Assembly: GCA_965222075.1 (NCBI GenBank)
Contig: OZ244937.1
Span: 3,648,001 to 3,712,000, forward strand
Reading direction: 5' to 3'
Length of the DNA: 64,000 bases
Origin: Candidatus Latescibacterota bacterium
GTDB lineage: Bacteria; Latescibacterota; UBA2968; GCA-2709665
Part shown: piece after piece, positions 1-64,000 of the stretch
Layout of the letters: each line of letters begins with the position of its first letter
Numbering within the stretch: position 1 is the stretch's first letter
The notes under the pieces: generated by a model
Database searches by the model: none
What the model saw: the letters and a program-made list of their open reading frames with translations, nothing else
What the model was told of the DNA's origin: nothing
Made by a program: the position numbers and the translations under genes

Positions 1-1
1 A

Positions 2-145
2 AAATTATTCAAGGCGTTGATGACGGTTCACGTGCCTGACTGGAAAAAGTACGACATGGGAAAACAGGGGGGCGCCTACGTTTCGAAGATCGCTCCCGAC
101 GGAGACTCCATAAGCACACGAAGGAAATTCGCCCATAACGCCTGA
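2..145 (+). CDS. 3' end of a probable YgjP/DUF45 (M48-like) metallopeptidase, truncated by the window edge
   Basis: Frame 2 reads KLFKALMTVHVPDWKKY...HNA*, resembling the C-terminal HxxxF..LM...P.W segment of DUF45 proteins. Only a short stretch is visible. Confidence 0.45.
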   Translation, partial: KLFKALMTVHVPDWKKYDMGKQGGAYVSKIAPDGDSISTRRKFAHNA

Positions 146-210
146 ACAAATCACGCCGATGTCCGCAAAACCCATTGTTTATATATAACTTGAGAACTGG
201 AGGTAAAAAC

Positions 211-492
211 ATAGCAAAGAAGACTGTCAACTTTAATCAGTCTGGAGTATCAAAACTTCCGCAAAACAAGCCGGCCGTATACAGAATCAAGACCAGCGCC
301 GGGAAGACGAACTATGTTGGGGTAGCGAAGAGGGGCAGAGTCCAGGAGAGAATTCAGGAGCATCTCGACGCTGGCAATATACCCGGCGCAAAGGTTCAGA
401 TTGAGCAAAAGCCGAGTATTCAGGAGGCGAGGAAAACTGAGGCTCGCGCTATTGCTCGCACGAAACTAAAATACAACAAGCAAGGCTGCTAG
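211..492 (+). CDS. Small stand-alone GIY-YIG nuclease-domain protein (likely ATA start)
   Basis: AVYRI...NYVG...RVQERIQEH...E motif. The RBS GGAGGT (199-204) is followed by ATA GCA AAG at 211, not ATG. Confidence 0.6.
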   Translation: MAKKTVNFNQSGVSKLPQNKPAVYRIKTSAGKTNYVGVAKRGRVQERIQEHLDAGNIPGAKVQIEQKPSIQEARKTEARAIARTKLKYNKQGC

Positions 493-757
493 CGCGGCTC
501 GTATCCAGTCGGTCCCTTCCGCCAGCGAATGTCAGGTGAGAAAGGCCTTAGCGGTATTGACGGACCGTGGGCTAGCCGTGCCCTCTTGTCGCGGTCCAGT
601 GGCGCGGTGGAAACGTGGACGATGCCAATAGGAACGTATTAGACCCTGCAGGCCTTCGGAGTCTTAATTTGGGCTCTGTGTATGTGACTTGAGAGAAAAC
701 AGGGCCCTCATAGCGGATGCACCGTCTGCGCCCCCTTGCCGTTCTTTCTGCGCCGTG

Positions 758-1178
758 TTCACGCTGGACCAGTCCCGGCGGCTGCTGGAGGGAAGCCCCG
801 TACCGGACGCCGACCCGGAAGATGCGAAGGAGTTGCTCAACTATCGGAAAGCATTCGAGTTCGTATCCGAATATCTTTCGGGCGTCGGCCCAATCACGGA
901 GGGGTTGATTCGAGAAATCCACAGACGTCTGGTCGAAAGTGTTCGCGGCGGCGGCGCGGGTCCCGGCGAGTATCGGAAGATCCAGAACTATGTGGTGAAC
1001 TCCCTCACCGGGGAGATAATCTATGAGCCGCCACCAGCTTACGATGTGCCGATCATGATGGCGGAATTGGTGGACTGGCTCCACCGGGAACAGGAGATCC
1101 ATCCCGTGCTGGTGAGTGGAAGAAGAAGCAACGAGTCCGACGGACCCCGGCAAACGATACGTGTTCAATGATGGATAG
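758..1178 (+). pseudogene. Fic-family protein remnant lacking its N-terminus and catalytic motif
   Basis: [11 protein letters not shown]...IREIHRRLV...[14 protein letters not shown]...EIHPVLVSG is Fic-like but stops just before the HPFxDGNGR motif. A C-terminal-like segment ([16 protein letters not shown]) follows in another frame. Confidence 0.7.
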
Positions 1179-1190
1179 CCTGGTTCGGGA

Positions 1191-1237
1191 GCTATGACAA
1201 GCTGTGACACGGAGCTATGACATGGCACACTGTGACA
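1191..1237 (+). repeat. Four short direct repeats (G/A)CT(A/G)TGACA
   Basis: gctatgaca 1191, gctgtgaca 1201, gctatgaca 1214, actgtgaca 1229. Confidence 0.6.
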
Positions 1238-1295
1238 AGCCATCACAGAATCGCGGGAGAATTGTGAGGCGGCGTCTGCTGTGTGGGAGAACTCG

Positions 1296-1379
1296 CTCAC
1301 GACGCAGGAGCGCGAGGAGTTGAGCCGTCTTCGTGGTGAAGTCAAGCAGTTACGCATTGAGCGTGAGATTTTGCCAAAG
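1296..1379 (+). mobile_element. IS3-family transposase OrfA C-terminal fragment
   Basis: Translates LTTQEREELSRLRGEVKQLRIEREILPK, matching the IS3 OrfA coiled-coil tail. No OrfB or inverted repeats are seen. Confidence 0.6.
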
Positions 1380-1476
1380 ACCATGCCAGAGACAAGCTGA
1401 AACGCCACTATAATGATGTCAATAAACTTATTTGAAAGACCATTTAGTAACATCAGAAAGTAGAAATAACCAGGAC

Positions 1477-2667
1477 TCAGGCACGGGCGTGCTGGGACTC
1501 GGCCAAGACGCGGTATTCCACGCACAGGTGCGGGGTCTCTAAGCGCGGGTGGCCCTGGAGGCGGGAGGTGAGGCAGCTTTCCAAGGCGCCGCTGACCAGG
1601 AGGGTGCGCTGGATAGGATAGGGGGCTTTGCCGGTTGTGATCATCTCTTCGATTTTGGCTACTAAGCAGGCGGAGTAGGTGACGTTGGGGGTGGGGGAGA
1701 GGAAGAACTGAGTGGAGACCGGGTTGGGTTCGCCTTTGAGGCGGGCGGCAAAACAGTAGTCTTTCACCGCGCCGTTGAGCATGAGGAGGGTTGCGTTCAG
1801 GCCGTTGTTGTATTCGAGGAGGTAGGCAGCGGGGTTTTCAGCGAGTTTGAAGAGTTCGCCGCTGCCGAGGAGGTCCTGGGTGCGGCCGTCTTCCTCGGTG
1901 AGGCCTCTGGGGGAGTCGGATCGGGAGAGGGCGGCTTTCAGGAGTTCTTTGGACCAGCGCCCGTCCTCGCCGGCCTGCCAGACATCGTCACCGTCGATGA
2001 GCTGGACGGCTTTGACGCCGGTTTCACCACCACTGCGGCGTTCGACCATGCATTGCATGCCTTCCAGGGCGTGGTAGTCCATGGGGTCCGAGCTGCCCAC
2101 GCCAACCATAAGGGCGCTTTCGATTTCGCAGTCGAGGGGAAGTTCCAGGTCGGGCAGGCGCCAGGTGACCGGGATGGACGAGCCGGCCAGGAGAGGGAAG
2201 TCCAGGCGGCGGGCGTCGTCGATCATCTCGCGGGCCTTTTCAAAGCTGTAGGAGAGGTGCTTGTCGTTGTAGACGGGCACCGAACGGCCGTCTTCCTCGA
2301 AGACGGTGACGCATTCCTTGAAGAATTCGTAGCGGGGGTAGAGTTTCTGCCCCTTTTCGTTTGTGGGATACTCGCCGTGCTCACCGATGATCAGCACGGC
2401 GTCAACGGCGAGTTCGGACCCGCCGCAGCGGAGGGCTTCAGAAATGGTGGGATAGACATGAAAACCGAATTCGCGGGCACGGTCGGCGCTCTGGTCGCCT
2501 TCGGGGCGCTGGTCCACGTAGAGGGAGACGATTTTCGTGTTGGGGTGATGCCAGCGGCCCTGGTGGGGATAGCCGACCAGGAAGCGGTCGGCAAAGTGCT
2601 GGGCGTGGGAGAGGTAGCGGTAGATGGTGGCGATGACGGCGATGCGTCTTGGCGTTTTGGATGTCAT
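1477..2667 (-). CDS. Conserved hypothetical protein, distantly Gfo/Idh/MocA-like oxidoreductase (paralog 1)
   Basis: 396 aa; SHAQHF, AVDAVLIIGEHGEYP, NDKHLS, AGSSIPVTWR and YHALE motifs are shared with the next ORF. Confidence 0.7.
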   Translation of the reverse strand: MTSKTPRRIAVIATIYRYLSHAQHFADRFLVGYPHQGRWHHPNTKIVSLYVDQRPEGDQSADRAREFGFHVYPTISEALRCGGSELAVDAVLIIGEHGEYPTNEKGQKLYPRYEFFKECVTVFEEDGRSVPVYNDKHLSYSFEKAREMIDDARRLDFPLLAGSSIPVTWRLPDLELPLDCEIESALMVGVGSSDPMDYHALEGMQCMVERRSGGETGVKAVQLIDGDDVWQAGEDGRWSKELLKAALSRSDSPRGLTEEDGRTQDLLGSGELFKLAENPAAYLLEYNNGLNATLLMLNGAVKDYCFAARLKGEPNPVSTQFFLSPTPNVTYSACLVAKIEEMITTGKAPYPIQRTLLVSGALESCLTSRLQGHPRLETPHLCVEYRVLAESQHARA

Positions 2668-2805
2668 TTAAGTTCTCCGGAATGGTTTGAATATTCTGAT
2701 CGTTAGCTTCAGTTCCGCTCAACCCGCAGCACCACATCGGACAGGCATCCCGGGCAGATCATAGTCGTGCTTCCATAGGCACATCAGTCCCCGGTTGGGA
2801 GGGCC

Positions 2806-3999
2806 TCATGTCCTCCAGAAGGTCGATTCTTTTGTGGGCAGATACGCGATGTTCAGGTGCGGGGTTTCGATGCGTTTGTGACCTTCGTGCAGGCTGTCCA
2901 CGCCGGCGACGACGAGGCCGTTGGTGAGCAGGGTACGTTCAACGGGATAGGCCGGTTTGCCGGTGAGGAACATTTTCTCGATGTTGTTGACCTGGGGAGA
3001 GAAGAAGTTGGCCAGGGTGGTGTAGGCGGGGGGCATGGGGAGATACATCTGGGTGGAGAGGGGATCGTCCCGGCCTTCGAGGCGGGCGGCGAAGTTGAAG
3101 TCCCGCACCAGGCCGTTGAACAGGATCATGGTGGATTTGAGGCCGTCGGTATGTTCGTAGTGGTAGGCAATGGGGTCTTCGACGCGTTTTTTCAGGTCGT
3201 CTGTGGTGGGGAAGGTATTGTTGAAGCCCGGCCGCGAGGGGGTGAGGGTGTGGCTGCGGCAGAGGGCGGCTTCAAAAAGGTCGCGCGACCACACTTCCTT
3301 ATGGTGGGCCTCCCAGAAGTTCTCACCCCGGTAGGCCTGAAGCCATTTGACGCCGGTTTCGCCGCCTTCGCGCCGTTCGACCATACACTGGATCGTTTCT
3401 AAGGCGTGGAAGTCGTAGCTGTCCACACCGCCATAGCCGATACACAGGGCTTCCCGGACGCAGGCGCCCAGGGGCATGTCAATGGGGGGGAGGCGCCAGG
3501 TGACGGGCAGGGAGGAGCCGGCCATGAAGGCGAAGCCCATCTCTTGGGAGATGTCGTACATTTCTTTGGCCCAGTCCCAGTTCCAGGAGAGGTGTTTGTC
3601 GTTGAAAACGGGCGCCGTGCGGCCGGTGGTTCTGTAGACCGCGACGATCTGTTTGAAGAGTTCGTAGCGGGGGTAGAAGCGCTGGCCCTTCTCGTTGGTG
3701 GGGTAGTCGCCGTGCTCGCCGATGAGCAGGACGCCGTGCACGGCCAGGTCGCTGCGGCCCAGAGTGAGGGCGTCGGCGACGGTGGGATAGATGACCATAG
3801 AGGGGAAACGCTTTGCACGGTCCCGGCTCAGGTCGTTGTCCCCAACCTGATCAACGTAGAGGGAGACCAGGTCCATCGGGGGACGGTGGTGCCGGCCATT
3901 CCAGCCGTAGCCTTCTAAGAAGCGGTCAATGAAGTGCTGGGCGTGGGCGTATTTGTGGACAATGGTGGTGATGGCGGCGATTTTTGGGCGTTGTGGCAT
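2806..3999 (-). CDS. Conserved hypothetical protein, distantly Gfo/Idh/MocA-like oxidoreductase (paralog 2)
   Basis: 397 aa; HAQHF, GVLLIGEHGDYP, NDKHLS, AGSSLPVTWR and FHALE motifs. Confidence 0.7.
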   Translation of the reverse strand: MPQRPKIAAITTIVHKYAHAQHFIDRFLEGYGWNGRHHRPPMDLVSLYVDQVGDNDLSRDRAKRFPSMVIYPTVADALTLGRSDLAVHGVLLIGEHGDYPTNEKGQRFYPRYELFKQIVAVYRTTGRTAPVFNDKHLSWNWDWAKEMYDISQEMGFAFMAGSSLPVTWRLPPIDMPLGACVREALCIGYGGVDSYDFHALETIQCMVERREGGETGVKWLQAYRGENFWEAHHKEVWSRDLFEAALCRSHTLTPSRPGFNNTFPTTDDLKKRVEDPIAYHYEHTDGLKSTMILFNGLVRDFNFAARLEGRDDPLSTQMYLPMPPAYTTLANFFSPQVNNIEKMFLTGKPAYPVERTLLTNGLVVAGVDSLHEGHKRIETPHLNIAYLPTKESTFWRT

Positions 4000-4068
4000 A
4001 GGGCCAGGGTCCTCGGTTTAAACAGCCAGACGCAGCCACGGATGAGCACAGGGGTTGGGGGATGAGGG

Positions 4069-5070
4069 CTAATCCCACTCAAAGACGACACCGAGGACCT
4101 CTTTCGGGTTGTCCGCGAGCATAGTGTAGACCTCCTGGCACTGTTCCGGCCCGGCCACATGGGTGATGAGGTCTTCTACGGGAAGCTTGCCGTTGCTCAT
4201 CAGGCGCATGACCAGGTTGCGCTCCCGGTGCTTGGCCCAGCGGTAGTAGATGTGGTCCGCTTCCGGGGTTTTGGGCTGGTGAGCGCCCAGGATGCTGACT
4301 TCGCGGAGGTGGACATCGGCGAGAAAGTCCATTTCAACGGTGCCGCGCGCAGAGCCAAGGGCGACGACGCGGCCGGCTGTGCAGGCGAGTTTGACGGCGG
4401 TTGGATAGACAGCAGGCACCCCGGTGGCCTCGATAATGACGTTGGCGCCGTCTTCGACGCAGTGATCGCGCACGGCGGTTGGGAGGTCGTCTACCTCGTT
4501 GGGGTTGAAGCAGATGTCGATGCCCCTGGATGTGGCCTTCTGGCGCCTGAAATCGTCTAAGTCGACGCCGATGACGGGCATGCCGCCGGAGAGGTGGACA
4601 AGGGTCGCGGCGAGCTGTCCGACGATGCCCAGGCCGAAGACGACGACCGATTCTCCCAGTTCGATGCGGGAGACCCGAACGCCGTGCAGGGCGATGGCGC
4701 CCATGACCATGAAGGCCGCGGCCTTAGAGGAGACGTTCCCCGGGACGTTCTGGTAAAACCCTCTGGCGCCGGAGAGGATCGCGTGGCTGGCGTGGTTGCC
4801 CTGGCCGGCGATGCGGTCGCCGGGTTTCAGGTCCGGCACGTCTTTGCCGACGTCCAGCACGGTGCCGGTATTGCAGTAGCCGGTCGCACGCGGAAAGACC
4901 CGCTTCCCGCCCGGCTCACTCCCGTGCGTCCAGTTGTAGATTTCGGTGCCGACGCTGACGGCGGTGTATTCGTTCCGGACCAGGATGCCGTCGTCGGGGA
5001 TCGGACCAAGTTCGAATGCTTCGACTTCGACTCGGCGAACGTCGGGGCAGATAAGTCGTTTTGCTTTCAT
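4069..5070 (-). CDS. MDR (alcohol dehydrogenase-like) oxidoreductase, probably lacking catalytic Zn
   Basis: GroES-like N-terminus and GLGIVG Rossmann motif; VSVGTE and TGY replace the CxxD and GHE Zn ligands. Confidence 0.8.
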   Translation of the reverse strand: MKAKRLICPDVRRVEVEAFELGPIPDDGILVRNEYTAVSVGTEIYNWTHGSEPGGKRVFPRATGYCNTGTVLDVGKDVPDLKPGDRIAGQGNHASHAILSGARGFYQNVPGNVSSKAAAFMVMGAIALHGVRVSRIELGESVVVFGLGIVGQLAATLVHLSGGMPVIGVDLDDFRRQKATSRGIDICFNPNEVDDLPTAVRDHCVEDGANVIIEATGVPAVYPTAVKLACTAGRVVALGSARGTVEMDFLADVHLREVSILGAHQPKTPEADHIYYRWAKHRERNLVMRLMSNGKLPVEDLITHVAGPEQCQEVYTMLADNPKEVLGVVFEWD

Positions 5071-5117
5071 AGTACGGGTCCCTTGTTTCTGAAAACAGTG
5101 GAACTCCTATTGCCGTT

Positions 5118-6146
5118 TTACTGTCTACGGTCGATGGTTTGCTTGAAAAGCCTGAGAAAATTGCCGCCCCAGACTTTTTGGACCTCCTCTTCGGACAGGC
5201 CGTGGACCAGCATGCTTTGGGTGAGGTGGACGAGCTGGGAGACATCGGGGACAACCGGCGTTGTCCGGCCCATGCCGTCGAAGTCGGAGCCGATCCCTAC
5301 GTGGTCAATGCCCACGAGGTCGGCCACGTAGCAGATGTGTTCGACTAAACGGTCGACCGTGGCCTGTTCGGGGTGGATGAAGGAGGGGAGGAAGGCAATG
5401 CCCATCACGCCGCCGCCACCGGCGAGGGCTTTGATCTGGTCGTCGGTGAGGCAGCGCCAGTGGTGGCAGAGCGAGAAGACGGCCGTGTGGGTCATGGTAA
5501 CCGGCAGGGCAGAGTGCTCGATGACTTCGTAGAAGGCCCTGTCGTTGGTGTGGGCCAGGTCGGTGACCAGGCCCAGGGCGTTGCTCTCTTTCAGGATGTC
5601 CCGCCCAAACGGGGTGAGGCCACCGGCGTTTTTACGCTCCTGTTCACGGTCTTCCGTCGCGCAGGGGCCGAAGGGACTTTTGGTGCCCTGCAAGTAGTCG
5701 TCTCCCCCCTCGCCGTGGGTGAGGCCCACGCAGCGGACGCCGAGGCGGTCGTAGAGCCGGAGGGTGTCAACCTCCCCTTCCAGCCAGCGCCCGGCCCCTT
5801 CGATGGTCATGAGGATGCCGATTTTTCCCGTTTCCCAGGCGCGTTCGACGTCTGTTGAGGATTGGACGAGCAGGAGGTCGTCCGGGTATCTTTCGATGGA
5901 GGCCAGGGTCTGTTCGAGGGTGACCCGGACGTTGGCGGTAGGACCGTTTCCAACCACGAAGAACCCGGCGTTGAAGCCGCCCTCCACCATTCTGGGGATG
6001 TCCATGTGATAGGCCGGGTCCCGCTGCTCCCACCGGATCGGCCTCTCGCCCCGGTGGATGCGCTCGACCGGGGTGTCGTTGTGGCCGTCGATGATCAGGA
6101 GCCTGTCGTGTACCTCCTGAGCTTCTTCGAGGGTGATTTGGGGCAT
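5118..6146 (-). CDS. Membrane (renal-type) dipeptidase, peptidase M19
   Basis: IDGHND, TIEG, DLAH and HVGIGSDFDG motifs. Confidence 0.9.
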   Translation of the reverse strand: MPQITLEEAQEVHDRLLIIDGHNDTPVERIHRGERPIRWEQRDPAYHMDIPRMVEGGFNAGFFVVGNGPTANVRVTLEQTLASIERYPDDLLLVQSSTDVERAWETGKIGILMTIEGAGRWLEGEVDTLRLYDRLGVRCVGLTHGEGGDDYLQGTKSPFGPCATEDREQERKNAGGLTPFGRDILKESNALGLVTDLAHTNDRAFYEVIEHSALPVTMTHTAVFSLCHHWRCLTDDQIKALAGGGGVMGIAFLPSFIHPEQATVDRLVEHICYVADLVGIDHVGIGSDFDGMGRTTPVVPDVSQLVHLTQSMLVHGLSEEEVQKVWGGNFLRLFKQTIDRRQ

Positions 6147-6276
6147 GGGGAAACTCCTTTATAGACCACAGACCACGGAGAAAATTCAGTTCCAAGTTGA
6201 AAAAGTCAAAAAATGGAGATCAAACGTGATGGCAGGCAACCTGCAACCTGGAACGCCTCTGCCGTCCGCCGTCAGA

Positions 6277-7599
6277 TTATGGGGGATCAACGGGTACTTT
6301 CTGGCGTTTCAGGACCAGGGGATCGTAGGTGAATCCTTTGGTTCGTTTTCTGAATTCGGCACGGGCTTTGCGTATGAGGTCGGGTTTCTGGCAGAGATCG
6401 AGGGCGCTGCCGGTGAAGACTTTGGCGGTCTGGAGCATGGCGCGTTCGGCAAAGGGCATGGCGGCCTGGGCAGCGAGGTCCCGGTGGTGGCCGGGGGTGC
6501 CCTTGGCGTAACAGACGATCTGGAAGCGGCCCAGAGGGGCCAGCCAGGAGACGTTGTCTTCGTCTGTGGAGCCCCGCCCCTGCGAGCCGCTGCCTTTAGC
6601 GATGGTGGTGTTGAATTCGCCTTTGAGGCCGAGATTTCGAGCCCGTTTTTTGTCGTCCTGTGTGGGCCGGGGCGGGCCGAAGAGTTCTAAGTTGGCGCGG
6701 ACGGCGCCGCACATAGCGTCGTTGGGCAAGCGGGGGTAAACGGCGGTGATGCGGTGCCATTTCATTTCGGTGTCGGTGGCCTGCGCAGCACCCCGTGCAC
6801 AGGCGGTGAGACGTTCGCGGACGTCGTCGACCTGTTTCCTGTCTTTGCCACGGACGAAGTACCAGACTTTGGCGTAGGCGGGGACGACGTTGGGGGCGTC
6901 TCCGCCGTTTCGGATGACGCAGTGGATGCGGACGTTTTCAGGGACGTGTTCGCGCAGGTAGTTGGCGGCAATGTCGGTGAGCATGACGCCGTCCAAGGCG
7001 CTACGACCCTTGTGGGCGCTGGCGCCGTGGGCCGTGCGCCCGAAGAATTCGTAGACGAGGGAGTCGAGGGACGACCCGCCGAAGTTACTGACGCCCGATG
7101 AGTTGCCCGGGTGCCAGGCGAGGCAGGCGTCTAAGCCGCGGAAGGCTCCGTCGCGGGCCATGTAGACCTTTCCGGCTAAGGTCTCTTCGGCGGGACAGCC
7201 GTAGTAGATGATTTTGCCCTTTGTACCGGTTTTGTAGAGGATCTTTTTTGCGGCAACCGCACCCACGGCCGGGGCAACGCCCAGGAGGTTGTGCCCTCAG
7301 CCGTGTCCCCAGGTGCCTTCGTCGGCCCCACAGTTGGGCAGGGCGTCGTACTCGCCGAGCATGCCTACGGCGGGTTTGCCAAGACCCCAGGTGGCCCGGA
7401 AGGCGGTGGGGATGTTTTTGAAGGGGAATTCGACCTCGAATCCGTGTGAACTCAGGTAATCGGCCAGGCTTTTGGAGGATTGGACTTCACGGAACGGCCG
7501 CTCGGCCCAGGCGTGGATCTGCCGGGCGAGTTCCCGGGCTTTTCCGGATTCGGCGCTGACGGCTTTGTTGACGCGGGCTTTCTTGGTTTTGGGGGTCAC
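6277..7599 (-). CDS. M20D/AbgB-like amidohydrolase with in-frame UGA at codon 101 (candidate selenocysteine; alternatively a nonsense pseudogene)
   Basis: ORFs 7297..7599 and 6277..7266 are in the same frame. Read-through gives EYDALP...WGHG*GHNLLG...GCPAEE...WHP...GRSALD...GSTD, with UGA (7297-7299) at the Cys of the HGCGHN motif. Confidence 0.85.
7259..7294 (-). promoter_or_regulatory. Candidate bacterial SECIS hairpin
   Basis: mRNA after the UGA: GG-GCAC-A-AC-CU-CCUGGGC-[GUU]-GCCCCGG-CC-GU-GG-GUGC. The apical loop starts with GU, 18 nt after the UGA. Confidence 0.5.
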
Positions 7600-7773
7600 G
7601 GTACGGGTTCCTCTTTGAAAAATTTCGGAAATTCGGCGCTTTGGAAGTCCTGTACGCGGTGCTCCGGGTACAATCGATGCAGGGCCCTGACGCCTGCTGC
7701 CCCTCCGATGGCGGTTGTGGAAGGCCGACGTGCGGTGGCATAGCCGGGTTGTTGAGGCACAGCGCGCCGTACC

Positions 7774-8862
7774 CTATCCTTTTTGAATGGCTTCGACAAC
7801 AGCGTCTCCGACGGCGGCGGTGGCGGCCCTCCCGCCCAGATCGGCAGTGTGGTTGACAGGATCGGTGAGGGTCCGGGCAACGGCGCGGTCGATGGTTTGT
7901 GCAGCGGCAATGGCGTCGGCATCGTTGTGGCGTTCGCCCAGCCAGGTGAGCATCATGCCAGCGGAGAGGATCTGGGCGACCGGGTTGGCGATGCCCTGTC
8001 CGGCGATGTCGGGGCCGGTGCCGTGGGAGGGCTGGAAGAGGCCGCAGCGGTCGCCCACGTCGGCCGAGGGGGCCATGCCCATGCCGCCAACCGTGGCCGC
8101 GGCGAGGTCGGAGATGATGTCGCCGAACATGTTTTCGGCAACGACGACGTCGTAGAAGGCAGGGCTTCGGAGTTGGTAGACGGTGAAGGCGTCCACGTAG
8201 GCGTAGTCCCGTTCGGTGTCCGGGTAGTCACCGGCGACCCGGTCGTAGACCTGCCGGAAGAAGGCCATGCTTTTGAGGATGTTGGCCTTGTCCACGCAGG
8301 TGACGCGGCGCCTTCCATCCTCCGGCGCGCCCTGCCGCTGCAGGGCGATTTCAAAGGCGTAGCACACGATGCGTTCGGTGCCGGTGCGGGTGATGACCAT
8401 GTTGTCTACGGCGACATCGTCGCCCACGCGCACCCCTGCGCCCCGGGAGGCGTAGAGGCCTTCGGTGTTTTCCCGCATGATGACGTAGTCGATGGGCGGG
8501 TCGCCGGAGAGGAGAGGTGGGACGCCGGGGTATTTTTTGATGGGGCGGATGCCGGCGTAGAGGTCGAGCAGAAAGCGGAGGGTAATCTGGGGGGCGATTT
8601 CGGTGCCGTCGGGGAACCGCACCCCGGGGTCTCCGGCAGAGCCGAAGAGGATTGCGTCGGCCCGCCGACAGGCCTCTAAGGTGGATTCGGGGAGGTCGCT
8701 GCCGGTTTCGGTGTAACAGCGGGCGCCAACGGGGTGTTCGGAGAAGGTGAGCCGGAGGCCGGGGAAGGGCTTTTCCAGAGCGATGAGGACCTTGAGCGCT
8801 TCGGCCACGACTTCGGGGCCGACGCCGTCTCCGGGAAGGACGGCGATGGTGTAGGCTGACAT
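7774..8862 (-). CDS. Isocitrate/isopropylmalate (tartrate-type) beta-decarboxylating dehydrogenase
   Basis: [38 protein letters not shown] and HGTGPDIAG motifs; start taken at MSAYT. Confidence 0.9.
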
Positions 8863-8971
8863 GGGTGTCCTTTCGGTCTGTTTTTGGTTCGTTGAAGAGC
8901 TACGCAACTTCCTGCTGTTCCGCTCCCCTTCTCCCGCTGGCGGAAGAAACAGAATAATCGGCGAATCCCTC

Positions 8972-10696
8972 CTACTGTCCCCCGACGCCTGCTTGTACAT
9001 ACCCCACCAGTTCCCCCACCTCCACATCCACCCGCTCCTCCTTCTCTCGCCACTTCACTTCCACCACCCCCTTCTCCAACCCCCGCGCCCCAACCGTCAC
9101 CCGAATCGGAATTCCGATCAGATCCGCATCGTTGAACTTCACCCCCGCCCGCTCGTCCCGGTCGTCTAACAGCACCTCCACGCCGGCCGCCTCCAGCTCT
9201 CGATAGATCTTCTCGGCCGCCTCCAACTCCCCCTTCGGCGCCTTCCCGCTCAGCACCAGGATATGGACCTGAAATGGCGCCACCGACATCGGCCAGACGA
9301 TCCCCTGCTCGTCGTGGCACTCCTCGATCACACACGCCAGCAGGCGCCCCGTGCCGATACCGTAAGACCCCATCACCAGCGGCCGGGGCCGGCCCGCCTC
9401 GTCTAAAACCGTCGCCCCCAGCCCCTCGCTGTACTTCGTCCCCAGCTTGAAAATATTCCCCACCTCAATCCCCCGCACGCTCCCAAGCGGCGCGCCGCAT
9501 GCGGCGCAGGGCATCCCATCCTCCACCGCCACCAGATCGGCCACCACATCCGGTTCGAAATCCCGCCCCGCGTTCACATTTAAATAGTGATAATCCTCCT
9601 TATTGGCCCCCGACACCAGGTTGTTCGACCCCGATACCCAATCGTCCACCACCAGCAGCACCCCCTCATTCACCCCGATCGGCGATCCGTACCCCGGTTC
9701 CGCTCCGATCGCCCGGATCTCCTCCTCCGTGGCCGGGCGCATCTCGACTGCCTTTACCGCGTTGGCCAGCTTCGTCTCGTTCAACTCATGGTCGCCCCGC
9801 AACAGGGCAAAGATAAACCGCTCTTCCCCCTCGACCCTCCCCACCATAAACACCGCTTTCGCCGTCCGGCGCTCGGGAATCTTCAAAAACGCGGCCAGAT
9901 CCGCAATCGTCGCACACCCGGGCGTCTCCACCTCCTCCAGCGGCATCGGATCGGCCCTCTCCGGATCGGCCTTTGCAAACCCCGCAACCTGCCGGTTGGC
10001 CCGGTAGTCGCAGTTGTCGCACAGCAGCAGCGTATCCTCGCCCGCCGGGTTCAGATACATAAACTCGTGCGCCCCCGTCCCGCCCATTATCCCCGTATCG
10101 CTCTCCACCACAATCACCGACTCCCCCAGCCCCACACGGGCGAAGATATTCTCATACGCTCGGTACATATTGTTGTACGTCTCATCCAGGCTGGCCTCGT
10201 CTAAGTGAAAACTGTACGCGTCCTTCATGGTAAACTCCCGCACCCGGACCAATCCCCCCCGGCTGCGCGGTTCGTCTCTGAACTTCGTCTGAATCTGAAA
10301 AACGCTCAGCGGCACCTGCCGGTAGCTCTGAATCAAATGCCGCACCAGATCGGTCACCACCTCCTCATGCGTCATGGCCAGACACATCTCCCGCTCCGCC
10401 CGGTCGGCCATCCGAAGCATCTCCGGCCCGATCTCATCCCACCGCCCGCTCTCCTGCCAGAGCTCTGCAGGCTGTACGATCGGCATCAGCAGCTCCGTGC
10501 ACCCGATCGCCGCCATCTCCTCCCGAAAAATCGCCTCAATCTTCTGCTTCACCCGCAGCCCCAGCGGCAGATAACTGAAAATTCCCGCCGCCAGCGGCCG
10601 GATCAACCCCGCCCGAAGCGCAAGCCGGTGGCTGACCAGCTCCGCATCGGCGGGCAGCTCGCGAAGCGTCTGCGTAAACAATTGAGAATAGCGCAT
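8972..10696 (-). CDS. proS: Proline--tRNA ligase (bacterial type with editing domain)
   Basis: TKFRDEPR, REFTMKDAYSF, GIEVGNIFKLG, MGSYGIG and GVKFNDADLIGIP motifs. Confidence 0.97.
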   Translation of the reverse strand: MRYSQLFTQTLRELPADAELVSHRLALRAGLIRPLAAGIFSYLPLGLRVKQKIEAIFREEMAAIGCTELLMPIVQPAELWQESGRWDEIGPEMLRMADRAEREMCLAMTHEEVVTDLVRHLIQSYRQVPLSVFQIQTKFRDEPRSRGGLVRVREFTMKDAYSFHLDEASLDETYNNMYRAYENIFARVGLGESVIVVESDTGIMGGTGAHEFMYLNPAGEDTLLLCDNCDYRANRQVAGFAKADPERADPMPLEEVETPGCATIADLAAFLKIPERRTAKAVFMVGRVEGEERFIFALLRGDHELNETKLANAVKAVEMRPATEEEIRAIGAEPGYGSPIGVNEGVLLVVDDWVSGSNNLVSGANKEDYHYLNVNAGRDFEPDVVADLVAVEDGMPCAACGAPLGSVRGIEVGNIFKLGTKYSEGLGATVLDEAGRPRPLVMGSYGIGTGRLLACVIEECHDEQGIVWPMSVAPFQVHILVLSGKAPKGELEAAEKIYRELEAAGVEVLLDDRDERAGVKFNDADLIGIPIRVTVGARGLEKGVVEVKWREKEERVDVEVGELVGYVQAGVGGQ

Positions 10697-10759
10697 CCCA
10701 TTCTCCTTCTCACGGCAAGATGAGTTCCACCCTTCCCGGCTGTAAGGTGTGAGCTGAAC

Positions 10760-11518
10760 TCAGCCCTCCCCAAAATCAAAAATCGTCAGCCCGGTCTTAC
10801 CCAGAATCCACTCCAGATCCTCCTCCGAAAGAAAATCCCAGCTTTGGGGCAACGCCAGCGCCATCTCACACGTCTCACTATTCGAAACCGGGGGGAAATC
10901 GCTGCCCCACATAATCCGGTCCGGCCCGAAGCGCTCCAGGGCCTGCTTCACAAATGGAATCACCTCGTTGTAGGGATACCCCTTGCCGAAGGCGTAGAAA
11001 CCGGAGAGCATGAAAACGACGTTTGGATAGTCCGCATACCCCAACACCCGTTCGTACTCCGGATAACCGGGCGGGCGGTCCACATCCGGAAACCAGCCCA
11101 TGTGCTCAATCCGAAACCGGGCGTTTGGGAACCGCCGGATGTAGTCCTCGATTCGCGGTTCAATCATGTGCTGCATTCCCCCGCTCAGACTGGCCATAAT
11201 CCCCAGTTCCCCCACAATATCCCACACCGCCTCATTGTCCACAGCAGCCGGAATGCGCAGGCCGGCCAGGTTGTGCTCTACAACCTCCCGCCGGATCTGC
11301 TCGGCCGCGTCCGGCGCCTTATAGTCCACGGCCCCCAGCGCCGCAAACCGGCCGGGAAACCGGTCCATGCAATCCTTCAAATAGGCATTGTTATAACATC
11401 CCCCGTACTGCACCAGCAGCGCCTTGTCGATCCCCGCAGCCTCCATCTGCGCCACCAGCACCTCCACCACCACATACTTCGTCAGCCCCACGTGAACATG
11501 CCCATCAACAATGGCCAT
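10760..11518 (-). CDS. Amidohydrolase (amidohydro_2) family protein
   Basis: VDGHVH, IEHMG and RIMWGSDFP motifs. Confidence 0.85.
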   Translation of the reverse strand: MAIVDGHVHVGLTKYVVVEVLVAQMEAAGIDKALLVQYGGCYNNAYLKDCMDRFPGRFAALGAVDYKAPDAAEQIRREVVEHNLAGLRIPAAVDNEAVWDIVGELGIMASLSGGMQHMIEPRIEDYIRRFPNARFRIEHMGWFPDVDRPPGYPEYERVLGYADYPNVVFMLSGFYAFGKGYPYNEVIPFVKQALERFGPDRIMWGSDFPPVSNSETCEMALALPQSWDFLSEEDLEWILGKTGLTIFDFGEG

Positions 11519-11558
11519 AGCCCCTCCCTCTCATTTGGGATTGTGGATTTAACCTTTT

Positions 11559-13013
11559 TCACTCCGCATTCCGCATCGGCACCTCCAACGCCGACGGATG
11601 CGCGTTGTCGTGGTAAAGCCGTGCACAAAACGGCTCGAAATACGGAAACGCATACGTCGTATTGTAATTGCTTACCCCCAGCCGCAGCCGGTGCCCCACC
11701 TCCATGCGGTACCCGATCGTGCGCATCTCGATCTCTACCGTCACATGCCGCCCCGGCTCGGCCGTACGCGTCCCGAAGTGCCCCCGCGTAATCAGCGCCT
11801 CCGACCCGTCGGGGCCCACGTCGAACAGCTCCGCGTGAACCTGAAAAAAGGGCCGGTTGGGCAGCATGTAAAACCGCGCCCCCGGTGCCCCCAGAATCTC
11901 GGCCGGCGCCGCAAGCAGATCCCCCTCAAACACCGCCACCTCCACGGCCAGCGCCTTCGGCGTCCCTTCCATATTGTCCGCAATCGCCGACCGGAGCGTA
12001 TAGTCGGTGTCCAGAGGCACGTTATTCACATTCGCATGCGTGTCCGGCTGCTCCGGCGCATCCTCCGCCAGCGCGCCCCCGGTCCTCAGATAAAACGTGC
12101 GAGTTTCCACCTCCTCCGGTGGGAGCGCGTCCACCCCCCCGTGCTCCCACCCCGGCCGCTGTGTGTACACAATCGCAGGCCCCTTCATAATCCCATTCTC
12201 CTCTCCCTTCAGCCAGTGGTCCAGCCACTGGTCGATCAACTCTTGCCGCACCTGCTGAGCCTCCGGATCGTCCTGCCCGTCGTGTCCCCCTCCGCCCAGA
12301 TAGAGCTTCTTGGGCACATCCAGCCGGTTGAACATTTTCAGCACCTCGTTCGGCGGCATCCCCACATCGTGCCACCCGTGCAGGACAAATACCGGACAGC
12401 GGATCCGGTCCACAAACAGCAGCGGCGACCGGGGCCGCACCCACTCCCGGATCAGGTCCCAGTCCCCCGAAAGCGCCCACTGCCGCATCAGCTCCTGGAA
12501 CCCCGCCGTCGCAACCCGCCGTCGCATCGTCCGCGTGAAAAACCACTTCGTCAGGCACCCGTTGTGTACCGCAAACTCGGCGTAATCCGTAAAAATATTC
12601 TGCGGCACAACCGTCGCCACTCCGGGATGGTGTATCGCAGCCATGTGCGAACACCACCCTCCCTGCGAACTCCCCACCACCCCCAGCCGCTCCGGATGCA
12701 CCGGCTGCTCGGAAAACATCCAGTCGATCATCTCCTGAAGGTCAAAAATCTCCCGCGCCCCCATATGGAACGACAGTCCCTCCGACCCCCCCTGCCCCCG
12801 CACGCTGTAGCACACCGCCAGGTACCCCCGCTCCGCCAGCCGCCGCCCCTGCCCCAGCGTCGACGCTTTGCTCCCCGCATCCCCGTGCCCGTGCGCCAGC
12901 AGCACCCCCGGCCATCCCCCTTCCGGCACCTCCCCCTTCGGCGTACACACCGACACATCCAGCCGCACCCCGTCGTTCATCCCCACCCGGCACTCCCGCT
13001 CAACAAATGCCAT
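11559..13013 (-). CDS. CocE/NonD-family alpha/beta hydrolase
   Basis: SVRGQGGSEG, GSSQGG nucleophile elbow, HGWHD, and a C-terminal PepX-like jelly-roll domain. Confidence 0.85.
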   Translation of the reverse strand: MAFVERECRVGMNDGVRLDVSVCTPKGEVPEGGWPGVLLAHGHGDAGSKASTLGQGRRLAERGYLAVCYSVRGQGGSEGLSFHMGAREIFDLQEMIDWMFSEQPVHPERLGVVGSSQGGWCSHMAAIHHPGVATVVPQNIFTDYAEFAVHNGCLTKWFFTRTMRRRVATAGFQELMRQWALSGDWDLIREWVRPRSPLLFVDRIRCPVFVLHGWHDVGMPPNEVLKMFNRLDVPKKLYLGGGGHDGQDDPEAQQVRQELIDQWLDHWLKGEENGIMKGPAIVYTQRPGWEHGGVDALPPEEVETRTFYLRTGGALAEDAPEQPDTHANVNNVPLDTDYTLRSAIADNMEGTPKALAVEVAVFEGDLLAAPAEILGAPGARFYMLPNRPFFQVHAELFDVGPDGSEALITRGHFGTRTAEPGRHVTVEIEMRTIGYRMEVGHRLRLGVSNYNTTYAFPYFEPFCARLYHDNAHPSALEVPMRNAE

Positions 13014-13101
13014 CCAATCCCCCTGAAAATAAGTGTCAATCTACGATACCCTAAAAGTACGACGCAAACTCGCACCAGTGCCCGCTCACTTCACCCACTT
13101 T

Positions 13102-13926
13102 TTACTTCCCAATCTCCACCACCATCCCATCCTCCCCCACCATCACCTCCCCCTCATACCCACCCCTGATCTCCTCCGCCATCCGATACGCCGCCGTCCG
13201 GTCGCCCGTAACATCCTCCATCACCAAATGCTTGATCACCACCCGCTTCACCTCCGCCTCCGTCGCAATCCGCGCGATATCCGCCGGCGTAATATGCCAG
13301 TGCCCCCAGGGCTGCTGCGCCAGAAACTCCGGCGTCCCCGAACACTCGATCGCCAGCAGGTCCGCCCCCCGGCAGAACGCAACAAACCCCTCGTCCGGCG
13401 TCCCATCCCCTGTAATCACTACCCGATGCTCCCCGGCATCTACCCGGTAAACCAGCGTCGGAATCCCTCCGTGGTCCGTAAACGCCGCCGCCACCCGGTA
13501 CCCCTCCACCGCCAGAAACTCCCCCTCCCGATCCACCTGGACCACCTCCGGGTCCAGCGCAGAGACATCCTTCCCGTGCTCCACCCGGCTTTGAATATCC
13601 TGTTCAAACGGCGGCCGGATAATCCGCGTCACAAAATCCACCGTGCCCACCGGACCGAAGATCCGCAACTTCCCCCCTCGCCCCTTCACCCAGCCCACAA
13701 ACACCATATAGGGCACATCCACAATATGGTCAAAATGCAAATGCGTCAAAAATAGCGTATCCACCGTCTCACACCCCACCCCGGCCCGCGCTAAGTTCGT
13801 ACTCGCCGACCGACCGCAGTCGAACATCAGCACCCGATCCCTCACATGCAGAATCTGCGCCGGCCCTCCCCGGTTCGGATTGTCCCGAACCGCCCCGCTG
13901 CCCAGCATCACAAAACGCAACCCCAT
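13102..13926 (-). CDS. MBL-fold metallo-hydrolase (RNase Z/AtsA-like)
   Basis: LGSG, FDCG, THLHFDHI and TGD motifs; start taken at MGLRF. Confidence 0.85.
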   Translation of the reverse strand: MGLRFVMLGSGAVRDNPNRGGPAQILHVRDRVLMFDCGRSASTNLARAGVGCETVDTLFLTHLHFDHIVDVPYMVFVGWVKGRGGKLRIFGPVGTVDFVTRIIRPPFEQDIQSRVEHGKDVSALDPEVVQVDREGEFLAVEGYRVAAAFTDHGGIPTLVYRVDAGEHRVVITGDGTPDEGFVAFCRGADLLAIECSGTPEFLAQQPWGHWHITPADIARIATEAEVKRVVIKHLVMEDVTGDRTAAYRMAEEIRGGYEGEVMVGEDGMVVEIGK

Positions 13927-14207
13927 CAGCCTCCTTTCACCGTCTGTCGTCAAAAAATTTCCCCTGACTCCAGAATTCCGGAGGGAAAGGCCGTTTGGGC
14001 TCCGTGCCCCTCCGTGATGCCAATATACCACCTTCACTCCACCCTGTCAACGCGGGATACCTCCGGATCTCCAAAACCCAACCGCCCAAAGACGACAGGC
14101 TGATGGACGCATACCGGGTCTCCCCACTTCTGGCTTGACTTCCACGATCAAGCGCCTTTATTTATCGTATAAATATAACAGTGATCCTAACCCCAGAGGC
14201 CACAGCT

Positions 14208-16541
14208 ATGAAGTACTCCCTTAGAGGTGCGATCCTCCTTTTTTCCTTTTTCCTTTTTCCTTTTTCCTTCTCTTCCCTCTCCTGGGCGCAAACCGGCCGT
14301 ATCACCGGTCAGGTCACCGCACAGGACACCGGCGTCCCCCTCCTCGGCGCCAACGTCGAAGTCCTCGGTCCCAACCTCGTCCGGAAGATGGGAGCGATCA
14401 CCGGCGCCGATGGCCGCTACACGGTCGAAAATGTGCCCGCAGGCACATACACTGTAAAAGCGACCTTTGTGGGGTACTTAGACGCGGCAGTGACAGACAT
14501 CGTGGTCGACGACTCGGTTGAGGTCCACATTGGGATGCTGGCGTCCCCTTACGAGCTGGAAAAGATCGTGGTGTCGGCAAGCCGCCGCGCAGAGAACATC
14601 CTGGACGCCCCGGCCACGATCTCCAAGGTCGGTTGGAAGGAAACCCAAAGAAACACCATTGGAAGCGCTTACCTGAGCGACCTTAAATATGTAAAAGGCA
14701 TCGACTATCAGCAAATCGGCATCTTTCAGGAGCGATACAACACCAGGGGGTACAACTCCGCGTTTAACGTCCGCATGCTCCTCTTAACGGACGGACGTGT
14801 CACCAGAACCTTTGGAGGCAATCCCCTCTACGGCCCGACCATCACCCGGGACGACCTCCAGGCGATGGAAGTCATCGTCGGACCGGGCTCGGCGCTCTAC
14901 GGTCCGGATGCTATATCGGGTGTCATCAGCCTGATGTCAAAAGATCCGCGAGACTTTCAGGGCACCAGCCTCGCCGTTGCCGGCGGCTCTCGAAACCTCT
15001 TTAAAGGACGGTTTCGCCATGCGGAACAGACCGGCAAATGGGGCTGGAAGGTCTCGGGCGAATACCAGAGAGGCCGCGATTTTGAACGGATCACGACATT
15101 CTACAATGCGGACAGCACCGCCTCCGTGACCGGCGATCCGGATTTTGACTCCAACTTTTTAACCGGCGGGTTAGGCCTGTTTTATTACCCGGACCGTCAA
15201 TCTAAGTTCGGGTTTACAGCAGGGGTGACCCGCATGAATCAGATCTTCTTCAACCCCGCGGGCCGCAACCAGACCAAAAATTATGTCTACCACTACCAGC
15301 AGGTAACCTGCACAACGCCGAATCTCTATCTGAATATCTACCGCACGGGAGACACATCGGGCGACTCATTTGGCTTAGACAGGAAAGCGACCTTTCGTCT
15401 GGCCGGTCTACCTGCAGAAGAAGCGGAAGAACGGGCAAGAGATGGGAGTGACGGTTCCTTCTGGGAGGGAGAAGCCCGGTACACCTTCCACTTTCCACAC
15501 CTGAAAAACACCTACTTCACACTGGGATCGAACCTCCGCCACGAGCGCACGGCCGGAAACATTTTTGCCGGAGGGAAAGCAGCGTCGCATCTCGTCGGCT
15601 TCTACGGGCACACAAAGACCGACCTGAACGGGAAACTCAGGGCTGTTTTGGCCGCTCGCATCGACCTACATGAAATCTACGACACACAATTCAGCCCCAA
15701 GGCAGCGCTGATCTTTAAACCGGAACCCGGAATCGCCTTCCGGTTCACCTTCAACCGGGCCTTTAAAAGCCCGACCCTCTTAGAACAGAAGGCCGAGCTC
15801 CCACTCGGCCAGTTCCTGGTCGCCCGCGGCAACAGCAAGGGCTTCCGCTTCGGGAGCCCGACAGGAAACCCGCTGTCGCCCCAATATGCGGCCGGCATCC
15901 CCAAATTGAAGCCCGAGGAAAACACCACATTCGAATTTGGATTCAAAAGCATCCTGGCCAATCGGGTGTTCTTGGACCTCACCGGCTACAGGAGCCGGTA
16001 CAAAGACTTCATCAGCGACGTCCTGCCGGTTGGTGACTTGCGAAGCGGCATTGTCACCTTAGACGAAAACGGAAATCCCAGGGCCGGGGAGCAGACCCTT
16101 TCTCTCATCAACTTCGGGAAACAGACGGTTCTGGGGGTCGATGTGGGGGTGAATGTGTACGCCACAGATCGCCTTCTCCTCAAGGGCAACGCCTCCTTTA
16201 TCAAAACCGACGACCTGGAGGACGCACAGGGTCTGAATGTGCCCTTCAACACCCCGGAGGCCATCCTCAACATCGGTCTTTCGACGAGCGACTTTGTAAC
16301 AAGAGGGACGTCTCTGGACCTCTCACTCCGTCACATCGTCGAACATGACTTCCGTTCGGGCCCCCATGCAGGCACCCTCCCGGCCTATACGGTCGTGGAC
16401 ATAAACGTCGGCTACCAGACGCAGGTTGGGGTTGCCTACAGGGTTTCGGCCCACAACATTCTGAACAACAGGCACAGGGAATTCGTGACCGGACCCGAAA
16501 TCGGAAGGATCGTGGTGGGAGAGGTAGCGTATGGGTTCTAA
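14208..16541 (+). CDS. TonB-dependent outer-membrane receptor with N-terminal carboxypeptidase-regulatory-like domain
   Basis: Signal peptide, GRITGQVT...GANV, IVVSASRRAE, GPGSALYG plug motif and C-terminal YGF. Confidence 0.92.
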   Translation: MKYSLRGAILLFSFFLFPFSFSSLSWAQTGRITGQVTAQDTGVPLLGANVEVLGPNLVRKMGAITGADGRYTVENVPAGTYTVKATFVGYLDAAVTDIVVDDSVEVHIGMLASPYELEKIVVSASRRAENILDAPATISKVGWKETQRNTIGSAYLSDLKYVKGIDYQQIGIFQERYNTRGYNSAFNVRMLLLTDGRVTRTFGGNPLYGPTITRDDLQAMEVIVGPGSALYGPDAISGVISLMSKDPRDFQGTSLAVAGGSRNLFKGRFRHAEQTGKWGWKVSGEYQRGRDFERITTFYNADSTASVTGDPDFDSNFLTGGLGLFYYPDRQSKFGFTAGVTRMNQIFFNPAGRNQTKNYVYHYQQVTCTTPNLYLNIYRTGDTSGDSFGLDRKATFRLAGLPAEEAEERARDGSDGSFWEGEARYTFHFPHLKNTYFTLGSNLRHERTAGNIFAGGKAASHLVGFYGHTKTDLNGKLRAVLAARIDLHEIYDTQFSPKAALIFKPEPGIAFRFTFNRAFKSPTLLEQKAELPLGQFLVARGNSKGFRFGSPTGNPLSPQYAAGIPKLKPEENTTFEFGFKSILANRVFLDLTGYRSRYKDFISDVLPVGDLRSGIVTLDENGNPRAGEQTLSLINFGKQTVLGVDVGVNVYATDRLLLKGNASFIKTDDLEDAQGLNVPFNTPEAILNIGLSTSDFVTRGTSLDLSLRHIVEHDFRSGPHAGTLPAYTVVDINVGYQTQVGVAYRVSAHNILNNRHREFVTGPEIGRIVVGEVAYGF
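14240..14267 (+). repeat. (TTTTTCC)4 tandem heptamer in the signal-peptide coding region
   Basis: Four exact TTTTTCC units read directly from the sequence. Confidence 0.85.
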
Positions 16542-16584
16542 AAAAAACAGCGACCCGGAATGCATTTCGGATCGCTGTTTTTTT
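16540..16584. terminator. Bidirectional intrinsic terminator between the TonB receptor gene and thiC
   Basis: A8-CAGCGACCCGGAATGCATTTCGGATCGCTG-T7. Confidence 0.85.
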
Positions 16585-16602
16585 ATTCGTATTATCCTCT
16601 GT

Positions 16603-18354
<1,752 letters not shown>

Positions 18355-18389
18355 TTATGTCTGGTGATTTGGATCTGATATGCAACACT

Positions 18390-18421
18390 AAAAAAAAGCC
18401 GCTTTCCGTAGGAAGACGGCC
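18390..18421 (-). terminator. Riboswitch-controlled intrinsic terminator in the thiC leader
   Basis: GCCGUCUUCC-UAC-GGAAAGCGGC-U8; its 5' arm is complementary to the aptamer 3' end CGUAGGAAAGCGG. Confidence 0.8.
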
Positions 18422-18460
18422 TTGAGACACGGTGAACACGTGTTGCAAGATCGTGAAATC

Positions 18461-18530
18461 CGCTTTCCTACGCTGGCATTACCCAGATCAGGTTCACAGG
18501 GTGTGATCTCAGCCGTTTGGCACCCCTTGC
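18461..18530 (-). promoter_or_regulatory. TPP riboswitch
   Basis: GGGGUGC...GGCUGAGA...ACCC..UGAACCUGAUCUGGGUAAUGCCAGCGUAGGAA upstream of thiC; promoter TTGACG-17-TATTTT at 18573-18545. Confidence 0.95.
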
Positions 18531-18696
18531 GGATCTACACAAATAAAATAAGCAAAAAAGAACGATCCGTCAAGGGGGGAATTTCAGATATGTTTTATAA
18601 CTCTTTATCATTTGCTTTCGCTATTTTAACGGGGCGGTGGTCAGACGTTTCCGAAAAACTGAATTCGCCAAAAGTATAGCTGATGCTTTATCCTCT

Positions 18697-19581
18697 TCAT
18701 GTGTGGAGATGTGCACCCCTCTGGGCGCACATCCGCACATCAACTTCAAGCTGGGTGTCCCCGCCACCCTGGCGGACGCCGCGGGTTGGAGAGACGTCCT
18801 GGTAGTCGCGCCCCACCGCGATGCGCACGTGTCGCTCGTCGGCGAAGCTCCGGTTGGTCGGGTCGAAGCCGACCCAGCCGAGTTCCGGCAGCAGGCACTC
18901 GACCCATGCGTGGGTGGCATTTTCCCGCGCCTCCTCGCTGGATAGGCCGGTGTCGTGCAGGTAGCCCGACACATAGCGGGCAGGGATGCCCCAGGACCGG
19001 GCGATAGCGACCATGACGTGGACGTAGTCCTGACAGACTCCCCGGCCGGATTTGAGGATGTCCTCAATGGGGGATGCTGCCGAGGTGCTCCCCGGGGCGT
19101 AGTGGAAGCTACTGTGGAGCGTATTGGAAAGCCGTAACAGATCCTTGAGAGGATCGTCCTCGCGTTTGATGCCGTTTCGGTCAACGAAATTGGCAAGGGC
19201 GGGTGACGACTTGGTCAACTCACTCGGATGCGTGAAGTCCCAATGGGTGAAGGACGCCTTCCAGGAGTCGATCTCCTGCCAGGCACCTGCGCCGAGTCTG
19301 GATGGAAGCGGCGTAAAGGGCATCGGTTCGACCTTGGAGTGGACCGTTATCTCCAGGGCTTCGTGCTCCCGGTGGACGTTCAGAACATGTCGCGTGTTGC
19401 CGAAACAATCCGTTTCCCCGTTCAGGAAAGCCTGTGGTTTCGTTTCGATCTCGAAGCGAAAGAGCCGCTGACCCCTATCGTCGCGCGGCTTCAGGCAGAG
19501 CAACATCACGCACTGCCGCGCAGGCGACGCATAGCGATAGCGGGAGACGTGCTTGATTTCATACTGGATAATTTCGGCCAT
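18697..19581 (-). CDS. Transglutaminase-family protein (Bact_transglu_N plus catalytic core)
   Basis: GVCQDY, ARYVSGYL, HAWVE, GFDPTN and GRDYQDVSP motifs. Confidence 0.92.
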   Translation of the reverse strand: MAEIIQYEIKHVSRYRYASPARQCVMLLCLKPRDDRGQRLFRFEIETKPQAFLNGETDCFGNTRHVLNVHREHEALEITVHSKVEPMPFTPLPSRLGAGAWQEIDSWKASFTHWDFTHPSELTKSSPALANFVDRNGIKREDDPLKDLLRLSNTLHSSFHYAPGSTSAASPIEDILKSGRGVCQDYVHVMVAIARSWGIPARYVSGYLHDTGLSSEEARENATHAWVECLLPELGWVGFDPTNRSFADERHVRIAVGRDYQDVSPTRGVRQGGGDTQLEVDVRMCAQRGAHLHT

Positions 19582-19585
19582 AGCA

Positions 19586-20581
19586 TCAGCGTGCCGGGGA
19601 ATCCTCAATGGCGTAATCGATATAGGCAGCGGTCACGAGATCGTGAAGTTTCCGGCAATAATCCCTGACCTGCGCAAGGAGAGCCTCGTGGTCTTCTCGA
19701 TCCGGCCAATCATAATGGATCAGGGCGCACATACGGCTGGCCAGGCGGAGGGCCGCGGCGCTGGAATGTTCACCGGAGCCAGGACCAATAGCAGTGAGCT
19801 CCGCAACTGTCGCGTCGAGCGAGTAGCAAAGCGAGCCATGCAGCAGCGGGTCCGTCACGAGCATGTCCAACACCCGGCGCGGCTGGATATCAACGCTGTA
19901 GTTGCGGTTGTAGGCGTCAAACGCCTCGCAGACGCGCAACAGGTTTGCCCAGTTTGCGTCGAAGGATACGTCCGTTAGCTTGTCGGTGGCGAGTTGAGAC
20001 AGAAACAACACAGCCGAGCACTGGGCGCGTTCAATGAAACGCCCAAGCTGCAAGAAATGCCACCCTTCGTCGCGATACATGGTTGCCTCTGCCACGCCGG
20101 CAAAGGTGTTGATTTCACCTGCCGTTTCCGCGTAGAAACTCTCTGGGGAGGTCTTCCAGATTTCCTGAATGCTCAACTTCTGGAGCCGTAGATAGGCCAG
20201 GTTCAGACAGGTCCACATTTCAGCGCTGATGCAGTGACGCATCTGGCGGGCATTCTCACGGCCGAGGGAGAAACAACCCCAGACCGAATCGGGGTTCGAG
20301 CGCTCGAAAGTGAGATCATCGGCCAAAGTGTAGGAATCGGCCAGAGTATAGTCGTCGCTGCCGAGCAACTCGATACTGCCTCCAAGAGGCTGCCGGCTCA
20401 AGCTCATGTAGATTCGGCTCCAGCCGAAATAGATCTCCCGGATCGGCCGATCCACCAGAGCTTCCGCCTGCAATCGCAGCAGGCGGCAGAGATGCGCCGC
20501 CCGCTCCAGGTAACGGCCCATCCAATAGAGGCCCTGTGCGCTACGCGAAAGTAATCTCGGTCTTCCAGTAATCGTTTCCAT
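19586..20581 (-). CDS. Alpha-E domain protein (DUF403)
   Basis: LLSRSAQGLYWMGRYLERA, RENARQMR and LGRFIERA (duplicated ER motifs). Confidence 0.92.
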   Translation of the reverse strand: METITGRPRLLSRSAQGLYWMGRYLERAAHLCRLLRLQAEALVDRPIREIYFGWSRIYMSLSRQPLGGSIELLGSDDYTLADSYTLADDLTFERSNPDSVWGCFSLGRENARQMRHCISAEMWTCLNLAYLRLQKLSIQEIWKTSPESFYAETAGEINTFAGVAEATMYRDEGWHFLQLGRFIERAQCSAVLFLSQLATDKLTDVSFDANWANLLRVCEAFDAYNRNYSVDIQPRRVLDMLVTDPLLHGSLCYSLDATVAELTAIGPGSGEHSSAAALRLASRMCALIHYDWPDREDHEALLAQVRDYCRKLHDLVTAAYIDYAIEDSPAR

Positions 20582-21972
20582 TAATCCTCGGTCTCGTCAC
20601 CTTCCTCCGGCATGAGCACAAACTCGGGGTAGGCCTCGATTCCCAGCTCCCCGACGTCTTGACCCAGCCGCTCGACCTGGACCGACACCCGGACACCCAG
20701 GGTCGCGGCAAGCACACGCCACAGCAGCCACGAGACCGAAAACACAAACACCCCAACCGCCACCACACCCAGCAGTTGCACGCCGAAGCTGCCGCCTGCG
20801 GCAATGCAGACCGCCAGCGTTCCCCAGATGCCGGCGAACAGATGGGCAGGCACCGCCCCGACGACATCGTCGATCTTCAACCTCTCCAGCAATTTGATTC
20901 CTATCGTGCAGAGGGTGGCTCCTACAGCGCCAATGATGACCGCCCAATAGTGGTCGACGATGTCAGGGCCGGCGGTAATGGACACCAGTCCCGCAATGGC
21001 CCCGTTCAGGCTGGCGAACAGATCCACGCGCCCGAGTATGGGTCGGGACAAAACGAGGGCCACCACGACGCCGGCTGCCGCCGCCAGGTTGGTGTTGACC
21101 AGCACATGACTCATGGCCAGCACGTCGACAGCACTCCCCAGTTTCAGCTGCGATCCGCCGTTGAAGCCGAACCAGCCGAACCAGAGGATGAAGACGCCCA
21201 GAGTCACTACCAGGATGTTGGAGGGCGGCGTGGCCTTGATAGTGCCGTCTTTCCGGTATTTTCCGAATCGTGGCCCTACGGCCAGTGCGCCCGCAAGCGC
21301 CGCCCAACCACCGGTGCTATGGACGATGGTCGAGCCGGCAAAATCCTTGAATCCCATTGCACTCAGCCACCCTCCGCCCCAGGTCCAGGCGCCGACGACG
21401 GGGTAGATGACGGCCGTCAGCACCAGCGTGAAGAGAAAGAAGGACCACATCTTAACCCGTTCGGCCAGCGTGCCGGAGACGATGGAGGCGGCGGTTGCCA
21501 CGAAGACCATCTGGAAGAACCAGTCCGACATGGTGGAGTATTTGTTCGCGATCACAGCGGCTTTCGCAGCCTCCTGTCCCGACACGAGGGCGAGATCATG
21601 AGTCGACGGCCCGTAGAGGAACTTGAACGAGCCGATCACGCTTCCCACGTCGGTGTACATCAGGTTATAGCCGATGAAGTAGTAGGCCAGTCCAGCTATG
21701 GAGTAGAGGCCGATGTTCTTCAGGCAGATCATGGAGGCGTTCTTGGTGCGCACCGAACCGGCCTCGAGCATGGTGAACCCGGCACACATCCACATCACCA
21801 TCGCACCCCAGACCAGGAACGAGAAGGTGTTGAAGACAAACATGGTCTCCTCGTCAACCGCCGCCTGTGCGGCGGCCGTCCCGCACAACAGGCAGCCAAG
21901 CACCGCCAGCGTCTTTCCCCCCAGGGCACCGCCAAGGCGTTTATGGACAGGGACTTTCATGGATTCTCTCAT
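20581..21972 (-). CDS. amt: Ammonium transporter
   Basis: AGFTMLEAG, FFQMVF, SGTLAER, DFAGSTIVH, WFGFNGGS and DDVVGAVPAH (twin His intact); TAATG overlap with the alpha-E gene. Confidence 0.96.
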   Translation of the reverse strand: MRESMKVPVHKRLGGALGGKTLAVLGCLLCGTAAAQAAVDEETMFVFNTFSFLVWGAMVMWMCAGFTMLEAGSVRTKNASMICLKNIGLYSIAGLAYYFIGYNLMYTDVGSVIGSFKFLYGPSTHDLALVSGQEAAKAAVIANKYSTMSDWFFQMVFVATAASIVSGTLAERVKMWSFFLFTLVLTAVIYPVVGAWTWGGGWLSAMGFKDFAGSTIVHSTGGWAALAGALAVGPRFGKYRKDGTIKATPPSNILVVTLGVFILWFGWFGFNGGSQLKLGSAVDVLAMSHVLVNTNLAAAAGVVVALVLSRPILGRVDLFASLNGAIAGLVSITAGPDIVDHYWAVIIGAVGATLCTIGIKLLERLKIDDVVGAVPAHLFAGIWGTLAVCIAAGGSFGVQLLGVVAVGVFVFSVSWLLWRVLAATLGVRVSVQVERLGQDVGELGIEAYPEFVLMPEEGDETED

Positions 21973-22046
21973 ATCGTCTCCTTTCGTTGTTGAGCCATAC
22001 CGGCGAGATGCGTGGTCTATCTTACCAGAATAAAGGTCCCATCTGC

Positions 22047-23480
22047 TCAGTCTCCCAACACCCACAGGTCTTTGCCGCCTCCACCCTGACTGGAGTTCAC
22101 CACCAGGCTGCCCCGACGCAGGGCGACACGGCAGAAAGCGCCAGGCACGATACGTGTCTCGTGGCCATGGAGCACGAATGGACGCAGGTCAACGTGGCGC
22201 GGCTCGACTCGGCCATCGATCAGACAGGGCGCGCGGGAGAGCGCCAGGACGGGCTGCGAGATGAAGTCAGCCGGGTCGGCGCACACCTGCCTGACGTAAG
22301 TCTCACGCTCCTCGGGCGTGGCATGGGGACCCACCAGCATGCCGTACCCCCCGGACTCGCCAACACGCTTTACCACCAGGTTCTCCAGATTGTCGAGCGT
22401 GTACTCAAGGTCTTCCGGCCGGCGGCACAGGTAGGTCTCCACATTGGCCAGAAGCGGCTCTTCACCCAGGTAGTAGCGGATCATGTCAGGCACGTAGGCA
22501 TAAACGCTCTTGTCGTCAGCAACGCCCGTTCCGGGTGCATTCACCAGGGCAACATGGCCAAGTTTGTAGGCGTGAAGCAACCCGGGGACGCCCAGCAGAG
22601 AGTCCGGGCGGAAGACGAGTGGGTCGAGAAAATCGTCATCCACACGCCGGTAGATCACATCGACACGTCGGAGGCCGGTGGTGGTACGCATGTAAACGAA
22701 ACCGTCGTTGATGAGCAGATCGCGGCCTTCGACAAGCGCCGCCCCGATTTCGTGAGCCAGAAACATGTGCTCGTAGAAGGCCGAGTTGTAGACGCCGGGC
22801 GTCAGCAGCGCGATGCAAGGGTCGAACCGCCCTGCCGGGGCCAACTCTCGCAGGGTCTTGAGCAACATGTGCCCGTAATGTTCCACCTCCTGCACGCGAG
22901 AGCTTCTGTACAGACGGCGTAGACTTGCCTTCACCGCTTTGCGATTGGCGATCATGTACGAAACACCCGAAGGCACCCGCAGGTTGTCCTCAAGCACACG
23001 AAAGCCGTCGTTGGTACGCACCAGGTCGGTACCGCAAATAGAGACCCAGGCACCGTGGGGTGCGGAGAAGCCGCGCATCTCGATACGGTACTGGGGACAG
23101 CCACGCACCATGTCCGCCGGGATGACACCGTCGGCAATGATGCGCGCCTCGTTGTAAATATCCTCCAGGAAGCGGTTCAGGGCGGCAAGGCGTTGGGTCA
23201 GGCCGGTTTCAAGCTGCCGCCACTCGGCACCCGAGAGAATCCGGGGCAGGCAGTCAATGGGGATGATGCGCTCATCGGCCTCTTGGTCGCCGTAAACGGT
23301 AAAGGTGATGCCTTCGTTCGAAAACGAGCGCGTAACGCGTTCCTGGATGCTGCCAAGTTCCTCGGCAGAGAACTGGCTCAGTGTTTCGTAAAGCAGGCGG
23401 CAATGTTGCCTGGGGGTGCCATCCGGCAGGAACATCTCGTCGTAGATGGACGGATCAAGACCGTAGATGTCAAAGTCCAT
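22047..23480 (-). CDS. Circularly permuted type-2 ATP-grasp protein
   Basis: YDEM, VLEDNLRVPSGVSY, NSAFYEH, IYRRVDD, GESGGYG, HVDLRPF and VVNSSQGGGGKD motifs; exact start uncertain (23480 or 23495). Confidence 0.93.
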   Translation of the reverse strand: MDFDIYGLDPSIYDEMFLPDGTPRQHCRLLYETLSQFSAEELGSIQERVTRSFSNEGITFTVYGDQEADERIIPIDCLPRILSGAEWRQLETGLTQRLAALNRFLEDIYNEARIIADGVIPADMVRGCPQYRIEMRGFSAPHGAWVSICGTDLVRTNDGFRVLEDNLRVPSGVSYMIANRKAVKASLRRLYRSSRVQEVEHYGHMLLKTLRELAPAGRFDPCIALLTPGVYNSAFYEHMFLAHEIGAALVEGRDLLINDGFVYMRTTTGLRRVDVIYRRVDDDFLDPLVFRPDSLLGVPGLLHAYKLGHVALVNAPGTGVADDKSVYAYVPDMIRYYLGEEPLLANVETYLCRRPEDLEYTLDNLENLVVKRVGESGGYGMLVGPHATPEERETYVRQVCADPADFISQPVLALSRAPCLIDGRVEPRHVDLRPFVLHGHETRIVPGAFCRVALRRGSLVVNSSQGGGGKDLWVLGD

Positions 23481-23564
23481 GGCTATCGATGCCATCTCCG
23501 GCCCACATTCGTCGAAGGCCACGCGAATGCGGTTACAGACGTCGTCCGGGATCTCCTCCGACAA

Positions 23565-25766
23565 TCAGAGCGCCTCATTATCGGTTCTTTCCTCCACCAT
23601 TGTCGGGGGCGCCGCCAGGGGTAATTCCACAACCATCTCGGTAAATTCGCCGGATTCGGTCGCGACCCGGATGGTTCCTCCGTGCTCCCGAACAATATCG
23701 TTGGACAGGGCAAGGCCAAGCCCGGTACCCTTGTCGGTCGGCTTGGTCGTGAAGAAGGGGTTGAAGATCTTATCGACGACATCGGGTGGAATTCCGCTCC
23801 CGTTGTCCCTGATGTAAATCTCGACGCCTTCCGGTCCGCGCCGGGTCCTTAGCCACAACGTTGGGGTGTAGGGCGCTTCGTCAGTCTCTGCTGGCGCACT
23901 TGTGCGTCGTTTCTCATCGGTCGCATGGCAGGCGTTGCTCACCATGTTGAGAAAGACGCGGCCCATGTCCTGCGAAACGACTTCGATCTGGCCCGTCTGC
24001 GGGTCCAGATCCTGCTTGATGTCAAGTTGGAAATCCGAATCGGCCGCCCTTGCGCTGTGGTAGGCGAGCCGGGCGTGTTCGTCAAGCAGGTTGTTGATGT
24101 CGGTGGGTTGCCGTCCGGCCGAGCCTCGGCCCATCGAAAGCATGTCGTGAACGATCCGGTTGGCGCGTTCGCCGTGTTCACGGATGCGCCCGAGGTTGTC
24201 GGTCAGGTCCTGGCAGATCTCCTGGATGAGCCCGCGCTGGTCTTCGTTCAACGTCCCGCCGCCCTCACTGAGGGTTTCCTGGAGTTCCTCCAGCAGTTCC
24301 TCCAGCAGTTCCTCCGAGACCTCTGAGAAGTTCTTGACAAAGTTCAGTGGGTTTTTGATCTCGTGGGCGACCCCCGCAGTGAGTTCACCGAGCGCCGCCA
24401 GTTTTTCGCGCATCACAATCTGGTCCTGTGCCCGCCGGAGGTCGGCCAACACCTTCTCGAGTTGGTCGTTCTTCTCTCGCAACTCCCCAGCCAGCTTTTC
24501 CACCAGGTTCAGGCGCTGGACCTCCAGGGCGTGGCGACGGAATACCTCCAGGGCCGCTGCCATGTCCGCGACCTCGTCGTTTCCGCCGATCTCGACCCGG
24601 GCCTCCAGGTCGCCATCGGCCATGCCGCGCATCCTGTCCGACAACCTTTCGAGACGGCGCAAAAGCACACGGCCGACGAACAGCCAGGCGATCAGTACCG
24701 CTCCGGTGATGCTGACCACGTTCAGCCCGAGCAAGACGTTGCGTCCGGTCCGGATCGCCCTCATGGATGCGTGGGTGGCTTCCTGTGTGCGCTCACGCGC
24801 CGCGCTGACCAAACCTTCAACCTCAGCGACGAGATCGATGGCGAGGTCTCGATTGCGCGCGATCAGGTTCCGCTGGCGCTCGACGAGCTCGAATTCTCGA
24901 ACGATCAGATCAAAGCCGCCCTGCTGCCCGACACCGAGTTCGAACAGTCGATTGAAGGTCGGAGCGATTTCACCGCGCCAGGGCGCTTTACCCAGAGCCG
25001 ACAAGCTCCGCTCGATACGGCCGGTGGTGGCCTCGAAACGTTCCCGCAGCGGTTCGAGCAAAAGGGCATTCGACAGATTGAATGCACCTGCCAGAAGCTG
25101 CGTTGCGATGGTGGCGTTCGCCTGCAATTCCGCCAGGTGGCGGTATCGGTCGAACTCATCATCCGAGAAATGCCGCTCGCGAGGCATCGGCGGTTGACCC
25201 AATGTCCGATAGCCCGTCATCGCGTAGAAGAGTTGGTCGTCAATAGCCGGAACCAGCGTGCTGGACAGTTTGCCCCCCAATTCCGCCAGTTCCACGCGCA
25301 ACGCTTCGCTACGCGCACTCACCTCGAACAACTCGGCCACCTCACGTTCAATGGCTTCAATATTCGACGTCAGCGCGCCGGCATAGTCGCGGATGCGGCT
25401 GTAGCGTTCCTCATCCTCTTTTTTAACGTCCCGCCGCATCAGGGCCGCCAATTGCGTCTCAAAGGCCTTCCGCTCTTCGGCGATTTCGGCGGTGACGCGG
25501 GCGAAGTCCTCTTCTGTCGCGGCAGCAGTCAGACGCGGGGCGGCAGCAACCAATGTACCGCTCTGCTGCGCAACTCCGAAGGCAGCCGCCATCTCCGGGA
25601 CGCTGCCCTCGTTGACACGGCTTTGTACATCGCCCACGCGATTGAAAGAAGACCAGCCGACCAGACTGGCGCCCATGGTGAGGGCGACGGCGCCTCCGAT
25701 CCCCAGATAGAGTTGCGTGGCGATGCGGAAGCGGCTCTCAAGCAGGCGTTTGAGCGTGCGGATCAC
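23565..25766 (-). CDS. Sensor histidine kinase (TorS-like helical periplasmic domain, HAMP, HisKA, HATPase)
   Basis: Two TM segments, HAMP (GNDEVADMA), AHEIKNPLNF, DNGSGI and FFTTKPTDKGTGLGL. Confidence 0.92.
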   Translation of the reverse strand: MIRTLKRLLESRFRIATQLYLGIGGAVALTMGASLVGWSSFNRVGDVQSRVNEGSVPEMAAAFGVAQQSGTLVAAAPRLTAAATEEDFARVTAEIAEERKAFETQLAALMRRDVKKEDEERYSRIRDYAGALTSNIEAIEREVAELFEVSARSEALRVELAELGGKLSSTLVPAIDDQLFYAMTGYRTLGQPPMPRERHFSDDEFDRYRHLAELQANATIATQLLAGAFNLSNALLLEPLRERFEATTGRIERSLSALGKAPWRGEIAPTFNRLFELGVGQQGGFDLIVREFELVERQRNLIARNRDLAIDLVAEVEGLVSAARERTQEATHASMRAIRTGRNVLLGLNVVSITGAVLIAWLFVGRVLLRRLERLSDRMRGMADGDLEARVEIGGNDEVADMAAALEVFRRHALEVQRLNLVEKLAGELREKNDQLEKVLADLRRAQDQIVMREKLAALGELTAGVAHEIKNPLNFVKNFSEVSEELLEELLEELQETLSEGGGTLNEDQRGLIQEICQDLTDNLGRIREHGERANRIVHDMLSMGRGSAGRQPTDINNLLDEHARLAYHSARAADSDFQLDIKQDLDPQTGQIEVVSQDMGRVFLNMVSNACHATDEKRRTSAPAETDEAPYTPTLWLRTRRGPEGVEIYIRDNGSGIPPDVVDKIFNPFFTTKPTDKGTGLGLALSNDIVREHGGTIRVATESGEFTEMVVELPLAAPPTMVEERTDNEAL

Positions 25767-26944
25767 GGCTCCATGTCCTGGAGCGTATCGATTGGATAAT
25801 AACGGCCGTCACGACCGATCACGGTCAGGAAGACAGCATCCGAACCCTGATTGTCCAGGTCGCCGTAGCGGAGTTCAAATCCGCCTAAATCGACGACTTC
25901 AGAGCGGCGGAGACTGTTGAGAAAGGAGGCTCGGCTGACCTCCCGGCCGCAGCGTTCCAGGGCGGCAATGGCCAGGCGACCGGCCAGGTAACCTTCGAAG
26001 GAGACGAAACCGGGAACGGCGTCGGAGGCGTAGGCTGCCAGGGCCCGACGGTAGGCGGCAGCGACAGGGAAGGTGTCGTCCGTTGGAAACGGCACCACCT
26101 GGGTGACAAAGACCCCGGCTCCAGCGCCACCAAGTTGTCTGGCCAGTGCGTTGCTGCCCACGAAAGAGATGGTTATAAAGGCGGAGTTCATACCAGTGTG
26201 CCGCGCCCAGGCGATTAACGTCGCAACTGGCTCGTAGGCTCCAATCAGGATCACTGCCTCGGGGTTTCCCCGGCGCAGATCGAGCAGAGCCGTTTTCACG
26301 GCCGTGGTATTGCGCGGATACAACCCGACTGACACCGCCTCCATTCCGCGCCTTTCGAGTGCGCGCCGCGCGCCCCGGTAACCGGCGCGACCGAAGGAAT
26401 CGTCCTGGTACATCACGGCGATGTGCTTTAAACCCAGGTCGCCGGTCAGCCGGGCAACCATCTCCTCCGTCTCCTGATTATAGGAAGCGCGCAGGTTAAT
26501 CACGTTGTTCCACTTTGCTTCGCGCAGGAAAGCAGCGCCGGTAAACGGGGCGATGTAGGGAACGCTCGCATCTGCAGCGACTGGAGTGGCGGAACGCGAC
26601 GTCGGCGTGCCAACGGCGCCGATGAGCGCGAAGACCTCTGCTTCCTTGATCAGGTAGAGGGTGTTGGCAATGGCCGCTTCCGGTTCGTAGGCATCATCAA
26701 GAGACACGAGTTCCAACCGCCGACCGTGGACACCACCGCGCTGATTTGCCTCCTGGAAAGCGGCTTCAATCCCGCGCCTCATGTCGGTGCCGAGCTGCCC
26801 GGCGGGGCCGCTGAAGGCGGCGGACTGGCCGAAGAGAATGCGCCGATCGGAGACGCCTGTTTCCTCCGCGTGGCCTGCCGTAGCTGCCAAGAGCACTGTC
26901 CACGCGACGAACAGCCAGACCGCCTGGTGGGGCGTCCGTCTCAT
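25763..26944 (-). CDS. LivK-like (type I) periplasmic substrate-binding protein
   Basis: Signal peptide, FGQSAAFSGP, GGVHGR, DDAYEP, VGTPT and QDDSFG motifs; no permease or ATPase nearby. Confidence 0.9.
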   Translation of the reverse strand: MRRTPHQAVWLFVAWTVLLAATAGHAEETGVSDRRILFGQSAAFSGPAGQLGTDMRRGIEAAFQEANQRGGVHGRRLELVSLDDAYEPEAAIANTLYLIKEAEVFALIGAVGTPTSRSATPVAADASVPYIAPFTGAAFLREAKWNNVINLRASYNQETEEMVARLTGDLGLKHIAVMYQDDSFGRAGYRGARRALERRGMEAVSVGLYPRNTTAVKTALLDLRRGNPEAVILIGAYEPVATLIAWARHTGMNSAFITISFVGSNALARQLGGAGAGVFVTQVVPFPTDDTFPVAAAYRRALAAYASDAVPGFVSFEGYLAGRLAIAALERCGREVSRASFLNSLRRSEVVDLGGFELRYGDLDNQGSDAVFLTVIGRDGRYYPIDTLQDMEP

Positions 26945-27360
26945 CTGGTCCTTCGCTTGATCAAGGTCAGGTGGTTCCGGTGCTGCTCTCGCCGATAGTA
27001 CATTTCGTCCATCATCGTAAGCACCAGATGAATGCCGAGTCCGCCCACAGGCCGATCTTCGAGCGCCGCTTCCAGATCGGGCTGTGGCGCGTCCTTCAGG
27101 GGATTGAAGGGCCGGCCGTCGTCCGTGATTTCAATGGTGATGGCGTCCGCCGTCGAGGTCAATGTGATCTCGATCTCTCCAGGATCGCCGTCGAGCCCAT
27201 GTCTGACGATGTTGTTCCCGAACTCCTCGATGGCGAGGTCGACCTGGTGGACAAGGCCGGGGGGCCACTTCTCCTGCTGCCCGAGGTCCTCGGCGGCGAC
27301 GGCGACCCGCCTCAGTTCATCGAGATTGGCTTCAATCCGAAAGGATCTTTTCGCGCTCAC
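26941..27360 (-). CDS. RsbW/SpoIIAB-like Ser kinase (anti-sigma factor type)
   Basis: EE..NNIVRHG, DDGRPFNP and GGLGIHLV motifs. Confidence 0.9.
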   Translation of the reverse strand: MSAKRSFRIEANLDELRRVAVAAEDLGQQEKWPPGLVHQVDLAIEEFGNNIVRHGLDGDPGEIEITLTSTADAITIEITDDGRPFNPLKDAPQPDLEAALEDRPVGGLGIHLVLTMMDEMYYRREQHRNHLTLIKRRTR

Positions 27361-28526
27361 GTCTCTGTCCCCTCGTGGCGCAACGCCAGGCAGGTGATAT
27401 CGTCGGACTGCGGGGTATCTCCCACAAAGGCTTTCACGGCCTGAAAGACCGCCAGGTTGGCTTCCCGGGCGTCCCCCTGGGGAGCGGCCACAAAGACTTC
27501 GTGCAGACGCTCGACCCCAAACTCTTCCTGTTTGTCATTCATGGCTTCGGTAACACCGTCCGTATAGAGAACGACGGTGTCGCCAGGTGCGAGGGTCACG
27601 GTGTTGTGCTGGTATTGGATGTCGGGTATCATCCCAAGGGCGATCCCGCCGGTCAGAGGAAGCAGGGTCGAGTTTCCATCAGCGTTGACGATGAGCGGAG
27701 AATTGTGCCCACCATTGGCGTATAAGAACTCTCCACTCGCCGGATCGAACACCGCGTAGAAAACGGTGACGAACATCGCAGCTTCGTTGTTCTCGTAAAG
27801 CAAATGGTTGACCTCGCCCAGTACCTCACCCGGATCGGGGCTGCCGATGGCCGCGCCCCTCAGCAGCGTGCGGCTGGACATCATGAAGAGCGCGGCGGGC
27901 ACACCCTTGTCCGAGACGTCTGCGATTGCCAATCCAATGCGACCGTCCTCAAGAGGGATGATGTCGAAGAAATCGCCGCCCACGTTGCGTGCGGGCTCCA
28001 TGCTGCCAGAAACCTGGTAGGTGGGGCTCTCGGGAAACCGTGTGGGAAGAATCGATTGCTGCATCTTGCTGGCGACATCGAGTTCGTTCTGTATCGCGAT
28101 CAACTGGTCACGCGACTCGAGCGCCTCGCGCCACTCGACCATATGGCGCACGGTCCGGTCGATGGTGACCTGCAGGTCCTTGAAGTCAATCGGCTTGGTG
28201 ACGAAGTCGAACGCGCCCCGGTTCATCGCCGTGCGGATGTTCTTCATGTCGCCATACGCCGAAATGATCACGGAACGGATGTTGGGGTCCACTTTGGGGA
28301 TCTGTTCCAGCAGCGTGAGACCGTCCATCTGAGGCATGTTGATGTCCGAGAGCACCATATCGATGTCCTCGTCTTCGTTCAACCGCTCAAGGGCCTCCAC
28401 ACCGTTGCTGGCAAAGACGAACGCGTAGCGGCCGGCGCGAATGGCGCGCCGCATGCGCTGCAGCATAAGCGGTTCGAGATCAGGCTCGTCATCGACGACC
28501 AGAATTTTGTATGGTTGTTCTATCAT
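27357..28526 (-). CDS. Response regulator-PP2C (RsbU/SpoIIE-like) phosphatase
   Basis: REC domain (VVDDE, SDINMP, KP) plus VGGDFFD, ADVSDKG, YTDGVTE and DDIT. Confidence 0.93.
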   Translation of the reverse strand: MIEQPYKILVVDDEPDLEPLMLQRMRRAIRAGRYAFVFASNGVEALERLNEDEDIDMVLSDINMPQMDGLTLLEQIPKVDPNIRSVIISAYGDMKNIRTAMNRGAFDFVTKPIDFKDLQVTIDRTVRHMVEWREALESRDQLIAIQNELDVASKMQQSILPTRFPESPTYQVSGSMEPARNVGGDFFDIIPLEDGRIGLAIADVSDKGVPAALFMMSSRTLLRGAAIGSPDPGEVLGEVNHLLYENNEAAMFVTVFYAVFDPASGEFLYANGGHNSPLIVNADGNSTLLPLTGGIALGMIPDIQYQHNTVTLAPGDTVVLYTDGVTEAMNDKQEEFGVERLHEVFVAAPQGDAREANLAVFQAVKAFVGDTPQSDDITCLALRHEGTET

Positions 28527-28595
28527 TCTCACACTCCAGCAGATCCAGTTTCTCTTGACGGTTGGAAATGAGGTAACGATTTCCTCACAAACAGG

Positions 28596-30257
28596 TCAAC
28601 GCGGCTGCTCTTCGCCCATCTGCTCCAGCTCTTCGGCGATTTCGTCCATCAGGAGGACCAGGTCCAGGACATCTTGGCTCGTGACCGTACCCAGAAACTC
28701 ATCTGAGTCCCTGTCCAGGACGGGTATCACCGACAGCGAGTGATCCGTCATGCGCTTCAGCACGTCCTGGATCGGCTCTTCAGGCAGGGCGTGCGGCGGG
28801 TCCGGGCGCAGCACGTTGCGAAGGGACGTGTCCGCCCAGGAGTCCCTGGGGACGGACGGTAGCCTGGACAGCGACACGATCCCTGCAACGGCGCCTTCGT
28901 CAACCACCACGTAGTCGTGTTGATTCGGCACGATCCAATCGTCGACAAAACTCCTGAGCGACAGCGTTGACTCGGAATAGGTCCGCGTTCTGTCCAGAAC
29001 GTGATTGGCGGTAATGTCTTCCATCGCGTGGCGGGCGAACGAAGGCGGCACAGCGTCCGGCGGTGTAGGGCGGTGCACCCCCCTGGCTCGCTTGACCGCG
29101 AAACTGATCGCCTGAGGCATCAGCACAATGTAGCCGAACATCACGAGCACGAGCAGTGAGAAGACATCCTGCTCGATCACGTCGGTCTCGAGGAGGACGA
29201 GGAGAAGCGCGATCTCCGCCACGCCTTTCGCCATCAGTCCCGCGGCCTGAGCGTAGGGTTTATCCAGCCGCGCCACATAGGTACCGATGAAGGCGCCGGC
29301 GAACTTGCCCAGCAAAGGGATCGTTACCAGCGCGACAATCGTCGCCATCGGCAAGGTCGTAAAAGATAAGTCCAGGCGCAGACCAGCCGAGGCGAAGAAG
29401 AGTGGGACGAACAGGCCCTCCCCTGCGCTCCGAATACCGGGCATAACATCCCGGTGCACCTGACGGGGCAGCCCCGACAGGGCCGCGCCGAAAAGCAGGG
29501 CCCCGATAGAGCCGTGGAGACCGATTTTCTCGGCCACCACCACCATCAGGAAGAGACAGCCGATCAGCAGCCCGAATGACAGCTCGGGCACGTTCAGGAA
29601 GCGATGCAGGTAGACGATGGTGGGCGGCAGGACCCTGGCCGACAGGATCCACGCAACGACCGCGAAGCCTGCGATTTGCCCCAGCAGAATGAGCACGCCT
29701 GCGACGCTCAGTTCGGGGTGGTGTTGGTGTTCGCCAATGGTGAACCCGACCAAGAGCAAGATGATCAACTCGGAGATGATCACCGTGGTGAAAATCTCAA
29801 GCCCGATCGGTTCCTTGAGATACCCATTGTCGGCGAGTACCTTGGCCACAAGGCCCAGGCTGGACAGCGACAGGATGCCGGCTAAGGGCAGCGCCTCCTT
29901 GAACTGGAGGTTGAGGGCGAAATCAACCTTGAAGAGGTTGGACGTGACGACCAGGGCCGCGAGCAGCGAAATGAGCACTGACACGGTCGCGGCGAAGAAA
30001 AACCGGCCGCGGATTGTTGCCACGAAGCCTGCTATATCGATTTCATCGAGGCCAACCAGGAAGAAGAGGACGAAGACGCCGATGCCCAAGAAGAGCTGGA
30101 GTTTGCTCGTCGGCTCGACTATCCCGGCGATGGGTCCAAGCAGGATGCCAGTCACCGTGTACGCGACGATCGAATTCAAGCCAATCCGGCCAAGAATACC
30201 CTCGGCGAGCTTGGCCACGACAACCAGCAAACCGATGGGCAGTAAGGCTTCGATCAT
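28596..30257 (-). CDS. Cation:proton antiporter (CPA2-like) with C-terminal CBS pair
   Basis: About 12 hydrophobic segments, LFFLVGLDE, FVPLFFASAG and KGVAEI; CBS-like tail. Confidence 0.85.
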   Translation of the reverse strand: MIEALLPIGLLVVVAKLAEGILGRIGLNSIVAYTVTGILLGPIAGIVEPTSKLQLFLGIGVFVLFFLVGLDEIDIAGFVATIRGRFFFAATVSVLISLLAALVVTSNLFKVDFALNLQFKEALPLAGILSLSSLGLVAKVLADNGYLKEPIGLEIFTTVIISELIILLLVGFTIGEHQHHPELSVAGVLILLGQIAGFAVVAWILSARVLPPTIVYLHRFLNVPELSFGLLIGCLFLMVVVAEKIGLHGSIGALLFGAALSGLPRQVHRDVMPGIRSAGEGLFVPLFFASAGLRLDLSFTTLPMATIVALVTIPLLGKFAGAFIGTYVARLDKPYAQAAGLMAKGVAEIALLLVLLETDVIEQDVFSLLVLVMFGYIVLMPQAISFAVKRARGVHRPTPPDAVPPSFARHAMEDITANHVLDRTRTYSESTLSLRSFVDDWIVPNQHDYVVVDEGAVAGIVSLSRLPSVPRDSWADTSLRNVLRPDPPHALPEEPIQDVLKRMTDHSLSVIPVLDRDSDEFLGTVTSQDVLDLVLLMDEIAEELEQMGEEQPR

Positions 30258-30463
30258 GGACGGGCTCTCATATCCTCCGGGGATTCAGCAGGAAACCGGA
30301 GATTCCAGGACAAAACGCTGCCACTCACGCCGTTCATTCTATGCTCGATGACTCGAATAATCGCGCGAAACTGGTGTAGCTGCTGTGTCATTTCCACCCT
30401 TGGCACTTCTTCACCAAGTTTACCATAACTGCTTCCGCGAAGCAGTCCCGGACCGACCGCCTC

Positions 30464-30802
30464 CTAGCCGCTGATTGCCGCGAGCGCTTCGGATCGGGAT
30501 ACGTGGACCGGTATGATCTTGTCGAAGCCACTAATCTCAAAGACCTCCCTGATTGGATCTGAGAGCGAGCAGACCACGAATTCCTTGTCCCGTTCCCGAA
30601 GCGTCCTGGCAGTCAGCAGAATGACCCGAAGGCCCGCGCTGCTGATGTAGGAGAGCGCCTCAAAATCCATAATTACGGCACGATCGTCCTCGCCAATTGC
30701 GGCTTCAAGCGCATCCTCAAACTCACGGGCATTGGCACCGTCAACGCGACCCTCTATCTTCACGATCAAGGTTCCGTTTTCCCGCTCGGTGTTAACTTCC
30801 AT
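30464..30802 (-). CDS. STAS-domain anti-anti-sigma factor (RsbV-like)
   Basis: GRVDG, YISSAGLR phospho-Ser motif and EVFEISGF. Confidence 0.92.
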   Translation of the reverse strand: MEVNTERENGTLIVKIEGRVDGANAREFEDALEAAIGEDDRAVIMDFEALSYISSAGLRVILLTARTLRERDKEFVVCSLSDPIREVFEISGFDKIIPVHVSRSEALAAISG

Positions 30803-31143
30803 TGACCCATCTCCTTGATGTTGTGACCCAACCTCTAAGTTACGGTGTCCAAGAGTCTACTGGCAGTTGTGCTCTTGAAACCTGCTAAATAATAGGATTT
30901 TTGAAATGTGTCAAGCACTTTGAAACACCTGCTCCAGGCAAATTAAGAAAGAATATCCTGAGCGACAGAAGGTTCGGTACTTCGTCTGTCAGGTCTCAAT
31001 TTCCATACGCCAATATAGATCCTCTGAAACCATAAATCAAGCGCTTATTTCACGGCAAAGATAATGGCTTACATGAGTTTTTGACGCCGGGGAGACCGTA
31101 CGGCGGTGAAGTTTGCGCCCGGCAAGCCGCTGCAGGGCGTGTC

Positions 31144-31338
31144 TTAAGGGTAGAGCCTTTTGGGGCCCCGGTATATGTAGGTGACTTCCCGGACGTTGCC
31201 GATTCCCAACAGGAGCATCAGCATCCGGGTGAGGTCGCCCTGTTTTTGAGGTGTGTATTCCTGCCGGGCGAGGATCTCAACGGCTTCCGCCAGGGGGACC
31301 CTGGGAAAGGGGATTTCGGGAATTTCGACGGTGACGTG
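31144..31338 (-). pseudogene. Internally deleted remnant of a non-discriminating (archaeal-type) aspartyl-tRNA(Asp/Asn) synthetase
   Basis: Not in the ORF track. It reads VEIPEIPFPRVPLAEAVEIL...KQGDL|TRMLMLLLGIGNVREVTYIYRGPKRLYP*, i.e. the mid-domain PFPR..GDL segment fused to the motif-3 C-terminus. Confidence 0.7.
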
Positions 31339-31477
31339 AGACGTCCAGGCAGACGGGTGGCGTGAGAGATTTCGGAGAGGTTGTGATGCGGTAGATAGGA
31401 CAACCGATGGTCATTGTTTTGTTCTCCAAATTCAGTTCATCACGAAATGCGATCAGGTCCGACATTTTTGGTTGGTT

Positions 31478-32218
31478 TTACCTTTCACCTTTTCTGCCGC
31501 CGAAGACGGCGAGTTCGAAGATTTTGAAATAACAGTCTACATCCTGAAATCCGATCCGCCGCAGCCAATCGCATTGTACTTCTACGGGGGCCAGGATGTT
31601 GGCCTGTTTATCCTCCCGGTGATAATATTCCGCGGCCAGTTCGTCCCGGGTTCGGGCGCCGCCCTGTGTTTGTTCGAGTTCGTAGAGGTTGTCTATAAAG
31701 TGGGTTTCAAAAAGGGATTCAACCCAGGCGGTGGCCGGCGCTACGTGTTCGATGTTGATAAAGATGCCGCCCGGGTTCAGAAGGTTGTGGATTTCTTTGT
31801 AGAATTCCTGTTTGCGTGCGTCGGGTTGATGGTGGATTGCATAACCGGATACGGCAGTATCAAAGGGGGCGTGTTTTTTTATAAATTCGACCCAGGCCGG
31901 ATCGGCGAAGTCGGCGTGGATAAAATGCAGGTTGCCCGCGTACGGTTTCAGGTGATCCCGAGCCGCATTCAGCATCGGTTCGGAGAAATCTATGAGTATA
32001 CCGCGGGCCTTGGGATAACGGCCCAGCAGGGCGGTGGACAGGGCACCTCCTCCACATCCGAGATCCAGGAAGTTCAGGATCTGCCTATTGCTGGCGGAAA
32101 TCACACGCAGCATGATGTCCAGCTGTGTTTCGGCCTGAGGGATTGCCGCCCGGACGCCGGTCAGGTATTTGTTTGTGAGCTGGGAAGATTGCCAGGCACG
32201 GTCTTTTCGCTGCGCCAT
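31478..32218 (-). CDS. Class I SAM-dependent methyltransferase (CmoA-like fold)
   Basis: LDLGCGGG, IDFSEPML, AIHH and LNPGG motifs; RBS AAGGAG before MAQRK. Confidence 0.88.
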   Translation of the reverse strand: MAQRKDRAWQSSQLTNKYLTGVRAAIPQAETQLDIMLRVISASNRQILNFLDLGCGGGALSTALLGRYPKARGILIDFSEPMLNAARDHLKPYAGNLHFIHADFADPAWVEFIKKHAPFDTAVSGYAIHHQPDARKQEFYKEIHNLLNPGGIFINIEHVAPATAWVESLFETHFIDNLYELEQTQGGARTRDELAAEYYHREDKQANILAPVEVQCDWLRRIGFQDVDCYFKIFELAVFGGRKGER

Positions 32219-32245
32219 CAAAACTCCTTGAAGTGTAGAGGCCAA

Positions 32246-32284
32246 TAAAGAAAACCCGCCATCGAGTGGACTCAATGGCGGGTT
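32246..32284 (-). terminator. Leader (attenuator) terminator upstream of the methyltransferase
   Basis: AACCCGCCAUUGAG-UCCA-CUCGAUGGCGGGUU-UUCUUUA. Confidence 0.85.
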
Positions 32285-32307
32285 GCTGATGTTTTTCGTT
32301 TGCGCTG

Positions 32308-32439
32308 CTATACCATGATCCGCCACGGAGTCCCATTATTATTGACCGAATTAAGGTCTACTACAGGGCGTACGACGTCATTTACGCTGCCCCATAGCGT
32401 TCGATTGAGATCCAGGGACCTGTGGCCGATGGTGTTCAT
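32308..32439 (-). CDS. Putative Asn-rich leader peptide (43 aa)
   Basis: MNTIGHRSLDLNRTLWGSVNDVVRPVVDLNSVNNNGTPWRIMV*; AGGA RBS; lies between a promoter and a terminator. Confidence 0.7.
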   Translation of the reverse strand: MNTIGHRSLDLNRTLWGSVNDVVRPVVDLNSVNNNGTPWRIMV

Positions 32440-32481
32440 GAAATTTGTCCTACTTGAAGTTTCGGCGATTGAATTCACGAA

Positions 32482-32510
32482 AAGATAGATGGTTGCCCGT
32501 GTGATGTCAA
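32482..32510 (-). promoter_or_regulatory. Sigma70-type promoter for the leader-methyltransferase operon
   Basis: TTGACA-17 nt-TATCTT. Confidence 0.7.
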
Positions 32511-32525
32511 GGTATTTTCAGGTTC

Positions 32526-32975
32526 CTATCCGTCTGTTCTGCCGCCGCGGCCGGGTCTCCGGCCCCTTTGGAAGCGCTCACCGGCACGCAGTTTGTCCCG
32601 CTGCTCCGGGGTCAGGAGCTGGTTGACCTTGAGGCGGTGGTCGACCCGGGTTTCCAGGATAAGGGAAAGGGCCTGGTTGACTTTGGCGATCCGGGTTTTG
32701 ACTTCGGCAGGGTCGGGATTGTCCTGGCGCGTGATGGCATGGAGGTCCAGACGGGCGATTTTCAGGTCGGCCTCGAGGCGCGCCATGCGTTTGGCGTTGT
32801 TGAGACGCAGGGACTTCAGTTTCTCCCGCTGTTCCGCCGTCAGGTCCAGCGCTTCCATCACGGCCTGCTGGCGGTGCGCCCTTCGGTCTTTTCGCCCACG
32901 CCGCGCGTCCACATCGGCAACGGTCCAGACAACCGCTGCGACGGCGATCAGTGATATCAGACTTCGCGCTTTCAT
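32526..32975 (-). CDS. Spy/CpxP-family periplasmic protein
   Basis: Signal peptide; LDLTAEQ and LLTPEQ (LTxxQ) motifs. Confidence 0.85.
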   Translation of the reverse strand: MKARSLISLIAVAAVVWTVADVDARRGRKDRRAHRQQAVMEALDLTAEQREKLKSLRLNNAKRMARLEADLKIARLDLHAITRQDNPDPAEVKTRIAKVNQALSLILETRVDHRLKVNQLLTPEQRDKLRAGERFQRGRRPGRGGRTDG

Positions 32976-33055
32976 GGTGGTCTCCCCTTTCTGTTATTGA
33001 AGGTTGAATATTGCCAGAATTGACTATTGGAAAATCTTCAACACCTCTCCTGTGG

Positions 33056-33490
33056 TCATGGCGGCCGGCCCCTCGGTGAGGGGCCTCGCATCCAGTGGCG
33101 CGCGAACTGGGAGAATGTTTTGTCGTATTCCTTCTGCTGTTCGGACGTGAGGATCTCCCGGATTTTCGACCGCGTGGCGGTCAACAGGTCTTTCATCCCT
33201 TTTCTGATCTCTTTGCGCTGCGCCATCATCTGTTCACGGCTTTCGTCTAAGATCCGTTTGACTTTTCGCTCCTGCTCCGGGGTGAGGTCCAGGTGTCGGG
33301 TAAACCGATGGATCAGTCTTTCCTGAGAGCGGGGGCCTCTGAATGAGGGACGACGAGAGAAAAAGGCCTTCGGAGGACGCCCCCGGCCAAGCAGCACCCA
33401 GCGCTCGACGGTCGCTCCGCACACCGCGCCGAGCAGGAAAAGCCCCAGGATGAGCAGCACGGCTTTTGATCTGGAAGAGAGAGAGAGCAT
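33056..33490 (-). CDS. Membrane-anchored LTxxQ (Spy/heavy-metal sensor-like) protein
   Basis: N-terminal TM segment; LDLTPEQ and ILTSEQ motifs. Confidence 0.75.
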   Translation of the reverse strand: MLSLSSRSKAVLLILGLFLLGAVCGATVERWVLLGRGRPPKAFFSRRPSFRGPRSQERLIHRFTRHLDLTPEQERKVKRILDESREQMMAQRKEIRKGMKDLLTATRSKIREILTSEQQKEYDKTFSQFARHWMRGPSPRGRPP

Positions 33491-33493
33491 GGG

Positions 33494-33964
33494 TTACCTC
33501 GGCTGCGATGACGGTTCGGCAACAGAACCGGTCAGGAGAAGGATGTCGTCGCGAGAGAGTTCGGTGTCGTTCAGAACCAGTTCTTCGGGGCCTTCCCACT
33601 GCGCCTTGAGGTAGTCCTCCAGTGTTACGGTGGGATCGTCGCCGTTGAGGCTGCCCATTACGGCCAGCAGCAGCACTGCGGCCGCGGCCAGGAAGGGGAC
33701 CAGCCGCACCCCGGCCCACTCGAAGTGCCCCCAGAAGAGGATGACCTTCTCAGCCCGGATACGCTCGGCAACCCCGTCCCAGAGGCCGGGCGAGGGGTCC
33801 TTGAACCTGCATTTGACCGCGTCCTGGATGCGCCTGAGGTAGGCCAGTTCCTCACCGCAGTCCGTGCAGAGGGCGAGGTGGGCCTCAATCTGGCGTACCT
33901 CACCTTCTGTAAGGTTGTCATCCAAATAGGGTAAGAGGCGTTCTTTGACGTGGGTCTCGTTCAT
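33494..33964 (-). CDS. Zinc-finger (zf-HC2) anti-sigma factor
   Basis: YLD..L...HLALCTDC motif plus a TM segment; ATGA overlap with the sigma gene. Confidence 0.88.
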   Translation of the reverse strand: MNETHVKERLLPYLDDNLTEGEVRQIEAHLALCTDCGEELAYLRRIQDAVKCRFKDPSPGLWDGVAERIRAEKVILFWGHFEWAGVRLVPFLAAAAVLLLAVMGSLNGDDPTVTLEDYLKAQWEGPEELVLNDTELSRDDILLLTGSVAEPSSQPR

Positions 33965-34551
33965 GCCGGTTCCCCCCCAGTCCATTCGGTGTAGATCGGC
34001 CGCAGCAGGTCTCTCAGGTGCGCCCGTGCCCGCGAGAGCCGGGATTTGACCGTGCCGACGGAACAGTTCAGCGCATCGGCGATTTCGTCCTGCGACAGCC
34101 CTTCGATGTCTTTGAGCACGACCACCGCGCGGTGGTCGGGTGAGAGGCTATTGAGTACGGCCTGGATGCTTTCTTGCAGTTCAGTCCGTTCCAGGTCATT
34201 TTCGGGGTGCCGGGTTTCAAAGAGACGTTCGGGCGAGATCTTTCTGGATTCCACGAGGGCTTCCAGAGAGACACCATCGGGCCGGCGGCGTTCCTTCTGG
34301 GCTGCATTGAGACAGGTGTTTACAGCAATGCGATAGAGCCATGTGTAGAATCCGGATTCCGCCCGAAAGTCCGACAGGGCCTGATAGGCCCGAAAAAAGG
34401 CTTCCTGGGCCGCATCCCGGGCGGCCTCCCGGTCACCCAAGATGGAACAGGCCAGGGTGTAAATCCGTCCCTCGTAACGTTCCACCAGTTTCCGGAACGC
34501 CTGGAGATCCCCCTTCTGACACCGTCTGACCAGTTTCAGGTCTTCGTCCAT
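33961..34551 (-). CDS. ECF RNA polymerase sigma factor (RpoE-like)
   Basis: DAAQEAF, FYTWLYRIAVN and GTVKSRLSRAR motifs. Confidence 0.95.
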   Translation of the reverse strand: MDEDLKLVRRCQKGDLQAFRKLVERYEGRIYTLACSILGDREAARDAAQEAFFRAYQALSDFRAESGFYTWLYRIAVNTCLNAAQKERRRPDGVSLEALVESRKISPERLFETRHPENDLERTELQESIQAVLNSLSPDHRAVVVLKDIEGLSQDEIADALNCSVGTVKSRLSRARAHLRDLLRPIYTEWTGGEPA

Positions 34552-34717
34552 TCAGGCTCCCGGAGGTAATCGGTAGTCAGTCCTCAGTAAACCGAAAGCA
34601 ACCACGGATGGACTACGGATAAAGGGATCAAAAGATGAGGACTGAAGGCTGGCGGCCAGGTTTCGGTGTTTCTAATATCTTAGACAGCAGGTGGCTTGTA
34701 GACGTTCCAACCGGATC

Positions 34718-34750
34718 AAAAAAAAAGGGTGTCGCTTGTAGGCGACACCC
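34718..34750 (-). terminator. Intrinsic terminator after ilvB
   Basis: GGGUGUCGC-CUACAA-GCGACACCC-U9. Confidence 0.85.
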
Positions 34751-34776
34751 GGTAGCGTCGGTTGTTTTGCGGGTTT

Positions 34777-36555
34777 CTATTCGGTGATGATGTCCGCAAA
34801 GGTCTTTCCGGAGGGGATCATGGGCAGCACGTGCTCCTGATAGGGCACGATGACGTCAAGGAGGTAAGGCCCCGGTGTTTGGATCATACGCTCCAGAGCA
34901 GCGGGCAGGTCCTTTTTATGTACCACCTGCTCGGCGGGGATGCGGAATCCGCCGGCGATTTTGACAAAGTCGGGATGAAAGCCTTTCCCTTCCGGATCTC
35001 CGATGAAGGTATGCCCCCTGTTGCTTTCGTACAATATATCTTCCCACTGGACCACCATGCCCAGGTGCTGGTTGTTCAGGATCATTGTCTTCACCGGAAT
35101 CTTTTCGGCGTAGAGGGTGGCCAGTTCCTGGACGTTCATGACAAAGCTGCCGTCCCCGTCGATGTCGATCACCAGGGCGTCGGGCCTGGCCATTTGCGCA
35201 CCCAGGGCCGCAGGCAGACCAAATCCCATTGCCCCAAGGCCGCCGGAGGTGAGCCAGTTGCGGGGTTCGTCAAAAAGGTAATACTGTGCCGCCCACATCT
35301 GGTGCTGGCCCACGCCTGTGGTGATGATGGCCTTTCCCTTTGTCAGTCTGTAGAGCAGGTCGATGGCATACTGCGGCAGGATTTCGTCTTTCAGGTCTTT
35401 GTATCTCATGGGGTGTTTTTTGCGCCAGGTGTCCAGTTCGGCGTGCCAGGCGCTGTAGTCGCCCGGTTCGACCAGGCCGTTGAGGTCTTCTAAGGCGTAC
35501 TTGACGTCGCTAACAACCGAGATATGGGCCTCTTTGTTTTTGTTGATTTCCGAGGGGTCAATGTCGATATGTACGATCTTTCCATGCTTGCAAAATTCTT
35601 CGAGCTTTCCGGTCACGCGGTCGTCGAACCGGACGCCCATGGCCAGCAGGAGGTCAGCGTGGTTGATGGCGTAGTTGGCATAAACGGTGCCGTGCATGCC
35701 CACCATCCGGAGCGAGAGGGGATCGTTTTCCGGGAAGACGCCCAATCCCATCAGGGTCTGCACCACCGGGATGTGGGTTTTCCTGACCAGTTCGCGGAGT
35801 TCATCAGCACCCCCAGAGGAGACGACGCCTCCTCCAACGTAGAGGACGGGGCGTTTGGACTCCCGAATGGCCTGCGCCACGACTTGAATCTCTTCCCGGC
35901 CGGCCCGCACGTGTGGGTTGTAGCTGCGGATCGCAACCTGGTCTGGATAGATGGGCACGGTGTAGCCCTGCTGGACGTCTTTGGGGACGTCGATCAGAAC
36001 CGGCCCGGGGCGTCCGGTATTTGCGATGTAGAAGGCCTCTTTGACGATTCTTGGGATGTTATCGATGTGATCCACCAGGAAGTTATGTTTTGTAATCTGG
36101 CGGGTGACCTCAATAATGGGTGTCTCCTGAAAGGCGTCTCCCCCCATGAGGTGGGTTGGGACCTGGCCCGTGATGGCGACAACAGGCACGGAGTCCATTT
36201 TGGCATCTGCCAGCCCGGTTACCAGGTTGGTAGCCCCTGGCCCTGAGGTGGCGATGCAGACGCCCACCTTGCCGGATGCCTTGGCATAGCCCTCTGCGGC
36301 GAAGATTTCGCCCTGTTCGTGCCGGCAGAGCACACACCGGATGTTGGACCGGGTGATCGCCTGGTGGATTTCCATGCTGGCCCCGCCCGGGTATCCGAAG
36401 ACCAGATCAACGCCTTGCCTCGCCAGGGCTTCCACCAGGATGTCGGCGCCTTTTACCGGTTCTGCAGACGGTTGGGGAGGGGCCTGGGACATCGCTACCC
36501 GCTCTGCGCGCCCGTTGTCTTTCAGGGCGTCTACGGCCTCTGGTTTGTTTGCCAT
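34777..36555 (-). CDS. ilvB: Acetolactate synthase large subunit
   Basis: [35 protein letters not shown] and MIPSG motifs. Confidence 0.96.
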
Positions 36556-36610
36556 CGGTTTTTCCTCCTCATGTCAAGTCTTTTCCTCTTTGTGCGGTAT
36601 TCCCACCTCC

Positions 36611-37375
36611 TTACCCCTTCTCCAACGCCCGAATTCGATCCCGGAGTTTGGCCGCTTTTTCAAACTCCTCTTTTTCAATGGCCTCTGTCAGCTCTTTTTG
36701 GAGCCGCTCCGACCGGCTGAGGGGTCGTTTTTTTGCGATTTCCGCTTCCAGCTCCTTGAGCGCCTGCTGGGATCGCTTTTTTTCCATGTCGAATTCCTCT
36801 GCGCCCACATCCTCTAAGTTCTCGATTTCCTCCAGCGCCTCGCGGATGATGTCCAGGGCCGAGTCGTAATTCTCGTTCTGGACGTTGATCATGACCCGGG
36901 CGACGGCGTGAATTCTGAGGATGTAGGGCCACCACCGTTCCAGGTTTACCCTGTCTTCTTCGTGTTCTGCATGCTGGTTGACAAACCGGAAGACGTCCAT
37001 GTTCCGTTCGGTATCCCGGATCACCCGGTTGTAATCCTGAATTTGGAGGAGAAAGACGTAGCGCTCGTAGAGCCTCCTGCTTTCATCGAAGATCTCTGCA
37101 CAGGCCTCCCGATTGAGCGTAAACCTGCTGTCGGTGTCCCGCTTGGCGGTATGCTTCTGGAGGACATCTTTATAAAAATCAAGGGCAAAGGTCCGGTCGT
37201 GGGGTCTTTCTCCGTCCGGCCTTCCGTCGAGTTCCATCTGGAGGATGCCCTGGAACGCCCCCTGGTCCACCCTGACCTGGATTTTTTCCGCTCCGTCGAA
37301 GTCGATGACCTTGCGGATGCTGTTTTGCGCGTCGTAGGGCCAGGTTTTTAAAATACGTCCGATGTCTTCCGGCAT
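36611..37375 (-). CDS. UvrB/UvrC-motif-containing protein
   Basis: GRPDG.RP N-terminal motif; C-terminal UVR motif AIEKEEFEKAAKLRDRI. Confidence 0.8.
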   Translation of the reverse strand: MPEDIGRILKTWPYDAQNSIRKVIDFDGAEKIQVRVDQGAFQGILQMELDGRPDGERPHDRTFALDFYKDVLQKHTAKRDTDSRFTLNREACAEIFDESRRLYERYVFLLQIQDYNRVIRDTERNMDVFRFVNQHAEHEEDRVNLERWWPYILRIHAVARVMINVQNENYDSALDIIREALEEIENLEDVGAEEFDMEKKRSQQALKELEAEIAKKRPLSRSERLQKELTEAIEKEEFEKAAKLRDRIRALEKG

Positions 37376-37692
37376 TTCGTTCTCCTGCGGCGCAGCACAT
37401 TCATCTCAGGTTTCAGGTTTCAACACCATTTAAATCTAATGCAGTCGGCCGAGAAAAGCAAGGGTAAACGGATTGGGGATTTTGGATTGAACCCTCTCAA
37501 ATCTCCAATCCGAAGCGGTCTACCTCACTATAAATAGACCTATCGACAGGAGGGGGAAAAGCTTAAGGCCGGAGATTTTGGGTTGACTTTTGGGAGAATG
37601 GGGTCTATTTTGCCGCTGGGAGAACCGGACTTTAACGGGGACCGACAGGTGGGGATGACGGATTTTATTCTGTTTGCGGTGAAGAGGTTTTT

Positions 37693-39003
37693 ATGGAGAT
37701 GCTGGCGAGGTTTTTCCGGTTTGAGGCGCTGGGGACGGACTGGCGCACGGAGGTGATGGGGGGAACGACGACGTTTGTTACGATGGCCTATATCGTGGCG
37801 GTAAATCCGGGGATTCTGGCCAAGGCGCTGGGACGGGAGCTGTTTCCGGAACTGCTGTTTGCCACCTGCGTATCGGCGGTGGTAGCCACGTTGATTATGG
37901 GGATTGCGGCGAATTACCCCTTTGCACTGGCGCCGGGGATGGGGCTGAATGCCTTTTTCGTCACGGTCGTTCTGGAAATGGGGGTGCGGTGGGACCTGGC
38001 CCTGGGGGTGGTGCTGGCGTCCGGGATTCTGTTTACGCTGCTGGCGCTGATGCGGGTGCGGGAGGCGATTATCAACGCGGTGCCCGAGGCGCTCAAGCAT
38101 GCCACCGCAGCGGGCATCGGGCTGTTTATTGCGTTTATCGGGTTGAAGTACGCCGGGGTGGTAGCTGCCGACCCGGTTACGCTGGTGGGCCTGGGCGAGT
38201 TGCGGACCGGGCCGGTGGGGCTGGCGCTTCTGGGGGTGGCGGGCATTGGGGTGCTGATGGTTCGGGGGGTGAAGGGGGCGATTCTGCTGGGGGTGATCGG
38301 AGTGTCAGCACTGGGGATGATTTTGGGAATAACGCCGCCGCCGGAGGGGATGTTCAGCCTGCCGGCCTGGCCGAAACATCTGTTTGGGGCGGCGGTGGTG
38401 AATCTGCCTGTGGCGTTCGACGTGGGGTTGATCGGGGTGGTGTTTGCGTTTCTTTTCGTGGATCTGTTCGATACGATGGGCACGCTGGTGGGGGTGTCCC
38501 AGCGGGCGGGGTTCTTAGATACGGCAGGGCACCTGCCCCGGGCGAATCGGGCGCTACTGGCCGATTCGTTGGGCACCGTGGTGGGGGCGATTTTCGGGAC
38601 GTCGCCGGTGACGACCTATATCGAGAGCGCGTCGGGGGTTTCGGAGGGGGCGCGGTCGGGGTTTGCCAGCGTGGTGACCGGGCTGTTCTTCTTGGCAGCG
38701 CTTTTTCTGACACCGATCGTGAAGGCGATTCCCGACTTTGCGACGGCGCCCGCGCTGATTGTGGTAGGGGTGATGATGATGGCGTCGGTGGCGCGGATAA
38801 AGTGGGAAGATATTTCAGACGCGCTGCCGGCGTTTTTAACGGTGGTTGCGATTCCGCTGACGTTCAACATTGCCAACGGGGTGGCGGTCGGGTTTGTGGC
38901 GTATCCGATTGTGAAGCGACTGGGGGGGAAGGGAGGAGACGTGCACCCGCTGGTGGATCTGCTGGCGGTGATTTTTATCGCCCGATATCTGTTTATGGAT
39001 TGA
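37693..39003 (+). CDS. NCS2/AzgA-family purine permease
   Basis: TTFVTMAYI, APGMGLNAF, DLFDTMGT and TTYIESASG motifs. Confidence 0.93.
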   Translation: MEMLARFFRFEALGTDWRTEVMGGTTTFVTMAYIVAVNPGILAKALGRELFPELLFATCVSAVVATLIMGIAANYPFALAPGMGLNAFFVTVVLEMGVRWDLALGVVLASGILFTLLALMRVREAIINAVPEALKHATAAGIGLFIAFIGLKYAGVVAADPVTLVGLGELRTGPVGLALLGVAGIGVLMVRGVKGAILLGVIGVSALGMILGITPPPEGMFSLPAWPKHLFGAAVVNLPVAFDVGLIGVVFAFLFVDLFDTMGTLVGVSQRAGFLDTAGHLPRANRALLADSLGTVVGAIFGTSPVTTYIESASGVSEGARSGFASVVTGLFFLAALFLTPIVKAIPDFATAPALIVVGVMMMASVARIKWEDISDALPAFLTVVAIPLTFNIANGVAVGFVAYPIVKRLGGKGGDVHPLVDLLAVIFIARYLFMD

Positions 39004-39169
39004 ACCCCCCGCCCACCCCCGTTATTGAGGATGGAAGATGAGAGATCCTGTACAAAAAATGTAAAGGCTTGCTCGCATCCCGTCAAGTTATAGATTGCAG
39101 GTAGACGAAAAGGAAAAAGTAAAAAACACCACCGGAACAGACGGCGTCTGAAGAAGAAAGGCAGGGGCC

Positions 39170-41212
39170 ATGCGGATCGGGATCGATATTGGAGGGACGT
39201 TTACGGATGTTGCGGCGGTTTGGGGAAACGGGCAGGTGGACGTTTACAAGCTGCCTTCCACGCCGGACGACTACGGGCGGGCGGTTGTGGAGGGGGTGCG
39301 CCGGATTATCGATGCGACGGGGGTGGACGGAGCGGAGGTGGCGGAGGTGATTCACGGCACGACGGTGGCGGCCAATGCGATTTTGAGCGGTACGGGCGCC
39401 CGTACCGGGCTGATTACGACCCGTGGGTTTCGGGACGTGCTGGAGATCGGGCGGCTGCGGATGCCCAGGCTTTACGACCTTTCCTGGGAGAAGCCTCCGC
39501 CGCTGGTGCCCAGGCGGCTGAGGCTGGAGGTGACCGAACGGATTGCGGCGGACGGGAGGGTGCAGACGCCCTTGGACGAGGCGGAAGTCCAGGCTGCTGT
39601 GGACTACCTGAAGGCCGAGGGGGTGGCGTCGGTTGCCGTGTGTCTGCTCAATGCCTATGTGAATCCGGTTCACGAAGCGCAGATTGGCGAGGCGCTCCGG
39701 GGCGCGGGGGACTGGACGGTGAGTTTGTCTTTTGAGGTGCTGCCCGAGATCCGGGAGTACGAGCGGACCTCTACAGCCGTGGTCAACGCCTATGTGCTGC
39801 CGGTGGTGCAGAGCTATTTGCGCGGGCTTCGGGACCACCTTTGCGAGTTGGGGGTAGACGCGCCGCTGCGGATGATGCAGTCCGCAGGCGGGGTTACGGA
39901 TGCGCAGACAGCGGCCGAACGGCCGGTGCAGATTATCGAATCGGGGCCGGCGGCGGGTGTGGTTGCTGCTGCTGCGCTGGGGCGGCGCATCGGATGCCCG
40001 GACCTGATTGCGTTCGATATGGGGGGCACGACGGCCAAGGCCGCGCTGGTTGAGGGGGGGCAAATCCCCCGTGCGACGGACTACGAGGTGGGCGGGGGGA
40101 TTTCGCTGTCGGGGCGTTTGATGGGCGGGGGAGGCTACCCCATCCGGGTGCCGTGTGTGGACTTGGCGGAGATCGGAGCAGGTGGGGGCAGCCTTCTGTG
40201 CGTGGATGCGGGGTGGGCGCTGAGGGTGGGCCCCAAGAGCGCAGGCGTCGATCCGGGGCCGGTGTGTTACACTCGGGGCGGAACCCAGCCTACGCTGACG
40301 GACGCCAACCTGCTGCTGGGATATCTGAACCCCGACGGGCTGGCCGGAGGAACGATTCCCTTAGATCTGGAGGCGGCGCGGCGGTGTGTTACCGATGCGG
40401 TTGCCCGGCCGATGGGCCTTTCGGTTGAGGAGGCTGCGCTGGGGGCGCACCGGATTGCCGGGGCGCTGATGGTGCGGGCAGTACGGGCGGTTTCGGCCGA
40501 GCGGGGGAGGGACCCCCGGCAGTACCACCTGCTCGCGTTTGGGGGCAGCGGGCCGCTTCACGCGGCGGGGATGGCGCGAAGTTTAGAGATTCCCCGGATA
40601 CTGGTTCCGGCCGCGCCGGGCCTGTTCTGCGCGACCGGGCTTCTGGCCGCCGGGCTGCAGTACGATCTGGTTCGCACCTGCCTGAAGCGGATCGATACGC
40701 TCGGCGCAGCCGATTTTGAGACCGCCTTCGCAGAGATGGGGGAGGAGGCCGGCCGGATGCTGTCGGGGGCCAGGCTGGAGCGCAGCGCCGATTTGCGATA
40801 TGTGGGCCAGTCCTACGAACTGGGCATTCCGGTTCACGAGGGGGCAACGGAGGCCGACCTGCCGACGGAGCTGAAGGCCGCGTTTGAGACAGAGCACGAA
40901 CGGACCTACGGGCACCGGGCGGAAAGCGACCCGGTTGAAGTGGTGGCGCTTCGCCTGCGCGCGAGCCTCCCCGCGCCGGACCTGCCGCTGCCGCAGGCGG
41001 TTGCATCTGGAGATAAGGGCCGTACCCGGTCCGCCTATTTTGGGGCCTCCCACGGCTGGATCGACACGCCCGTTCTGGGGCGGGGGGATCTTCTCTCCGA
41101 GCCTGCGGAGGGACCTCTTATTGTTGAGGATTACGATTCGACCACGCTGGTTCCGCCCGACGCAACAGGATGTCTGGACGCGTGGGGGAATATTGTGATG
41201 GAGATGGCGTAG
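39170..41212 (+). CDS. Hydantoinase A/5-oxoprolinase-family subunit
   Basis: DIGGTFTD, HGTT, REYERTST, ESGPAAG, DMGGTT and GAGGGS motifs. Confidence 0.93.
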   Translation: MRIGIDIGGTFTDVAAVWGNGQVDVYKLPSTPDDYGRAVVEGVRRIIDATGVDGAEVAEVIHGTTVAANAILSGTGARTGLITTRGFRDVLEIGRLRMPRLYDLSWEKPPPLVPRRLRLEVTERIAADGRVQTPLDEAEVQAAVDYLKAEGVASVAVCLLNAYVNPVHEAQIGEALRGAGDWTVSLSFEVLPEIREYERTSTAVVNAYVLPVVQSYLRGLRDHLCELGVDAPLRMMQSAGGVTDAQTAAERPVQIIESGPAAGVVAAAALGRRIGCPDLIAFDMGGTTAKAALVEGGQIPRATDYEVGGGISLSGRLMGGGGYPIRVPCVDLAEIGAGGGSLLCVDAGWALRVGPKSAGVDPGPVCYTRGGTQPTLTDANLLLGYLNPDGLAGGTIPLDLEAARRCVTDAVARPMGLSVEEAALGAHRIAGALMVRAVRAVSAERGRDPRQYHLLAFGGSGPLHAAGMARSLEIPRILVPAAPGLFCATGLLAAGLQYDLVRTCLKRIDTLGAADFETAFAEMGEEAGRMLSGARLERSADLRYVGQSYELGIPVHEGATEADLPTELKAAFETEHERTYGHRAESDPVEVVALRLRASLPAPDLPLPQAVASGDKGRTRSAYFGASHGWIDTPVLGRGDLLSEPAEGPLIVEDYDSTTLVPPDATGCLDAWGNIVMEMA

Positions 41213-41236
41213 CCTTTAAAAAAGTGGGTTGGATTC

Positions 41237-42400
41237 CTACGCGGCTCCCCAAACGGCTTCCACGACCGCCTCAGCGGCCTCTTTCAGTTCCCGGGCGACA
41301 CGGAACTTGAGACCCGAACCTTCCAGAATGCGGACGCCTTCTTCGGCATTGGTGCCCTGCAGGCGGACGACGACGGGGATGTTCACGGTGATTCCCTGCA
41401 AAGCCTGTACGACGCCTTCGGCCACCAGGTCGCACCGGACAATGCCGCCGAAGATGTTGATGAGCACGGCCTTCACATCGTCGTCGGACATGAGGATGCG
41501 GAAGGCGTTCTGAACCCGTTCCACGTTGGTGCCGCCGCCGACATCAAGGAAGTTGGCCGGCGAGCAACCGGCGTATTTGACGATGTCCATCGTGGCCATG
41601 GCCAGGCCCGCGCCGTTGACCATGCAGCCGACTTCGCCGTCGAGCTTGATGTAGTTGAGGCCGTATTTGGAGGCTTCCACTTCTAAGGGATCTTCCTCGT
41701 CGGTATCCCGGAGTTGGAGGATGTCCCTGTGGCGTAAGAGGGCATTGTCGTCGAAGTTCATTTTGGCGTCAAGGGCCACGAGGTCGCCCTGTTTGGTGAC
41801 AACTAAGGGATTGATTTCGGCCAAAGAGCAGTCGGTGGCCACGTAGGCCTTATGGAGGGCTGTGATGAGCTGTACCCCCTGTTTGAGCCCGTCGCCCTCC
41901 AGACCGAGGCCAAAGGCGAGGCGGCGGGCCTGGAAGGGCTGGAGACCGGCTCCCGGATCAACGGCTTCCTTCAGGATTTTTTCAGGGGTTTTTGCGGCGA
42001 CCTCTTCGATGTCCATGCCGCCCGCCTGGGAGGCCATGACAACAAGCCTGGACTGGGCCCGGTCGAGGACGATGCCCAGGTAGAGTTCCCGGTCGATGTC
42101 GGTGGCCTCTTCGATCCAGACCTGTTTGACCTTCTGCCCCCCGGGGCCGGTCTGGTGGGTGATGAGATCCATGCCGATGATGTTACTCGAGTGCCGATAG
42201 GCCTCTTCGGGGTGCTTGGCGAGTTTCACCCCACCGCCTTTTCCCCGGCCTCCGGCGTGGATCTGGGCTTTGACGACGACGGCGCCGAGGTCCTGTGCGA
42301 TCTGTTTGGCCTCTTCCGCCGTCCTGGCCAGACCGCCGTGGGGCACGGGGACGCCGTGGGATTTGAGGACTGCCTTGGCCTGGTATTCGTGGACTTTCAT
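41237..42400 (-). CDS. sucC: Succinyl-CoA synthetase beta subunit
   Basis: HEYQAK, QIHAGGRGKGGGV, NGAGLAMATMD and NIFGGIVRCD motifs. Confidence 0.97.
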   Translation of the reverse strand: MKVHEYQAKAVLKSHGVPVPHGGLARTAEEAKQIAQDLGAVVVKAQIHAGGRGKGGGVKLAKHPEEAYRHSSNIIGMDLITHQTGPGGQKVKQVWIEEATDIDRELYLGIVLDRAQSRLVVMASQAGGMDIEEVAAKTPEKILKEAVDPGAGLQPFQARRLAFGLGLEGDGLKQGVQLITALHKAYVATDCSLAEINPLVVTKQGDLVALDAKMNFDDNALLRHRDILQLRDTDEEDPLEVEASKYGLNYIKLDGEVGCMVNGAGLAMATMDIVKYAGCSPANFLDVGGGTNVERVQNAFRILMSDDDVKAVLINIFGGIVRCDLVAEGVVQALQGITVNIPVVVRLQGTNAEEGVRILEGSGLKFRVARELKEAAEAVVEAVWGAA

Positions 42401-42472
42401 GGGGGTCTCCTTGCAGATCGTGTCTTGCTCCCCTTTTCATACAAGCGGGAGAAGGGGCCGGTGGATGAGGGC

Positions 42473-44032
42473 CTATACCCTCAAATCTTCTCCTGTCATC
42501 TCCTCCGGTTTTGGGATGCCCATCATCCCAAGCAGGGTTGGGGCGACATCGCAAAGGGCGCCGCTCCGGAGGCTGCCGTTGAATGCGGGGTCGACAATGA
42601 CAAAGGGCACCGGGTTTGTCGTGTGGGCGGTGTGGGGGGTGCCCGTATCGTAGTGGACCATCTGTTCGGCGTTGCCGTGGTCGGCGGTGACGATGGCGGC
42701 GCCTCCGACTTCCTCGATTGCGTTCAGGACTTCTCCCAGGCAGCGGTCCACGGTGCCAACGGCTTCGATGGCGGCTTTCAGGATGCCGGTGTGGCCGACC
42801 ATGTCGGGGTTGGCGAAGTTACAGATGGCCGTGTCGAATTTTTGGGCGAGGATGGCCTCGACGAATTTTTGGGCGACTTGAGGGGCGCTCATTTCGGGTT
42901 TCTGGTCGTAGGTATCTACCTCCCTGGGCGAGGCTATCAGGATTCGTTCTTCGCCCTGGAAGGGGGTCTCCTGCTGTGCGTTGAAGAAGAAGCTGACGTG
43001 GGCGTATTTTTCGGTTTCGGCGATCCGGAGTTGGCGTTTTCCCGCACTGCTGAGGACTTCCCCGAAGATGTTGGGCATGTCCTGGGCCAGGGCTTCGGGC
43101 GGATAGGCGATGCCGTCTACGGGCAGCCCCTTTTCATAGCGGGTCAGACAGGTGTAGTGGACGTTGGGGGGGACCCTGCGTTTGAAGCCGTCGAAGTCGT
43201 CCAGGACAAAGGCGCGCGTGATCTGCCTGGAGCGGTCTCCCCGGAAGTTGAAAAAGAGGAAGGAATCGCCGTGCCGGACGGTTGTCAGGGGTTTTCCCCC
43301 GCCGTTGACCAGGACGATCGGTTTGACGAATTCGTCTGTTTCTCCACGCGCATAGGCGTTTTCAACGGCTTGCAACGGGTGCTGTTCGGGCGTGCCCTCT
43401 CCGAGGGTAAAGCAGTCGTAGACAATCCGGATGCGATCCCAGCGTGTATCCCGATCCATCGCATAGTAGCGCCCACAGATGGTGGCGACTTGGCCCACAC
43501 CCGCCTGTTGGATCATGTCCAGGAGGTCGCGCATATGCGCAGACCCGCTCTTGGGCGGGGTGTCGCGCCCGTCCAGCAGGGCGTGCACGTTGACCTGCGT
43601 GGGTTGCAGCCCCCGGGCCGCGGCCATGCTGAGCAGCCCCGCATAGTGGCTCGGCCAGGCGTGCACGCCGCCGTCGGAGACCAGGCCCACCAGGTGCAGA
43701 CCCCGATCCGTTCCGACGAGACGATCCATCGCCGCGATCAGGGCTCCGTTTTTCAGGAGGCTGCCGTCGTTGACCCAACCGTCTATCTGGGTCATAGCCT
43801 GCATGACCACCCGGCCCGCACCCAGGTTAAGGTGGCCGACCTCCGAGTTTCCCATCAGGCCTTCAGGCAGTCCCACACGGCGTCCGGAGGTGATCAGCGT
43901 GGTGTGGGGGCATGCAGACCAGATCCGGTCCATGGTAGGGGTTTGGGCCAGGGCGACGGCATTGTGATCACCCCTGGGGTTGAGACCCCAGCCGTCGAGG
44001 ACGATCAGGGCGACAAATCGGTTCTTGCCCAT
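42473..44032 (-). CDS. gpmI: 2,3-bisphosphoglycerate-independent phosphoglycerate mutase
   Basis: LDGWG, MGNSEVGH, GRYYAMDRD, AETEKYAHV, NPDMVGH and TADHGN motifs. Confidence 0.97.
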   Translation of the reverse strand: MGKNRFVALIVLDGWGLNPRGDHNAVALAQTPTMDRIWSACPHTTLITSGRRVGLPEGLMGNSEVGHLNLGAGRVVMQAMTQIDGWVNDGSLLKNGALIAAMDRLVGTDRGLHLVGLVSDGGVHAWPSHYAGLLSMAAARGLQPTQVNVHALLDGRDTPPKSGSAHMRDLLDMIQQAGVGQVATICGRYYAMDRDTRWDRIRIVYDCFTLGEGTPEQHPLQAVENAYARGETDEFVKPIVLVNGGGKPLTTVRHGDSFLFFNFRGDRSRQITRAFVLDDFDGFKRRVPPNVHYTCLTRYEKGLPVDGIAYPPEALAQDMPNIFGEVLSSAGKRQLRIAETEKYAHVSFFFNAQQETPFQGEERILIASPREVDTYDQKPEMSAPQVAQKFVEAILAQKFDTAICNFANPDMVGHTGILKAAIEAVGTVDRCLGEVLNAIEEVGGAAIVTADHGNAEQMVHYDTGTPHTAHTTNPVPFVIVDPAFNGSLRSGALCDVAPTLLGMMGIPKPEEMTGEDLRV

Positions 44033-44291
44033 TCGGTTTTATTGCCCTTAAGCATTTAAGGATGTGTTGAGGGGGTGAAAAATACGCTTTTAGAGGCCGA
44101 AAGGCAAGATGAATCAGGAGCAGGAGAGGCAGGATTGAAACGCCTTTATTCCAGGTGAATCGTCCGGGGTGGGTGGGGGTTGCGGTCCACTCAAATTCCG
44201 ACTTGGCAATTGTACATGAATGTGATATTTTATATTCGATCGGTGAAACGTGAATCAATCTGTTTGACTTTAAACCAGAGGATACGGATTC

Positions 44292-47018
44292 ATGGATGAG
44301 GTTCAAGATCCTTTTGGGACACGTGAGCCATTGTCGACGGCCGGGGGGAATGTGATCGTCTACCGGCTGGATAAGCTTGAGGCCGCAGGCGTGGGAACGG
44401 TTTCCCGGCTTCCGTTCAGCGTGAAGGTGCTCTTAGAGGCGGCGCTGCGGAATGTGGACGGGTATCAGGTGCAGGAGGAGGATGTGGCGGGGATGGCAGG
44501 GTGGAACGCGGCCGCTCCGGCGCAGGTGGAGATGCCGTTCAAGCCAGCCCGGGTGGTGCTGCAGGATTTTACGGGCGTGCCTTCGCTGGTGGACCTGGCC
44601 GCGCTTCGGTCCGCTATGGCCCGCATGGGGGGCGATCCCAAACGGATTGAGCCGCTGATTCCAGCGGACTTAGTGATCGACCACTCGGTGCAGGTGGACC
44701 GGTTTGCGCATATCGATGCGCTGCGGATTAACGCCGAGATTGAATTTGAGCGGAATCGGGAGCGGTACGAGTTTCTCCGGTGGGGGGCCAACGCGTTTGA
44801 GCAGTTTCGGGTGGTGCCGCCAGCGACAGGCATCGTGCACCAGGTGAATTTGGAGTATCTGGCCAAGGGGGTGTTTGCACATGAGGAAAACGGCGGGCGT
44901 GTGGCCTTTCCGGACAGCTTGGTGGGGACGGATTCTCACACGACGATGATTAACGGGCTGGGCGTTCTGGGATGGGGTGTGGGAGGGATCGAGGCGGAGG
45001 CAGTGATGTTGGGGCAACCGATTTACATGCTTACGCCCGAGGTGATCGGTTTTGAACTTTTCGGGAGCCTGCCGGAGGGCGCAACGGCAACGGACTTAGC
45101 GCTGACGGTGACGCAGATGCTGCGGGAAAAGGGCGTGGTGGGCAAGTTCGTGGAGTTTTACGGGGCCGGGCTGGCGAGCATTGGGCTGGCAGACCGGGCC
45201 ACGATTGCCAATATGTCGCCGGAATACGGGGCGACCATGGGGTTCTTCCCGGTGGACGAGGAGACGCTCCGGTATATGGAGCGGACCGGGCGGTCGGCCG
45301 AGGCAGTTGACCTGGTGGAGCGATACACCAAGGCGCAGGGGCTGTTCCGGACCGACGAGACGCCGCCGCCAGAGTTTACGGATACGCTTGAACTGCATCT
45401 GGATACGGTGGAGCCGAGCTTAGCCGGTCCCAAGCGGCCGCAGGACCGGGTGCCGCTGGTGCGGATGAAAGATGCGTTTGAGGCGAGTTTGACCGCGCCG
45501 GTGGAGGATCGGGGCTACGGGCTTTCTGAGGAGGCGACGGGGCGGACTGTGACGGTTGCGGCCAACGGCAGGGCCGATATCGGGCACGGGGCGGTGGTGA
45601 TTGCGGCGATTACGAGCTGCACGAATACGAGCAATCCGTCGGTGATGGTTGGCGCCGGCCTGCTGGCCAAGCAGGCGACCGAACGGGGGCTGAAGGTGCC
45701 CGATTATGTCAAGACGAGTCTGGCGCCCGGTTCACGGGTGGTGACAGAGTACCTGAACCAGGCCGACCTGACGAAATACTTAGAGCAGCTTGGTTTCCAC
45801 ACGGTGGGGTACGGCTGTACAACCTGCATTGGCAACAGCGGGCCGCTGCCCGAGCCAGTGGTTGAGGCGATTACCCAGGGCGATCTGGTGGTTGCCTCCG
45901 TATTGAGCGGCAACCGGAACTTTGAGGGGCGGATTAACCCGCATACGAAGGCCAATTACTTGGCTTCCCCGCCTCTGGTGGTGGCGTATGCACTGGCCGG
46001 GACCGTGGATATCGACCTGGCCAGCGAGCCAATCGGGGAAGACAGGGATGGGAAGTCGGTTTATCTGAGGGAGATCTGGCCCAGCCAGAAGGAGGTCGCC
46101 GATACGATTGCCGAGTCGCTGAAACCGAAGATGTTCAAGGCACAGTACAACAATGTGTTTGACGGAAATAAGACGTGGAACGCGATTACCGGGCAATCGG
46201 ACGACCTCTTCGGGTGGGACGAGGCGAGCACCTACATCCAGGAGCTGCCCTTCTTCATCAACCTCTCGCTGGAGCCGGAGCCGGTTCAGGATATTTCGGG
46301 GGCGCTGGCACTGGCGGTGTTGGGCGATTCGGTGACGACGGACCACATCTCGCCGGCGGGCAGCATTGCGGTAGACAGTCCGGCGGGGAAGTACCTGATT
46401 GAGCGTGGGGTCGAACCCAGGGATTTCAATTCGTACGGGTCGAGGCGGGGCAACCACGAGGTCATGATGCGGGGGACCTTCGCCAATATCCGCATCCGGA
46501 ACCTGTTGGCCCCGGGCACCGAGGGGGGCGTGACGGTTCACCTGCCCAGCAACGAGCAGATGAGCATTTACGATGCAGCGATGCGCTACAGAGAGGAGGG
46601 CACGCCCCTGGTCGTTCTGGCCGGGAAGGAGTACGGTACCGGGTCCTCACGCGACTGGGCCGCCAAGGGGCCGGCGCTTCAGGGGGTGCGTGCGGTGATC
46701 GTCGAGAGCTTCGAGCGCATCCACCGGAGCAACCTGGTGGGGATGGGCGTGCTGCCGCTGCAGTTCAAGGAAGGGGACGGGGTGGAGTCGCTCGGTTTGA
46801 CCGGGCGGGAGGTTTACCAGATCGGCGGGATCAGCGGGGATCTGAAGCCGCTGCAGGACGTGGTGGTGACAGCGACGGGTGAAGACGGCAACGCGGTGAA
46901 GTTTGCGGCAACGGTGCGGATCGATACGCCTGTGGAGATCGATTACTACCGCAACGGAGGGATTCTGCAAACCGTATTGCGGAATTTTCTGAAAGAATCA
47001 GGGGGCAGGGGCCAGTAA
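44292..47018 (+). CDS. acnA: Aconitate hydratase A
   Basis: [41 protein letters not shown] and [10 protein letters not shown] motifs. Confidence 0.98.
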
Positions 47019-47051
47019 AAACAACCATCGATGAACACCGGTGAAATCATC

Positions 47052-47076
47052 GTAGGGGCGACCGGCCGGTCGCCCC
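47052..47076. repeat. GTAG-type REP-like palindrome
   Basis: GTAGGGGCGACCGGCCGGTCGCCCC between convergent genes; partial GTAGGGGC copies near 48494(-) and 62688(+). Confidence 0.6.
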
Positions 47077-47077
47077 G

Positions 47078-48460
47078 TTATTTTTTTGCGAAAGATTTCG
47101 CGTCAATGCTGTATTTTTTCAATTTCTGATGGAAATTCTGCCAGGCGATGCCGGCGATTTTGGAGGCGTGGGTGATGTTTCCACCGGTTTTTGTAAGAAC
47201 CTCTTTGACGTAGCCCTGCTCGAAGGTCTCCCGGGCCTCCTGTAAGGAGAGGTGGGCGTAGCTTTCTCTGCCCGCGAGCGCCGACACGGTTTCCTGCTGT
47301 AAGTTTGCAGGCAGGTCGGAGATCTCGATCAAATCGGCCGTAGAGAGGGCGACGGCCCGTTCGATGACGTTTTCCAGTTCGCGCACGTTCCCCGGCCAGT
47401 CGTGTCGGATGAGGCGGGCGATGACTTCCTCCGAGATCTGCATCCGATCTCTTTCTCTCGCATATTTCTGGAGGAAATGCTTGACCAGGAGGGAGATGTC
47501 ATCCCTCCGCTCCCGCAGGGACGGCAGGGGGATCTCGATGACGTCCAGCCGGTAGTAGAGATCCTCCCGAAATCGGCCCTCTTTCACCCCGTGGGCCAGG
47601 TTGCGGTTGGTGGCTGCGATCAGCCGCACATCGGTCTTTTGGGAGGTGGTGGAGCCCACGGGGATGAACTCCTTCTCCTGCAGCACCCGCAGCAACCGGA
47701 CCTGCGCGGCTAAGCTCATTTCCCCCACTTCGTCTAAGAAGAGCGTGCCCCCGTTGGCGGCTTCGAAGATACCGATTTTTTGGGAGACAGCGCCGGTAAA
47801 GGCACCCTTTTCGTGTCCAAACAGTTCGCTTTCTAAGAGTTCCTCGGGGATGGCTGCGCAGTGGAGGGCGTAGAACCGCTGTTCTGAACGGGGGCCGTTG
47901 TAGTGGAGGGCGCGTGCGACGAGTTCCTTACCCGTTCCGGTTCCTCCGGTGATGAGGACCGTGCTCTCCGTAGCTGTAATGCGCTCCATCAGCGCGTAGA
48001 CGTCCTGCATGGCGGGGCTGTTGCCTATGAGGCCTTCAAACCGGTACTTATCCCTGAGCTGCGATTTGAGCAGCCGGTTCTCTTCCGACAGCGTGCGGCT
48101 TTCGATTGCCTTCTGGATGCGCAGGTCCACCGCTTCGGGGGTGGACGGCTTTTCCAAGTAGTCGTGGGCGCCCAGACGACCGGCCTCGACGGCGCTTTTG
48201 AGGCTGCCGTGGGCGGTGAGCATGATCACGACCTGGTCGGGGCGAAGCTGCTTTAAATGCCGGAGGGTTTCCATGCCGTCCATTTCGGGCATCCGGATGT
48301 CCAGCAGGACCACATCGAACCGCACCTCTTCACATTTTTTTATGGCTTCCCGACCGCCGGGCGCGATGGATACGTCGTAATCTTTCAGTTCCAGGCCGAT
48401 CTTGAAGCTCTCCAGCAGGTTGAGTTCGTCATCCACGATTAATACGCGCAATTTGGACAT
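47078..48460 (-). CDS. Sigma54-dependent response regulator (NtrC family)
   Basis: REC domain, GGTGTGKE, ESELFGHEKGAFTGA, WPGNVREL and Fis-type HTH. Confidence 0.95.
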   Translation of the reverse strand: MSKLRVLIVDDELNLLESFKIGLELKDYDVSIAPGGREAIKKCEEVRFDVVLLDIRMPEMDGMETLRHLKQLRPDQVVIMLTAHGSLKSAVEAGRLGAHDYLEKPSTPEAVDLRIQKAIESRTLSEENRLLKSQLRDKYRFEGLIGNSPAMQDVYALMERITATESTVLITGGTGTGKELVARALHYNGPRSEQRFYALHCAAIPEELLESELFGHEKGAFTGAVSQKIGIFEAANGGTLFLDEVGEMSLAAQVRLLRVLQEKEFIPVGSTTSQKTDVRLIAATNRNLAHGVKEGRFREDLYYRLDVIEIPLPSLRERRDDISLLVKHFLQKYARERDRMQISEEVIARLIRHDWPGNVRELENVIERAVALSTADLIEISDLPANLQQETVSALAGRESYAHLSLQEARETFEQGYVKEVLTKTGGNITHASKIAGIAWQNFHQKLKKYSIDAKSFAKK

Positions 48461-48617
48461 GGTATACCCTCGAACGATTGCGGATTGCCCCTACATCCGG
48501 TCCACCTGTCTTTTTTTTCGGTAGAGCAGTACGACATTGGCCAGAAATCCGATGCCCATGAGGGTGTCTAAGACGCTTCGGCGGGTGGGACCGGCTTCCA
48601 ATGACATAGGAGGATCT

Positions 48618-48662
48618 ATTTCGGATTTCGGATTGAAGCGCTTTTATTCCGAAATCCGAAAT
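48618..48662. repeat. Heptamer-based intergenic palindrome family
   Basis: ATTTCGGATTTCGGA...TCCGAAATCCGAAAT; related copies at 37469-37512 and 52087-52129. Confidence 0.65.
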
Positions 48663-48731
48663 CAAAAAGACCGGATGCCTACAGCCCCCGGTCTCCCTGC
48701 TTCGACATGTGATATCTGATTTTGGAAGGAA

Positions 48732-49655
48732 TTATATCTCCAACTTTTCCACGCTGTCCCGGACGGCTTTTGCAGAGAACCGAAAAGCTGCGGATTCCTC
48801 GGGTGTGAGACCAATTTCAACGATCTCTTCCACACCCCCAGCGCCGAGTTTGACCGGGACGCCCATAAAGAGATTGTGGATGCCGTACTGCCCGGTCAGA
48901 TAGGCGGCACAGGGCAGAATTCGCTTCTTGTTGCGCAGGATAGCCGCTACCATTTCCGCAATCGCCGAGGCGGGGGCATAGTAGGCGCTGCCTGTTTTGA
49001 GGTGGCCGACGATCTCTGCACCCCCATCCCGTGTGCGCTGTACTAACCGGGCGATGGTTGGCTCGTCTAAGAGTTCGGGCAGCGGAATGCCTGCCACACA
49101 GGAATAGCGGGGCAAGAGCACCATGGAATCGCCGTGACCGCCCAGGACAAAAGCGGTGACATCTTCTACCGAGACGTCCAGTTCGCTGGCGATAAAATAG
49201 CGGAAGCGGGCGGAGTCGAGGATGCCGGCCATACCCATCACCCGCGAGGGGGGAAACCCTGTGGTTTTAAACGCCACATAGGCCATCGCATCGAGGGGGT
49301 TGGTCACAACAATGACAACGGCGCCCGGCGCGACCCCCTTTACATTTTCGCTTACCAAGCGGACGATTTCCGCATTGGTACAGAGGAGGTCATCCCGGTT
49401 CATCCCGGGTGTTCGGGCGACGCCGGCGGTGATGACGACCAGGTCGCACCCCGCCAGGGCATCCGGATCGCTGGTCCCCACAATGCGGGTGTCGAACCGT
49501 TCCACGGGGGCCGATTGGGCCAGGTCGAGGCCCTTGCCCTGCGGAGTGCCCTCTTCTATGTCGAGCAGCACCACCTCCTGCCCCAGTTCCTGCTCTGCAA
49601 TGTGCTGGGCACAGGTAGCCCCTACGTTCCCGGCACCGACTACTCCAATCTTCAC
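48732..49655 (-). CDS. mdh: Malate dehydrogenase (LDH-like)
   Basis: GAGNVG, R.PGM.RDDL, LDSARF, GGHGD and GSAYYAP motifs. Confidence 0.96.
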
Positions 49656-49661
49656 GCCGCC

Positions 49662-49922
49662 CTATCCTGCTTGCGTTTGGATGCTGACCTTTTTTCGGCG
49701 CTTGTCGAGACGTTCGAAGGTGACGATTCCATCGACCAATGCGAAGAGTGAGTCGTCCCTTGCGCGCTTGACATTGTGGCCGGGATGGATACGGGTACCC
49801 CGCTGCCGGATGAGGATACTTCCGGCGGTTACAAACTGGCCGCCGAAGGTCTTCACACCCAGGCGTTGCCCCTGGCTGTCACGGCCGTTTCGGGAGCTTC
49901 CGACCCCTTTTTTATGCGCCAT
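49662..49922 (-). CDS. rpmA: 50S ribosomal protein L27
   Basis: [16 protein letters not shown]...RQRGT. Confidence 0.98.
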
Positions 49923-50265
49923 TTTCGGCCTCCTTTTGTGCTTCGGAGAGGGCGCCGACCGAAATCCCATCGATTTGGAGTTCGGTGAAGGGTTGCCGGT
50001 GGCCCCTTTTCCGCCGGTAGCCCTTGCGGCGTTTCATCTTAAAAACGACGACTTTCTTATCCTTCCCGTGTCCCAGCACACTGGCTTCTACGGCCGCGCC
50101 GTCTACCTGGGGCGTGCCAATCCGGGTCTCTTCACCTTGAGAGACCATCAGCACCCGATCCAGCGTTATTTTTTCACCGGCTTCGGCCTTCAAGCGGGAT
50201 ACACGGATGCGGTCTCCCTCCTGAACCTTGACCTGGCTACCCGCGATGTCTACGACTGCGTACAT
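49912..50265 (-). CDS. rplU: 50S ribosomal protein L21
   Basis: MYAVV..G.Q.KV...[17 protein letters not shown]. Confidence 0.98.
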
Positions 50266-50335
50266 AAAAGAAAACCTCCACTACAGGGTACCTTCGTTTC
50301 AAGACGGCAAAGAGTACCCAAATTAGGGATTTTTG

Positions 50336-51877
50336 TCAAGTTTTAAATTCGCCGGTGATATCTACATTCCGTTTGCGGGAATAGATCCGGTAGACATCGA
50401 TCGGGAGGTCTGGATCCATCTCCACGTTCAGCCAGACCCTTGTGGACCTGCGAACCCGCTTCAGGCGCTCTTTCCGGCTTTCCAGCATATATTCACCCAC
50501 CGTGGGGTTGACCCGCACCGTGAGCCGGCGTTCCGAGGACGCTGCCCAGGAGCGTTTGAGCCACCGCTCGATTCGGGCCAAGGTGGTTTCCCGGCTGGCC
50601 ATACGTCCCGTTCCCTTGCAGGTGGGGCAGGACTCACTGAAGGTAAAGAGCAGGCTGGGGCGTACCCGCTGGCGGGTCATCTCCATCAGCCCGAACTCGC
50701 TGATCTCCGAGGTTCGGGGCCTGGAGCGGTCTCGCCGGATGGCCTGGCGGAACTCCTCTTCCACCTTTTTTCGGTTTTGGGGGAGCATCATGTCGATAAA
50801 GTCGATCACGATGATGCCCCCGATGTCCCTCAAACGGAGCTGCCGGGCAATCTCTCTTGCCGCTTCCAGGTTGATTTTAAGGACCGTCTCTTCCTGGTTC
50901 GTGCGTCCTACGTAGCGCCCGCTGTTCACGTCAATCGCCACCAGGGCCTCGGTGTGGTCCAGCACCAGGTAGCTGCCCCCCTTGAGCCAGACTTTTCGGT
51001 CGGAACATTTTTCGATTTCGTCCTCGATGCCGAAGGCGTCGAAGATGGGGGCTTTATCTTTGTAGTATTCCACCTGATCGCGCAGGTGCGGAGATGTGGT
51101 TTTGAGGTAGTTGAGGATCTGCTTGTACTCCCGTTTGGAGTCCACGACCAGCCGGTCCACGTCGTTGGTAAAGAGGTCCCGGATGAGGCTGGTGGTCATG
51201 CCCATCTCTTTGTGGATCAGGAATGGCGCGTCTGTTTTTTGGACCTGCTTCTGGATTTGCGACCAGGTTCCCAACAACCGCTTCAGGTCCCGACCGAGTT
51301 CCCGATCGCCTTTTCCCGAGGCCTCGGTGCGGACGATGATTCCGTACCCGTCGGGTTTGAGATCCCGGGTGATGTCTTTCAGCCTGCGTTTTTCGGCCCA
51401 GTTGGTGATCTTCCGGGAGACGCCTATTTTTTCCCCATTGGGCACCAATACCATGAAACGCCCTGCCAGGGAGGGGACGGCGGTTACGCGGGGGCCCTTG
51501 GTGCCGATCGGCTCTTTTTTGACCTGTACCAGGATATCCTGCCCTTTTTGGACCAGTTCTTCAATGGGAACAATGGTCCTGCCCCTGGGATTGGTTCGGA
51601 TGTCCACCTCTTCCAGGGTTTCTTCGTCTAAGTCCACCATCGATCCGGGCGATCCGGGCATGTCCGAGATGTGGAGAAAGGCGCTCTTGTCGTGTCCGAT
51701 ATCGACAAATGCGGCCTGCATACCCGGAAGGACCGCAGCGGTTGTGCCTTTGTAAACATTGCCCACCATCCGCTCATTTTCGGCGAACTCTGCCAGGATT
51801 TCGACGAGTTTCCCTTCCTCCAGAATCGCAATTCTGGACTCATGAGAGCCAACATTGATAATCATTTCGGTCTTCAC
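50336..51877 (-). CDS. Rne/Rng-family ribonuclease
   Basis: GNVYKG, AAFVDIG, TEALVAIDVNSG and RLRDIGGIIVIDFIDM motifs, CPTC Zn-link. Confidence 0.95.
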   Translation of the reverse strand: MKTEMIINVGSHESRIAILEEGKLVEILAEFAENERMVGNVYKGTTAAVLPGMQAAFVDIGHDKSAFLHISDMPGSPGSMVDLDEETLEEVDIRTNPRGRTIVPIEELVQKGQDILVQVKKEPIGTKGPRVTAVPSLAGRFMVLVPNGEKIGVSRKITNWAEKRRLKDITRDLKPDGYGIIVRTEASGKGDRELGRDLKRLLGTWSQIQKQVQKTDAPFLIHKEMGMTTSLIRDLFTNDVDRLVVDSKREYKQILNYLKTTSPHLRDQVEYYKDKAPIFDAFGIEDEIEKCSDRKVWLKGGSYLVLDHTEALVAIDVNSGRYVGRTNQEETVLKINLEAAREIARQLRLRDIGGIIVIDFIDMMLPQNRKKVEEEFRQAIRRDRSRPRTSEISEFGLMEMTRQRVRPSLLFTFSESCPTCKGTGRMASRETTLARIERWLKRSWAASSERRLTVRVNPTVGEYMLESRKERLKRVRRSTRVWLNVEMDPDLPIDVYRIYSRKRNVDITGEFKT

Positions 51878-52147
51878 ACGTGCCTCCACCCACCTTCACG
51901 GAAATCGCGTCCGGAGGGGGTTGACGGCGCAGACTGCGTGGCTCTCCGGACCGCGTTATTACCACGTAGTCTGCAAGACGATTGGGATCATGATAACTGT
52001 ATGAGATAGTTATAAGTTATATAAAAATAATAAAATGTCCACGTATAGACAAGGGAAAAGTGCGCGTCAGGGGCCGGTGGGGGCACTTGCGGATTGCGGA
52101 ATGAAGGCTTTTGAATCCGAAACCCGCAATGGGTTGGGAGAACCACC

Positions 52148-52885
52148 TTATGTTGCGACCACGCGTCTTGGGAAGATGGTGATTTCTTCGACGACCGCGC
52201 GGTTGGGCAGCTGGGCCACCATGAGGGCTGCGGCGGCAACGTCTTCGGCGTGCAGGGCGGCTGCGCGCTGTTGCGGAGAAACAGGGACCGGCCGGACGTC
52301 CAGGATGGGGGTATCCACCTCTCCGGGGTAGATGCAGCAGGCCCGGATGCCCGTCTCACGGAGTTCGGCGTTGATGGACTGGGTCAGGGAGGCCATTCCG
52401 AACTTGGAGGCGCTGTAGGCGGCGCCTCCGACCACGCCCGCCCGTTTCCCAGCCATAGAAGAGATGTTGATGACGACCCCACCCCCCTGCTCTTCCATCT
52501 GGGGGAGGACTGCCCGGAAGGCGTTGAAGGCCCCGGTGAGGTTGACCTGGATCACCCGGTCCCAGTCACCATCGGAGATATCCTTCAGGCCGCGTTTGGC
52601 GGTGTTGACGCCGGCGTTGTTGACCAGGATGTCGATTCGGCCGAACCGTTCTACGGTCCGGTCGGTTAGAGCCCGGACCGAGGGGCGGTCGGTTACGTCG
52701 GCGGGCAAGGCAAGGGGGTCAGATCCGATCCGGCGGATGCGGGCGGCGGTCTCTTCGAGGGCTTCCGCCCGCCGCCCGGCCAGGGCGATGTCTATGCCGG
52801 CCTGTGCAAATACAACGGCGATGGCCTGCCCAATACCGCTGCCCGCGCCGGTGACGATGGCCGTTCTTGTTTCTGGGGCTTTCAT
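52148..52885 (-). CDS. SDR-family oxidoreductase
   Basis: TGAGSGIG, NNAG and YSASK motifs. Confidence 0.92.
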   Translation of the reverse strand: MKAPETRTAIVTGAGSGIGQAIAVVFAQAGIDIALAGRRAEALEETAARIRRIGSDPLALPADVTDRPSVRALTDRTVERFGRIDILVNNAGVNTAKRGLKDISDGDWDRVIQVNLTGAFNAFRAVLPQMEEQGGGVVINISSMAGKRAGVVGGAAYSASKFGMASLTQSINAELRETGIRACCIYPGEVDTPILDVRPVPVSPQQRAAALHAEDVAAAALMVAQLPNRAVVEEITIFPRRVVAT

Positions 52886-53241
52886 GATTTATCGACCTCC
52901 TGGACTGGAAAATTTACAAAAACGCCACGGAATGAAGGCGAGTAATTCGAGCCTGACACGGAAGGGAAGGGTGATGCTGGAATCGCAGCGTGGGGAATTT
53001 CGATGATCAGAACAAACTCGAATGTAAAAAATCTTCAGGAGGGCGTCAAGAGGGAAAGGGGGTAGGGATGCAGGCGTGCGACGTGTGGACCGGGTTCAAA
53101 GGAACGTGACATCCTGTTTCAGATTGTGTATATTTATGTCTGATCGAGATATAGACCTTATGGTTTTCAAACCCTGTCCTCCGCGTCTCCGCGGTGGTTA
53201 CTACCCTGTTTTGTTCCACTGGAAGGTGAGGGTTGTGCGGT

Positions 53242-54468
53242 ATGGATATGATTGAGATGGACGAGGCGACCCGGATCGTCCTGGCGCACACAGAGCCTGT
53301 GGATGTGGTTGCGCTGGATCTGATGGACGCGCTGGGCCGGACGCTGGCCGAAGACGTGCGGTCCGATATCGACATGCCGCCCTTTGACAAGGCGATGATG
53401 GACGGGTACGCGGTGGTCGGGGCCGATGTGCGGAACGCTTCCAGAGAGCGTCCTGCGACCTTAGAGGTGGTAGAGGAGATTCCGGCCGGGACCGTGCCCC
53501 GGGTGCTGATTTCGGCGGGGAAGGCGGCCCGGATTATGACGGGCGCGCCGATTCCGGAGGGGGCGGATACGGTGGTGATGGTGGAGGATACGGTGGACGA
53601 GGCGGGCGGGACGCAGGTGAAGGTCCTGGATGTCACGGAGACGGGGGAGCATATTGCGCTGCTGGGGGAAGACGTGCGGCGCGATCAGGTTGTGCTTGAG
53701 GCGGGCGCGTTGATCCGGCCGGCGGAGATCGGCATTCTTGCGGCGGTAGGCACGGTGCGGCCGGTGGTCTACCGGCAGCCGGTGGTGGGGGTGGTGGCCA
53801 CGGGGAGTGAGATTGTGGAGCCGGAAAAAGCGCCGGCGCCCGGGCAGATCCGGAACAGCAACGGGTACTCGATGGGGGCGCAGGTTGTGCGGGCGGGGGC
53901 CTGGGCGCGGTATCTGGGGATTGTGGAAGATGACGAGGCGGAGTTGAAACGGGTGATCGGGCAGGGGCTGGAGGAATGCGATATTCTGATGCTGTCGGGG
54001 GGCGTTTCCGCAGGGGTGTACGACCTGGTCCAGAAAACGATGCGAGAGATGGGAGTCGAGGTGTTTTTCGACCGGATACGGATGAAGCCGGGCAAGCCGC
54101 TGACGTTTGGGGCCAAAGGGAAAAAGCTGGTTTTCGGGCTGCCGGGCAATCCGGTGTCTTCGGTGGTGGGGCTGGAACTGCTGGTTAGGCCGGCGGTTCG
54201 CAAGATGCAGCAGATGGGCGACCCGCACCGCCCGGTGGTAAAGGGACGGCTCGTGGACGGCTTCCGCCAGACACCGGGGCGCAAGCAGTTTGTTCCGGCC
54301 TGGAGCGAGCAGCGCGACGGCCTCTGGCAGAGCCGCTGGGTGGGCCACCACGGGTCGGCGGATCTGTTTTCGCTTTCCCAGGCGAACAGCCTGTTTGTGG
54401 TGGAGGCGGAGGTGGAGGCGCTGGAGGCGGGGGCGGAAGTTGAGATTGTTCTTTTGACGGAATGGTAA
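53242..54468 (+). CDS. moeA: Molybdopterin molybdotransferase
   Basis: PPFD..MDGYA, IMTGA, SGGVS, KPGKP and GLPGNP motifs. Confidence 0.95.
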   Translation: MDMIEMDEATRIVLAHTEPVDVVALDLMDALGRTLAEDVRSDIDMPPFDKAMMDGYAVVGADVRNASRERPATLEVVEEIPAGTVPRVLISAGKAARIMTGAPIPEGADTVVMVEDTVDEAGGTQVKVLDVTETGEHIALLGEDVRRDQVVLEAGALIRPAEIGILAAVGTVRPVVYRQPVVGVVATGSEIVEPEKAPAPGQIRNSNGYSMGAQVVRAGAWARYLGIVEDDEAELKRVIGQGLEECDILMLSGGVSAGVYDLVQKTMREMGVEVFFDRIRMKPGKPLTFGAKGKKLVFGLPGNPVSSVVGLELLVRPAVRKMQQMGDPHRPVVKGRLVDGFRQTPGRKQFVPAWSEQRDGLWQSRWVGHHGSADLFSLSQANSLFVVEAEVEALEAGAEVEIVLLTEW

Positions 54469-54488
54469 GAGATAGGGTTTGACGATCT

Positions 54489-54947
54489 ATGTCAAAATTG
54501 ACCCATGTTGCCGAGGATGGGGCGGTTCGGATGGTGGATGTGACGGAGAAGGGGGTGACGGATCGGGAGGCGGTTGCGGGCGGGGAGATTTTGATGGACG
54601 CCCGGACCGTGCAGCTGGTCAGCCGGGGCGGCCTTCCTAAGGGAAATGTGCTGGAGACGGCGCGGATTGCCGGGATTATGGCGGCCAAGCGCACGGCCGA
54701 GTGGATTCCCCTGTGCCATCCGCTCTCGATTACAGGGATTGACCTCAGGTTTGAGGTGGGGCGGAAGCGAATTGAAGCGACGGCCCGGGTGCGGGTACCG
54801 GGCCGGACCGGAGTTGAGATGGAGGCGCTGACGGCTGTAAGCGCGGCCCTGCTTACGGTTTACGATATGTGCAAGGCTGTGGACAAAAGCATGGTCATTG
54901 GCAACATCCGACTTTTGAAAAAGCGGGGCGGCCGCAGCGATAGCTGA
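54489..54947 (+). CDS. moaC: Cyclic pyranopterin monophosphate synthase
   Basis: MVDV, IPLCHP, TGVEMEAL and YDMCKAVD motifs. Confidence 0.96.
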   Translation: MSKLTHVAEDGAVRMVDVTEKGVTDREAVAGGEILMDARTVQLVSRGGLPKGNVLETARIAGIMAAKRTAEWIPLCHPLSITGIDLRFEVGRKRIEATARVRVPGRTGVEMEALTAVSAALLTVYDMCKAVDKSMVIGNIRLLKKRGGRSDS

Positions 54948-55030
54948 AAAGGGTGGCGCGCCTGACAGAGAAGGCGGAGTTAAAAGGCGCTTCAGGCGCG
55001 AAAGGAGTCTTAGGGCGTCTGACAAAGCGC

Positions 55031-55059
55031 TTGACAAAGGGCGGGTTGTTCCTTAAGTT
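55031..55059 (+). promoter_or_regulatory. Sigma70-type promoter for tRNA-Lys
   Basis: TTGACA-17 nt-TAAGTT. Confidence 0.6.
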
Positions 55060-55094
55060 TTTCTCCCGTTTAAGGATTCCTGGCGTTTTCTGAT

Positions 55095-55167
<73 letters not shown>

Positions 55168-55249
55168 CTATATAGCTCTATAAAAAACCGGACCAGTTCC
55201 AGGGTGCCTGGCCCGATATCCTCCCCAACGATACGCCCCTCCCAAGAAG

Positions 55250-57478
55250 ATGGACCACGAACGACACCTTAGCCTATTCGGAGCCACTGCGCTCGGGGTC
55301 GGTGCGATCGTGGGCGGCGGCATCCTTGCACTGGCCGGCATCGCCTTTGCGACGACCGGGCCGAGTGCAATTGTTGCCTTCGGCCTGAACGGCGCCATCG
55401 CGTTCATCACTGCCGCGAGTTTTGCCCAACAGGTCCGACGCTTCCCCGAGTCGGGCGGGCTGTACATCTACGCCAAAAAAGTGCTTTCGATCGAGGTCGC
55501 CTTCCTGATGGGGTGGGTCGTGTGGTTTGCCTCGATCCTGGCGGGCGTCCTGTATGCGCTGGGCTTCGCGGCCTTCGCGCTCGAGGGTCTCGGCCGTGCT
55601 CTCCAGATCCTGGGAAGGTCCGCCGATTGGGTGCAGGGATCCGCTCTGGCGCTCGGAATGGCTGTGGCGGCGACGGCTCTCTACACGACCGGGCTCATGC
55701 GAACTCCCGGGGGCCGAGGCAATGCGGCGACGATCGGAAAGGTGATCGTGTTCGCGATCCTGTTGGGAGGGGGCGCATGGGCATGGGCAGGCGACTCGCC
55801 CCTCGTGCTCCTGGACCGCCTTCGTCCCTTCCTTTCCGCCGGTCCCATAGGCCTGATCCAGGCCATGGGCTACACGTTCATCGCCCTCCAGGGCTTCGAT
55901 CTGATAGCTTCGGTGGCTGGCGAGGTTCGTGATCCAACCCGGACCGTGCCACGTGCCATGTATCTGTCCCTTGGCCTGGCGCTTGTGATCTACCTGCCGC
56001 TCCTCTTTCTACTGGCCACCGTCGGCGCCCCCGAGACGGGCGGGATCGGTCCCGCGGCCGCATCAAATCCCGAGGGCCTCGTGGCTGAGGCTGCGGAGCG
56101 GTTTCTTGGAGCCAGCGGCTATTGGCTGGTCATAGGCGCGGGAGTGCTCAGCATGCTGTCGGCGCTGCGCGCGAATCTGCTTGCAGCCTCGCGGGTTGCC
56201 TTCGCGATGGCCCGGGACCGCACCCTGCCTGGTAGACTTGGGCGGATTCGCACTCCCTCCGGGACACCCGCCGCCGCGGTCGCCGTCACCGGGGCGCTGC
56301 TGGCAGCGATCTCCCTGGCGGTTGGTAATGTCGCCGTTGCCGGGGCCGCTTCCAGCCTCATCTTTCTCATCAGCTTCGCAATGGTTCACTGGACGTCGAT
56401 CCTGGCCGCACGTCGGTCCGGTCAGCTCCGGTCTTCCTGGATCCCTCTCGTCGGGGCGGCACTTTGCCTGAGCATGGCCGTCTTTCAGGCTCTCGTGGTG
56501 CCCTCCGCGGGAAGTGTCGTCCTTTATCTTCTGGTTGTTGGCGCGGCCCTTTATCTGACCCTGTTCGCTTCGGGCGCGCGGCTCGCCGACGTCAGGGCGG
56601 AAGCACGGGACCCGGATCTCGCGCGTTTGCGCGGCCGGAGCCCTTTGGTCCTGGTTCCGATTGCCAACCCGGCCAGCGCGGCCAGCCTCGTCGATGTCGC
56701 GGGTACACTGCGGACGCCCGGCACCGGCCGCGTCCTGCTGCTTTCCATCGTCCGTCCCACGGACGAGAAGCTCAATGTAGACCATCCCGCACTCCGAGAC
56801 GCAGAGGCGGTGCTGGCGGAGTCTCTGCAACACAGCCTCAGGAGCTCACTGGTCGCGGAAACGCTCTTTACGATCGCCCCGGACATATGGGCGGAGATCT
56901 CCAGAGTTGCCGGGCTCCACAACTGCGAGACGGTGCTGCTGGGACTTCCGAACCTGACGGGACCCGGGATCGGAGCAAAGTTGGAGGTTTTGATCGCGGG
57001 ACTGGAGGCCGATGTGGTCGTTCTGCGAGCCCCTCGCAGGTGGCGAATGGATAGCGCACGCCGCGTGCTGGTTCCGGTGGCCGGGCATGCTCATCACAGC
57101 CGGTTGCGAGCTCGGTTGATCGCAAGCCTCTCTCGATCCGGGCAGCGATCTTTGACCTTCCTCGGGATTGTTCGCGGAGGCGCGCCTCCCGAAAAGCGGA
57201 TGCGTTTCGAGCGCGATCTCAGGGTGCTCGTCGCTGATGAGGCGATGGGCGAGTGTGAGGTCGTGATCGACGAGGCCAGCCGACCCATTGACGGAATCAT
57301 CCGCCACGCGGCAGATGCGGATCTGATCATCCTGGGTATGCATCGACCCGATCGCGCCGCACGGGCGCTCGGTGGGCTACTCCTTGATCTATCTCAACAG
57401 ACGAACGTTCCCATTGTGGTCATCGGGGGGCGCTCGCGCCGGGGATCTGGCCTCGGGCCGTGGAGGCTGACCGGGTGA
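55250..57478 (+). CDS. APC-family amino-acid permease with C-terminal USP-like domains
   Basis: GAIVGGGI, PESGG, GFDLIA.VAGEV and ASRVAFAMARD motifs; VLVPIANP and RVLVPVAG USP-like strands. Confidence 0.9.
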   Translation: MDHERHLSLFGATALGVGAIVGGGILALAGIAFATTGPSAIVAFGLNGAIAFITAASFAQQVRRFPESGGLYIYAKKVLSIEVAFLMGWVVWFASILAGVLYALGFAAFALEGLGRALQILGRSADWVQGSALALGMAVAATALYTTGLMRTPGGRGNAATIGKVIVFAILLGGGAWAWAGDSPLVLLDRLRPFLSAGPIGLIQAMGYTFIALQGFDLIASVAGEVRDPTRTVPRAMYLSLGLALVIYLPLLFLLATVGAPETGGIGPAAASNPEGLVAEAAERFLGASGYWLVIGAGVLSMLSALRANLLAASRVAFAMARDRTLPGRLGRIRTPSGTPAAAVAVTGALLAAISLAVGNVAVAGAASSLIFLISFAMVHWTSILAARRSGQLRSSWIPLVGAALCLSMAVFQALVVPSAGSVVLYLLVVGAALYLTLFASGARLADVRAEARDPDLARLRGRSPLVLVPIANPASAASLVDVAGTLRTPGTGRVLLLSIVRPTDEKLNVDHPALRDAEAVLAESLQHSLRSSLVAETLFTIAPDIWAEISRVAGLHNCETVLLGLPNLTGPGIGAKLEVLIAGLEADVVVLRAPRRWRMDSARRVLVPVAGHAHHSRLRARLIASLSRSGQRSLTFLGIVRGGAPPEKRMRFERDLRVLVADEAMGECEVVIDEASRPIDGIIRHAADADLIILGMHRPDRAARALGGLLLDLSQQTNVPIVVIGGRSRRGSGLGPWRLTG

Positions 57479-57599
57479 TCGGTTTACCTGCGCGACCGGG
57501 CCCCGAGCGGATTCTCCAGTATGTAAAACGAAATCCGGCGCTCCCCCGAGAGCTACCGATAGGGCTATCCACAGCCCCCGGGGATTGCCCCCTCGGGGG

Positions 57600-57708
57600 C
57601 TTGTCGTATCCGGACAAAGCCATCCGACTCCCTCTCGCCGACTTCCAGACCGGCATCAACCTCGTCGCCGCCGGAGACCGTTCGATCAAAGTCACGCTCA
57701 CGCCATAG
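57600..57708 (+). pseudogene. C-terminal fragment of an MDR (polyol-type) dehydrogenase
   Basis: Reads ...YPDKAIRLPLADFQTGINLVAAGDRSIKVTLTP*, a typical MDR C-terminus without the rest of the gene. Confidence 0.45.
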
Positions 57709-57721
57709 AAAGGACAGCGGC

Positions 57722-59794
57722 ATGGCCTATCGCCAAAAAATCACCATCAACCACACCAGCGTCTCCAACCGGGACCTGACCGACTTCCCCCTCCTCATCG
57801 CCCTGGAGGACGCCGCGCTGAGGGCGGCGTCTCAGGGCGGCCACGTCGTCCGAGAGGACGACATCTACTTTGTCGCTTCGGATGGCGCCCGCCTGGACCA
57901 CGAAATCAAGCGCTATGACCCTTCCACCGGATGCCTGAAAGCCTGGGTCAGAATACCGACCCTCTCGCATACTGCCGACACCGAAATCTACCTCTGTTAC
58001 GGCCAGGAGAACGCCGCGTCTCAAAGCCCCGGAGCGGTCTGGGACGCGCACAACAAACTGGTCCGTCACCCGAACACAGCGCCGGGAGGTCACGAGGCCG
58101 TTCCCCACAGCGATGACCTGAACATCGCCGGCGCCATCACGGTCGAAGCCTGGTTCCACAGCGACGAATCCAAATCCGACGCCTTTCAGACCCTCGTCTC
58201 CAAGTGGTCCCTCCGGTCCACCATGGACGCCTTCGAGTCCTGCGATGCCGGAAACACGGACGGTTTGAACACCAGGGGATACTTCGGCGCCGTCTGCGAC
58301 GGGCGCTACGTCTACTTCTCCCCCCAGTTCAACGGCGACGAACGTCACGGAGAGGCCCTGAGGTACGACACCCACGGAGACTTCAACAAAAGCGAAAGCT
58401 GGGAGGCCTACAGCGCTGGAAACACCTCCGGATTGAAGACAAAAGGGTATTACGGCGTCGTTCACGCCGGGCGCTATATCTACTACATCCCCCGCAGCGA
58501 CGGGGAAACCCTCCACAGCAGGATGCTGCGCTACGACACCCGGGGCGACTTCAAAGACCCGGAGCGTTGGTCCGCGTTCGACATCGGCAACCCCGTCTCC
58601 TATCAAAGCGCCGTCTACGACGGGCGCTACATCTACCTGGTCCCGGGCTCTGAAGAGGAGGGAGGGGAAAGCGGCAAAGCCGCAAGATACGACACGCAGG
58701 GAGAATTCACAACCCCCTCAAACTACCTCACTTACGACGCCGCAAACACCGCCGGCCTGGACTGTGGAAGCTATGACGGCGCCTGTTTTGACGGACGCTA
58801 CGTCTACTATGCCCCCCTCAACGACAGGGGCATTGTCCTCAGGCACGACACCGGGGGCGACTTCACCGCCCCGGAAAGCTGGACCGCCATAGACGTCAGC
58901 GCACGCGGAATGCACATGTGTGTCGGCGCCATCTTCGACGGGCGCTACATCTACTATGTCCCCTATGCCCACAGCATAGCCCTCAGATACGACACCCATA
59001 AGGACTTCGAAGACCCGGGCAGCTGGGAGGCCTACAACGCCGGAAACACCGCCGGCCTGAACACAAAGGGCTACGACGGCGCCGCCTTCGACGGGCGCTA
59101 CATCTACTACATCCCATTCTACGAAGGAAGCGAACCCAAGAGTGGGTTCCACTGCCGCGTGCTGCGCTACGACACCCAAAAAGCCTTCCAGCACCCCTCG
59201 GCCTGGGATGCGGCCGATGGGGGAGCGTTTACCGATCCCCCCAATCCGGGCGGCTTCAACGGCGGCGCCTTCGACGGGCGCTACGTCTACTTTGCCCCCT
59301 GGCGCGAAGACCCCGACGAAACCGACACCCGCGACTACACGCCCCACGGCAAAGTGCTCCGCTACGACACGGCGGATCCGGACGCCTCCTTCATCCTCAA
59401 ATACGCCGAATGCGGCCACAACGGCGGCCTCTGCGCCTCCCTGCCGGGCCCAACCTTCTCGGTCAACACCGCCGGCGGGATCTTAAACGTCCGGGCGAAC
59501 CAGACCCTCGATCCGGGCTGGCACCACCTTGCAGGCGTCTACGACGGCGCCCGTCTTACCCTCTATGTGGACGGCAGTTCCGTCAACCAGGCGGAGGGCA
59601 CGGGCTCCGTCCAGACCGGTAAGGCCGACATCGCCATCGGCTGCACTTCGGGCGGAGGCGCCCAATTCAAAGGCAGCATCTCCCACGTCCGGATCTCGGA
59701 CACGGCCAGGGACGCAGACTGGATCCAGACCACTGCCCAGAACCTGAAGAACCCACTCGGATTCGTCCGCGTGGGCCCGGAAGAACAGACATAA
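57722..59794 (+). CDS. DUF2341-like domain plus LamG domain interrupted by seven DGRY(I/V)Y repeats (probable beta-propeller)
   Basis: N-terminal DFPLLI...DIYF...AWVRIP.LS; ITVEAW...SKW, then 7 repeats, then WHHLAGVYDG...LYVDG...FKGSISHVRIS. Confidence 0.8.
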   Translation: MAYRQKITINHTSVSNRDLTDFPLLIALEDAALRAASQGGHVVREDDIYFVASDGARLDHEIKRYDPSTGCLKAWVRIPTLSHTADTEIYLCYGQENAASQSPGAVWDAHNKLVRHPNTAPGGHEAVPHSDDLNIAGAITVEAWFHSDESKSDAFQTLVSKWSLRSTMDAFESCDAGNTDGLNTRGYFGAVCDGRYVYFSPQFNGDERHGEALRYDTHGDFNKSESWEAYSAGNTSGLKTKGYYGVVHAGRYIYYIPRSDGETLHSRMLRYDTRGDFKDPERWSAFDIGNPVSYQSAVYDGRYIYLVPGSEEEGGESGKAARYDTQGEFTTPSNYLTYDAANTAGLDCGSYDGACFDGRYVYYAPLNDRGIVLRHDTGGDFTAPESWTAIDVSARGMHMCVGAIFDGRYIYYVPYAHSIALRYDTHKDFEDPGSWEAYNAGNTAGLNTKGYDGAAFDGRYIYYIPFYEGSEPKSGFHCRVLRYDTQKAFQHPSAWDAADGGAFTDPPNPGGFNGGAFDGRYVYFAPWREDPDETDTRDYTPHGKVLRYDTADPDASFILKYAECGHNGGLCASLPGPTFSVNTAGGILNVRANQTLDPGWHHLAGVYDGARLTLYVDGSSVNQAEGTGSVQTGKADIAIGCTSGGGAQFKGSISHVRISDTARDADWIQTTAQNLKNPLGFVRVGPEEQT

Positions 59795-59870
59795 GTGCGG
59801 AGTGGCAACGCGTGAGATGACTCGGTAGACTGTCCGGCCTCAACGGTAGAGGTATGGGAGCCACGAACCG

Positions 59871-60692
59871 ATGAAGATCAGTCTTATTATCCCCTGTTAC
59901 AACGAGGAAGCATCGATCCAGCCTTTGATCACACAGGTGAGGGAGGCGCTGCGTGCGTTTGAATACGAGGTCGTGCTGGTGGACGATGGCAGCACCGACC
60001 TCACGGCAGAGCGCATCTGCGCCCATGCAGCAGAGCATCCGCACATTCGCCCGGTCTACTTGTGTCGAAACTATGGCCAAACAGCAGCCATGAGTGCGGG
60101 GTTTGACGCGGCCACGGGCGACATTCTTGTACCAATGGATGCCGACCTGCAGCACGACCCTGGCGATATTCCCATCCTGTTGGCGAAATTGGAAGAAGGC
60201 TACGAAGTGGTCAGTGGTTGGCGGAAAGACCGCCACGACCACTGGTCCCGCGTATGGCCATCACGCATTGCGAACGCGCTGGTAAGCTGGATGTCCGGCG
60301 TTCGTTTACACGACTACGGCTGCACGCTTAAGGCCTACCGCCGGGAAGTCCTGGAGTCTGTGCGGCTATACGGCGAAATGCATCGCTTCATTCCGATTTA
60401 TGCACACTGGAATGGCGCCCGGATCACGGAAGTGGAGGTTCACCATCACCCTCGAGCGTATGGCAAATCGAAGTACGGGTTCGGTCGCATTCCAAAGGTC
60501 CTGCTCGACCTGATCGTCATCAAACTGCTGGGCAGTTATTCGACCAAGCCAATCCATCTGTTCGGCCAACTCGGTGGGCTGCTGATGCTGTTGGGCAGTA
60601 TCTGCATTATGGCAACGGCCTATTTCCGGTTCTTTAAACAGATCTACGTTAAGGATCAGCCGTTGTTCCTGGTTGGAATATTTATGTGGTAA
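59871..60692 (+). CDS. GT2 (DPM-synthase/ArnC-like) glycosyltransferase, C-terminally truncated
   Basis: IPCYNE, DDGS, GQTAA, DADLQ and MHRFIP motifs; ends within the second TM segment. Confidence 0.85.
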
Positions 60693-61173
60693 CGCCCAAC
60701 TTTACGAATACTTTCGAACCTATTTGATGGACGAGGTGATGGTTAAGGTGGACCGTGCGTCGATGGCCGTTTCACTGGAAGCGCGTTCGCCTTTCTTGGA
60801 TTACCGCGTCATTGAACTGGCGTTTTCACTGCCTTATGCGTGGAAGTTTCACAGGGGCAGAAGCAAGCGCATCCTAAAAGACATCATGAGGGGCCGTTTG
60901 CCCGATGCCGTCATTGATCGTAAAAAGAAGGGCTTTGGCATGCCGATCGCCCGGTGGCTTCGAGTCGATTTGCTCGATTGGACACGCGAACTGTTGCGGT
61001 ATTTGGAAACGATCGGCATTTTAACCTCAGAGGCGCTGGCGCTGCACAACCGGCATCTGTCCGGCAGAGAAGATTTGCGCAAACCGCTTTGGAATCTGGT
61101 TGCATTGGCCCACTTCCTGCAGTCTGTTCAGTCAACCTCGAACCGGACCTCCCACGCCCCATCCAAATGTTAA
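60693..61173 (+). pseudogene. C-terminal fragment of an AsnB-like asparagine synthase/amidotransferase
   Basis: [28 protein letters not shown]...RKKKGFGMP; the Ntn glutaminase and ATP-binding regions are absent. Confidence 0.8.
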
Positions 61174-61209
61174 AGCCCCACTAAATCTATTTCTAAAGGG
61201 CCGACGCTC

Positions 61210-62691
61210 ATGGCCGAAGCGCCTGAACACCCCAACCTCGTCTTCATCCTTCCCGACCGGCAGCGGCGCGACACCCTGGCCTGCTATGGCAACGACTGGA
61301 TCCAGGTGCCGCACCTGAACGGGCTTGCGGAGGAGAGCTTCATCTTCGACCACTGCTATGTGACCCAGGCGGTCTGCTGCCCCTCCCGGTCCTCGATCAT
61401 GTGCGGGTTGTATCCGATCGACGCCGGCATGCCGGTCAACCGCCACATCCTGCCGACCGGGGTGCGCACGATCGCCGAGATGCTCTCCGGCGATTACCAC
61501 ACCGGCTACATCGGCAAGTGGCATCTCGGCGACGAGATCCTCGCCCAGCACGGCTTCAACGAGTGGATCGCCTCCTGCGACCAATGGTGGGCGGAGTACA
61601 CCACCAAGGCGCTTTGCAGCCAGTTTTCCCCCTACCACCACTGGCTCGTCGAGAACGGCTTCGAGCCGGACGCGGGGCACCCTGGAGGGAAGACGTTCTC
61701 CGCGGGCTTCAGGGCCAACCTGCCGATCGAGTACCAGATGGCCACCTATCTCGGCGAGCAGGCGGCCGGGTTCATTGAGCGCAACATGCAGCGGCCGTTC
61801 GTCCTCTACGTCAGCTCGGTCGAGCCGCATCCGCCCTTCACAGGGCCCCACAACTCCCTCTACGACCCCGACACGCTCCCGGTCGACGAGACCTTCCGCA
61901 CCTACCCGGAGGGGCACTCGCTGTTCAACCGGATCCGTGCCGAGTTCTGGATGCAGGCGGTACACGACGGCGGCTTCGACCTGACAACCGAGATGGGCTG
62001 GCGGCGAATGCGCGCCAACTACTACGGCTGCGTGTCGATCGTTGACGGGATGGTGGGGCGCATTCTGGGCGCCCTCGACGATGCGGGACTCCGCGACAAC
62101 ACGGTCGTCGTGTTCACCAGCGACCACGGCGAAATGGTCGGCACCCACGCCCAGGTGGAGATGCGCACGCCCTACGAAGCGTCGTCCCGGGTGCCGCTGC
62201 TGGTGCGGGTGCCGTGGCTGACCGGGAGCCAGCGGCGCGTGGGCGGCAACTTCAGCCAGATTGACTTCGTGCCCACCCTGCTCGACCTGCTCAACCAGCC
62301 CGTGCCCGGACACCTGCCGGGTGAGAGTCGCACGGATGTGCTGCGAGGGCGGGCCAACCTGAGCGACAACGACGTCGTCATCCAGCACAACGGGGTCGGA
62401 GACCGTGACCTGACGTCGGCCGCGAGTTCGCACACAATGGCGCCCGAGCGGGTACGCCAGTTGAACTGGCTGAAGACGGTACCCTGGCGCAGCGTAGTCA
62501 CCTCGGACCGCTGGAAGCTGACCCTGTGCGCCGCCGATCAGGGCGAGCTGTTCGACCTGAACACCGACCCGGCCGAGACGACAAATCTGTTCGACCGGCC
62601 CGGGCAACGCGACCGCGTGCGCTGGATGGCGGCGCGGCTGCGGCTGTGGCAGGAGACGGTTGGCGACACGGCACCGCTGCCGGGGGTGTAG
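61210..62691 (+). CDS. Formylglycine-dependent sulfatase-family hydrolase (no signal peptide)
   Basis: PNLVFI, CCPSR (CxPxR), GKWHLG, PHPPF and FTSDHG motifs. Confidence 0.93.
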   Translation: MAEAPEHPNLVFILPDRQRRDTLACYGNDWIQVPHLNGLAEESFIFDHCYVTQAVCCPSRSSIMCGLYPIDAGMPVNRHILPTGVRTIAEMLSGDYHTGYIGKWHLGDEILAQHGFNEWIASCDQWWAEYTTKALCSQFSPYHHWLVENGFEPDAGHPGGKTFSAGFRANLPIEYQMATYLGEQAAGFIERNMQRPFVLYVSSVEPHPPFTGPHNSLYDPDTLPVDETFRTYPEGHSLFNRIRAEFWMQAVHDGGFDLTTEMGWRRMRANYYGCVSIVDGMVGRILGALDDAGLRDNTVVVFTSDHGEMVGTHAQVEMRTPYEASSRVPLLVRVPWLTGSQRRVGGNFSQIDFVPTLLDLLNQPVPGHLPGESRTDVLRGRANLSDNDVVIQHNGVGDRDLTSAASSHTMAPERVRQLNWLKTVPWRSVVTSDRWKLTLCAADQGELFDLNTDPAETTNLFDRPGQRDRVRWMAARLRLWQETVGDTAPLPGV

Positions 62692-62724
62692 GGGCGTCTG
62701 GTCCACCCGCTTCCCCTCCCGGTA

Positions 62725-63801
62725 TCAACGGTGGTACTTCGGCTGCCGCGGTGCCCTGTCCCGCTGCAATCGGTGCCTACTTCCTTCCAGCGGCAACCCC
62801 ACCCGCGCCCCCCCACGCAGGTGCGACTCCACAAAGGCAAAAATCAATTCGGTATTGGTCCGGGCCAGCCTCACCCCCCCACGCGGCGGCTCGCCCGTAT
62901 CCAGCGCGTGTACCAGATCTTCGATCAGCCGCACCGTCGAACTGGCGGGATCGAACGGTGGAAACTCCCCAGGCGCCAGCACGCGCCGGCCGCGATGGTC
63001 CCGCCCTCCCGGCTCGCGCACCTGCCATTCCGCCCCGTTGCCCAGCGCAGTCACCACGCCGTGTTCGCCCACGGCTTCCACTTCCAGCCCCCGCCCCGAA
63101 TTGAGCGCGTATGCTGTCACCCCGTTTTCGAACTGCAAAATACCGTGTCCCACCGGATCCTCGCACAACCGCTCACCCTCAATCATTTCGTCCCCGTTGG
63201 GAAGATGCGCCTGCACCCACGAAACCGGGCAGTCGCTGTTGAGCCTCAGCAACAGATCAAAGCTGTGGCTGGCCCCGTTGAAAAGCGCGCTGGTCTGGTG
63301 GATAATCAGCGTTTTCAACCGGCCGATCCGGCCGCCGTCGATTACGTCCACCATCGCGTCGTATCCCGTATCCCAGCGCCGGTTCGTTCCCATATTGAAG
63401 AAAACGCCGTTGCGCTCCACCGCCTCCACCATGGCGTCGGCCTCCTCCATAGAGGAAGCCATGGCCTTTTCTCCGTAGATCGCCTTAACCCCGTGCTCGG
63501 CCGCGTAGATGACGATCTCCGCTCGATGCTCCGGCTGGGTGGCCACACTGACAATATCGGGCTGCTCTTTGTCGATCATCTCCTTGTAGTCCATATACTG
63601 CTTTTCTTTGGGCACACCGTAGCGGAGGCCCACCTGCGCCATCACATCCACCCGCAAGTCCGAACACGCCACCATTTCCGTGCGCTCGCACGCTTCGTAG
63701 CCCGCCGCGTGCGAGTACGGCCCCCTCTCTTCCGGCGCCTCGTTGTCGATAAAGGCGCCCATCCGGCTGCAGCCGACCAGTGCGGCCTTGTAGATTTTCA
63801 T
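62725..63801 (-). CDS. Gfo/Idh/MocA-family oxidoreductase
   Basis: LVGC..MG, PDIVSVAT, EKAMA and SHSFD motifs; start taken at MKIYK. Confidence 0.9.
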   Translation of the reverse strand: MKIYKAALVGCSRMGAFIDNEAPEERGPYSHAAGYEACERTEMVACSDLRVDVMAQVGLRYGVPKEKQYMDYKEMIDKEQPDIVSVATQPEHRAEIVIYAAEHGVKAIYGEKAMASSMEEADAMVEAVERNGVFFNMGTNRRWDTGYDAMVDVIDGGRIGRLKTLIIHQTSALFNGASHSFDLLLRLNSDCPVSWVQAHLPNGDEMIEGERLCEDPVGHGILQFENGVTAYALNSGRGLEVEAVGEHGVVTALGNGAEWQVREPGGRDHRGRRVLAPGEFPPFDPASSTVRLIEDLVHALDTGEPPRGGVRLARTNTELIFAFVESHLRGGARVGLPLEGSRHRLQRDRAPRQPKYHR

Positions 63802-63868
63802 ACGTTTCTCCTCTGAAAGGGTGCTGCGAGTAGAAAAAGAACAGACTCCTGAAACGATGGGACGCACG

Positions 63869-64000
63869 CTACACGTGAAAAATGTATAGATTTCGTTCTG
63901 CCAGTGGCAGATCGACCCAGGCACCACCCTGTCGATGGCTCTCCGCCACCGCAATACAGGCTTCCGTAATATGGTGGGCCACATCCACATGCCCAAGCGT
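63869..64000 (-). CDS. 3' end of a second Gfo/Idh/MocA-like paralog (window edge)
   Basis: Reads ...AHHITEACIAVAESHRQGGAWVDLPLAERNLYIFHV*, similar to ELIFAFVESHLRGGARVGLPL of the next gene. Confidence 0.7.
   Translation of the reverse strand, partial: TLGHVDVAHHITEACIAVAESHRQGGAWVDLPLAERNLYIFHV

What the first reader, a model, noticed from the sequence alone, without database searches (positions are those of the whole stretch)
6277..7599. Candidate selenoprotein: M20D amidohydrolase with UGA at the metal-ligand Cys (HG-U-GHN) and a SECIS-like hairpin
Seen: the two ORFs in the track are one frame split by a single TGA (7297-7299) exactly where the family motif HGCGHN has Cys. Everything else looks intact (EYDALP, GCPAEE, WHP, GSTD). 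Immediately 3' the mRNA can fold GCAC-A-AC-CU-CCUGGGC[GUU]GCCCCGG-CC-GU-GG-GUGC, with a G-initiated apical loop 18 nt after the UGA. Known: bacterial SECIS elements lie just 3' of the UGA with an apical G, and this Cys is a dimetal-site ligand in M20D enzymes. Inference: Sec would act as a metal ligand in a hydrolase rather than in a redox enzyme, which is unusual. A TGY>TGA nonsense mutation or a sequencing error would look the same at the codon level.
Basis: partly seen in the sequence, partly recalled or inferred. Interest (0 to 1): 0.88.

Follow-up and report, generated by a model that had tools for sequence, protein, structure and literature searches.

The report
Selenocysteine in a metal-dependent amidohydrolase
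This gene encodes an M20D-type metal-dependent amidohydrolase in which a conserved UGA codon very probably inserts selenocysteine where relatives have the metal-binding cysteine, a kind of selenoprotein absent from the current published catalogue.

Summary
One 440-codon frame (window 7599..6277, minus strand) is interrupted only by TGA at 7297-7299, inside the motif HG-x-GHN where homologues have Cys.

It is not an error or a pseudogene:
- The same TGA sits at the same column in 55 of the 59 genomes of the phylum that have a close homologue. The other 4 have no in-frame stop.
- Contigs from three other coded studies carry it unchanged.
- Selection downstream of the TGA is as strongly purifying as upstream (dN/dS 0.09 against 0.14).
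- TGA is otherwise this genome's commonest stop codon, and release factor 2 is present.

The genome has selA, selB, selD (itself with an in-frame TGA) and tRNA-Sec.

The codons 5-15 after the UGA show the lowest synonymous variation of the whole gene. Cys forms that encode the same peptide vary freely there. This marks an RNA element specific to the Sec forms.

The adjacent hairpin CGGCCGY[RGGU]GCGGUYG fits the published bacterial SECIS model better.

A 2026 catalogue of 119 prokaryotic selenoprotein families lists no M20 enzyme, amidohydrolase or peptidase.

Selenium incorporation and metal ligation are inferred, not shown.

The parts
6277..7599 (-). Coding sequence of the M20D-type amidohydrolase: 440 codons including one UGA (codon 101), GTG start, TAA stop, with an AGAGGA Shine-Dalgarno-like motif upstream of the start.
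   Evidence: sequence and translation; TIGR01891, 196.2 bits; homologues of 438-442 aa align end to end; AlphaFold2 mean pLDDT 90.6, one fold across the UGA.
7297..7299 (-). In-frame UGA read as selenocysteine (residue 101), at the metal-ligand Cys column of the H-G-[C/U]-G-H-N motif.
   Evidence: conserved TGA against TGC/TGT in homologues; aligned to the Cys of GHACGHN in 3RAM and 7YH4; no difference at this place in contigs of three other coded studies.
7272..7282 (-). Mini-hairpin GGGC[GUU]GCCC (positions 18-28 counted from the U of UGA). It is part of the invariant RNA block; its role is unclear (SelB-binding loop or spacer hairpin).
   Evidence: 4 pairs invariant in 36 of 36 distinct sequences; loop GUU in most, GUA in 3 and ACA in 1 of the 37 unique sequences; -4.6 kcal/mol alone, below the bSECIS energy criterion.
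7254..7271 (-). Best SECIS candidate: 7-bp hairpin CGGCCGU[GGGU]GCGGUUG (positions 29-46). The loop RGGU lies 32 nt after the UGA.
   Evidence: 99.6% of cells paired; U-G/C-G and G-C/G-U/A-U alternations keep the pairs; meets the published bSECIS constraints in 35 of 37 unique Sec forms; the window's own copy reaches -7.3 kcal/mol against the -7.5 threshold; GGU apical loops in the selD, FdhA-like and Prx SECIS hairpins of the same genome; gene-wide minimum of synonymous variation.
5118..6146 (-). Neighbouring gene for an M19 membrane dipeptidase, 130 nt downstream on the same strand. It may be co-transcribed and gives functional context (peptide or dipeptide breakdown).
   Evidence: PF01244, 269.4 bits; same position and strand in 34 of 58 Sec-form loci, all in family f1 and its closest relatives.

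Best explanation
The gene encodes a full-length, two-domain M20D metallo-amidohydrolase, most likely a dipeptidase or N-acyl-amino-acid hydrolase. Its codon 101, UGA, is recoded to selenocysteine by the genome's own SelA/SelB/SelC/SelD system. Recoding is directed by an RNA element lying 16-46 nt downstream inside the coding sequence. In the folded enzyme the selenolate takes the place of the cysteine thiolate that ligates or bridges the one or two active-site metal ions. It sits next to His103, Glu138/Glu139 and His163, so selenium acts as a metal ligand in a hydrolytic site, not a redox site.

Shown: the conserved UGA, the Sec/Cys alternation among orthologues, the Sec machinery, purifying selection on both sides of the UGA, an RNA-level constraint specific to the Sec forms, and the M20D fold and motif.

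Inferred: actual selenium insertion, which of the two hairpins binds SelB, metal ligation by Se, the substrate, and the benefit. Possible benefits are a fully deprotonated, softer ligand, or resistance of the ligand to irreversible oxidation.
For: (1) Conserved UGA. 49 of the 52 relatives' genomes with a match (61 searched) carry exactly one in-frame TGA. So do 55 of 59 matching genomes among the 168 of the phylum, at 71-91% protein identity and across three GTDB-coded families. The column is the same in 30 of 30 loci. Together with public MAG contigs there are 58 TGA loci, giving 41 unique coding sequences.

(2) Cys at the same column in 49 further loci (TGC or TGT) and in all 39 full-length metagenome proteins aligned, which are 55-80% identical.

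(3) Machinery. selA, selB, selD (with its own UGA) and tRNA-SeC are present. selA is over its cut-off in 48 of the 49 TGA-form genomes. The one close Cys-form genome (G059) and its genus-mate have no selA match.

(4) UGA is a normal stop here. It ends 1093 of 2268 long open frames, and RF2 scores 520.6 bits.

(5) Median dN/dS is 0.088 downstream and 0.135 upstream of the UGA (307 usable of 820 pairs).

(6) Codon entropy at conserved residues is lowest in the whole gene at codons +5 to +15 after the UGA: 0.29 bits against a gene mean of 1.21 over 293 informative columns. Cys forms that encode the identical peptide GVAPAVGAV use other synonymous codons (L129 and L131).

(7) A hairpin meeting the published bSECIS constraints is present in 35 of 37 unique Sec forms, against any such hairpin in 12 of 48 unique Cys forms.

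(8) Fold. The AlphaFold2 model has pLDDT 90.6. Foldseek gives TM 0.79/0.89 to HmrA 3RAM and also finds PM20D2 and CsAga.

(9) C/U101, H103, E138, E139 and H163 are invariant in 40 aligned sequences. Passages read state that a Cys bridges the two Zn ions in the M20D enzyme CsAga (PMC11511702). They also state that the homologous Cys coordinates the metal in BrILL2 and that C137S abolishes hydrolysis in PpILR1, whose site is Cys137/His139/Glu172/Glu173/His197 with the same spacing pattern (PMC8149794).

(10) Contigs of three other coded studies show no difference at 7297-7299.
Against: - There is no direct evidence of selenium in the protein.
- Covariation in the proposed SECIS is not significant, because the block is almost invariant: 205 of 500 shuffles reach the observed score. 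RNAalifold proposes yet another fold that includes the UGA itself.
- The window's own copy of the best hairpin reaches only -7.3 kcal/mol, 0.2 short of the model's -7.5 threshold. It is one of the 2 of 37 unique Sec forms that fail my bulge-free test.
- Its GGU loop lies at positions 37-39, further from the UGA than in the genome's selD, FdhA-like and Prx genes (22-26).
- 12 of 48 Cys forms also show some hairpin that passes the constraints, so the test is not very specific in this G+C-rich Ala/Gly-coding stretch.
- One TGA-form genome (G032, 91% complete, 430 contigs) gave no selA match.
- The residue-level mapping of the ligand Cys rests on sequence alignment to 3RAM/7YH4 and on statements in two papers about other M20D members, not on a structure of this protein with metal.
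- The HmrA structure paper could not be read.
- RNA support is one 188-nt contig over the 5' end only. It may be DNA carry-over.
Confidence: 0.9

Rival explanations
1. Nonsense mutation, pseudogene or sequencing/assembly error: the TGA is a TGY-to-TGA change and the gene is dead.
For: At the codon level a single base change from TGC or TGT gives TGA. Public gene callers split the gene, leaving fragments of 320-336 aa in the protein collections.
Against: The TGA is shared by 55 of 59 matching genomes of the phylum, at 71-91% identity, and by contigs of three other coded studies. dN/dS downstream is 0.088. No second stop or frameshift occurs in any of the 41 unique coding sequences.
Confidence: 0.01
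2. A genuinely split gene: translation stops at UGA, and a second polypeptide starts downstream (GTG at 7266 in the window). The two pieces assemble into one enzyme.
For: An ORF of 329 aa with a GTG start begins 11 codons after the TGA in the window.
Against: The codons between the TGA and that GTG encode G-H-N-L-L-G-V-A-P-A. This stretch includes the invariant ligand His103 and is conserved at the amino-acid level in all Sec and Cys forms, so it must be translated. Family f2 sequences have GCA instead of GTG at that place, so that start is missing. The Sec machinery and a conserved RNA block right after the UGA are better explained by recoding.
Confidence: 0.03
3. UGA is read through, but not as selenocysteine. 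Examples are near-cognate Trp, Cys or Arg insertion, or Cys inserted through the Sec pathway. The conserved RNA block would then act as a read-through stimulator.
For: Nothing here measures selenium. The hairpin spacing differs from that of the genome's other selenoprotein genes.
Against: A complete Sec system is present in 48 of the 49 TGA-form genomes. The column alternates only with Cys, the usual Sec counterpart. The close Cys form sits in a genus in which no selA was found. The GGU-type apical loop resembles those of selD, FdhA-like and Prx in the same genome.
Confidence: 0.05

Closest known systems
HmrA of Staphylococcus aureus (PDB 3RAM), M20D peptidase/aminoacylase
   Same: Closest solved structure by sequence (E 3e-46; profile E 3.4e-57) and by fold (TM 0.79/0.89). 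It has the same two-domain architecture and the same GH-x-C-GHN motif at the aligned column.
   Different: HmrA has Cys, and identity is 27-28%. The Sec form has UGA plus a conserved RNA block after it. Substrate specificity of the Sec enzyme is unknown. HmrA is listed as a peptidase with aminoacylase activity, and a reference title calls it a Met-X carboxydipeptidase (PMC11511702, passages and reference list).
Human PM20D2 (PDB 7YH4, 8ZEI; cytosolic beta-alanyl-lysine / Xaa-Arg dipeptidase)
   Same: Second-closest solved relative (E 2.8e-33; TM 0.77). The GHACGHN motif aligns at the UGA column.
   Different: Eukaryotic, contains Cys, 25% identity.
CsAga (PDB 6SLF) and plant ILR1/ILL2 auxin-conjugate amidohydrolases (PDB 1XMB), M20D
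   Same: Same subfamily and fold. The literature read states that a Cys bridges the two Zn ions in CsAga, and that the homologous Cys coordinates the metal and is essential in ILL2 and PpILR1.
   Different: Distant (profile E 2e-9 to 4e-11; 17-20% identity). I could not print the residue-by-residue alignment to these two chains, so the equivalence of the Cys rests on the shared C-x-H ... EE ... H spacing.
Selenoproteins with Sec as a metal ligand: formate dehydrogenase alpha (Mo/W) and [NiFeSe] hydrogenase (Ni)
   Same: Sec is directly coordinated to a catalytic metal (PMC13188914, section 7 read). The genes have UGA plus a bSECIS inside the coding sequence.
   Different: Those are redox enzymes with redox-active metals. 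Here the site is a hydrolytic Zn/Mn-type centre of peptidase clan MH.
Predicted non-redox selenoproteins in the 2026 catalogue (UshA-like proteins, CTP-synthase-related glutamine amidotransferase, MerB-like lyase SaoL)
   Same: They show that Sec outside thiol-oxidoreductases has been predicted before (Table 1 of PMC13188914).
   Different: Different folds and motifs. None is an M20 enzyme, amidohydrolase or peptidase.

Membership tests
Peptidase family M20, subfamily D / TIGR01891 'amidohydrolases' | Match to the family profile above the curated cut-off | tested here: met
   TIGR01891 scores 196.2 bits against a cut-off of 153.75, covering residues 22-389. Pfam finds M20_dimer at 33.1 bits against a cut-off of 21; the Peptidase_M20 catalytic model itself was not reported for the window protein. 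It is precomputed for many homologues.
Peptidase family M20, subfamily D / TIGR01891 'amidohydrolases' | Two-domain fold: catalytic domain with an inserted dimerisation or lid domain | tested here: met
   The AlphaFold2 model has pLDDT 90.6 and pTM 0.90. Foldseek's top hits are all M20D or M20 structures: 3RAM at TM 0.79/0.89, then 7YH4, 6SLF, 4EWT, 1XMB and 1YSJ.
Peptidase family M20, subfamily D / TIGR01891 'amidohydrolases' | Metal-ligand set with Cys in place of the bridging Asp of other M20 enzymes (C-x-H, E-E, H, H) | tested here: met
   U/C101, H103, E138, E139, H163 and H371 are invariant in 40 aligned sequences. The spacing matches Cys137/His139/Glu172/Glu173/His197 of PpILR1. The Cys is replaced by Sec in this clade. 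The bridging Asp of M20A (Asp115 in Sapep) was read in PMC2937973.
Peptidase family M20, subfamily D / TIGR01891 'amidohydrolases' | Metal-dependent hydrolysis of a peptide or N-acyl-amino-acid bond | not testable with these tools
   Needs an enzyme assay.
Bacterial selenoprotein (UGA recoded by SelB and a bSECIS) | In-frame UGA conserved among orthologues, with Cys at the same column in homologues | tested here: met
   55 of 59 matching genomes of the phylum carry the TGA; 49 loci and 39 metagenome proteins carry Cys.
Bacterial selenoprotein (UGA recoded by SelB and a bSECIS) | Genome encodes SelA, SelB, SelD and tRNA-Sec | tested here: met
Bacterial selenoprotein (UGA recoded by SelB and a bSECIS) | bSECIS downstream of the UGA: loop of 3-9 nt, stem of 4-16 bp, G in the first two loop positions, 16-37 nt spacing, MFE <= -7.5 kcal/mol (legend of Fig. 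2 in PMC13188914) | tested here: inconclusive
   Hairpin b meets every constraint in 35 of 37 unique Sec forms. The window's own copy meets loop, stem, G and spacing but reaches -7.3 kcal/mol. Hairpin a meets the geometry but reaches -4.6 kcal/mol. Covariation is not significant. Synonymous-site conservation is strong.
Bacterial selenoprotein (UGA recoded by SelB and a bSECIS) | Selenium actually incorporated at the UGA position | not testable with these tools
   Needs 75Se labelling or mass spectrometry.
AbgB, aminobenzoyl-glutamate utilization protein B (the name JGI gives to homologues) | Close similarity to characterised AbgB, and the abgA/abgT gene context (context recalled from knowledge of E. 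coli abgABT, not from a call) | tested here: not met
   The solved 'aminobenzoyl-glutamate utilization protein' 3IO1 matches only at E 1.6e-7 and TM 0.56, far behind HmrA and PM20D2. The neighbours are an M19 dipeptidase, a Zn-ADH-like protein and an isocitrate/isopropylmalate-type dehydrogenase. There is no second M20 gene or transporter among the 10 neighbouring ORFs scanned.

The most novel reading that the evidence does not exclude
This is the first selenoprotein family among the metallopeptidases and amidohydrolases. A selenolate, instead of a thiolate, ligates or bridges the hydrolytic metal centre of an M20D enzyme. The form is fixed across three families of one class of the phylum. It exchanges repeatedly with Cys forms, and it was lost where the Sec machinery is missing. 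If so, selenium is used here to tune a Lewis-acid metal site (ligand pKa, softness, metal preference or oxidation resistance) and not for redox catalysis. The gene's SECIS may be an unusual two-hairpin arrangement.
Probability: 0.75. Interest if true: 0.78.

Novelty: new variant of a known kind. Interest (0 to 1): 0.72.

Why it matters
Nearly all known selenoproteins are oxidoreductases. Where Sec touches a metal, as in formate dehydrogenase and NiFeSe hydrogenase, the metal does redox chemistry. A Sec ligand in a hydrolytic Zn/Mn-type centre would give a natural Sec/Cys pair for asking what selenium offers a non-redox metal site. Orthologues up to 80% identical exist in both forms.

There is also an annotation consequence. 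Public gene calls cut this gene in two: C-terminal fragments form clusters of up to 217 member sequences, and one is named 'peptidase dimerization domain-containing protein'. The enzyme is therefore missing from functional profiles of these bacteria. These are uncultured organisms whose DNA recurs in runs of several coded studies, among them runs labelled sponge metagenome.

Tried and rejected
- **Rfam.** A scan of 7100-7400 at E up to 10 gave only two chance-level hits, MEG3_2 and npcTB_6715, both far below their gathering scores. No bacterial SECIS family matched.

Tested and not supported.

- **Alternative 12-bp stem.** This fold, seen in many RNAfold outputs (G19-C48 with loop GCCG), is disfavoured. 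Position 36 toggles between G and A opposite C29.

- **RNAalifold.** It returned a third fold that pairs the UGA itself. I did not adopt it, because it shows no two-sided changes.

- **Covariation statistics.** Uninformative, because the block is nearly invariant.

- **Single origin of the Sec clade.** It looked clean with genome-derived rows only: 41 Sec and 48 Cys rows, one change, SH-like support 98. It did not survive the addition of 39 metagenome Cys proteins: 118 rows after dropping 10 distant outgroup rows, at least 3-4 changes. Both trees are FastTree only, because the first, careful tree run did not complete.

- **Sapep.** My recollection that it is an M20D enzyme with a Cys ligand was wrong. 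The paper shows Asp115 bridging two Mn ions.

- **Papers.** The Campylobacter avium paper, top hit of the first search, is irrelevant. The HmrA structure paper (PMC3138305) is not held.

- **Literature searches for a Sec-containing M20 enzyme, amidohydrolase or peptidase.** These were, plus term look-ups in PMC13188914 (and Table 1 read), PMC12013277, PMC13326102 and PMC2398784. None mentions one. Supplementary tables of these papers were not open and may list candidates I could not see.

- **RNA evidence.** One run labelled sponge metatranscriptome gave a single 188-nt contig over 7424-7599. This shows neither transcription of the whole gene nor recoding. The part of the gene without RNA cover is not evidence of anything.
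Full report
**What is there.** On the minus strand, window 7599..6277 is one reading frame of 440 codons. It starts at GTG, preceded by an AGAGGA Shine-Dalgarno-like motif, and ends at TAA. Its only interruption is TGA at 7297-7299. Read through, the protein matches NCBIfam TIGR01891 'amidohydrolases' at 196.2 bits (cut-off 153.75) over residues 22-389, and Pfam M20_dimer. The UGA lies in W-G-H-G-U-G-H-N-L-L-G. HMMER aligns that column to the Cys of GHACGHN in the two nearest solved structures, HmrA (3RAM, E 3e-46) and PM20D2 (7YH4, E 2.8e-33).

**The TGA is real and conserved.**
- A six-frame search of 61 related genomes found a homologue in 52. Of these, 49 have exactly one in-frame TGA and 3 have none.
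- Across all 168 genomes held for the phylum, 59 have a match at E <= 1e-100. Of these, 55 carry one TGA and 4 carry none: G059 at 70% identity and three at 43-47%.
- In 30 of 30 loci inspected the TGA is at the same column.
- Of the 80 loci from public MAG contigs, 28 have TGA and 49 have TGC or TGT. Three did not match my motif pattern and were dropped. One of them, L077, corresponds to a protein with HGCSH, which is a Cys form.
- The 58 TGA loci overlap between the two sources and collapse to 41 unique coding sequences.
- Contigs from three further coded studies cover the whole gene and show no difference at 7297-7299. The only differences are at 7003, 7366 and an insertion behind 7359.

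**The gene is under selection on both sides of the UGA.** Nei-Gojobori estimates over the 307 usable of 820 pairs give a median dN/dS of 0.135 for codons 1-99 and 0.088 from codon +17 to the end. The ten codons right after the UGA encode G-H-N-L-L-G-V-A-P-A, including the invariant His103. They lie before any possible internal start, so they can only be conserved if the UGA is read through. This excludes the split-gene reading.

**The organism can make selenoproteins, and UGA is otherwise a stop.** The 5.36-Mb genome encodes:
- selA (485 bits to Pfam, 567 bits to TIGR00474);
- selB (369 bits);
- selD (375 bits, itself with one in-frame TGA in SCGG-U-ASKL);
- a tRNA-SeC with anticodon TCA.

selC, selD and selB are clustered. 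Other genes with one in-frame TGA at classical positions are an FdhA-like gene, a Prx (YA-U-SVC) and a CMD/AhpD-like gene (CCVY-U-IRSH). TGA ends 1093 of 2268 open frames of 400 codons or more, and RF2 is present at 520.6 bits, so TGA has not been reassigned.

Among relatives, selA is over its cut-off in 57 of 61 genomes and in 48 of the 49 TGA-form genomes. The exception, G032, is 91% complete in 430 contigs. The only close Cys-form genome, G059, and its genus-mate G055 gave no selA match.

**An RNA element follows the UGA.** In 37 unique 66-nt sequences after the UGA, the block UG GGC GUU GCC CCG GCC GNN GGU GCG GU (positions 17-44) is almost invariant, third codon positions included. Codon entropy at conserved residues has its gene-wide minimum exactly there: 0.29 bits for codons +5 to +15, against a mean of 1.21 over 293 informative columns. 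Cys forms vary freely at the same codons. This holds even for those that encode the identical peptide GVAPAVGAV (L129 and L131). The constraint is therefore on the RNA and specific to the Sec forms.

**Which hairpin is the SECIS.** Two adjacent hairpins fit the block.
- Hairpin b is CGGCCGY[RGGU]GCGGUYG (positions 29-46; window 7254-7271).

Together they are paired in 99.7% of cells. The few changes keep pairing: U-G/C-G at the closing pair, and G-C/G-U/A-U at the second pair, with one A-C exception. The block is so invariant that covariation is not significant, with 205 of 500 shuffles as high.

I then applied the published bSECIS constraints: loop of 3-9 nt, stem of 4-16 bp, G in the first two loop positions, 16-37 nt spacing, MFE <= -7.5 kcal/mol (legend of Fig. 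2 in PMC13188914, section 5 read).
- Hairpin b passes in 35 of 37 unique Sec forms.
- Some hairpin passes in 12 of 48 unique Cys forms, so the test is only moderately specific.
- The window's own hairpin b reaches -7.3 kcal/mol and narrowly fails.
- Hairpin a alone reaches -4.6 kcal/mol.

The apical loops of the selD, FdhA-like and Prx SECIS hairpins in this genome all contain GGU. There it sits at positions 22-26, whereas in hairpin b it sits at 37-39. Hairpin a's GUU loop is at 22-24. So loop sequence and stability favour b, and spacing favours a. Loop a changes to ACA in one lineage, while b stays intact there. I take b as the likelier SelB site, with a perhaps acting as a compact spacer. 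This remains open. Rfam has no match.

**What the protein is.** With a 40-sequence alignment, AlphaFold2 gives one confident two-domain fold across the UGA (pLDDT 90.6, pTM 0.90). Foldseek ranks HmrA first (TM 0.79/0.89), then PM20D2, CsAga, 4EWT, an AbgB-like protein, ILL2 and YxeP. Residues U/C101, H103, E138, E139, H163 and H371 are invariant.

Passages read in a review state that in the M20D enzyme CsAga two co-catalytic Zn ions are bridged by a Cys (PMC11511702). Passages of PMC8149794 state that Cys139 of Brassica ILL2 coordinates the metal. They also state that C137S abolishes hydrolysis in PpILR1, whose predicted site is residues 137/139/172/173/197. This is the same C-x-H ... EE ... 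H spacing as 101/103/138/139/163 here. In non-D M20 enzymes an Asp bridges the metals (Sapep Asp115; PMC2937973). Sec101 is therefore, by homology, a ligand of the hydrolytic metal centre.

The substrate is unknown. The nearest characterised relatives are dipeptidases and aminoacylases. The gene is followed on the same strand by an M19 dipeptidase gene, a pairing kept in 34 of 58 Sec loci. This suggests a role in breaking down peptides. The JGI name 'aminobenzoyl-glutamate utilization protein B' is not backed by similarity or gene context.

**Evolution.** With genome-derived sequences only, the Sec forms make one clade nested among Cys forms. After adding full-length Cys proteins from metagenomes, up to 80% identical to the window protein, Sec and Cys forms interleave with at least 3-4 changes (FastTree only). 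Such Sec/Cys exchange among orthologues is typical of true selenoproteins.

**Novelty.** The most recent catalogue I could read is Table 1 of PMC13188914 (May 2026), with 119 families or subfamilies, which I read in full. It lists no M20 enzyme, amidohydrolase or peptidase. Term look-ups in that review, in the deep-Sep and BSepDB papers and in the GOS paper found none. Three full-text searches found none either. NCBIfam release 20.0 has no dedicated selenoprotein model that this protein hits. In the public protein collections the Sec forms appear as C-terminal fragments of 320-336 aa. One is named by NCBI 'peptidase dimerization domain-containing protein', so they are not annotated as selenoproteins there. 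Supplementary tables were closed and could hold an earlier mention.

Sec as a metal ligand is known in formate dehydrogenase and NiFeSe hydrogenase, and it is predicted for about a seventh of the known families (same review, section 7). What is new here is the enzyme class and the non-redox, hydrolytic metal site.

**Verdict.** This is a genuine, conserved Sec-encoding gene (confidence about 0.9) for an M20D metallo-amidohydrolase, and a selenoprotein family not in the current catalogue. Selenium insertion, the Se-metal bond, the SECIS architecture and the substrate still need experiments.

Noticed in passing
window 5118-6146 (-), 4069-5070 (-), 7774-9027 (-): The Sec-M20D gene sits in a conserved row: isocitrate/isopropylmalate-type dehydrogenase, M20D(Sec), M19 membrane dipeptidase, Zn-ADH-like protein. 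Among the 58 Sec-form loci, M19 is present in 34, the ADH-like gene in 50 and the dehydrogenase in 40. None of these neighbours appears beside the Cys forms, apart from one weak M19 hit.
   Followed up: partly
G000:C1:1196506-1197228 (+), 2003254-2003613 (+), 4885623-4885781 (-), 3959965-3960885 (-); outside the window: Four further genes of the genome have one in-frame TGA at classical Sec positions: FdhA-like, Prx (YA-U-SVC), CMD/AhpD-like (CCVY-U-IRSH) and SelD (SCGG-U-ASKL). Three of them have a GGU-containing apical loop at positions 22-26 after the UGA. Only a handful of families were searched, so the genome's selenoproteome is probably larger.
   Followed up: partly
G000:C1:3959745-3962940 (-); outside the window: tRNA-SeC, selD and selB lie next to each other in one cluster. 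selA is about 0.5 Mb away, at 4481682-4483049.
   Followed up: no
window 572-1525, 1477-2667, 2806-3999 (all -): Three long ORFs (317, 396 and 397 aa) on the same strand downstream of the cluster have no Pfam match at E <= 1e-5.
   Followed up: no
window 6277-7599: Near-identical DNA of this gene is held by runs of at least five coded studies under several organism labels. Two RNA runs labelled sponge metagenome hold a small share, which hints that the bacterium is host-associated. Habitat was not pursued.
   Followed up: no
L033/L051 (genome G050), positions 22-24 after the UGA: One lineage has Thr (ACA) instead of Val (GUU) in the loop of the mini-hairpin, while the second hairpin is untouched. 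This natural variant could help decide which hairpin SelB needs.
   Followed up: partly

Follow-up and report, generated by a model that had tools for sequence, protein, structure and literature searches.

Leader-peptide attenuation is a textbook mechanism, known mainly from Proteobacteria and from a few Actinobacteria. The E. coli pheST attenuator, with its pheM leader peptide, resembles the locus described here in combining a short ORF rich in cognate codons, overlapping antiterminator and terminator, and an aminoacyl-tRNA synthetase gene behind them; here, however, the codons are those for Val, Asn and Asp, and the host belongs to the uncultured Latescibacterota. An auxiliary, indolmycin-resistant TrpRS of Streptomyces coelicolor is reportedly under ribosome-mediated attenuation, and our locus would likewise use a leader peptide to turn on a spare synthetase copy in response to reduced charging of the cognate tRNA, but the operon has two such synthetases and two leaders, the first composite and the second internal. 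The ilvGMEDA and ilvBN leaders of enterobacteria are multivalent: codons for several amino acids stand in one leader, and shortage of any one of them relieves termination, as may also happen here. Their amino acids are products of one branched pathway. Those considered here serve as substrates for two unrelated synthetases whose genes stand in series, the distal gene having a second attenuator. Finally, Thermus and Deinococcus are said to make Asn-tRNA by a route that joins a second AspRS (AspRS2) to GatCAB, keeping, as in the present case, an archaeal-type non-discriminating AspRS alongside the normal AspRS and AsnRS. To our knowledge, Asn/Asp leader-peptide regulation is not part of the description of AspRS2 in those genera.

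In the literature searched we found no synthetase gene described with a leader for Val, Asn or Asp; neither there nor in Rfam are Asn or Asp specificities, or a Val specificity linked to a synthetase, represented. Leader 1, as we call the element studied here, resembles none of the Rfam leader families (Thr, His, Leu, Trp, Phe), whether by sequence or by covariance model. At the gathering score no leader family matched the window or the loci of six relatives, the Thr_leader model giving 14 bits on one relative's leader (gathering score 55).

Leader 1 lies in a 64,000-nucleotide stretch of DNA from a Candidatus Latescibacterota bacterium (the window). Its elements, all on the minus strand and numbered over the whole stretch, are the following.

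32482 to 32510, minus strand: predicted sigma-70-type promoter (-35 at 32510-32505, -10 at 32487-32482, spacer 17)
32448 to 32451, minus strand: Shine-Dalgarno-like AGGA, 8 nt upstream of the leader-1 ATG
32308 to 32439, minus strand: leader ORF 1, 43 codons plus TAG, intact in 8/8 genomes
32415 to 32426, minus strand: segment 1, the 5' strand of a long-range helix with segment 2 in the minimum-energy fold; possible anti-antiterminator
32335 to 32385, minus strand: proposed sensing stretch, codons 19-35 (from the per-codon table and codon usage and enrichment)
32320 to 32334, minus strand: segment 2, the antiterminator 5' strand, inside codons 36-40 of leader ORF 1
32281-32268, minus strand: segment 3, the terminator 5' arm and loop, 3' partner in the antiterminator
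32253 to 32284, minus strand: intrinsic terminator stem-loop, 14 pairs (8 G-C) with a 4-nt loop
32243 to 32252, minus strand: T-rich tail of the terminator, directly after the stem

Between the promoter and the first structural gene there is thus a short ORF with a start codon and a ribosome-binding site, followed by an intrinsic terminator. A preliminary description of the sequence had proposed these parts, and each was recovered on re-examination: the TTGACA-17-TATCTT promoter, which matches the consensus at 10 of 12 positions; the AGGA at 32451-32448; the 43-residue ORF with 7 Asn (6 AAT, 1 AAC) and 3 Asp; and the strong terminator 28 nt upstream of the next start (stem 32284-32253, start codon 32218). 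Among the 6 promoter-like sites of 30000-35000 (2.1 ± 1.3 in shuffled sequence) this one ranks first, and around the -35 hexamer the first five bases do not vary in 8/8 genomes; the Shine-Dalgarno match is weaker in relatives of genus g2. The earlier codon account was correct for Asn and Asp but overlooked 7 Val codons (5 GTA, 2 GTC). Val, Asn or Asp takes up 13 of the 17 codons from 19 to 35, a cluster of regulatory codons of the kind found in classical attenuators, with the AAT triple at 32343-32335. We therefore consider it probable that leader 1 is a classical ribosome-mediated (leader-peptide) transcription attenuator that reads Val as well as Asn/Asp codons, a reading for which all of the evidence is computational. 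The attenuator geometry claimed earlier holds: the parts are all present in the correct order, are conserved, and belong to a phylum-wide set of similar cassettes.

The two RNA states expected of such a device both appear on folding. Folded whole, the leader has a minimum-energy structure (-75.8 kcal/mol, z = -3.0; 1 of 200 shuffles folds as well) that contains the terminator, together with a long-range helix around two hairpins. When the transcript is cut before the terminator 3' arm, the antiterminator helix is present instead. The pairing of 32333-32320 with 32281-32268 that had been proposed for the antiterminator involves 13 of 14 positions (12 Watson-Crick and 1 G-U, with 1 C/U mismatch). 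Across 8 genomes, 88.4% of antiterminator cells pair, compared with 30-57% in slid controls, and the segment 1-segment 2 helix pairs in 87.5% of cells. Covariation, which the preliminary description had named as a check, was found in the terminator, where 93.7% of cells pair with 2 compensatory pairs once the first leaders of three other genomes are added, but not above shuffles in the leader-1 antiterminator: there were no compensatory changes among 8 genomes and 1 compensatory cell among 11 sequences, which 125 of 500 shuffles reach. The segment 1-segment 2 helix has 1 compensatory cell, also not above shuffles. Equilibrium folding models a kinetic switch poorly. With a ribosome-sized mask placed on each codon in turn, the terminator was always kept in 6/8 genomes, and in G000 and G001 it yielded only to a mask on codons 4-11, not on the Val, Asn or Asp codons; since the very stable terminator wins in those six genomes at any mask position, the mask fold says little about the kinetic switch. 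Because the AAT triple lies directly against segment 2, stalling on the last codons of the triple would place the ribosome over part of segment 2.

The leader-1 unit recurs at 71-86% identity in 7 of 60 other genomes searched, all related Candidatus Latescibacterota. Start, stop and frame of leader ORF 1 are kept in 8/8 genomes despite an in-frame 6-nt indel. The terminator is the most conserved part (0.045 differences per site, compared with 0.23 in the ORF and 0.35 in the 5' UTR). Codon differences over all pairs of genomes are 482 non-synonymous vs 94 synonymous, and the variable sites number 24, 23 and 18 at first, second and third codon positions. On these alignments, leader ORF 1 is conserved as a frame and not as a protein.

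A different kind of leader could share some of these properties. If the ORF were incidental and a ligand, tRNA or protein stabilised the long-range helix and so selected the terminator, in the manner of a riboswitch or a factor-binding leader, one might expect the elaborate low-energy fold seen here, and the third codon positions, being the least variable, do indicate constraint at the nucleotide level. We regard this as very unlikely: no Rfam family, T-box included, is found in 31000-33500 at E up to 10, and none in the relatives' leaders; the reading frame is intact in 8/8 genomes, across an in-frame indel; and the sequence upstream of segment 2 is wholly different between related cassettes while the codon runs follow the cargo, which a common aptamer would not do.

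The ribosome-mediated reading also has to be set against transcription from upstream. Contigs from four metatranscriptome runs (one study) cover 32190-32668, with none over the methyltransferase body, an absence that is not readable as termination. One of them, X2 (32271-32668), runs from the upstream gene into leader 1, so independent initiation is only putative for the leader-1 promoter. The upstream gene is of the LTXXQ family. These contigs, and the fact that promoter, ORF and terminator make a complete unit, are what might be seen if leader 1 were a small gene standing alone, with a 43-aa protein or else a small RNA as its product, or if it were the upstream neighbour's 3' UTR and terminator. 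Either is highly improbable, because the genomes do not share a conserved peptide sequence, members of the cassette family are always found ahead of amino-acid or synthetase genes while their upstream neighbours vary, and the antiterminator overlaps the terminator, an arrangement unneeded at a simple gene end.

Behind leader 1, the window holds the following, again on the minus strand.

31478 to 32218, minus strand: class I SAM-dependent methyltransferase, 246 aa (Pfam Methyltransf_25, E = 2e-18)
31340 to 31427, minus strand: leader-2 remnant (ribosome-binding site 31427-31423, ATG 31414, first 25 codons)
31147 to 31329, minus strand: AspRS2 stump, 61 residues in frame, with residues about 272-305 fused to 411-439

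The methyltransferase is the sole intact gene remaining. In the relatives, the operon runs from leader 1 through the methyltransferase, a second ValRS (ValRS2) and an Asn/Asp-rich leader 2 to a non-discriminating-type AspRS. Their ValRS2 scores 1017 bits on NF009687 (cut-off 738), with the canonical valS located elsewhere in 5/5 genomes checked, and their intact AspRS2 (439 aa) scores 474.6 bits on NF003483 (cut-off 353) and 384 on TIGR00458 (cut-off 368.4); from this family membership we infer a non-discriminating, archaeal-type enzyme. The AspRS remnant noted earlier downstream of the leader is thus real (the in-frame stump at 31329-31147, which matches residues 272-315 and 411-439 of the relatives' enzyme and is 79% identical to it over the last 29 residues), and its suggested link to a non-discriminating AspRS agrees with the intact NF003483 enzyme in the relatives' operon. 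The second ValRS had been missed; in the window that gene is gone. Leader 2 is intact in 6/6 relatives as a 46-codon ORF with 3-8 Asn and 2-4 Asp, and in the window its Asn/Asp stretch and terminator are deleted. Combining the 6 relatives with 16 leaders from other families (22 sequences), 95.9% of cells pair in the leader-2 terminator (5 compensatory pairs) and 89.8% in the leader-2 antiterminator (3 compensatory pairs), and 0 of 500 shuffles reach the observed covariation for either helix.

AsnRS and GatB are present in the window's genome, so AspRS2 would be an auxiliary route. GatB was found in 5/5 genomes checked and an AsnB-type asparagine synthetase in 3/5; in those 5 genomes there is no clean link between GatB or AsnB and whether AspRS2 was kept or lost. 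The nearest relatives of ValRS2 are in Chloroflexota (53-63% identity). Among 72 Chloroflexota valS loci there is no Val leader, and 2 have a weak Val-rich upstream ORF, so there is no sign of a Val leader arriving with the ValRS2 gene.

Loss of both synthetase genes in the window's genome leaves only the methyltransferase open to regulation by leader 1, and it is fair to ask whether leader 1 is now an evolutionary relic of a synthetase-operon attenuator, its selected regulatory role gone. Decay is plain enough: the ValRS2 gene has been deleted, 61 residues remain of AspRS2, leader 2 breaks off after codon 25, and in the g2 relatives an internal deletion has reduced even the methyltransferase to a remnant. 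Against this, every part of leader 1 is intact both here and in the sister genome G001, where AspRS2 is still present; the methyltransferase is intact in the window; and its orthologues adjoin AspRS2 in family f2 also. On balance a relic is decidedly unlikely.

Which amino acids would this attenuator read? The preliminary description had it sensing Asn-tRNA(Asn), and part of the evidence agrees: Asn makes up 4-7 of 41-43 residues in leader ORF 1, compared with 2.8% in long ORFs (binomial tail 1.4e-4 to 2.9e-2), which makes it the most enriched residue, and AspRS2 is in the relatives' operon. Asn-codon conservation, also raised there, is partial, with the AAT triple in 1/8 genomes but two Asn codons at that place, just before segment 2, in 6/8. 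Those codons align with the Asn/Asp stretch of the first leaders of lineages that have AspRS2 only. Val by itself is modestly enriched (binomial tail 0.037-0.11), and Val, Asn and Asp together account for 13-17 residues (2.3e-4 to 1.7e-2); at codons 20, 27, 28 and 30 the three interchange among genomes. If leader 1 sensed asparagine alone, with Val codons that were incidental or served RNA structure, it would be hard to see why GTA codons 19, 23 and 26 are invariant in 8/8 genomes when the window's genome uses GTA less than any other Val codon (9.6% of its Val codons), or why the first synthetase behind the leader in relatives is the second ValRS. Asparagine sensing alone is therefore unlikely, and the earlier proposal seems incomplete in leaving out the Val codons and ValRS2.

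Lineages that carry one synthetase or the other bear on the same question. A search with model R1 finds the leader-1-type 3' module in 39 of 151 genomes of the phylum. At five ValRS2-only loci (family f3), in whose genomes no AspRS2 orthologue was found, the first leaders have 2-11 Val and 0-1 Asn, and leaders of ValRS2-only lineages contain GTA runs; the leader with just 2 Val is L036. In contrast, AspRS2-only leaders have 0-3 Val overall: 14/14 loci of genus g6 lack Val and carry 7 Asn/Asp codons in a row, and three in g3 and f4 have tandem Asn/Asp leaders (this survey set aside L145, at a contig end, and L147, whose gene has two stops). The module also precedes other cargo. Among 16 further loci, asd lies behind 4 (Lys/Thr-rich leader), AspRS2 behind 2, lysS behind 1 (Lys/Asn-rich leader), ValRS2 behind 1 (leader with a run of four Val) and ilvB behind 1 (tandem Leu/Val-rich leaders). 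Across the phylum, leader codon content is, by this comparison, matched to the gene behind the leader, and leader 1 conforms, with ValRS2 and AspRS2 behind it in relatives. Not every such gene has a leader: the Latescibacterota ValRS locus L057 has a plain promoter and none, and the window's ilvB (34777-36555, minus strand) has no leader either. A weak model match at 16540-16662 (minus strand) in the window was rejected as the 3' end and terminator of thiC.

The attenuator reading builds on the anatomy of leader 1, its conservation, the relatives' operon content and the match between codons and downstream genes; from these we infer its translation, its stall sites and its response to tRNA charging. 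Transcription would begin at the conserved promoter, and a ribosome would translate the 43-codon leader. With Val-, Asn- and Asp-tRNA plentiful, it would reach codons 36-43 and the stop and cover segment 2 (32334-32320), whereupon the terminator (32284-32253) would fold and transcription would end 28 nt before the methyltransferase start. Were any of these charged tRNAs scarce, the ribosome would stall within codons 19-35, on a rare GTA or on AAT, GAC or GAT (positions argued from geometry), leaving segment 2 free to pair with the terminator 5' arm, and RNA polymerase would continue. In the ancestral operon, still intact in relatives, read-through would yield the methyltransferase and the second ValRS and, past the purely Asn/Asp-coded leader 2, the non-discriminating-type AspRS, which with GatCAB could make Asn-tRNA without free asparagine. 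Leader 1 would thus be an OR gate, opened by shortage of either Val or Asn/Asp, and leader 2 would add a further gate for Asn/Asp. In the window's genome, where ValRS2, AspRS2 and leader 2 have decayed, the intact leader 1 would gate the methyltransferase alone.

A broader reading, which we offer tentatively and hold to be possible rather than probable, joins these elements into a re-usable attenuator chassis in Latescibacterota. A conserved antiterminator-terminator module would close each leader ORF, while the upstream codon run would have been rewritten repeatedly to suit the gene (Val, Asn/Asp, Lys/Thr, Lys/Asn or Leu/Val). Leader 1 would be a composite of two specificities within a two-tier circuit, with the OR gate at the operon head and the Asn/Asp gate inside, driving a stress operon of spare synthetases that includes a route to Asn-tRNA without free asparagine; in this picture the conserved methyltransferase would work together with AspRS2.

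This uncultured phylum appears to use one cassette type widely, with the codon run predicting the gene behind it. The cassettes would offer a clean natural experiment on the evolution of new attenuator specificities, and in unculturable genomes they would help to annotate both spare synthetases and tRNA-dependent asparagine synthesis. For the window itself the significance is lower, as its leader 1 is what remains at the head of an operon that has lost its synthetase genes to decay. The methyltransferase that it still precedes has 3dtn as its closest solved relative (E = 9.8e-29).

The elements set out in the preliminary description were recovered on the minus strand, together with seven Val codons (five GTA) in the short ORF that it had not mentioned:

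Elements of leader 1, the proposed attenuator, and of the sequence behind it
32510 to 32482, minus: promoter, −35 from 32510 and −10 to 32482, 17-nt spacer, 10/12 consensus matches
32451-32448, minus: AGGA, putative ribosome-binding site
32439-32308, minus: 43-codon ORF with seven Asn (six AAT) and three Asp codons
32333-32320, minus: segment 2, the antiterminator 5′ strand, paired with 32281-32268 at 13 of 14 positions
32284-32253, minus: 14-pair terminator stem, followed by a T-rich tail
32218, minus: first codon of a 246-aa class I SAM methyltransferase

Both proposed RNA states appeared in folding runs: a transcript ending before the terminator 3′ arm formed the antiterminator in the terminator's place, and the full leader folded with both the terminator and a long-range helix (−75.8 kcal/mol, z = −3.0). 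Across 1705 long ORFs, GTA accounts for 9.6% of Val codons and AAT for 35% of Asn codons; leader 1 uses GTA for 5/7 Val and AAT for 6/7 Asn codons, a choice that agrees with a codon-reading interpretation.

In the window, leader 1 survives as the head of an operon that has decayed. Behind it, relatives of genus g2 carry an internally deleted methyltransferase remnant, a second valyl-tRNA synthetase (ValRS2; 1017 bits on NF009687, cut-off 738) and a 439-aa second aspartyl-tRNA synthetase (AspRS2), which lies above the cut-off on both aspartate--tRNA(Asn) ligase models (474.6 vs. 353; 384 vs. 368.4). The canonical valS lies at a separate site in all five genomes checked. In the sister genome, leader 1, the methyltransferase and AspRS2 are intact, and ValRS2 is a fragment. 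The window has lost ValRS2, and the AspRS remnant claimed downstream proved to be a 61-residue AspRS2 stump (31329-31147, minus strand). The window genome encodes an AsnRS (490 bits, cut-off 342.6), GatB and an AsnB-type synthetase, so AspRS2 would have supplied Asn-tRNA by an auxiliary route. The methyltransferase (31478-32218, minus strand), whose closest solved structure is the putative methyltransferase 3dtn, has orthologues immediately upstream of an Asn/Asp leader and AspRS2 in family f2 (L127-L141), and the methyltransferase-AspRS2 pairing is thus conserved across families. Upstream of leader 1, at 32526-34551 (minus strand), lie genes for an ECF-type sigma factor, a putative anti-sigma factor and two LTXXQ/heavy-metal-resistance family proteins, a cluster that is syntenic in relatives.

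A BLAST search of the window genome and 60 related genomes with the 291-nt leader found full-length homologues in seven of the 60 (71-86% identity). The ATG, TAG and frame are intact in all eight genomes despite an in-frame 6-nt indel, giving peptides of 41-43 residues. Differences per site were 0.045 in the terminator, 0.23 in the ORF, 0.35 in the 5′ UTR and 0.36 in the promoter. Within the ORF, variable sites fall on codon positions 1/2/3 as 24/23/18, and codon differences over all genome pairs are 482 non-synonymous vs. 94 synonymous; judged by these counts, the encoded protein is not conserved. GTA is invariant at codons 19, 23 and 26. The expectation that relatives would conserve the Asn codons held in part: Asn or Asp stands at codons 28, 30 and 33, and Val, Asn and Asp interchange at 20, 27 and 28. 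The frame, the invariant GTA codons and the Asn/Asp positions are kept and the residues are not, a pattern expected of leader peptides that matter for their codons.

Relatives have a second leader, leader 2, between ValRS2 and AspRS2. In all six genomes it comprises a ribosome-binding site and a 46-codon ORF with codons 24-35 rich in Asn, Asp and His (3-8 Asn and 2-4 Asp per peptide), and it contains a segment complementary to the 5′ arm of the terminator. Across the six sequences, the antiterminator is paired in 65 of 66 cells with two compensatory pairs and the terminator in 93% of cells with one, and one column of the shared arm covaries with both its partners. Leader 2 is intact in six relatives; in the window its ribosome-binding site (from 31427), ATG (31414) and 25 codons (to 31340, minus strand) remain, and a deletion fuses codon 25 to the AspRS2 stump, with loss of the Asn/Asp stretch and terminator. 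This stretch in relatives also holds His (1-4) and Tyr (0-3) codons (e.g. L025 7090-7130), all four families being of NAY type. The mix may come from neighbouring codons mutating into one another by drift, or it may be meaningful in itself.

An orthologue of AspRS2 is encoded by 26 of 168 phylum genomes. We surveyed 18 further loci, 14 of genus g6 plus those of genomes G007, G058, G003 and G054. A 29-44-codon ORF lies directly upstream at all 14 g6 loci; it has seven Asn/Asp codons in a row, lacks Val and leads into a terminator. Asn/Asp-rich leaders stand in tandem in G007 and G058. In G003 a first leader is accompanied by an Asn/Asp-rich stretch that is still in open frame at the terminator. 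No leader adjoins AspRS2 in G054, where a covariance-model match lies 2.6 kb upstream, ahead of ABC-transporter genes; AspRS2 directly follows these genes (L161). In an alignment of 22 leaders, the terminator (95.9% of cells paired, five compensatory pairs) and antiterminator (89.8%, three pairs) had covariation scores reached by 0/500 shuffles, and pairing was far lower in slid controls for both; the leaders are kin, so these are few independent covariation events, not 22.

ValRS2 has orthologues in 12 of 132 class genomes. At the five ValRS2 loci of family f3, first leaders hold 2-11 Val and 0-1 Asn codons, GTA runs included, and two loci have a second, Val-rich leader. None of these five genomes has an AspRS2 orthologue (best matches 31-34% identity, located elsewhere). 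Val runs thus accompany ValRS2 alone, Asn/Asp runs AspRS2 alone, and both the joint operon, which is the main argument for codon reading that includes Val. From these comparisons, the cassettes are probably codon-reading attenuators, with leader 1 reading Val as well as Asn/Asp. The Asn sensing first proposed would then be part of the answer: Asn/Asp codons appear to be read, as the runs before AspRS2-only loci indicate, but Val codons would be read too. With AspRS2 placed after both attenuators, the head leader has to open on Asn/Asp shortage as well; a two-attenuator design makes physiological sense. In G004, an insertion element has taken the head leader's place: a transposase-like ORF (L032 436-1416) sits directly upstream of ValRS2. 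G004 retains the internal Asn/Asp leader and AspRS2. Outside the phylum, the nearest relatives of ValRS2 are ValRS of Chloroflexota (Anaerolineae, Ktedonobacteria; 53-63% identity, L042-L121), which suggests acquisition by horizontal transfer. Chloroflexota valS loci lack the Val leader, with even a weak candidate at only 2 of 72.

Over its 3′ half, leader 1 can be aligned with the first leaders found in G007, G058 and G003, genomes with AspRS2 only; the Asn codons preceding segment 2 coincide with the Asn/Asp stretch of these leaders. A covariance model of this 3′ module (E ≤ 0.001) matched in 39 of 151 phylum genomes; in the window genome, leader 1 was the sole match. We inspected the gene behind the match at 16 extra loci:

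Genes behind covariance-model matches
asd: 4/16 loci, Lys/Thr-rich leader (L159, L162, L163, L166; genus g30)
AspRS2: 2/16, Asn/Asp run
lysS: 1/16, Lys/Asn-rich leader (L168, G064)
ValRS2: 1/16, four-Val run
ilvB (acetolactate synthase large subunit): 1/16, two tandem Leu/Val-rich leaders with terminators (L158 1354-1900, G056)
ABC ATPase genes: 2/16, no leader content assigned
MFS transporter: 1/16, no leader content assigned
Unclear: 4/16, no leader content assigned

The module thus also precedes asd, lysS and ilvB with fitting codons. Leader-like ORFs stand before the drrA-like ABC ATPase genes and MFS transporter at L161 (G054), L171 (G015) and L160 (G050). The window's own ilvB (34777-36555, minus strand) is without a Leu/Val leader of the G056 type.

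Some results do not favour this reading. The covarying helices to be expected of an attenuator were found in part: aligned with G007, G058 and G003, the leader 1 terminator covaries (93.7% paired, two compensatory pairs, 2/500 shuffles reaching the score), but its antiterminator, though conserved, shows no compensatory change above shuffles (84.9% paired, one compensatory cell, 125/500). Pairing in a putative anti-antiterminator helix was likewise not above shuffles, equilibrium folding with a ribosome-sized mask yielded no switch at the Val/Asn/Asp codons, and some relatives have a weak Shine-Dalgarno match. The Asn triple (32343-32335) abuts segment 2, part of which would be covered by a ribosome stalled at the triple's final codon; stalls at codons 19-33 would therefore fit better. 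Equally tight spacing between codon run and segment 2 occurs in undoubted Asn/Asp and Val runs of sister leaders. RNA-library contigs from four runs of one study cover leader 1 (32206-32516, 32271-32668, 32291-32459 and 32190-32402); they mark neither starts nor ends and may include DNA.

Attenuators of the classical type are already known ahead of synthetase genes, and a spare TrpRS is reportedly under such control. In a Shewanella paper, a "tRNA synthetase leader" that is uncharacterised is listed ahead of aspS. A full-text literature search turned up no description of a Val, Asn or Asp leader in front of a synthetase gene, and no Rfam family matches leader 1 or the relatives' leaders. Elsewhere in the window are a TPP riboswitch (18448-18537, minus strand, 73.3 bits) ahead of thiC (16603-18342, minus strand) and a tRNA gene (55095-55167, plus strand).
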